28,654 nt of DNA from a virus (taxonomy: Duplodnaviria > Caudoviricetes). A program made the translations under genes and the position numbers. The stretch spans positions 1-28,654 of IMG/VR virus record IMGVR_UViG_3300017754_001603; one strand, 5' to 3'. This document shows, piece after piece, positions 1 through 28,654 of this stretch (its first letter is position 1; every line of letters begins with the position of its first letter). A model generated the notes under the pieces. That model made no database searches. It saw only the letters and a list, made by a program, of their open reading frames with translations, and was not told where the DNA came from.

Positions 1-1635
1 AATCTCTGCACTATACAACTCTGCCAATAACTCTACTATCCTATGAGTATCATCAGCAGTTTTCATCCTACCTACATAAGCTGCTACAATCATATCTCTT
101 GTATATGAAAATGTTGCGTTACCTTTATATACATATACAGCACCCAAAGAAGTTCCATAACTTTGATCTTGCTGATAGGGGTCATATCCTATCTTGTATA
201 ATCCCTTTGGTGGATTAGGCATAGGATACTCATATATCACAGGACACCCAGCTAAATCCAAAGTCTTTGGTTTATAATGCCATACTGCTTCCAGCTCATT
301 CTTTAAATCAGGTATAGCTCTAACCTTATTATCTTCTTTAACCAATGTTACAGGTTGTCCTTTCTTTTCATATAACTTTTCTCTTTCTACTATGTTTAAT
401 CTATTTCTAAGTTCAGTAACAGGAAAGTCATTAGTAGATACAGTTAAGAATGCTTCACTAGGTTTAAGTGGGTATTCCTGTACCCTTCTTTGAATAACTC
501 CAATACCATTAGAAGAATTCTTTAATATCTTCTCCCTTTCTCCCATCTCATGATTAGTAGCTTCCTCTATTTGTGAGTTACCTTGCTTATCATAAAAACC
601 ATCCATATTCCAAAATATAGGATGGAAGAATCCACAATTAGTATTCTCTGCATTATCATCCCATGTATTTATAAATGGCATTAGGTTATAAGTCAATGGG
701 TCATAAAACATCTCAGCAAAATCTACTGTTCCACCTTCCATATCACCACCTGTACCAAATATAATAATCTGTCCTGTTATATATTTACCTGCTTTCAATG
801 TAGGTTCAATAGCCATATAAGAATCCTTTAGATTAGGAAACTTACCTGCTTCTTCCAATAGAACATACACAGCATCTTTACCCCTGGCAGCATCTGGGTT
901 ATCTTTAAAAGTAAGTGCTAACACTTGTGACTGATAACCTTTCTCAATTGCTATGCCATTTATGACTTCCTTAAATGATGCTTTTCTATGATCCTGTTTA
1001 TCAATAAAATCTCTATTCTTTCTCCACCCTGTATGTTCATTAAGAAAGTTAAGATAATCTGACACCATACCCATAGTTCCTTCAGGATATAAGTACTTCT
1101 TTTCAAAAGCACCAATAATAGAAAGAGAGTTACGAGTATTGTTATATTTGTTGGCAACCTTAGCAGCATTTTTATATGAATAACCTTTACGTCTTGATTT
1201 TCCTACTATAACATGTCTTCCTCCATCAAGATACTGAGGATCAATTCTTATCTCAAGATTTAATCCTTCTAATGTTTGTTGGTCTAATCCATTATATGCT
1301 ATTTCAGTTGCCCATTGAAAATTATAATCACCATCCCAAAAATCTGGAAACCCTGCCAACTTCTTAGCTTTTCTTCCTCCTGCTCCTTTCTCTACTCTCA
1401 TCATAGGACAGAAGTTGAGGTAAAAGTAATGATCACCTGTAATCTTAACTCCTCCTACCTCATAACCTTCAATAGTCCTCTTCATTTGCTCTTCCCAGTA
1501 AGCCTGCCATGATGGAGAACCCCAGGGATCTGGGCAGTAGTACCCATATTTTTCAAAGTGTCTAGCTTCTTCTCTAAACACTTCTACATTTATCCAATGA
1601 CCATCTTTATTTCTTACTGAGTTTACTTTACTCAT
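1..1635 (-). CDS. terL: Terminase large subunit, crAss-like (3' end runs off window)
   Basis: Not in the ORF track (no stop in window). Manual translation from ATG at 1635: MSKVNSVRNKDGHWIN...KITGDHYFYLNF...GKSRRKGYSY (Walker A-like)...VLLEEAGKF (Walker B)...IIIFGTGGDMEGG; the same frame reads LLAELYSAEI at base 1. These motifs are typical of crAss-like TerL. Confidence 0.93.
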   Translation of the reverse strand, partial: MSKVNSVRNKDGHWINVEVFREEARHFEKYGYYCPDPWGSPSWQAYWEEQMKRTIEGYEVGGVKITGDHYFYLNFCPMMRVEKGAGGRKAKKLAGFPDFWDGDYNFQWATEIAYNGLDQQTLEGLNLEIRIDPQYLDGGRHVIVGKSRRKGYSYKNAAKVANKYNNTRNSLSIIGAFEKKYLYPEGTMGMVSDYLNFLNEHTGWRKNRDFIDKQDHRKASFKEVINGIAIEKGYQSQVLALTFKDNPDAARGKDAVYVLLEEAGKFPNLKDSYMAIEPTLKAGKYITGQIIIFGTGGDMEGGTVDFAEMFYDPLTYNLMPFINTWDDNAENTNCGFFHPIFWNMDGFYDKQGNSQIEEATNHEMGEREKILKNSSNGIGVIQRRVQEYPLKPSEAFLTVSTNDFPVTELRNRLNIVEREKLYEKKGQPVTLVKEDNKVRAIPDLKNELEAVWHYKPKTLDLAGCPVIYEYPMPNPPKGLYKIGYDPYQQDQSYGTSLGAVYVYKGNATFSYTRDMIVAAYVGRMKTADDTHRIVELLAELYSAEI

Positions 1636-1645
1636 TATCAGTTAT

Positions 1646-2089
1646 TTATTGTGCAGGTGCAGTAGTTACAAACTTCAACCTGTAAATAGTATGTGCAATA
1701 AGCTGCATGATTTCATCAATTTGATTTTGAATCCATCCTTCTGTGTACATTTCTCTTTCTTTACCTACTTGTGTATATAAAATTTGCATGTAAGATAAAG
1801 GATTAGCCATAGCACTAGCACTAAAAGAAAGTGTAAGTTGACCATGCATTCCCATTACTGTTTCAGCAAATGTATCCAATAGTCCATCTAACTCAGTATA
1901 AAATGTAGACAATGCCTCATGAGGAGCCAATGCTTTACTTCTTTGTTCAATATGAGTAATATGTGCATCTTCCTTTGCTTTAAACAACATAGAAATAAAA
2001 GCACTACAATCTTTACCCATTCCCATATCCATAGACTTGGATTTCATAGGTCTAATTTCATCATCAAATGCATCTAAAAATTTGTTCAT
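1646..2089 (-). CDS. Ferritin/Dps-like four-helix protein (DUF5856-like)
   Basis: HITHIE...HEALSTFYTELDGLLDTFAE...G and C-terminal NQIDEIMQLIAHTIYRL match the Dps-like H-x11-D-x3-E ferroxidase pattern. Confidence 0.7.
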   Translation of the reverse strand: MNKFLDAFDDEIRPMKSKSMDMGMGKDCSAFISMLFKAKEDAHITHIEQRSKALAPHEALSTFYTELDGLLDTFAETVMGMHGQLTLSFSASAMANPLSYMQILYTQVGKEREMYTEGWIQNQIDEIMQLIAHTIYRLKFVTTAPAQ

Positions 2090-2100
2090 GATTTAAAGTT

Positions 2101-2655
2101 TTATCTTTCAAAATAATTAATTTCTTTACCAGCTTTGGTTTTAGAACTTTCATATACTTCTTGTTCTACTCTTTCCTGTAAGTCAGACATAGATCTAAGT
2201 ACTTCATTAGCAGACTTTAATGCAGGTATAACTTCACTAATCTTATAAACAGGCATTCCTTTATCAGTCCTCTCATTAAAATCAATATTCTGAAAAAAGT
2301 TTATAGTCTGTTCTACCCCAGCCTTAACTGCATTATAGTATCTCATTGATGGTGATGCTTCATCAAGAAACTTAGAATACATATCCATAGCTTCCTTAAC
2401 TAATTCATCAGGAGTCCATTCTTCACCTTTCCATATACCCTCAATAATCTTAGACTCTTTGATGTCATTAGGATAACCAGCAAATGGATTACTCTTCTTT
2501 GGTGACACCATATAATAAACATAAGCCAATTCATTTATTGCTACAGTTTTATGCTTAATAGTATCCCTTTCCCATATTTCTTTAAATGGGTTTAAAAGAA
2601 GTATATCCTTTACAGGTCTTACCACAGAACCATCAATTTCAAATATTTCAACCAT
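2101..2655 (-). CDS. Conserved crAss-like protein, candidate terminase small subunit
   Basis: PFKEIWERD...AINELAYVYY...WTPDELVKEAMDMY resembles a conserved Crassvirales protein; helical, 184 aa, just upstream of terL. Function inferred from position. Confidence 0.5.
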   Translation of the reverse strand: MVEIFEIDGSVVRPVKDILLLNPFKEIWERDTIKHKTVAINELAYVYYMVSPKKSNPFAGYPNDIKESKIIEGIWKGEEWTPDELVKEAMDMYSKFLDEASPSMRYYNAVKAGVEQTINFFQNIDFNERTDKGMPVYKISEVIPALKSANEVLRSMSDLQERVEQEVYESSKTKAGKEINYFER

Positions 2656-2712
2656 AAATTTACATTTCTTTTATTCTTACTTTTATGTATATGCAATATT
2701 AATATAAATAAC

Positions 2713-2865
2713 CTATTCTTCTATGTCCTCTTGAATATCACAATCTATATCTTCACTTTTACAGTCAAAACACTTCTTAGGTATTTGATTACCTCTACAT
2801 ATATGGTGTGCAAAGTACCCACAATTATTACACACTACTAATACATCAACATAATTACCTTTCAT
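2713..2865 (-). CDS. 50-aa zinc-ribbon protein (below ORF-track cutoff)
   Basis: MKGNYVDVLVVCNNCGYFAHHICRGNQIPKKCFDCKSEDIDCDIQEDIEE*; two CxxC pairs; ATG overlaps the endolysin stop (TAATG). Confidence 0.7.
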   Translation of the reverse strand: MKGNYVDVLVVCNNCGYFAHHICRGNQIPKKCFDCKSEDIDCDIQEDIEE

Positions 2866-3779
2866 TAAAACATAGATTTTAAAGCACTTAACAAATTAAA
2901 TGATGGGTATATATCAAACTTACCATCTTCAAAACTTCCATGAGAAGTTAACTTTCTTCTAAATGCCTGAGCATCCCAGGATAAGTCACATATAGTAGAT
3001 ACTTCATTTTCTAATGTATCTTTAGTAATCCCCAAGTTAAGTTTAGTATTCAATTCCTTGATGAGATTTACAGTAGCCTGGATTTGTTTATCAGAATACC
3101 TATGCCAGTATCTATATGTTCTCCATGGTGTCTGAAGTATCTCTACATATTCTGCAGGTACTTCTCTGTTAGCACCATCCATAGTATAGTATCTGCCATT
3201 CTTTTCACTTAAACATCCATAAGCACAAAGTTCAATACCAATATAAAGTTTATTGGCACTTTCATTATGGGAATTAGACTTACCCATTCTTGTAGTGTTA
3301 AGGTGATATACAATATCCTTTAGGTTAACACATTGAACAATTGTACCATCATGGGTATTATCACCATTAACAGCAATACCACCAATAACGAAGTGAGTAC
3401 CAACAGTTCCTCTGGTGTCAAGATTCCATCCATCCACCACAATGTAAGGAGATCCAGCAGATACAGTATGGTGTAAACAAATACCAATAGGAGAATTATT
3501 AGCAATAACATATTGACCTTGATTTAAAGGATACCATTTAGTAATAGGAGAAAAACCTTGTGGAGTAGATGGAGTACTATTAACACCTAATGCTGACCAA
3601 GTAGCTGGTCCTACTACACCATCAGGGGTAAGACCTTTAGATCTTTGAAATGATATTACATTAGATTCAGTACCTTTACCAAATACACCATCGGCAACAG
3701 TATAGTACCCATTAGAAGAAAGTGACTTTTGTAATGTAATTACATCTTGTCCTGTAGAATTAAGAGATAGTGTTTGCAT
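2865..3779 (-). CDS. Endolysin: PG_binding_1 domain plus N-acetylmuramoyl-L-alanine amidase (Amidase_2)
   Basis: N-terminal GQDVITLQ...DGVFGKGT...FQRSKGLTPDGVVGPATW; catalytic part LHHT, HFVI, IGIELC, YSDKQI, SH...KFDIYP. Confidence 0.9.
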   Translation of the reverse strand: MQTLSLNSTGQDVITLQKSLSSNGYYTVADGVFGKGTESNVISFQRSKGLTPDGVVGPATWSALGVNSTPSTPQGFSPITKWYPLNQGQYVIANNSPIGICLHHTVSAGSPYIVVDGWNLDTRGTVGTHFVIGGIAVNGDNTHDGTIVQCVNLKDIVYHLNTTRMGKSNSHNESANKLYIGIELCAYGCLSEKNGRYYTMDGANREVPAEYVEILQTPWRTYRYWHRYSDKQIQATVNLIKELNTKLNLGITKDTLENEVSTICDLSWDAQAFRRKLTSHGSFEDGKFDIYPSFNLLSALKSMF

Positions 3780-3780
3780 A

Positions 3781-3987
3781 TTATCTAACAGTTAGTCTTT
3801 GCATTAAAACAATAAATTTATCTTCCATATCATCAAACCTTTCATCTACTTCCATAAGACTGGAGATTCTATCCATATAAGGTTCCATATCCTTATTAAA
3901 AGTATCAAATAGTCTTAAGAATGCATGTCCTGCATTGATAACTTCTTGTGCTCTTTCCAAGAGCAATTCATCTGTCATTGGTGTCAT
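3781..3987 (-). CDS. Hypothetical protein
   Basis: 68-aa ORF packed tightly between its neighbours on the coding strand. Confidence 0.65.
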   Translation of the reverse strand: MTPMTDELLLERAQEVINAGHAFLRLFDTFNKDMEPYMDRISSLMEVDERFDDMEDKFIVLMQRLTVR

Positions 3988-4280
3988 GGTATTAATGTTG
4001 CTTTTATAATTAAAATTTGTTCTGACCTATCATTAAATGTTACAGTAATAGATTTAGCTATATTGCTTTCTGCTACTCCTGAATGTAATAAATGTTGTGG
4101 AAAGTTAGGAGAAGTGTATTCTGCCTCAATTAAGTTAGATCCTTTTTTGTAGTCAACTAGGGTACAACCACAGGATGCAGTTACTTGCTTAATTTGTGCT
4201 TTACCATTATAAGTAAAGGTTGCCTTTAATGTAGTATTAGGCTTTACTTGACCAAAGTCATGAGTTACTTTATCCCACAT
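3984..4280 (-). CDS. DUF1573-like Ig-fold protein (likely start MWDK at 4280; track gives 4418)
   Basis: HDFGQV...FTY...IKQVTASCGCT...KSITV is the DUF1573 signature, common in Bacteroidota. The shorter start removes the overlap with the upstream gene. Confidence 0.75.
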   Translation of the reverse strand: MWDKVTHDFGQVKPNTTLKATFTYNGKAQIKQVTASCGCTLVDYKKGSNLIEAEYTSPNFPQHLLHSGVAESNIAKSITVTFNDRSEQILIIKATLIP

Positions 4281-4341
4281 AGTTTGTTTATAAATTTTAT
4301 CTAGTTTATCAAATAATGTTTTGTGCTCTATTGAATATCCA

Positions 4342-4740
4342 TCAGGCATTAGGAATATCGGCTTTAGGTTTTTTAGGTAATGTAGTTGGTTTATTGTAAA
4401 TCTTTTTAAGTAATTCATCTTTCTTATATTGATCCCATTTTTTCTTAGACATCATTGGAGGATAACAGTCACCATGACAAGTTTTATTAGAGAAGGTTAA
4501 TGCAGGAATATCACAACCACAATACTTACATTGAGCATCAAAAAAACATTCAGGACTCTTTTGCTTTACCTGATGTAATCTCCATTCCAATTGTTCCTGT
4601 ATATGCTTTCTTATCATGTACTTATTAGGTGAGTAGTACAGATGCTGTCTAAGATGACCTTGAAAATAATAATATATATCACTCAGACTTGCCTCTCCTT
4701 TCATTAATCTTTTTAAATAGTGTTGGATTTTCTTTAACAT
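4342..4740 (-). CDS. Cys-rich putative zinc-binding phage protein
   Basis: ECFFDAQCKYCGC...KTCHGDCYP. Confidence 0.7.
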   Translation of the reverse strand: MLKKIQHYLKRLMKGEASLSDIYYYFQGHLRQHLYYSPNKYMIRKHIQEQLEWRLHQVKQKSPECFFDAQCKYCGCDIPALTFSNKTCHGDCYPPMMSKKKWDQYKKDELLKKIYNKPTTLPKKPKADIPNA

Positions 4741-5038
4741 AGTCTTCTAACATTTTTAGTCTTTCAATATTTGAATCATTCTCTTTTAGTGTTCCTTTCT
4801 CAGTCTTTCTTAGTATCTCCTTTTCATGTTTCTTTATAGCATTAAGTACAGGAGTAGCATAAACTTGAAAACTACCAAAACCTTTTATCCTTATATCTGG
4901 TAAATCTGGATCTACCATTTTACTTCTAAAGTATTTAAAAGGATGATTGACAATAGCATGAAACTCATCCTCCTTTAAGTGAGGATATTTTTCTTTTACC
5001 TTTTCATAATATCTTTCAATCAATGGATTCCTTGGCAT
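4679..5038 (-). CDS. HU/IHF-like DNA-binding protein
   Basis: IRIKGFGSFQV matches the HU/IHF GFGxF motif after two predicted helices; IHF-like genes are typical of crAss-like phages. Confidence 0.7.
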   Translation of the reverse strand: MPRNPLIERYYEKVKEKYPHLKEDEFHAIVNHPFKYFRSKMVDPDLPDIRIKGFGSFQVYATPVLNAIKKHEKEILRKTEKGTLKENDSNIERLKMLEDYVKENPTLFKKINERRGKSE

Positions 5039-5375
5039 CTTGATTTATTAGTTGTAAGAAAAATTCTTGCTTATCTAAATTAGGTATAAGTATAGGGAGT
5101 ATCTCATTATTGGGAGATATAAATCCTTTTTCTTTTAATGACTTTAAGTAGTTACCTAGTCCACCATCAGATAAATTTAATTCTTTCATTACTAGTTTTC
5201 TTGCTGTAGTACCAAATCTATCTTTAGCTATATCACCTTGCAATGACATAAAAAATCCAAGCACATCTATTTCTTTAGGAGTAAGCTTGGTGGGTATAAG
5301 AGCATTAACAATTGATAGGTGAACAGTATAATAATCCTTGGTATTTAGAATGAGTTTTTTAGAGAGAGCTTTCAT
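5016..5375 (-). CDS. Winged helix-turn-helix DNA-binding protein
   Basis: LTPKEIDVL...ARKLVMKELNLSDGGLGNYLKSLKEKGFI; first gene of the leftward block. Confidence 0.7.
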   Translation of the reverse strand: MKALSKKLILNTKDYYTVHLSIVNALIPTKLTPKEIDVLGFFMSLQGDIAKDRFGTTARKLVMKELNLSDGGLGNYLKSLKEKGFISPNNEILPILIPNLDKQEFFLQLINQDAKESID

Positions 5376-5403
5376 TTTCAGTTTTACTTTAAAGTTCTTT
5401 AAG

Positions 5404-5433
5404 CAAAGCTATAAAATTTTTTTGAAAAATTTT
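5404..5433 (-). promoter_or_regulatory. Bacteroidota sigma-A -7 element (TAGCTTTG) with adjacent inverted repeat
   Basis: Minus strand reads TAGCTTTG (TAnnTTTG) at 5411-5404, 28 nt before the ATG at 5375; AAAATTTTT-TTG-AAAAATTTT at 5413-5433. No clear -33 TTTG. Confidence 0.5.
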
Positions 5434-5586
5434 TTTTAAGGTATATATTTTTTTAGAAATAGTTGATGTGTGATGCCTACTAAAACTACCCCACCCCATC
5501 CAAGGTTTGGAGAAACCTCCCCACCCTTGTTTTCAGGCAAATTAAAATTTGCCCTCAAACTATCTTTAGGGGATATCCTTCTTCTT

Positions 5587-5609
5587 CCACCCACTCTTGG
5601 TTATGATAT
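5587..5609 (+). promoter_or_regulatory. Bipartite motif CCACCCA-N6-GTTATGATAT, copy 1 (candidate phage promoter)
   Basis: Three copies with identical spacing, all upstream of plus-strand genes (intergenic here if the start is 5641). Confidence 0.6.
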
Positions 5610-5640
5610 TATTTTTATTCACACTCTAAACTATACTACT

Positions 5641-5925
5641 ATGAGTGCTACTAAGTATTTTTCTATGTCTGTTGCTGAGCTGAAGTCTTTGTTAAACATT
5701 GATACCATCAATGTTTATACTAATAACGAAACTGGAGCCAAGAGCTTTAGAGTTATGGGTGATAATGAAACACCTATATACTTCAGAGTTGCTCGTGAAT
5801 TTGATGGCAATAAACCTGCTGTGTTTATCACATCCACTACTGATGGTGATGGTAATCCTGATTGGTTAAGTGGTGCATTGATTAACTCAGCACCTAAGAC
5901 TCACACCTTTGAGTGTAGTCTATAA
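5641..5925 (+). CDS. Hypothetical early protein (likely start 5641, 94 aa)
   Basis: ATG follows the TCACAC...AAACTATA leader shared by neighbouring genes; the GTG start at 5470 would span regulatory motifs. Confidence 0.75.
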   Translation: MSATKYFSMSVAELKSLLNIDTINVYTNNETGAKSFRVMGDNETPIYFRVAREFDGNKPAVFITSTTDGDGNPDWLSGALINSAPKTHTFECSL

Positions 5926-5931
5926 ACGTAT

Positions 5932-5979
5932 TAACAGGGGAATTAGTCCTTATGGTGTAGGTTAACCATTCCCCTGTTA
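5932..5979 (+). terminator. Stem-loop after ORF
   Basis: TAACAGGGGAAT / ATTCCCCTGTTA 12-bp stem followed by T-rich sequence. Confidence 0.55.
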
Positions 5980-6012
5980 TTCTTATTGTTCACACATTTA
6001 ATATATATAGCT

Positions 6013-6117
6013 ATGGATTTCTTTGAAGTATTATTAATAACATTTGAGATTGTTATGAGCTTTATGCTAATAGGTTTATTTGCAGATAAGTTTAATAGAT
6101 ATAGAAGAGGATACTAA
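6013..6117 (+). CDS. 34-aa single-TM membrane peptide
   Basis: MDFFEVLLITFEIVMSFMLIGLFADKFNRYRRGY*; TCACAC leader; hairpin at 6101-6128 over the stop. Confidence 0.6.
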   Translation: MDFFEVLLITFEIVMSFMLIGLFADKFNRYRRGY

Positions 6118-6163
6118 TCCTCTTCTATTTTATATTATTTAATCACACTTAAACTATATTATT

Positions 6164-6289
6164 ATGGACTATTCAGCTTTAGATTTAGGATTTGAAATTG
6201 ATGATTTATATTATGATTATGAGTGTTATGATGATGAGGGTTATGAACATCAATATACTAATGATGATTTATATGAGTTGCCTTTTTAG
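6164..6289 (+). CDS. 41-aa highly acidic, Tyr-rich peptide ending DDLYELPF
   Basis: MDYSALDLGFEIDDLYYDYECYDDEGYEHQYTNDDLYELPF*; TCACAC leader; GAGTTGCC/GGCAACTC hairpin (6275-6296) with T tract. Confidence 0.65.
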   Translation: MDYSALDLGFEIDDLYYDYECYDDEGYEHQYTNDDLYELPF

Positions 6290-6342
6290 GCAACTCTTTA
6301 TTTTTTTATTTCTTTATTTCACACTTTAAAATGCAACTGTAT

Positions 6343-6522
6343 ATGAAACTATTATTTGTATTATATGTAATAGCAGGTATTGTAAAACCTCAAGGTAAAC
6401 ATGATGGCAAACAAGTTTATATGCTTACAACTAAAAATGCAGTCTATGAATATGCCTACAAATCTGAGATATTAGAGTATATTGAAACTGGAACATTTGA
6501 ATATAATGAGGATCTTAAATGA
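6343..6522 (+). CDS. Small hypothetical protein with hydrophobic N-terminus (start 6331 or 6343)
   Basis: ORF track; leader spacing favours 6343; hairpin GAGGATC/GATCCTC at 6508-6527. Confidence 0.7.
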   Translation: MKLLFVLYVIAGIVKPQGKHDGKQVYMLTTKNAVYEYAYKSEILEYIETGTFEYNEDLK

Positions 6523-6589
6523 TCCTCTTATATTCTTTTAAACATTCTTGATATGCAAAGAATATATGTTATAATGTTTCACCATTTCC

Positions 6590-6612
6590 CCACCCAACCT
6601 TAGTTTTGATAT
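6590..6612 (+). promoter_or_regulatory. Bipartite motif copy 2 (CCACCCA-ACCTTA-GTTTTGATAT)
   Basis: Same spacing as copies 1 and 3. Confidence 0.6.
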
Positions 6613-6776
6613 TACTTTTGTATTATTTGTTTGATATAATGTATTGATAATGTGTTATGTAAATATGTGTGACACCATTCACCCACTTTTTAACCACATT
6701 CTCAATACCCTTTAATATCCCAAAACATATAATATAGTATTGCCTTTTATTTCAAAACACTTTAAAACAAAACCAT

Positions 6777-6923
6777 ATGAAAAACTTTATTGCTGGTTGG
6801 TATTTAGCAAATGATTATAATTTTGCACCTGAATTCTCTAAAGATGAATTCAAATTAAGCCTACTACATGGCATTGGTTATAATATTGGAACATTATATC
6901 GTAAACTCTTTAAATCATATTAA
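6777..6923 (+). CDS. 48-aa hypothetical protein
   Basis: MKNFIAGWYLANDYNFAPEFSKDEFKLSLLHGIGYNIGTLYRKLFKSY*; AAACACTTTAAAA leader; abuts the next ORF. Confidence 0.6.
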   Translation: MKNFIAGWYLANDYNFAPEFSKDEFKLSLLHGIGYNIGTLYRKLFKSY

Positions 6924-6925
6924 CT

Positions 6926-7246
6926 ATGAAAGAATTAATTGAAAAGTATAAAGCAGCTCAAATTGAAGTTAGTAAATTACAATCAGAACTTTATAAAACA
7001 AGTGATGGTTATAATTACATTACAGAACTAAATAGCTATGGTTCTAAAACTTTTAGGCATTTCAAAAATGAATACACAACACAATTACTATGTGATGAGT
7101 ATTATTTTGGTGATGATGGCTTTATAAGTGTTTATACTGATAATCCAAATCATAGCATAAATGCTTACAATGGAGTTACAGTATTAACTACTGAAGACTT
7201 AAATAATAAGTTTTCAAGTATGATGAAAGTAAGACAGCCTAAATAG
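6926..7246 (+). CDS. Hypothetical protein
   Basis: 106-aa ORF; hairpin at 7231-7253 over the stop. Confidence 0.75.
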   Translation: MKELIEKYKAAQIEVSKLQSELYKTSDGYNYITELNSYGSKTFRHFKNEYTTQLLCDEYYFGDDGFISVYTDNPNHSINAYNGVTVLTTEDLNNKFSSMMKVRQPK

Positions 7247-7314
7247 CTGTTTTACTTTTAATATAATATCATATTAAAAACTATTATAATAACTATAATA
7301 AAATGTATGGGGAA

Positions 7315-7719
7315 AGCAAAATCAGCTTATTACACAAGCTGATTTTGCTATATAAGATATTGTAATATACTCTGGGAAGCGTTATAAAGTTTACAAAATA
7401 GGCATGCTGATAGGTTTGTAAACAAGTAGAGAGTATATTACAATTTACATTAATACTTTGCTCGGCATAATTATCAAAAGTAAGAGTGCTTAAATTACTC
7501 AACAAGTGTATATTTCTGAAGTTTAGTAAGAATTAAAGATACACAATTTGCAAAGTTTTTAATGTAAGTATTTTACATTGAATTATAATATTCATCTCAG
7601 CTCCTATAAATAACAAGTTATTAGAGATGATTACTGTGCACAAGTAGATTCATTAATAGTTAATACAAATACGAGATTAACATGAAGGAGTGAATCTATT
7701 ATAATTCTTTGTAAAATAC
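7315..7719. ncRNA. Candidate large structured RNA (or ssDNA structure) with four adjacent stem domains
   Basis: Stems: 7315-28/7336-49 (14 bp); 7359-73/7430-44 (15 bp) enclosing 7389-97/7415-23; 7445-53/7559-67 with 7455-61/7550-56; 7568-77/7710-19 with 7580-90/7697-7707, enclosing two inner hairpins. Confidence 0.65.
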
Positions 7720-7723
7720 TTTT

Positions 7724-7834
7724 AAAAAGAAAAGAAAAAGTTTGACAAAAAGAAAAGAAAAAAGTTTTATTATTATTTGTTTATATAATATTATTATATT
7801 ATAATATATAATATAGTATTACGTTTTCTTTTCT
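7724..7834. repeat. Tandem AAAAAGAAAAGAAAAA repeat, nearly AT-only tract and an inverted copy
   Basis: Two direct copies in ~7724-7764, an AT tract at ~7765-7820, and TTTTCTTTTCT at 7824-7834. Confidence 0.6.
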
Positions 7835-7885
7835 ATTTTACATATTTGGAGTATTTTATTTTACATATTTTAAAACACACACATC

Positions 7886-8254
7886 ATGAAAAACACTATT
7901 TTCACAATCCTAGCAGTATTTATTTCTTTAATGTCATATGCTCAACCTAAAGCACAACAGCATAAAGAACCAGATTATTTCTGTGTACAAATTCTAAGTA
8001 CACAAAACCCACAAGCTATTAAAAGAGCTGATGTTGATTTACTTGGTGAAACATTACATGTTGAACAAGTAACAATAAATGAAATAACATATCATAGAGT
8101 AATGTTAATCTATAAAGATTTCATTTCAGCTAAAAGTGCATTGAGTGTTATTTACAATTCAGGATTTAAATTATCATTACTATGTGGTAGATCACAAGAG
8201 CAAATAGATAAAATGTATCCTTTATTCTCTGATGAAAAAATAAAATTATTGTAA
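7886..8254 (+). CDS. Secreted SPOR-like domain protein
   Basis: Signal peptide MKNTIFTILAVFISLMSYA|Q; YFCVQIL...YHRVML..KDFISAKSAL....SGF fits the SPOR pattern. Confidence 0.6.
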   Translation: MKNTIFTILAVFISLMSYAQPKAQQHKEPDYFCVQILSTQNPQAIKRADVDLLGETLHVEQVTINEITYHRVMLIYKDFISAKSALSVIYNSGFKLSLLCGRSQEQIDKMYPLFSDEKIKLL

Positions 8255-8256
8255 TA

Positions 8257-8276
8257 AATGGGGAGAAATCCCCATT
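8257..8276 (+). terminator. Intrinsic terminator
   Basis: AATGGGGA-GAAA-TCCCCATT followed by T-rich sequence. Confidence 0.7.
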
Positions 8277-8307
8277 ATTATTTTTACATTTACCAAAACT
8301 TTAAATC

Positions 8308-8523
8308 ATGAGAATAATAACATTAAACCTAACAATGCTCACCAAAATAGTAAATGGTATAGAATTATTCATACAAATGTATCCTGAGAGACCTGCACCA
8401 TCATCTATTAAATTTGAAATGCCTTTTTTATCTGATGAACAAGTAAGAGATTTACTTTACAATAAGTCAATTGAAATAAATAACATTACCTATAATTTAA
8501 AACCATTTGAAGATGAAAAGTAA
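8308..8523 (+). CDS. Hypothetical protein
   Basis: ORF track; A-rich leader. Confidence 0.65.
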   Translation: MRIITLNLTMLTKIVNGIELFIQMYPERPAPSSIKFEMPFLSDEQVRDLLYNKSIEINNITYNLKPFEDEK

Positions 8524-8839
8524 AAGATTAGTAAACGTAAAAGAGAAATTATCTAATGATGTTTTAAGATTAGAACATAGTATTGCAAGATACCTTGTAT
8601 CTAAAAACATTATTCATCCTAAATACCCTGAAGGACAATGGGCATTTATATCTAAAGGAGCATTAAAGTCTAAAGTCAATGACAATAGAAAAAAGCTTAA
8701 TAATATAATGCACATCAATATAAATAAACTATCTCAAAATTATCAGGATGATGCTCAAACAATGATAAGATTTGTAACATCATCAGGTAAAGTAGATGGA
8801 TGGAGAAAATCATTTAATCTATTAACTGAAAACCAATAA
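8507..8839 (+). CDS. Hypothetical basic protein (start probably ATG 8513)
   Basis: ORF track; Lys/Arg rich. Confidence 0.65.
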   Translation: MKMKSKRLVNVKEKLSNDVLRLEHSIARYLVSKNIIHPKYPEGQWAFISKGALKSKVNDNRKKLNNIMHININKLSQNYQDDAQTMIRFVTSSGKVDGWRKSFNLLTENQ

Positions 8840-8841
8840 CT

Positions 8842-9033
8842 ATGTTTTTATATTTATATATAAGTGGATTAGTAACACTTGCAATGATATTAAGATTAGA
8901 TATCAAAAATCTAGGTTTACTTAAAAAGTTTGGAAAGATATTATTCATGTTTTTAACATGGCCTGCATTATTATCTATAATGTTAATTACATTATATGAT
9001 ATATATGGCGATGTAGAAGATGATGAAGATTAA
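8842..9033 (+). CDS. Small two-TM membrane protein
   Basis: Two hydrophobic segments, a TWP motif and an acidic tail. Confidence 0.7.
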   Translation: MFLYLYISGLVTLAMILRLDIKNLGLLKKFGKILFMFLTWPALLSIMLITLYDIYGDVEDDED

Positions 9034-9066
9034 AGAAAAAGTTCTTTTAACTGGTCTTAGGTCTAG

Positions 9067-9099
9067 TACTCTTGGTAGAAATACCAAGAGTATTTTTTT
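9067..9099 (+). terminator. Intrinsic terminator
   Basis: TACTCTTGGTA-GAAA-TACCAAGAGTA-T7. Confidence 0.85.
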
Positions 9100-9119
9100 C
9101 ATTGTTTCTCACTCTTTCC

Positions 9120-9142
9120 CCACCCACCCCAAGTTATGATAT
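9120..9142 (+). promoter_or_regulatory. Bipartite motif copy 3 (CCACCCA-CCCCAA-GTTATGATAT)
   Basis: Lies just after a strong terminator and before the replication genes. Confidence 0.6.
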
Positions 9143-9317
9143 ATCTTATTTTAGATATATTGTTTAGAGTGTCTCAGTAATATCAGACAGATGAGGTTTT
9201 TTAGCCTCATTTGTTTTAAAAACAATCAACTCTATTATATAAGTATTTATTGTTTTATTTTTTATTCACTATTTTTTTATTCACTATTTTTTATTAACTA
9301 TTTAAATTTTAATTATT

Positions 9318-9926
9318 ATGAACAACGCACAAAATGTAAAAACAACAAGAGGAAAAATCCAATTCTCAAGACTATTCAGCAATTCTTATCAGAAAGCTGG
9401 ATCTAAAACTTTGGAAGTAAAGCAAATTATTAATACTGTAAGCAGCTATGCTTCTAAAAAGTATAATTCTAATTTGCAAGATGGATTATTCTCAGAAGCT
9501 GATTTCGGAGGAGAAACTACAGAATTTACATCTACTGAAACAAGAGTAGCATGGATTCTAGTACCTGAAGGAAAAGGTGAAACTGAAATTAGAACAATGC
9601 TAAATACATTGCCAAATGCATGTATTTATAAAGTATTGTCTAATGAACCAATTTTAGATGATAATCAAAAGCAAGCAATTGCTAATGGTTTGAAAGCTAA
9701 AGCTGATTTTGCTAATGCACAAGCAGTAAGATATGGTGATACTCATGAAAATGCAGGTCAACTAATCTTAGATGCTGATGGTAATGTTCAATATCGTAGA
9801 ACATTCTTTAGCAAAGAAGTAAGAGAAGATGAAGATTACAGAGGTAATGGCCAAGTTTATATGAGTAGAGAAATTGAGATGGAAGTTGATGGTGCAATAG
9901 CATATCATACAGACCAAGTTCTCTAA
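9318..9926 (+). CDS. Hypothetical protein, possibly highly expressed
   Basis: 202-aa ORF forming its own unit between motif copy 3 and a terminator. Confidence 0.8.
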   Translation: MNNAQNVKTTRGKIQFSRLFSNSYQKAGSKTLEVKQIINTVSSYASKKYNSNLQDGLFSEADFGGETTEFTSTETRVAWILVPEGKGETEIRTMLNTLPNACIYKVLSNEPILDDNQKQAIANGLKAKADFANAQAVRYGDTHENAGQLILDADGNVQYRRTFFSKEVREDEDYRGNGQVYMSREIEMEVDGAIAYHTDQVL

Positions 9927-9933
9927 AATTTAT

Positions 9934-9989
9934 GGGAAATTCCTAATTTAATATTCGAAAGAGTATTATTTTGGGGGTTTCCCTTTTTT
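9934..9989 (+). terminator. Extended hairpin terminator/attenuator before polB
   Basis: GGGAAA...AATATTC-GAAA-GAGTATT...TTTCCC followed by T6. Confidence 0.7.
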
Positions 9990-10018
9990 ATTTTTTAGCC
10001 TTAAAACGTATTTACTTT

Positions 10019-11968
10019 ATGCAAGACTATGTGTATGACATTGAGATATTTCCAAATTACTTTTTACTATGTGCAAAAAATACACATACTGATGAAAAGA
10101 TATCATTTGAAATATCTCCGAGAAAAGATAATAGAATAGCATTAATGGAATGGTTAAAATCTGATATTAGATTATTTGGATTTAATTGTATTAACTATGA
10201 TGGTAAACTATTACAAAAACTTATCAATCTATTACATCTCAAGGGTAAGGATTTAGTATTTGCATTGAAACAGCATTCTAATAATCTTATTACTAATGAT
10301 GAGTACAATAAGTTCACTAAAAGATTTACTTTATGTCCTAATGTAGATTTAATGCTATTACATCATTTTGACAATGATGCAAGGAGAGCTTCATTAAAAC
10401 AATTGGAATTTGCATTTCAAATGACTAACATACAAGAGTTACCATTTGAACACAATACAATTTTAACAGAATCTCAAATGGATTTAGTATCAGAGTATTG
10501 TTGGAATGATATTGAAGCAACTCTTAAACTATATAACTATAGTAAGGAAGCTATTACACTTAGAGAATCTTTATCTAAAGAATATGGTATTGATATGATG
10601 TCATGGAATTCTCCTAAAATTGGTGAGAAAAGTTTTGCATTAAAGTTAGCTAAGGAAATAGGTGCAGATAAACTAACCAAGAAAACTCATAGAGATACAA
10701 TTCATATATCAGATATTATATTTCTTTATGTAGAGTTTCAACAAGAAGGATTTAAAAAACTATTGACATATTTTAAATCCAAAGTAATTAAAGGAACTTA
10801 TAAAGTATTCTCAGAAATACCATTTGAAGAACTTGTAGTAATAGATGGATATTATAAAGTCAATAAGACTAAGGGAGTTCAAAAGAATCTGAATATACTA
10901 TATAAGAATATAGAATTTGTATTTGGTACTGGTGGATTACATGCATGCACAACTCCAGGGATATATGAATCTGATGAAGACTATATCATTATAGATATTG
11001 ATGTAAGTTCATATTATCCTAATCTAGCAATAAAGAATAGATTATATCCTGAGCATTTAGGTGAAGAGTTTTGTGATATCTATGAGAAAAGATATAATGA
11101 GAGAAATCAATATCCTAAAGGCAGTATATATAACAGTTCTATAAAACTAGAATTAAATGGTGTATATGGTAAGTCTAATTCAGAACACTCTGCATTTTAT
11201 GATCCTAAATATACTATGACTATTACCATTAATGGTCAACTTCTAATCTGTATGTTAGCTGAAGCTCTTATGAATATATCTACACTATTACAAGCTAATA
11301 CTGATGGTGTAACTGTAAGATTATTGAGAGGAGATTTATCTAAAGTATTTGCTATTATAGATTGGTGGGAAACATTAACTGGATTAAAGTTAGAGTATGT
11401 ATATTATAATAAGATGATTATTAAAGATGTATCCAATTATATGGCAATATCTGATACAGGTAAAGTTAAAAGAAAGGGTGCAGCATTTAAAACTCACAAA
11501 GAATTAGAACTGCATGAGAATTATTCAGCTTTAATCATTAATGAAGCTGTATCTGCATATTTTATATCTGATGTAGAACCTGAACAATATCTATTACAAG
11601 ATATAGAAACTAATGGATTATCTAATTTCTTTATGAGAGCTAAAGTACAAAAAGGTCATAAACTTGTAGCAAGAGTAGGAGAAGAAGATACTACATTACA
11701 AAAACTTGTAAGATATATTGTAACTAATGATGGTGTATCTCTTATCAAGATAATGCCACCACTTCCTAAGAATCCTGATAAATGGAGAGAAACAGAAATA
11801 GAAAGTGGATGGAAAACTACAGTATGTAATGACTTATCCAAAATAAATGCAGAAGAATTAAAAGAAAACTTAAATTTAGAATATTATTTGAAAGCAATTA
11901 AAAAGATTATAAATGGAATTAAGGAATCAAATACAAGCTCAAGCAACTCAGAAGATATGTCTGAATAA
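10019..11968 (+). CDS. polB: Family B DNA polymerase with 3'-5' exonuclease (start ATG 10019)
   Basis: Exo motifs YDIE, FNCINYD, YCWND; polymerase motifs DIDVSSYYP, KLELNGVYG, QANTDG. Confidence 0.95.
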   Translation: MQDYVYDIEIFPNYFLLCAKNTHTDEKISFEISPRKDNRIALMEWLKSDIRLFGFNCINYDGKLLQKLINLLHLKGKDLVFALKQHSNNLITNDEYNKFTKRFTLCPNVDLMLLHHFDNDARRASLKQLEFAFQMTNIQELPFEHNTILTESQMDLVSEYCWNDIEATLKLYNYSKEAITLRESLSKEYGIDMMSWNSPKIGEKSFALKLAKEIGADKLTKKTHRDTIHISDIIFLYVEFQQEGFKKLLTYFKSKVIKGTYKVFSEIPFEELVVIDGYYKVNKTKGVQKNLNILYKNIEFVFGTGGLHACTTPGIYESDEDYIIIDIDVSSYYPNLAIKNRLYPEHLGEEFCDIYEKRYNERNQYPKGSIYNSSIKLELNGVYGKSNSEHSAFYDPKYTMTITINGQLLICMLAEALMNISTLLQANTDGVTVRLLRGDLSKVFAIIDWWETLTGLKLEYVYYNKMIIKDVSNYMAISDTGKVKRKGAAFKTHKELELHENYSALIINEAVSAYFISDVEPEQYLLQDIETNGLSNFFMRAKVQKGHKLVARVGEEDTTLQKLVRYIVTNDGVSLIKIMPPLPKNPDKWRETEIESGWKTTVCNDLSKINAEELKENLNLEYYLKAIKKIINGIKESNTSSSNSEDMSE

Positions 11969-13004
11969 CTTCAGAGGTATTATAAATGTTGCACCAAGAG
12001 TTGGTAAATCTAAAATTGTATGTGATGCTATTAATGTATTGAAAACTTCTCAAATGATTTTAATTACTGTACCATATAATTCTATAATGGAATCTTGGAC
12101 TGCAGAATTAAAGAAATGGAATGTAAATATTCCAATAGCAATCATAAATCAAAGAAGTATATCCAAAGAAGAGAATTTAAATATGTATGACATTATTATA
12201 TGTGATGAGGTACATACTTTATCTGCTTCTCAAATACAAGCATTACAAGAATTTGATGGGCCATTACTAGGTGTATCTGGTTCTATTTCTAAAGAAACTG
12301 AAAAAACTTTAAGAGATGAACTAGGATTAAAGACTATCTTTAAATATACTTTAGAAGAAGCTATTACAGATGGTATTATTGCTAATTATGAAATTAATTT
12401 AGTTCCATTAACATTAGATAATAAAGATAAATATATAGATGCAGGCAGTAAAACAGCTCCATTTAAAACTACAGAATATCTTAATTATCAATATCTTACT
12501 GAGCAATTCAATAAGTTTAAAAGGATGGCATGGAATAACTCAAAGATGGAAGCAGTAAAGATGCAATATGCTTCTAAGAGAGCAGATTTAATTTATAAAT
12601 CTAAGACAAAAATAGAAGCAGTATCAAAAATTATTGCTAAATTTGACAGATGCTTAGTATTTACTGCAAGAACTGAAATAGCTGATCAATTAGCTTCAGG
12701 TTATCATTCTAAATCTTCTCCAGAGATTCTTGATAACTTTATGACAGGTACAATAAATAAGCTTTCAGTATGTGAGATGACCAATATGGGTATCACATTT
12801 CCAAATCTCAAAATAGGTATATTTCATCAGATGAAAAGTTCTGAAGAAAGTGCAATCCAAAAAGTAATGAGGATGTGTAACATGGAAGATGACTCTATTG
12901 CTCAAATCTATATTACATATTATGCAAATACTGTGGATGAGGAATGGGTTAAAAAAGCATTAATAGGATTAGATCCCAATAAAATTAAAATTGTAAAAGT
13001 ATGA
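11913..13004 (+). CDS. Superfamily 2 (DExH) helicase
   Basis: APRVGKS, IICDEVH, GVSGS, MGITFPNL, QKVMR. Confidence 0.88.
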   Translation: MELRNQIQAQATQKICLNNFRGIINVAPRVGKSKIVCDAINVLKTSQMILITVPYNSIMESWTAELKKWNVNIPIAIINQRSISKEENLNMYDIIICDEVHTLSASQIQALQEFDGPLLGVSGSISKETEKTLRDELGLKTIFKYTLEEAITDGIIANYEINLVPLTLDNKDKYIDAGSKTAPFKTTEYLNYQYLTEQFNKFKRMAWNNSKMEAVKMQYASKRADLIYKSKTKIEAVSKIIAKFDRCLVFTARTEIADQLASGYHSKSSPEILDNFMTGTINKLSVCEMTNMGITFPNLKIGIFHQMKSSEESAIQKVMRMCNMEDDSIAQIYITYYANTVDEEWVKKALIGLDPNKIKIVKV

Positions 13005-13366
13005 CAACTGAAAATGTAGCAAAGATTTATTTATTGATTACCACATTAAATGCAGCATTGTATGCAATAGCAGAATTAGAACCATCAAAGATGACTCACT
13101 CCAATAAAATGAGGATGATGAATCTTAGAGGTGCTATTAAAAACTATTTGACATTAGTATCCAACAGAGCTAAATCAAATGAAATAGAATTAATTGATAG
13201 CTATGCTTTTGGAAATGTTGCAATAATAGCAGAACTTAACTGTATGATTGCTTATGTACCTGACAATCAAATTGAATGGTATATTGATGAATGTAAAAAA
13301 TTAGTTTTTTTAGCTGTTAAAAAAGAACATGATGAAGTTGAATCCAGAGATAACCAAGTTGCTTAA
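13001..13366 (+). CDS. Hypothetical protein
   Basis: ATGA overlap with the helicase stop. Confidence 0.75.
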   Translation: MTTENVAKIYLLITTLNAALYAIAELEPSKMTHSNKMRMMNLRGAIKNYLTLVSNRAKSNEIELIDSYAFGNVAIIAELNCMIAYVPDNQIEWYIDECKKLVFLAVKKEHDEVESRDNQVA

Positions 13367-13868
13367 AGAAGCAAGTGTAGATTTAAATGAAGGTACTTTA
13401 TATCTTCTATCTATGTTCCATGAATTAGATTCTGATTGTATATCTGATAAAACAATTAGAATTATAAATAATATTGGAATAGTAGAAAGAGATTATAAGA
13501 CCAATACACTACTATGGCATGTGCCATTGTATGAAGGACAAAATGTAGATTCTGTATGGGATTGGGTAAATCAATATAGAGAATTATTTGCAACAAAGAA
13601 TAAAGAGAGAGCAGGTTCTAAAAAGACTTGTGTTCTTAGAATGAAATTATTCTTTGCAGAGAATCCTCATGTTAGAAAAGAAGATGTGTTGGAAGCAACT
13701 ACTCTTTATCTTAGAACAGTAGAGCCACAATTTGTTAAGACTGCAGAAAGATTTATCTATGATGGTCAAGGTAATTATAAAACTTCTATGATGAATAATT
13801 GGATTGAAAGAGTTCTAGAATCTAGAGCTAAGAATAAGATTGATCCTAATAATAAACTAATGAAGTAA
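13329..13868 (+). CDS. Hypothetical replication-associated protein (possible initiator or helicase loader)
   Basis: Coupled (TAATG) to the DnaB-like helicase; function inferred from position only. Confidence 0.45.
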   Translation: MMKLNPEITKLLKEASVDLNEGTLYLLSMFHELDSDCISDKTIRIINNIGIVERDYKTNTLLWHVPLYEGQNVDSVWDWVNQYRELFATKNKERAGSKKTCVLRMKLFFAENPHVRKEDVLEATTLYLRTVEPQFVKTAERFIYDGQGNYKTSMMNNWIERVLESRAKNKIDPNNKLMK

Positions 13869-14962
13869 TGAATTTTCTTGAAGCATTAAAGCAAGGTCAG
13901 GAAGGAGAGAATAAAGGTTTACCAACAGGTTTACCACCATTGGACAGAGCTATAGATGGTGTTCAAAAGAAAGCTATCTATGGTGTAGCTGCTGGTCCAA
14001 AAGTAGGTAAATCAACATTAGTAGACTTTGGTTTTGTTATTCATCCTATATTACATTGTATTAAAGAAAATATTCCTATTACTGTAATCTATTTCTCATA
14101 TGAGATTGACAGAGTAAAGAAAGAATTTGACTTTGCTTCATTTTTCTTTTATCATGACTATGGTATAAAATCTATTATGCATAATGATGAGGAGTATCCT
14201 TTGTCAAGTAGATATCTGTTAGGTAAACTACAAGACAGACAAGGTAATATTATTCCATTATCTGATGAGCATAAAGCTATACTAAAAGATATTTATACCA
14301 ATAGAATAATTCCATTCTTTGGAGAGTATGATATTAGAGGACATCAAGTAAAGGAAGGTATAATACAATTCTTGGAAGACAGAGATAATCCTACAGGTAT
14401 GAGAAATACTATTCTTGCTTATGCTAAAAAGAATGGTGAGTTTGTATATCAGGATTATGAAACTACAGAAGATGGTAAGAAGGTTATGAAGAAAAGATTA
14501 ATAGGTTATAACATTGCTGATAAGCAAAAAAGAACTATTATAATTACTGACCACATTCGTAAACTCAAAAGAGAAAGAGGTTACACTATGAAAGAAAATA
14601 TGGATAAGTGGATAGAATATACTGTAGAATTACGCAATTTCTGTCATTTTACATTTGTTCATATTGTGCATCTAAACAGATCTATATCCAATATAGAAAG
14701 ATTAAAATTCAATGGTGAATTTATATATCCAACTGGTGAGGATGTAAAAGATTCTGGTAATTTATCAGAGGAATGTGATTATCTTTTAACTCTATTTAAT
14801 CCTACTGATGAAAAGTATGGATTATCAGTTCATTTTGGTTATCCTTTACATGAATATCCTAATTACAGATCAATACATCTAGTAGAATCTCGTGACACAG
14901 AATGTCCTCAACATTTAGGTGTTAGTATGTTAGGTAATATAAAGCATTTTCAAACTATTTAA
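13868..14962 (+). CDS. dnaB: DnaB-like (SF4) replicative helicase
   Basis: GLPTGLPPLDRAIDG, AAGPKVGKS, YFSYEI, IITDH, HLNR, DSGNLSEECD. Confidence 0.9.
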   Translation: MNFLEALKQGQEGENKGLPTGLPPLDRAIDGVQKKAIYGVAAGPKVGKSTLVDFGFVIHPILHCIKENIPITVIYFSYEIDRVKKEFDFASFFFYHDYGIKSIMHNDEEYPLSSRYLLGKLQDRQGNIIPLSDEHKAILKDIYTNRIIPFFGEYDIRGHQVKEGIIQFLEDRDNPTGMRNTILAYAKKNGEFVYQDYETTEDGKKVMKKRLIGYNIADKQKRTIIITDHIRKLKRERGYTMKENMDKWIEYTVELRNFCHFTFVHIVHLNRSISNIERLKFNGEFIYPTGEDVKDSGNLSEECDYLLTLFNPTDEKYGLSVHFGYPLHEYPNYRSIHLVESRDTECPQHLGVSMLGNIKHFQTI

Positions 14963-14971
14963 ATATAAACT

Positions 14972-15220
14972 ATGGCACCAAAAGGTTATTATCGTAATTT
15001 AATTTCTGATTCTAACATCAGAATAGCATTTACTCATACACCAATTTATGGTTGTACAAAAGTAGATTCTTCTAAAATAATAGAAGAACTTAAATCATCT
15101 ACTGATGAATATGCTCAGTATTACATCAATGGATTAGAAAATGGTAACATGGTTACTATTGTAGAGAATACTTATTCTGATAAGTATTTTGCACTAGGAG
15201 AATTATATTTTAAATCTTAA
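14972..15220 (+). CDS. Hypothetical protein
   Basis: ORF track; in operon. Confidence 0.7.
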   Translation: MAPKGYYRNLISDSNIRIAFTHTPIYGCTKVDSSKIIEELKSSTDEYAQYYINGLENGNMVTIVENTYSDKYFALGELYFKS

Positions 15221-15230
15221 AAACAAAACA

Positions 15231-15932
15231 ATGGCAAAAATTATGGTTATTGCTGAATCAGGTTTCGGCAAAAGTACTTCTATCTGTCCTAGTGAGGAAC
15301 TAGACATTACAGGTTTAAATCCTGAAACAACTTTTCTTATCAATGTAAGTGGTAAAGATTTACCATCAAGAGGATGGAGAAAGCATTACAAACATATTGA
15401 TGGTAAAGATTTAGCAAGTGGTAATTATTTGGAATCTAATGATGCTATGGCTATTGCAGGTGCAATATCTGTAATCAATGAGAAGAATCCAAAGATACAA
15501 ACTCTTGTTATTGATGACTTTCAGTATTTGATGGCAGATTATTATATGGATAAAGCTAAGACAAGTGGCTTTGATAAATTTTCTGACATCGGTTATTTTA
15601 TTGGTCAAATCTTTAAATCAACACAGAAGTTTAAAGGTAATGTAATTGTACTAACTCATCCAGAGGAAGTACAAAATGCTTTTGGTACTTCTTATAAAGC
15701 TAAGACTGTTGGTAAAATGATTGACCAATATATTTCATTAGAGGGTAAGTTTGACATAGTATTATATGGTTCTCAAGAATTTGATGCCAAGAATAAGAAA
15801 GCTATCAAACAATTTGTAACAAATTTTGATGGTAGATATCCTGCTAAGTCTGCAGTTGGAATGTTTGAACTATATATTCCAAATGACTTAGGATATGTGC
15901 TTGATAAAGTAAATGATTATTACAATGGCTAA
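15231..15932 (+). CDS. AAA_24 / Sak4-like P-loop ATPase
   Basis: AESGFGKST, LVIDDFQY, LTH, KTVGKMID, YPAKS; precedes SSB as in Sak4-SSB modules. Confidence 0.8.
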   Translation: MAKIMVIAESGFGKSTSICPSEELDITGLNPETTFLINVSGKDLPSRGWRKHYKHIDGKDLASGNYLESNDAMAIAGAISVINEKNPKIQTLVIDDFQYLMADYYMDKAKTSGFDKFSDIGYFIGQIFKSTQKFKGNVIVLTHPEEVQNAFGTSYKAKTVGKMIDQYISLEGKFDIVLYGSQEFDAKNKKAIKQFVTNFDGRYPAKSAVGMFELYIPNDLGYVLDKVNDYYNG

Positions 15933-16053
15933 GAAAAAAATATTATCACCAGTAAAAACTGGTACATTAGTCTATACTGCTAAACCTGAAGACTTAGCAG
16001 TACATCTCCAACAGGAACTTAAAACTATTTATAAATCTAAAAAACAAAATTAA
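15925..16053 (+). CDS. 42-aa basic peptide
   Basis: MAKKKILSPVKTGTLVYTAKPEDLAVHLQQELKTIYKSKKQN*; fills the gap between its neighbours exactly. Confidence 0.55.
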   Translation: MAKKKILSPVKTGTLVYTAKPEDLAVHLQQELKTIYKSKKQN

Positions 16054-16054
16054 A

Positions 16055-16315
16055 ATGGAAAAGATCCAAATCACAATCAGTTCAGTATTAAATGATTTAG
16101 CTAACAGCATGACAAGAGAAGAAATCAGAGATAAATATTCTTTGACTAATGCTCAACTAAAACAAGTATTTTCTCATCCACAATTAAAAGGTAGAAAGAC
16201 TAAACAAGTAAATGTATTATTTGAATTAGTTGATGATGTAACTAAAACAGAAACTCAAATAGTAGAATTAGAACCAGTAGCAATAACTCATGACTTTGAT
16301 GTTCAATCTATTTAA
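16055..16315 (+). CDS. Small putative HTH-like protein
   Basis: MTREEIRDKYSLTNAQLKQVF. Confidence 0.55.
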   Translation: MEKIQITISSVLNDLANSMTREEIRDKYSLTNAQLKQVFSHPQLKGRKTKQVNVLFELVDDVTKTETQIVELEPVAITHDFDVQSI

Positions 16316-16344
16316 TTTTTTATAATCCTTTAAATTTATTTATT

Positions 16345-17130
16345 ATGTATGGTTATGCAAATGATGAGAAATCATCAAGTTCAATGGCATTTGGTTTAAA
16401 CCAAGGTGTTAAGATGACTAAGTTGGAATTTAATCCTAATGGTGGTAAAGATGGTGCAGCTCAAGAGTGTCTTGATATTGCATTTGAATTCCCTGGTGGA
16501 TTAGTTAAAAACTACAGACAATTCCCTGTAACTAAAGCTATTGATAAGAATGGCAATCAGGTAACTGATCCTCGTAGTGCAGAAATGAAAGCTGCATTCA
16601 ATGAATTCAATGCAAAGATTTCTCAATTGATGAAATGTTTTGTAACTGAAGAAGAATTGAAAGCTGGATTAAATGCTGCTACAGGGTTTAGATCATTCTG
16701 TGATATCCTTAACAGATTACTTCCATCTAACTTCAGTAATGTAGAAATGGATGTATTCTGCCAATATCCTTGGACTTCTAAGAATGACAATGGTACTAAG
16801 TATGTAGAATTACCATCTAATGTAAAACAAGGTAAAGTATTTGTACCTGCTCAACAAGGTAAATTTGAACCTGTGACATTTAGTCACAAGTCCTCTGAAT
16901 TTACATTTAGAGGTGAAACAGGAACATTAGTACCTGCAGGACCAAAGAAAGTATCTTTAGAAATTAATGGTAAAACACTTACTATTGATGATAATAAAGG
17001 TATCATTTATGTGAAAGTTACAGAAGATGAAGTAATTTTACATCCCATCACTAGAACTGACTGGTTTATGAGTTCTAATTTTGCTAAGAGTTCAACAAGT
17101 GATGAGCCTATTCAATCTTCTTGGGATTAA
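16345..17130 (+). CDS. ssb: Probable single-stranded DNA-binding protein
   Basis: Between the ATPase and primase; beta-rich, with an acidic/aromatic flexible C-terminus (DEPIQSSWD). Confidence 0.55.
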   Translation: MYGYANDEKSSSSMAFGLNQGVKMTKLEFNPNGGKDGAAQECLDIAFEFPGGLVKNYRQFPVTKAIDKNGNQVTDPRSAEMKAAFNEFNAKISQLMKCFVTEEELKAGLNAATGFRSFCDILNRLLPSNFSNVEMDVFCQYPWTSKNDNGTKYVELPSNVKQGKVFVPAQQGKFEPVTFSHKSSEFTFRGETGTLVPAGPKKVSLEINGKTLTIDDNKGIIYVKVTEDEVILHPITRTDWFMSSNFAKSSTSDEPIQSSWD

Positions 17131-17142
17131 AATTAAATAACT

Positions 17143-18096
17143 ATGTATGGCTATCATGATGACATATCATCTATAGATGAATTCTTTTCTAGAATAAATC
17201 AAGAAGAAGTTTTCAAGCATGTGTTTGGAAACTTTGAAGTTGGGACTTATATAAAGAGTCCATTCAGAAATGATGATAGCCCAGGATGTTGGATACAATG
17301 GTATAAAGGTAAATTATATTTTACTGATTTTGCTAATAGTGGTAAAGCTAACTTAGATGTAATAGGTGTAATACAAGAGTATTATTCATTGACATTTAAA
17401 GATGCTATGACCTATATATTAGAAACTGATTTATATCAGGGTGAATCAGAATTTAAAAAATATAAATCTGAATCCATTGTATCTACTACTTCCAATACAT
17501 TAGAGTTTTGTCCTAAACCATTTGATAATTATCATAAGCAATTCTGGTCACAGTATGAGATAACAAGTTCTCAGTTAATAGAAGATAATATATTTGCTAC
17601 TAAGTGGTATAAAGTAAATGGTAATGTATTTACACCATATCCACAGGAAACAACTTATACTATATCTTTTAAGGAACAAGGTATTAAAATATGCAGACCT
17701 AAAGCTAAGGAATACAAATGGTTAACCAATACTACTAAAAATACTATTGGAGGTACATCAAATCTTCCTTTTATAGGTGATACACTATTCATATCTAAAA
17801 GTTATAAGGATTGGAGAGTATTAACTAATCTTGGTAAAGATGTAATATATTTTCAAAATGAGGGTATGTTTCCTAATATGGAAATACTTAGTACTCATTT
17901 AAATATGTTTACAAATGTTATAGTGTTATTTGATAATGATGAGCCAGGTATAATAGCTTCTAACAAGTTAGTAGAGTATATCAATAGTCATTATAAGGAT
18001 AAAGCTATGAATATTGTATTACCATTTGAGGAAAAAGATCCTGCTGATATCATCAAAGCAGGTAAGAAACAAGAATTAATTAATTTTTTAAAGTAA
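17143..18096 (+). CDS. dnaG: DNA primase (DnaG-like, TOPRIM)
   Basis: SPFRNDDSPG...FTDFA N-terminal domain; LFISKSYKD, VLFDNDEPG, KDPAD. Confidence 0.88.
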   Translation: MYGYHDDISSIDEFFSRINQEEVFKHVFGNFEVGTYIKSPFRNDDSPGCWIQWYKGKLYFTDFANSGKANLDVIGVIQEYYSLTFKDAMTYILETDLYQGESEFKKYKSESIVSTTSNTLEFCPKPFDNYHKQFWSQYEITSSQLIEDNIFATKWYKVNGNVFTPYPQETTYTISFKEQGIKICRPKAKEYKWLTNTTKNTIGGTSNLPFIGDTLFISKSYKDWRVLTNLGKDVIYFQNEGMFPNMEILSTHLNMFTNVIVLFDNDEPGIIASNKLVEYINSHYKDKAMNIVLPFEEKDPADIIKAGKKQELINFLK

Positions 18097-18102
18097 ACAA
18101 AC

Positions 18103-18729
18103 ATGAGAACAGTAAAAGTATATAGCACAAGCACAGGTTTATTTCAATTAGAAAGTGCAGCTACAACATGGGAAGAATTACAAGCAGATTTATTATCTAA
18201 TGATATCCCATATCAAGGTATGAAAGTAGTAGAAAGCAGAAACAATACATCTTTAGAAAGAGGTGATGCTGTTTTACCTACAGGATCTTTTGTATTAATG
18301 TTATCTCCAGAGAAAACTAAATCTGGTGGATATAGAGAAACAAGAGAACTTATTCAGTCTATCATTGCTAATTATGGTGATGCTGCTAAAAATCATTTTA
18401 ATCAAGGCAGAAACTATACTCTAAAGTCTGCATCTGAATTAGATTCATTATTGAGTAGTTGGTGGGAGATAGAAGATAATATGGAGAGTGATGATGATTT
18501 TGATACATATGATGCAGATGTAGATAAAATAGAGAAAGCAGTAGAATTAATCAGATCTACTTCATTTTATGATGAAAGAGAAGCTGATTTTGAAATTGCT
18601 ATTGACTTGATTTATGGCAACAAGACTTTAAATAGTCTTAGATCTGAAATCTGTAGAAATGTAATAAGTGTATCTTCATTGTCTAGTGAGGAGCAAGAAT
18701 GGTTGAGAAAGATGTCACAAGGATTGTAA
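18103..18729 (+). CDS. Ubiquitin-like (beta-grasp) protein precursor with a C-terminal extension after KSGG
   Basis: Residues 1-76 show a strand-strand-helix-strand pattern (VKVYS, FQLES, TWEELQADL, MKVVE, FVLML) ending KTKSG75G76; sits next to E2, JAB and E1 genes. Confidence 0.7.
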   Translation: MRTVKVYSTSTGLFQLESAATTWEELQADLLSNDIPYQGMKVVESRNNTSLERGDAVLPTGSFVLMLSPEKTKSGGYRETRELIQSIIANYGDAAKNHFNQGRNYTLKSASELDSLLSSWWEIEDNMESDDDFDTYDADVDKIEKAVELIRSTSFYDEREADFEIAIDLIYGNKTLNSLRSEICRNVISVSSLSSEEQEWLRKMSQGL

Positions 18730-18750
18730 TTAAATAGTTTTATTCATTTT

Positions 18751-18784
18751 AAGTCTGGTAGGGGAAACTCTATCAGACTTTTTT
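18751..18784 (+). terminator. Intrinsic terminator between Ubl and E2 genes
   Basis: AAGTCTGGTAGGG-GAAA-CTCTATCAGACTT-TTTT. Confidence 0.8.
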
Positions 18785-18798
18785 AATCACTAAGAACT

Positions 18799-20085
18799 AT
18801 GTTAACAACTGATGAACTATTCAGAATGTATATCAATAATAAAATTTCTGAAGAAAAATTACACAATATTATCTACACTAAATTTCTAAATAAAGACTTA
18901 TCAAATGATTATTATTTCTTAGAAAATATTGTAGAAGTATTAAATACAATGGAAATTGAATATGAGTATTCTTTAAAATATTTTATATCACATGTATATG
19001 GTAAAGATATATTTGAGTATTTAATGATAAATGCTGGAGTAATAGAAGATTGTAAAATCTTTTCTACAAGAAATGATTTTAATCCAGTAACAGAACATAC
19101 TCACTTTTCATTTAACTATATTAAAATAACTTCATATTTACAAGTAACTCTTTATTTTCCCAAGTTTACCATTAAAAATCAAATGAATAAAAGTAAAATC
19201 ATCAAAGATTTCTTTGTAAAATTTTATATAGATAAAGATGGTAAAATACTCAATTCTAGTTTTGAAGCTTCTAGATCTACTTACACTAACAATGAATTAG
19301 TAGCAGGTTATAGACATTCTCATTTACCTAGAGTTTTTGGTGATAAAAATAATCCTGTATGGTTAAATTTTCAAACTATGTGTTTAGGTTATAATAATCA
19401 AATACATGTATCTATGGCATTACTTGAAGATGCTGTTAAAAAGAAAGAAAATATATCTGATTTCTTTGAATTGTTTGTCAGAAATATAGTATCTGTAATT
19501 GAGTATGAATCTATTGAAGGTACACCATATATAAGAATGTCAGCAATAGATGATGTAGCAAATAAAGTTAAAGCTAAAGAAACTCCTTTTGAGATTAAAA
19601 GATCTGCTTCTAAGTATATAAGATACTATATTAATAATAATGTTCATCACAGTTTGTATGACTATTTAGATGTTTATTATAGTAATAATAATGAACCTAT
19701 TTACTCACTTCCTACAAATGATGACATAGATTATATACTATTTGATAAAGTATTAGATTTTCATTTAGATATATTAGAAGCTGATGTTAAACAATTTGTC
19801 AAAATAGAAGTAGATGGTAGAATTTTAAATGTAGATGAGATAGAAATTAAATCTGATGTAGAAAAAAATTCTAATTATCTAAAGTTCAATGGTAAAAAAT
19901 ATTTTCTAACTATTGATGATACAATAAAGCTTGAAAAAGATAATTATAAGTATGTATTATCAAAAACCTTTAAAAATTATGTTAGACAACAAATTAAAAC
20001 AAACCACATCAAAAGAATTGTCAAGCTTCAAGAAGATGCTACCATTTCTAGACTTGAGTCAGATAGTGACAGTTATCCTTTCTGA
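18799..20085 (+). CDS. Prokaryotic E2/UBC-like conjugating enzyme (multi-domain)
   Basis: GYRH173SH175LP...FQTMC195LG resembles the HPH/HPN...CLG core of bacterial E2 families; operon context. Confidence 0.62.
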   Translation: MLTTDELFRMYINNKISEEKLHNIIYTKFLNKDLSNDYYFLENIVEVLNTMEIEYEYSLKYFISHVYGKDIFEYLMINAGVIEDCKIFSTRNDFNPVTEHTHFSFNYIKITSYLQVTLYFPKFTIKNQMNKSKIIKDFFVKFYIDKDGKILNSSFEASRSTYTNNELVAGYRHSHLPRVFGDKNNPVWLNFQTMCLGYNNQIHVSMALLEDAVKKKENISDFFELFVRNIVSVIEYESIEGTPYIRMSAIDDVANKVKAKETPFEIKRSASKYIRYYINNNVHHSLYDYLDVYYSNNNEPIYSLPTNDDIDYILFDKVLDFHLDILEADVKQFVKIEVDGRILNVDEIEIKSDVEKNSNYLKFNGKKYFLTIDDTIKLEKDNYKYVLSKTFKNYVRQQIKTNHIKRIVKLQEDATISRLESDSDSYPF

Positions 20086-21100
20086 TAAAGTATGGCATAA
20101 AATTCAATTCTTATGTAAGAATATTAGTACTGTAGAATGGTCAGGTTGTATTATATATGATATTAAAGGTAGATTAGATCAACCTGAGAAATTAGATATA
20201 AAAGTATTAGATTTAATTCCATTAGACAAGGGTACAACAGGATTTACTTCATATCATTTTGATGAAAGAGTATTGAATTTTATAGTTGAAAATGATTATT
20301 TAGAATATAAAATAGGTCATATTCATAGTCATCACAATATGAAAACATTCTTTTCAGGAACTGATTTGGAGGAAGTAAATGAAAACTCTGAGCATATTAA
20401 ACCATATCTAAGTATTATAGTAAATAATGCTAATGAGTTTTCTGCTAAGTTGGCATTTAGAATGAAAAGATTATCATCTACTGCTTATCAATATCAAGAT
20501 GTTGACAATAAAACAATGACTTTAGAGTTACCACAAGAAGATGAATATGTGGCTAATTATAACTGTAAAGTTATAATTCCAAATCCATTGTATAATGTTG
20601 ATGTTAAATTTTTAGATCAATTTAATGAAATCAATAAACCTAAAGCAATTGTTAAATCACTTCCTAAGATAAATCCTAAAGAAATTCCATTCTTTGGTGA
20701 AGAAAGCTGGAAAGCAAATAGTAAACTAGATAAACAATTAGAATTTCTATTTGATGATGAATCTATGTTTTCTGATGATTTAAAACAACAAGAAAAATTA
20801 TTCACTACACTTTTAAGATTAGGTGTAGAAATAGAAAATGATTCTTTTGAACAAGCATTAGAAGATATTGAGAATTGTATTGTATCTGATCCTGAATTTA
20901 CTTTAGAGCAATATGCTTATTCATTAAATAAGAATTTTGATAGGATAACTACTGAAATCTTAAAGTTAAAGCCTAAAGCTAAAGATTACAAGGAGCAATT
21001 AGAATACTATAAAGAAACATTTCTTGAGGAATTACACTATAGTCAATATGATTATAGGTTTATATTTTATTTAGTAGAATTGTTAGAACAACAAAATTAA
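19979..21100 (+). CDS. JAB/JAMM (MPN+) metallo-isopeptidase (start ATG 19979 or 20036)
   Basis: EWSG...IGHIHSHHNMKTFFSGTD is an exact E...H-x-H-x7-S-x2-D motif. Confidence 0.9.
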   Translation: MLDNKLKQTTSKELSSFKKMLPFLDLSQIVTVILSDKVWHKIQFLCKNISTVEWSGCIIYDIKGRLDQPEKLDIKVLDLIPLDKGTTGFTSYHFDERVLNFIVENDYLEYKIGHIHSHHNMKTFFSGTDLEEVNENSEHIKPYLSIIVNNANEFSAKLAFRMKRLSSTAYQYQDVDNKTMTLELPQEDEYVANYNCKVIIPNPLYNVDVKFLDQFNEINKPKAIVKSLPKINPKEIPFFGEESWKANSKLDKQLEFLFDDESMFSDDLKQQEKLFTTLLRLGVEIENDSFEQALEDIENCIVSDPEFTLEQYAYSLNKNFDRITTEILKLKPKAKDYKEQLEYYKETFLEELHYSQYDYRFIFYLVELLEQQN

Positions 21101-21106
21101 AATATT

Positions 21107-21814
21107 ATGAACAGAAATAGATTTAAGGATGCAATATGGTATGGGAAATATGTTAGAGTAAATATTGGTGGTGCTGGTGGCATTGGCAGTTGGTTAGCAT
21201 TTTTCTTAGCTAAAGCAGGATTTGAAATAACACAATATGATTTTGATACAGTAGAAGAACATAATCTTGGTGGTCAATTATTTTTTGCTGATTCTATAGG
21301 TGAATTAAAGACTGTTGCAGTAGAAAATCTATTATCTGAATTTGTAAGAACTGGATATAGATATAATGGTCGCATTTCTAAAATTGAACCTAATACTACA
21401 TTAAAAACATACATGCATAATGGTATGCCTATCTATGTATCTGCATTTGATAATATGGAAGCTAGAAAAGTTATGTTTAATAAGTTTTTAGAAGATTCAG
21501 ATCAAAATGCATTATTTGTAGATGGTAGATTATTGATGGAGCAAATGAGAATTTATGTAATTAAGAAAAATCAATCTGATAGAATCTTAAATTATATAGA
21601 TAAACATTTGTTTGATGATTCTGAAGTAGAAGAAGCACCATGTACTATGAAACAAGTAAGTCATAGTGCAGCTATGATTGCATCTCATATGACAGCATTT
21701 ATTACAAATTCTGTAGCTAATCATTTTGTATGGAAAGATAATGTATTTAAAGTTCCATACATATGGGATTATGTTATTCCAACTAATTGTGTAACTGAAA
21801 CTTATGATTTATGA
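21107..21814 (+). CDS. ThiF/E1-like ubiquitin-like-protein activating enzyme
   Basis: GAGGIGS, DFDTVEEHNLGGQ, K, SAFDNMEAR, DGR, and EAPCT (candidate catalytic Cys); no CxxC zinc site. Confidence 0.9.
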   Translation: MNRNRFKDAIWYGKYVRVNIGGAGGIGSWLAFFLAKAGFEITQYDFDTVEEHNLGGQLFFADSIGELKTVAVENLLSEFVRTGYRYNGRISKIEPNTTLKTYMHNGMPIYVSAFDNMEARKVMFNKFLEDSDQNALFVDGRLLMEQMRIYVIKKNQSDRILNYIDKHLFDDSEVEEAPCTMKQVSHSAAMIASHMTAFITNSVANHFVWKDNVFKVPYIWDYVIPTNCVTETYDL

Positions 21815-22278
21815 ATCCAATAACATTTCCTTATCATAGTGTGTTTATAAAATTATATACTCGTAGCCAAAATGTAAGAACAGATTTTACTTTACCAATA
21901 TTTAAAAATCATTATCCATTATTAAATATTAATAATAATTTTACATATTTAAGAAGTGGTGTAGTAAAAACTGCTAATAAAATTTATGAATATTGGTTAC
22001 ATGGAGATAGTTTGATTTACATAGAATCTGAAAATATACTTGTTGGTAAAGGTATAGTTTTAGATGCAGAAACATTAGATATATTAATAGTAACAGTAGT
22101 TCCTAAAAAATATATTAGTGTAGCATATACTAATAAAGGTTATTTAGATCGTTGTTTAGAAATTTATGTTAGTCAAGATTTTGTAGGTTCAAAAGCATTT
22201 AATAAATTACATCCGTTTACTAAAAACATTAAATTAATTGCTTTACCTAACAAAGAATTGAAGAAACTTTATGGCTAA
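21811..22278 (+). CDS. Hypothetical protein coupled to the E1 gene
   Basis: ATGA overlap with the E1 stop. Confidence 0.7.
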   Translation: MNPITFPYHSVFIKLYTRSQNVRTDFTLPIFKNHYPLLNINNNFTYLRSGVVKTANKIYEYWLHGDSLIYIESENILVGKGIVLDAETLDILIVTVVPKKYISVAYTNKGYLDRCLEIYVSQDFVGSKAFNKLHPFTKNIKLIALPNKELKKLYG

Positions 22279-22642
22279 CACTAACAGAACTAAAGGGCAT
22301 AATGCTGAAAGGCTATATGCCCTTAAATTTAAAGAATTATTTGAAGATTGTCAAACTAGTAGATATGCATCAAGAATGTTAGATGATGCAGGAGTTGACT
22401 TAGCAAATATTCCTTTATTAGTTCAGATTAAAGCAGGATTGCAAAAAGGATTAAAGGCTGAAGAAGTCCTAAAAAACATTGAAACTAAACTTCCTAAACT
22501 CTCTAAACAACTTCCTAAAGTATTAATACATCATAAACAAGGAACAGCAGGTAAAAAGAGAGATGAATATAGTTCAATGGTAACTATGACTTTTGAAGAT
22601 TTTTTTACATTATTAAAATTAGCATATGGTAATAAGGAGTAA
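22271..22642 (+). CDS. PD-(D/E)xK Holliday-junction-resolvase-like nuclease
   Basis: NRTKGHNAER...DDAGVDL...VQIK. Confidence 0.75.
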   Translation: MANTNRTKGHNAERLYALKFKELFEDCQTSRYASRMLDDAGVDLANIPLLVQIKAGLQKGLKAEEVLKNIETKLPKLSKQLPKVLIHHKQGTAGKKRDEYSSMVTMTFEDFFTLLKLAYGNKE

Positions 22643-23687
22643 TAAAAAAGCAATACAAGAATATATAGAATCTTCAGCATTAAATCAGAGTAAATTAAAA
22701 CTTTTAAGTATAAGTGCACAAGCATTTCAAGAAGTTAGAGAACCTGATTTATTCTTTGAAGAGAAAGAACATTTCTTGATTGGTAAAGCAGTAGATGATG
22801 TTATTACAATGGGAGAAGATTATTGGAATGATAACTATTACATTAGTAATATTACTAAACCAAGTGATACTATTATGTCAATAATCCAACAAGTATTTCA
22901 AAGTAGAACATCAGATAGTTTATTTGAAAATGATTTACTTTCAGCTATTGAAGCTCATAACTATCAACCTAATTGGAAAATAGATACTAAGATTGCAAAA
23001 GTTTCTACAGAAGGTGAAGTATATTGGCATGAACTAGTACAAAGTGAAGGTAAAACTATACTAGATAAGGATCAATATATGAAATGTGTATCTATAGTTA
23101 ATCAGTTACAAGAGCATAGATTTACTAGAGATTATTTTATTGCTGATGCTAAGTATAATCATGATATTCATTATCAAGTACCAATTCATTTTTATGTAGA
23201 TGAGGTAGAGTGTAAAGCATTATTGGATATGGTTATTGTAGATCATATGTATAAAACTATAATTCCAATAGATATTAAAACTATGGGAGATTATACTAAG
23301 TTTTTTGATTATCAAGCTTTAAGAAGAAGATATGATATCCAAGCATCATGGTATATGAAAGCATTGCAACAATGGAAAGAAGATAACAATATGCAAGATT
23401 ATGCTATCCATGAGTTTAGATTTATTGTTGCATCTACTACTAAGCAATGTGATCCACTAATTTATTTATGTTCTCAAGAGTTTATCAATGCAGGTGAATT
23501 TGGTTCAAGTAGATTAAGAGCAATTAAGGTTTCTAATACTACTTATGAGTCAGAATTATACTCTTATGGTTGGAGAAAACTCTTATATATTTATAAGTGG
23601 CATCAAGAAAATGGATGGGATAAAGATTATGAAATAGAGATGAATAATGGTATATTTACTATTGGTTCAGATTATCAAAAATACTAG
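22626..23687 (+). CDS. PD-(D/E)xK exonuclease (RecE/ExoVIII/DUF3799-like)
   Basis: LNQSKLK, IGKAVD, CKALLD, IDIKT, YDIQASWY. Confidence 0.8.
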   Translation: MVIRSNKKAIQEYIESSALNQSKLKLLSISAQAFQEVREPDLFFEEKEHFLIGKAVDDVITMGEDYWNDNYYISNITKPSDTIMSIIQQVFQSRTSDSLFENDLLSAIEAHNYQPNWKIDTKIAKVSTEGEVYWHELVQSEGKTILDKDQYMKCVSIVNQLQEHRFTRDYFIADAKYNHDIHYQVPIHFYVDEVECKALLDMVIVDHMYKTIIPIDIKTMGDYTKFFDYQALRRRYDIQASWYMKALQQWKEDNNMQDYAIHEFRFIVASTTKQCDPLIYLCSQEFINAGEFGSSRLRAIKVSNTTYESELYSYGWRKLLYIYKWHQENGWDKDYEIEMNNGIFTIGSDYQKY

Positions 23688-23689
23688 TT

Positions 23690-24259
23690 ATGGAGGGTAT
23701 AAAAATTCAGTTAGGCAAAGTAACCATGAATAAGACTGCTAGATTTATCAAGCCATGTCTTAGATGTTATGGTGAAGATTTTGTCAAGAAATTGTCTAGT
23801 GTATTTAAGTTAGCATATGGTATTGGAGATATGATTATTGATGAAAAGATAGAACATCAAATCTTTATTCTTGTTGATACTGAGAAATGCACTAAACAGT
23901 TTATAGAAGTTATAAGTTGGTTAAGAGAACAAGACTATTATGAAAATGATTATGCAGTAGATCACCTAATACATGGTAGACTACACATGTTAGTTGTTAA
24001 ACTTCCAGATAACATAATAGATCTTGATTTGTTCTTATCAGGTAAATACAGTAAAATGTATTTAGATAAAGAAATAATAGATTCATTAAGTGATGATGAT
24101 AAAGCAATTGTGATAAAAGATAATAACTATAGAGTTAAATTTGTAAAGAAAGTAAATGAATATTTTGAAACCAATTTGAAACTAGAAGAGTTACACGAAG
24201 AAGCTGAATTAGAATTACCACCCAATATTGATGAGAAAGAAATTTTTACATACATTTAA
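23690..24259 (+). CDS. Hypothetical phage protein
   Basis: 189-aa ORF with FLSGKYSKMY motif. Confidence 0.75.
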   Translation: MEGIKIQLGKVTMNKTARFIKPCLRCYGEDFVKKLSSVFKLAYGIGDMIIDEKIEHQIFILVDTEKCTKQFIEVISWLREQDYYENDYAVDHLIHGRLHMLVVKLPDNIIDLDLFLSGKYSKMYLDKEIIDSLSDDDKAIVIKDNNYRVKFVKKVNEYFETNLKLEELHEEAELELPPNIDEKEIFTYI

Positions 24260-24264
24260 TCATT

Positions 24265-24284
24265 AAGGGGCAGAAATGCCCCTT
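24265..24284 (+). terminator. Intrinsic terminator
   Basis: AAGGGGCA-GAAA-TGCCCCTT then TACTTT. Confidence 0.75.
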
Positions 24285-24303
24285 TACTTTAAAACTTAAA
24301 ACT

Positions 24304-24561
24304 ATGATGAAGCTAATTAGAATTGAAAATGATTACATTTTGATTGAAGGTGAGTTTGAAAAAGTAGATGATACTCAAGAAGTAACAACATTTACAGCAC
24401 CATTGTTAGGAGCTACTATGAAAATTGATGGAGCTGAAAAACTACTGTTAATTGATTTTGATAACATAGATCCATTTATACTTAGTGATGAAAATAGTAA
24501 TGACTGGGAAGTAGAATTAGATCATGATTTTCGAATTTATTTAAAAACACAAACTATTTAA
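24304..24561 (+). CDS. Acidic hypothetical protein
   Basis: ORF track. Confidence 0.7.
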   Translation: MMKLIRIENDYILIEGEFEKVDDTQEVTTFTAPLLGATMKIDGAEKLLLIDFDNIDPFILSDENSNDWEVELDHDFRIYLKTQTI

Positions 24562-24563
24562 AC

Positions 24564-25277
24564 ATGAACAACACACTTAAACTTATAGGACTAGCTGCTT
24601 TTGCAGCTTTTATTTTGTATCAAAATTACCTATATAAAAATGAACAACAGCAAAAAGAAATGTCCATATTGTATATTCCTAAATATCATGGACCTAAAGC
24701 TGATACTACAAAGTTAATGTATGACATTAATGAGTATGAAGATGAAGATTTTAATGCAGCTAATCCTGCTACAGCAGTAGGTAATGCTTTTACTAAAGAG
24801 CAAAAAGCAAAGTTAGCAAAGAAATCTAATCTTAGTAAAGAAGAATTAGTAAATGCTTACGTTAAGCGTTACTATAATACAGCAGTTGAAGAAATGAAAC
24901 TTTATAATATTCCAGCATCTATTACACTTGCTCAAGGTATTATTGAATCTAATGCAGGTCAATCTAAACTTGCAAGAAAAGAAAATAATCATTTTGGAAT
25001 TAAGTGTAAAGCAAACTCAAAACATAAATGTGCTAATTATGCTGATGATGATCCTGATGATATGTTTAGAGTATTTGACTCTGCATGGGAATCTTATAGA
25101 GAACATTCTAAATTACTTGTAAGTAGTAGATATAATCATCTTACTAAATTAAAAAAGTCTAACTATAAAGGTTGGGCAAGAGGATTAAAGAAAGCAGGTT
25201 ATGCTACTAATCCTAATTATGATAAGCTAATTATAGCTATTGTTGAACGATATAAATTATATAAATATGATAGATAA
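24564..25277 (+). CDS. GH73 glucosaminidase (FlgJ-like) with N-terminal membrane anchor or signal
   Basis: IPASITLAQGIIES, NNHFGIK, FRVFDS, GYATNPNY; N-terminal LIGLAAFAAFILY. Confidence 0.9.
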   Translation: MNNTLKLIGLAAFAAFILYQNYLYKNEQQQKEMSILYIPKYHGPKADTTKLMYDINEYEDEDFNAANPATAVGNAFTKEQKAKLAKKSNLSKEELVNAYVKRYYNTAVEEMKLYNIPASITLAQGIIESNAGQSKLARKENNHFGIKCKANSKHKCANYADDDPDDMFRVFDSAWESYREHSKLLVSSRYNHLTKLKKSNYKGWARGLKKAGYATNPNYDKLIIAIVERYKLYKYDR

Positions 25278-25506
25278 TAAAGAAGCAGTAGAAAAATATG
25301 CTAAAGAACTTTGTAAGGATATGTTACTTGCAATAGAATGGAATAAAGTTGATTTAGTACAAGAAAAAAGAAGTGCTAAAAACTGTGCTATTGTAGCAAT
25401 AATGAAAATTATAACTGCTACTACTGATTTTGATAATCCTACTGGAATAATACAAAATCAATTTTATATTGATGTGTTACATTTCTTAGAAAACTATGAG
25501 ATATGA
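25240..25506 (+). CDS. Hypothetical protein (start probably ATG 25267)
   Basis: ORF track; in operon. Confidence 0.65.
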   Translation: MLNDINYINMIDNKEAVEKYAKELCKDMLLAIEWNKVDLVQEKRSAKNCAIVAIMKIITATTDFDNPTGIIQNQFYIDVLHFLENYEI

Positions 25507-25703
25507 TTAGCATATTTGAACCACAAAATAGAATAGAGGTTACAACTCCTAAAGGTAAAGGGTTTATATGGTTAGTTACTGAGTATGGTACTGAAACATC
25601 TAAACTCTTTACTGTTATTCAAGATAATGGTGAAATATGGGAATGGCAAAACAAGGATATAAAAGTATTAAATAACATTTCATTTAATAGAATTAATGTC
25701 TGA
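25503..25703 (+). CDS. Small beta-rich hypothetical protein
   Basis: ATGA overlap with the upstream stop. Confidence 0.7.
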   Translation: MISIFEPQNRIEVTTPKGKGFIWLVTEYGTETSKLFTVIQDNGEIWEWQNKDIKVLNNISFNRINV

Positions 25704-25767
25704 TATTATATGCATTTTAATATAATTTGTATATAATATCAAACATTTATATCTAAACACATATAAC

Positions 25768-26628
25768 ATGATTACACATACAATTAGAAAAGCATTAGAT
25801 ATAAAAGTGAGTGGAAGGAGTAGTGATTTTATTACTCCTTCTTTTATACATGGCTGTTTATATCAATGTGCTTATTGCTACATGAGAAGAAATAAACCTG
25901 AAGGTTTATCAATAGCTGATAATGTAGATGAAATATTAGCAGTTATAAACAATCATGCAAATACTGTACAGATAGAAAAACCTAATCAAACTCACTCTGA
26001 GTTAATTAGTTATGACTTTAGTTGCAATGAAGATTTTGCACTACATTTAAAGTATCATCAATGGGAAAAAATATTTGACTTTTTTAAGGATCATCCAAAA
26101 ATATTAGGTACTTTTGCAACTAAGTATGTAAACTACAAACTATTAGATTATAATCCTGAAAGAAAGATAAGAATAAGATTTTCTCTAATGCCACAAGAAT
26201 TGTCAGATAAATTAGAACCCAATACTTCTAGCATCATAGAAAGAATACAAGCTATTAACTTATTTTATCAAGCAGGTTACGATGTGCATGTCAATTTTAG
26301 TCCTATTATTATATTACCTGGCACTAAAAAATATTATCAAGAGTTATTTAGACAAGTAAATGACTTAGTAAATGATGATATTAAACCTAATGTGTTAGCA
26401 GAATGTATAATGCTTACACATAATAGTGGTATGCACGAATATAATTTGGTAAATAATCCTGAAGCAGAAAAATTATTATGGGTTCCTGAATTTCAAGAGA
26501 ATAAAATATCATCTTATGGTTCTAAAAACATAAGATATAAGTGGCAATTAAAGAATAAATATATTCAGGATTTTGTTAAATTGCATGATGAAATAATACC
26601 TTGGAATACAATAAGATATATTTTCTGA
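25768..26628 (+). CDS. splB: Spore photoproduct lyase family radical SAM protein
   Basis: GCLYQCAYCY (CxxxCxxC); YDFSCNED (equivalent of the H-donor Cys); FATK, RIRFSL, NFSPII, RYK, YIF C-terminus. Confidence 0.88.
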   Translation: MITHTIRKALDIKVSGRSSDFITPSFIHGCLYQCAYCYMRRNKPEGLSIADNVDEILAVINNHANTVQIEKPNQTHSELISYDFSCNEDFALHLKYHQWEKIFDFFKDHPKILGTFATKYVNYKLLDYNPERKIRIRFSLMPQELSDKLEPNTSSIIERIQAINLFYQAGYDVHVNFSPIIILPGTKKYYQELFRQVNDLVNDDIKPNVLAECIMLTHNSGMHEYNLVNNPEAEKLLWVPEFQENKISSYGSKNIRYKWQLKNKYIQDFVKLHDEIIPWNTIRYIF

Positions 26629-26629
26629 C

Positions 26630-26679
26630 AAGTTATAGATTTACAAATAACATTAAAAAGTAAAGTTATATATTTACAA
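26630..26679 (+). repeat. 17-bp direct repeat AAGTTATA(G/T)ATTTACAA, two copies
   Basis: Copies at 26630-26646 and 26663-26679, one mismatch. Confidence 0.7.
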
Positions 26680-26683
26680 TTAA

Positions 26684-26827
26684 AGTCCTGTGGCGGAATT
26701 GGTAGACGCATTGCAATAACTTACAAGTAAACTACCACCATAAATCTAAAGTAGGTTGTACAGAAACGCTTTAGTGAGGGTAAGTTGATAAAAGGTTTAC
26801 ATACAGGTTCAAATCCTGTCAGGATTA
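26684..26827 (+). tRNA. tRNA-Leu-like RNA, 144 nt, with an expanded non-canonical anticodon/variable region
   Basis: Acceptor AGTCCTG/CAGGATT plus A73; D-arm TGGCGGAATTGGTAGACGC; T-arm ACAGG-TTCAAAT-CCTGT; 92 nt lie between the D and T arms. Confidence 0.7.
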
Positions 26828-26852
26828 TTTTAAAATTTTAAAACACAATAAC

Positions 26853-27059
26853 ATGGATGATAAAACAATAAGAATAACTTTTACTGAATATGGTTATTCC
26901 TGTGGAGATGGATGTTGTTACAATTCTGGAGTTATTACAAAGATTAATGGAGTTGAATTATCAAATCAAAATGAAGATACTGAAACTATTGTAAAACAAG
27001 TATTAGAACACTTAGGATATACAGTAGAAGTAGATTATTTTTATGATTTACAAGAATAA
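26853..27059 (+). CDS. Small protein with CGDGCC motif
   Basis: ORF track; AAACACAATAAC leader. Confidence 0.7.
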   Translation: MDDKTIRITFTEYGYSCGDGCCYNSGVITKINGVELSNQNEDTETIVKQVLEHLGYTVEVDYFYDLQE

Positions 27060-27060
27060 A

Positions 27061-27090
27061 TGTCCAGTTTTTTATTCAATAAACTGGACA
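27061..27090. terminator. Perfect 10-bp inverted repeat
   Basis: TGTCCAGTTT-N10-AAACTGGACA; no T tract on plus strand. Confidence 0.45.
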
Positions 27091-27180
27091 AAATAATCAT
27101 ATATTAACTTGATATTTAATATTATACAACTAACCACCTATTAAGTAAAATGTATATAGGTGAAAATTAAACACAATAAC

Positions 27181-27408
27181 ATGAAACAAACAGCAGTAGA
27201 ATGGCTATACGAAAGAATGGAAAGAATGATTCCAAGAAGCGCGTTATACAATATTGATAAGATACAATATTTTGAACAAGCCAAAGAAATGGAAAAGGAA
27301 CAGATGTGGCATTATATTAAAATGAATTATGTAAATGGTGACAATAGTTTTGAATACCATAGAAAAGAATTTCAACAATATTATCAAGAAACATATAAAT
27401 CAAAATAA
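27181..27408 (+). CDS. Small phage protein of the MKQTAVEWL...AKEMEKEQ type (start 27181)
   Basis: Same AAACACAATAAC leader as the gene at 26853. Confidence 0.75.
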   Translation: MKQTAVEWLYERMERMIPRSALYNIDKIQYFEQAKEMEKEQMWHYIKMNYVNGDNSFEYHRKEFQQYYQETYKSK

Positions 27409-27618
27409 ATGGCAGATATAACTAAATGTGAAGGAAAAGGTTGTCCTATTAAAGAACAATGTTATAGGTTTACTGCTATAAGTTCTGATGATAGGCAATC
27501 TTATTTTGTTGAACCTCCATTTGAATTAAATAATAATAAATTTAATTGTAAAATGTATTGGGGAGAAAATCAAGAAAATATTTTTAACCAATTAAAAGAT
27601 ATAACAAATGAAAGCTAA
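27409..27618 (+). CDS. Small Cys-rich protein
   Basis: C-x4-CP-x4-CYR...C..YW. Confidence 0.75.
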   Translation: MADITKCEGKGCPIKEQCYRFTAISSDDRQSYFVEPPFELNNNKFNCKMYWGENQENIFNQLKDITNES

Positions 27619-27844
27619 ATTAGAATTTGACTTAGATGATCCTGAAAGAGATGATACTATGAATTTCAAAATGGCTGTTAAAGCTAATGACTATTATTGG
27701 GCATTATATGATTTTAGGAATGCAAGAAAGTCTTTAGAGTGGATGTTAGATGGTAGAGATATAGATAAATATGAAGTTTTAGAAGAAGTATTTAAAAAGT
27801 TTTATGAAATCATAGAAGATCATAATATATCATTTGAACATTAA
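27608..27844 (+). CDS. Hypothetical protein
   Basis: ORF track. Confidence 0.7.
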   Translation: MKAKLEFDLDDPERDDTMNFKMAVKANDYYWALYDFRNARKSLEWMLDGRDIDKYEVLEEVFKKFYEIIEDHNISFEH

Positions 27845-27855
27845 AAAATAAAAAC

Positions 27856-28654
27856 ATGATAGAAGCAAAAGTAATTGCAGATAGTATTTCTCCACAAGGA
27901 GATAGATTAACTACTTTTATACTTACATTTCCAAGAATAATATTAGCTGAGTTTAATACTCATAGAATGTTTTCTAGAAATAGTGCAAGTAGTAGAGCAA
28001 TACCATTTGAAAAAATGGTTAAGTCAGTACAAGATAATCCATTTATACCTATTGCATGGCAAAAAGACCATAAAGGTATGCAGGGAACTGAATATTTTAC
28101 AGATAATCAAGATATTCAAAGACTTGAAGATTTATGGATATTACAAAGTAGAGAAGCTATAAAATCAGCTCAATCTTTAAATAATTTAAAAACAACCAAA
28201 CAACTTTGTAATAGATTACTTGAACCATTTATGTGGCATACAGTAATTATGACATCAGGAAAAGAAGGATTAGAAAACTTTTTTGATTTAAGATGTCCTC
28301 AATATGATGCTTCTTTACATAGTGTTTTTCAACACAATGATAATCTAAGTAGATTATATAGAAGTAAAAAAGATATGATAAAACATTTTGAAAGTAGTAG
28401 TAATAGATCTAATTTAAAATGGTTAGAAATTAATAAAGGTCAATCTGAAATACATATAATGGCATTAGCAGAAAATATGTGGGATGTTTATAATGAATCT
28501 ATTCCTAAACAATTACAAGCTGGTAAATGGCATATTCCTTTTGGTGATAACATTAATACTTTTGATTTTACTAATTTTAAAATGAAATTATGGGAAAATA
28601 AACAAGCTCCTACTAATGGACATAATGATTTGATAGTTAAAATATCAACAGCAA
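27856..28654 (+). CDS. thyX: FAD-dependent thymidylate synthase (runs off window)
   Basis: Manual translation: MIEAKVIADSISPQGDRLTTFILTFPRIILAEFNTHRMFSRNSASSRAIP...KQLCNRLLEPF...NFFDLR; THR-x7-S ThyX motif. Confidence 0.88.
   Translation, partial: MIEAKVIADSISPQGDRLTTFILTFPRIILAEFNTHRMFSRNSASSRAIPFEKMVKSVQDNPFIPIAWQKDHKGMQGTEYFTDNQDIQRLEDLWILQSREAIKSAQSLNNLKTTKQLCNRLLEPFMWHTVIMTSGKEGLENFFDLRCPQYDASLHSVFQHNDNLSRLYRSKKDMIKHFESSSNRSNLKWLEINKGQSEIHIMALAENMWDVYNESIPKQLQAGKWHIPFGDNINTFDFTNFKMKLWENKQAPTNGHNDLIVKISTA

Follow-up and report, generated by a model that had tools for sequence, protein, structure and literature searches.

A candidate ubiquitin-like modifier precursor with an invariant boundary glycine and a predicted helical extension, encoded next to the primase gene of Bacteroidota phages

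Background

A phage open reading frame (ORF) in which a ubiquitin-like (Ubl) domain runs on into a long C-terminal extension raises the question of whether it encodes the precursor of a protein modifier, at which residue such a precursor would be cut, and what the part beyond the cut would do. Eukaryotic ubiquitin fusion precursors (ribosomal protein fusions, polyubiquitin) are cut by a deubiquitinase that frees the modifier, and the products are equimolar. To our knowledge, Ubl conjugation in prokaryotes has so far been assigned to bacterial defence operons (CBASS, Bil) and to the uncharacterised Bub and PRTRC operons.

The cutting of a Ubl precursor by a JAB peptidase is already known. The JAB domain of BubCD cuts the Ubl-E2 fusion BubAB directly past the conserved G229, giving two functional proteins (PMC11601596), and the JAB peptidase BilC cuts BilA between G97 and A98, so that the tail thrown away is a single residue (PMC10557695). 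For TAPI of phages lambda and T1, which consists of a Ubl and a C-terminal domain, a cut by the JAB of TAPK at the last Ubl glycine was predicted by Iyer, Burroughs and Aravind in 2006, who also list operons combining ThiS/MoaD, JAB and E1 and, for class 6d operons, name a "novel alpha-helical protein" as a fifth member (PMC1779556).

Here we analyse computationally a Ubl gene and its neighbours in a stretch of phage DNA of 28,654 nt, hereafter the window, and place them among related loci from viral contigs, cultured phages and cellular genomes. We have found that one glycine at the boundary between the Ubl domain and the extension is invariant in the family, and we propose that the protein is a modifier precursor processed by the JAB peptidase encoded downstream.

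Methods

The window is IMG/VR record IMGVR_UViG_3300017754_001603 (Duplodnaviria; Caudoviricetes) in its entirety, positions 1 to 28,654, and is estimated to cover roughly a third of a genome. Related loci, 64 in all, were obtained by scanning IMG/VR with a profile; after extension of the frames 47 unique sequences were obtained, that of the window included (63 viral loci and the window). The lengths of these homologues rest on the ATG closest to the start of the match being taken as the start codon. With a profile of the Ubl domain 163 proteins were scanned, and 162 of the matches extend to the final profile position. The AlphaFold2 (AF2) model of the 208-residue protein was built on an alignment of 15 sequences and has a mean pLDDT of 79.

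Results and discussion

Organization of the locus

The minus strand of the window carries the genes for the large terminase and an endolysin, and the plus strand a replication block with DNA polymerase, helicases, a Sak4-like protein and primase. Seven bases after the primase stop codon begins the Ubl precursor ORF (18103-18729, plus strand; stop codon at 18727-18729), which encodes 208 residues ending with L208. It is followed on the same strand by the genes for a 428-residue protein (18799..20085), a JAB/JAMM metallopeptidase (20036..21100, with an uncertain start, the ORF being open from a TTG at 19931) and a minimal E1-like adenylating enzyme of the ThiF family (235 residues, 21107..21814).

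Whether a related locus has a short or a long form of the Ubl gene, the order Ubl, 428-residue protein, JAB, E1 is unchanged, and all these loci have the primase gene upstream of the cassette. A match to the 428-residue protein was obtained in 56 of 65 loci, to JAB in 47 and to E1 in 45. All nine loci devoid of the 428-residue protein end less than 500 nt from the Ubl stop codon, and those with no E1 match are likewise cut short. These counts support the view that an apparently intact JAB peptidase and an E1 are encoded downstream of the Ubl gene in every sufficiently long related locus.

A terminator-like hairpin of 13 pairs followed by a T-run (18751..18786, plus strand) separates the Ubl gene from the gene of the 428-residue protein and is the sole such site between 16000 and 22700. 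A hairpin of -7 kcal/mol or lower with a T-run, at most 110 nt from the Ubl stop codon, was found in 26 of 40 distinct related loci.

Fold of the N-terminal part

In the AF2 model residues 2-69 are arranged as strand-strand-helix-strand-strand and residues 77-205 form helices only. Between these parts lies a low-confidence tail, residues 73-75 with pLDDT below 50, which is the least confident part of the model; the pTM of 0.36 for the whole protein fits two independent parts. When the N-terminal part was compared with the PDB by Foldseek, the top matches were ubiquitin, SUMO1 and NEDD8 (probability 1.00, target-normalised TM 0.55-0.69), and nearly all the matches listed were these or other ubiquitin-like chains; titles naming ThiS or MoaD were absent among the 50 listed.

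At E values up to 1, none of 37 Ubl family members matched the ubiquitin, ThiS, MoaD or Prok_Ub models of Pfam, and Pfam, NCBIfam and PADLOC assigned no family to the Ubl protein, whose single family match was PHROG phrog_15560, of function not known. The model, the structural matches and the pairwise identities discussed below support the assignment of residues 1-75 (18103..18327, plus strand), which end in K-T-K-S-G, as a ubiquitin-like domain with a predicted beta-grasp fold. We saw no further candidate for a Ubl among the cassette proteins.

The boundary glycine

The initial annotation had pointed to a di-glycine, in the numbering of ubiquitin, at the end of this domain. The codons are indeed there: GGT GGA at 18325-18330 encodes G75-G76, preceded by K-T-K-S, and the frame runs 132 residues beyond G76. 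The expectation that the glycine would be conserved among homologues was also borne out, though for one residue of the pair. At position 75 (GGT, 18325..18327, plus strand) all 47 unique sequences have Gly; they have Ser (41) or Ala (6) at position 74 and, in 44 cases, Lys at position 73. Position 76 (GGA, 18328..18330, plus strand) is variable, with Ala in 11, Ser in 10, Gly in 7, Lys in 6, Asn in 3 and Val in 2 sequences, the remainder having other residues. The drop in conservation that had been predicted directly past K-x-G is thus seen in the alignment of homologues.

The same pattern holds in a wider sample. When 1.84 billion representatives were searched exhaustively with a profile, 2142 clusters matched at E of 0.001 or lower, 1125 at 1e-10 or lower and 167 at 1e-30 or lower. 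In the 162 representatives whose match extends to the final position of the Ubl profile, that position is Gly without exception, preceded by K-S in 129 and by K-A in 25, whereas the residue after it is Ala in 56, Gly in 24, Leu in 16, Ser and Ile in 12 each and Val in 11, others making up the rest. The tblastn matches of 17 related loci stop exactly at residue 75 of the query. Conservation of this glycine in the alignments is far beyond chance.

With G75 conserved and position 76 variable, the ubiquitin-like numbering of the di-glycine does not carry over to the family, and the G75-G76 pair is, judged by its homologues, a coincidence of this phage lineage. The alignments instead support a role of G75 as the reactive end of a modifier. 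G75 being the sole conserved Gly, the cut is predicted after it, with G75|G76 as the putative scissile bond and G75 as the predicted C-terminus of the mature modifier, so that the released piece would comprise 133 residues and not the 132 given earlier.

The C-terminal extension

The extension (residues 76-208; 18328..18726, plus strand) is predicted to be all-helical and is acidic, with 28 Asp and Glu against 14 Lys and Arg in its 133 residues. The acidic run pointed out in the initial annotation corresponds to residues 124-141 (18472..18525, plus strand). It is poorly conserved (identity 0.16), and since pLDDT falls below 50 at 129-136 it reads in the model as a linker rather than as a folded helix.

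The mean pairwise identity among 21 long forms is 0.46 in the Ubl domain (residues 1-75), 0.25 in residues 76-91, 0.43 in residues 92-110 and 0.16-0.22 in the remainder. The conserved block 92-110 (18376..18432, plus strand) has the form A-K-x-H-F-N ... N-Y-T, with A95, N104 and T106 invariant in alignment A1, and is present in gp79 of phage crAss001. At the very end, residues 192-208 (18676..18726, plus strand) form an amphipathic C-terminal motif which, as a visual pattern, seems to recur at the end of long and intermediate forms (alignment A4) and in crAss001 gp79.

Comparison of the window with its nearest DNA relative (L002), a single pair with small counts, gave 1 synonymous and no non-synonymous difference in the Ubl domain, and 12 synonymous and 19 non-synonymous differences in the extension (dN/dS 0.35). 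Split by region, dN/dS was lower in the head and tail of the extension (0.22-0.24) than in its acidic linker (0.46). By these comparisons the extension shows purifying selection with conserved blocks.

An iterated profile of the extension was matched in 40 related loci, always on the Ubl ORF and never on a separate one. A long extension is found in all 150 representatives listed at 50% identity; among the related loci, 13 of 63 do without one. Neither a family nor a fold could be assigned to it from Pfam, PDB sequences or the ESM Atlas; profile searches of PDB sequences, run with the extension and with the 428-residue protein, gave nothing below E 0.067. A PADLOC match of the extension to PbeC (E 0.0028, 14 bits) was treated as chance.

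Natural series of tails

The part following the conserved glycine varies greatly in length among the 47 unique sequences. Tails of 1-3 residues occur in 11 of them (13 of 63 complete loci), helical-looking tails of 21-22 residues in two, tails of 56 residues in two, and tails rich in Lys, Ala, Val and Pro, 62 and 75 residues long, in another two, while 30 carry extensions of at least 116 residues. For one of the two Lys-rich tails there is a match to PF07382, a family of histone H1-like proteins (E 3e-4). None of the 47 terminates at the Gly itself. A word-indexed search for shorter homologues returned none, which reflects its limited sensitivity, since short forms do occur in viral contigs.

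A gap of at least 150 nt past the Ubl gene is present in 11 loci, all of them short forms, and 9 of the 11 have an ORF of 42-104 codons immediately there; in five short-form loci the ATG of the small ORF overlaps the Ubl stop codon. The small ORFs resemble one another. That they are split-off extensions is unsupported (hhalign probability 0.3%, E 0.2), and when their profile was compared with 46 sequences the 21-residue tail of L035 ranked first (E 0.03). The correspondence between a fused extension and a separate small ORF is thus one of position only.

Enzymes encoded downstream

In an alignment of 33 sequences of the 428-residue protein N127, H175 (19321-19323), C195 (19381-19383), G197, E237, S238, G241 and P243 are invariant. 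Its AF2 model (pLDDT 77.8, pTM 0.68) consists of a helix, four long strands, a loop bearing H175 and C195, and then further helices. A structural search of representatives with VIA-align gave a best Z of 6.2, in a range (Z below 8) that may mean only a common arrangement of elements; about 30 of the 50 matches listed are E2, UBC or UEV chains by title (Z 4.5-5.6), and among the matches are BubB (9eav_D, Z 5.4), which covers model residues 34-239, and Cap2 (7to3_A, Z 4.8). Foldseek found no match of the model at E of 0.001 or lower, none of the 33 members matches the E2 families of Pfam, and this protein could be placed in no family of Pfam, NCBIfam or PADLOC, nor did the ESM Atlas give a usable match. 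Judged by the model and its two invariant candidate catalytic residues, the protein is probably an E2-like conjugating enzyme.

The JAB protein matched Pfam PF14464 with E 0.0012 and 19.2 bits, under the cut-off of 25, and the JAB model of PADLOC with E 1.2e-4. Its predicted catalytic residues, numbered from the ATG at 20036, are E34 (20135-20137) and H97-x-H99-x7-S107-x2-D110 (20324-20365, plus strand); H97, H99, S107 and D110 are present in 27 of 27 sequences and E34 in 26. By its sequence it is a JAB peptidase with an intact E...HxH-x7-S-x2-D zinc site.

The E1 was identified by a match to Pfam PF00899 with E 4.1e-14 and 52.8 bits, over the cut-off of 28.1. It consists of a single adenylation domain with the nucleotide loop at 21167-21187 and C179 at 21641-21643, and residues G22, G24, D45, D47, K68, D115, R120, D139, C179 and H186 are invariant in all 24 sequences aligned. 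The best NCBIfam matches are ThiS adenylyltransferases (ThiF models; E 1.1e-17, under the cut-off).

Occurrence in phages and cellular genomes

With the window's Ubl protein as a query, tblastn retrieved 29 phage records, all of them Flavobacterium psychrophilum phages; the gene order in phage Fpv1 equals that of the window. The JAB query reached further and found 74 records, comprising 29 of Flavobacterium phages, 29 of Bacteroides phages and 16 others (12 labelled "uncultured" and four more), of which those listed are crAss-like phages. The cassette is accordingly shared by Fipvunavirus phages of Flavobacterium and by crAss001 (gp79-gp76), where primase gp80 is followed by gp79, gp78, gp77 ("metalloprotease domain") and gp76 ("ThiF"). 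The profile of the Ubl family matches gp79 with 99% probability and E 8e-18; in gp79 the residue after K-I-K-S-G is Ala, and its long extension contains both the conserved block and the C-terminal motif.

A scan of 185,579 species genomes found a single relative, on a 20-kb contig of a Chitinophagales metagenome-assembled genome. These genomes give no sign of a bacterial origin or of a reservoir in prophages.

Proposed mechanism and alternatives

We consider it reasonably probable, on the strength of sequence conservation, structure models and analogy, that the 208-residue protein is the precursor of a Ubl modifier, which JAB cuts at G75|G76, the E1 activates and the E2-like protein receives for conjugation, the extension blocking activation beforehand and acting as an accessory afterwards. 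An E1 requires a free C-terminal carboxylate, so an uncut extension would keep the modifier from being activated; moreover, no family member ends at the Gly, so that every form would need trimming. By analogy we infer that JAB, the sole peptidase in the cassette, is the processing peptidase. Its cut between G75 and G76 would yield a 75-residue modifier with the end K-T-K-S-G and a helical fragment of 133 residues.

By analogy with Bil and Bub, the free carboxylate of Gly75 would be adenylated by the 235-residue ThiF-type E1, possibly with a thioester on C179, the modifier would be handed to C195 of the 428-residue E2-like protein, and it would then be attached to phage or host proteins during DNA replication; JAB may reverse the conjugates too. 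Once released, the extension would most likely go on to serve this pathway as an accessory protein, given its conserved blocks, which appear to be under purifying selection; of the whole proposal this step is the weakest.

It is this step that bears on a different reading, to which we give a rather low probability, in which the extension is cleaved as proposed but is a disposable pro-peptide, a timer or safety catch by which the modifier stays inert until JAB is made, and the fragment has no function of its own. The 13 of 63 related loci that do without the extension keep the same enzymes, most of the extension is poorly conserved (identity 0.16-0.25) and devoid of a recognisable family or fold, and the tail of BilA, as reported, is just one throw-away residue (PMC10557695). 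Set against this, residues 92-110 are conserved like the Ubl domain (0.43 and 0.46), the head and tail of the extension show constraint, with dN/dS at 0.22-0.24, a long extension is carried by all 150 representatives listed and by crAss001 gp79, and 130 residues are needless for a timer. The same conserved blocks could equally mean a function in cis, in the uncut protein. A two-domain adaptor of this kind, a Ubl with a helical domain as in eukaryotic Ubl-domain proteins, would never be cut and the enzymes would act elsewhere; the blocks and the recurring C-terminal motif could then dock a partner, and the two independent domains of the AF2 model (pTM 0.36) agree with such an architecture. We regard it as very improbable, the least probable of the readings considered here: the cassette has no other Ubl candidate that we could see, the boundary Gly is invariant although its linker position gives no reason for this, homologues ending 1-3 residues past the Gly retain the same three enzymes, and residues 73-75 are the least confident and most flexible part of the model.

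There is also a slim chance that the pathway is one of sulfur transfer of the ThiS/MoaD type, in which the E1 would adenylate the trimmed Gly, the carrier would form a thiocarboxylate, the 428-residue Cys/His protein would use it to thiolate a nucleotide, a cofactor or DNA, and JAB would only trim the carrier, a role predicted for it in ThiS/MoaD-JAB operons. Phages often place DNA-modification genes among replication and nucleotide-metabolism genes, and the cassette lies amid such genes; the minimal ThiF-type E1, with ThiS adenylyltransferases as its best, though sub-cut-off, NCBIfam matches, points the same way, as do the ThiS/MoaD-JAB-E1 operons listed by Iyer et al. (PMC1779556). The modifier itself argues otherwise. 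Its listed Foldseek matches are ubiquitin, SUMO and NEDD8-like, with none of 50 titled ThiS or MoaD, no member of the 37 matches the ThiS/MoaD families of Pfam at E up to 1, and it terminates in K-S-G instead of the G-G with which sulfur carriers usually end. Nor was a rhodanese or cysteine-desulfurase domain seen in E1 or the cassette proteins, and the fold matches of the 428-residue protein are enriched in E2/UBC chains. Processing of a conjugated modifier thus remains our preferred reading.

Relation to known systems

A close parallel in design is type I Bub (formerly 6E.1/DUF6527), described as having a Ubl fused to a sizeable C-terminal domain, a cognate JAB that cuts after a conserved Gly (as is predicted here) and, in E1, a homodimer-type adenylation domain with no separate Cys domain (PMC11601596). 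BubB is moreover among the fold matches of the 428-residue protein (9eav_D, Z 5.4, within the range that may mean only a common arrangement of elements). Unlike in Bub, the fused part in the phage protein is an orphan helical domain and not an E2-like protein, JAB and E1 are separate genes instead of a JAB-E1 fusion, and the cassette is placed in the replication module of lytic-type phages, not in a bacterial operon; no DUF6527/BubE match was found among ten ORFs scanned (16345-24259).

BilABCD likewise consists of four separate genes, for Ubl, E2 (here the probable E2-like protein), JAB and E1, and its JAB pre-processes the Ubl to expose the glycine, as is predicted here; the tail of BilA, as described, resembles the short forms of 1-3 residues (PMC10557695). 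Bil, however, is reported to protect bacteria from phages, whereas the present cassette is phage-borne (PMC10557695). The tail here measures 133 residues and the E1 is a 235-residue protein with one adenylation domain, and the cassette does not classify as Bil: the PADLOC models gave no match to BilA, BilB or BilC, and to BilD only one of E 0.0036 and 14 bits.

TAPI, as described, is also encoded by phages and joins a Ubl domain, with its conserved glycine, through a linker to another small domain, but it belongs to a tail-assembly cluster, has a glycine-rich linker and comes with neither E1 nor E2 (PMC1779556); the present Ubl gene adjoins a primase gene and is accompanied by an E1 and the probable E2-like protein. 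The class 6d (PRTRC) operons are described as combining the four activities predicted here with an extra, rapidly diverging helical protein (PMC1779556), which is a candidate functional analogue of the extension and of the small helical ORFs. In 6d a conserved His is placed after the E2-like Cys (PMC1779556), whereas here H175 precedes C195. The NCBIfam PRTRC models (TIGR03735-03738) did not assign the cassette to this class: PRTRC_ThiF scored 40 bits with a cut-off of 144.75 and PRTRC_A 13.3 with one of 101.8; neither the Ubl nor the 428-residue protein was matched.

The ThiS/MoaD sulfur carriers differ in their terminus, which here is K-[SA]-G, and no match to rhodanese, ThiG or MoaE was found in the cassette proteins. 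Eukaryotic ubiquitin fusions resemble the phage protein in that translation yields the modifier joined to another polypeptide; they differ in the peptidases, in the cargo and in the terminal Gly, double there and single here, and no sequence relation extends past the fold. As far as can be judged from sequence, the cassette would work like Bil or Bub, yet it falls outside Bil, Bub and PRTRC in the membership searches.

Conclusions

The candidate features that are new, as seen in the alignments, are an orphan, conserved and predicted helical extension as the fused part of a Ubl precursor together with a graded natural series of tails, and an apparently complete cassette that is encoded by the virus and, in Bacteroidota phages, has a fixed place within the replication module. 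We found no published description of a phage-encoded cassette of Ubl, E2-like protein, JAB and E1, although subscription papers on crAss-like genomics might mention such genes, and no publication joining crAss-like phages with ThiF.

A whole set of Ubl enzymes would thus be virus-borne, kept beside the primase gene and widespread, 2142 clusters matching the modifier family. Its presence in cultured Flavobacterium phages and in crAss001, a laboratory model of the most abundant phage group of the human gut, opens it to direct tests in a phage and a host that are both in culture. The precursor offers a convenient handle in its one invariant Gly, a predicted cut site and natural tails from 1 to more than 260 residues, and this series bears on how JAB recognises its substrate and on whether the released piece has a function.

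We tentatively raise, as a possibility that is less likely than not, that crass-type and related Bacteroidota phages run a complete Ubl tagging pathway of their own, in which many of them fuse the modifier to a functional helical partner, a single JAB cut would release the two in equal amounts, and together they would act on proteins of replication or of host defence. If true, this would be a viral counterpart of the eukaryotic ubiquitin-fusion genes.

The cassette in cultured phages

The genes gp79-gp76 of Bacteroides phage crAss001 (2965-7375 of locus L068) constitute the same four-gene cassette, encoding in order the Ubl precursor, the probable E2-like protein, the JAB peptidase and the ThiF-type E1. 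The gp79 product is a clear homologue of the Ubl precursor (hhalign probability 99%, E 8e-18), and the existing annotation, read from gp79 to gp76, is limited to two hypothetical proteins, a 'metalloprotease domain' and 'ThiF'.

In Flavobacterium phage Fpv1 (locus L001) the zinc-binding motif codons of the JAB gene are broken by an insertion between G-H and I-H-S-H (L001 8373-9403, compared with 8056-9327 of L030, the Fpv3/FpV4-type locus). The insertion contains a match to a group I intron (RF00028, 8373-8618, 43.4 bits, E 1.8e-9), scoring under the gathering score of 50, and, on the opposite strand, a LAGLIDADG endonuclease ORF (PF00961, E 3e-10). Since the insertion bears this intron match and the JAB gene of L030 is uninterrupted, gp56 and gp54 of Fpv1, both annotated as 'hypothetical proteins', are probably exons of a single JAB gene.

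Sequences following the glycine

Among the related loci, the sequences found after the glycine of the Ubl domain are of several kinds. Small acidic ORFs of 42-104 codons lie directly 3' of Ubl genes that stop 1-3 residues past the glycine in eight loci: L034 (6277-6426), L043 (6252-6386), L044 (6218-6532), L046 (6238-6390), L054 (4412-4540), L056 (1530-1685), L061 (4729-4869) and L065 (6192-6332). In several loci of this short form the Ubl stop codon is overlapped by the ATG of the small ORF. The small ORFs are alike among themselves, and a search for significant similarity between them and the fused extension found none. Two other relatives, L059 (5574-5987) and L062 (5977-6453), carry Lys/Ala/Val/Pro-rich tails, and because one of these matches the histone H1-like family PF07382 (E 3e-4), there is a hint that some tails may bind DNA.

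When the window was compared with its closest DNA relative, L002, the synonymous divergence (dS) of this one pair was 0.021 in the Ubl domain (window 18103-18327, L002 2814-3038) and 0.179 in the extension, an approximately eightfold lower value for the Ubl domain. In this single pair the low dS may be the result of recombination or of a constraint acting at the RNA level.

The 428-aa protein and the JAB start

The C-terminal half of the probable E2-like protein (residues 260-415, window 19576-20043) matched the N-terminal domains of MCM proteins weakly in the structural search (7dpd_A, Z 5.2; 7wi7_B, Z 5.1; 3ja8_6, Z 4.7), a putative resemblance that is intriguing given the location in a replication module, yet well inside the chance range. 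The JAB frame that follows can be read from as early as a TTG at 19931, which would give an overlap of 155 nt with the end of the 428-aa gene (19931-20085), or of 50 nt if the candidate start ATG at 20036 is used. In relatives the listed ORFs overlap to a comparable extent, by some 50-180 nt, which leaves both JAB starts as candidates.

Transcription of the modifier gene

A terminator-like hairpin followed by a T-run occupies window positions 18751-18786, within the 69-nt gap 3' of the Ubl gene, and is the sole site of this type between 16000 and 22700. Unrelated hairpins take the same location in 26 of 40 distinct related loci. The presence of such a hairpin after the Ubl gene, and its recurrence at the same place among loci, suggests that the modifier would be transcribed in excess over its enzymes.
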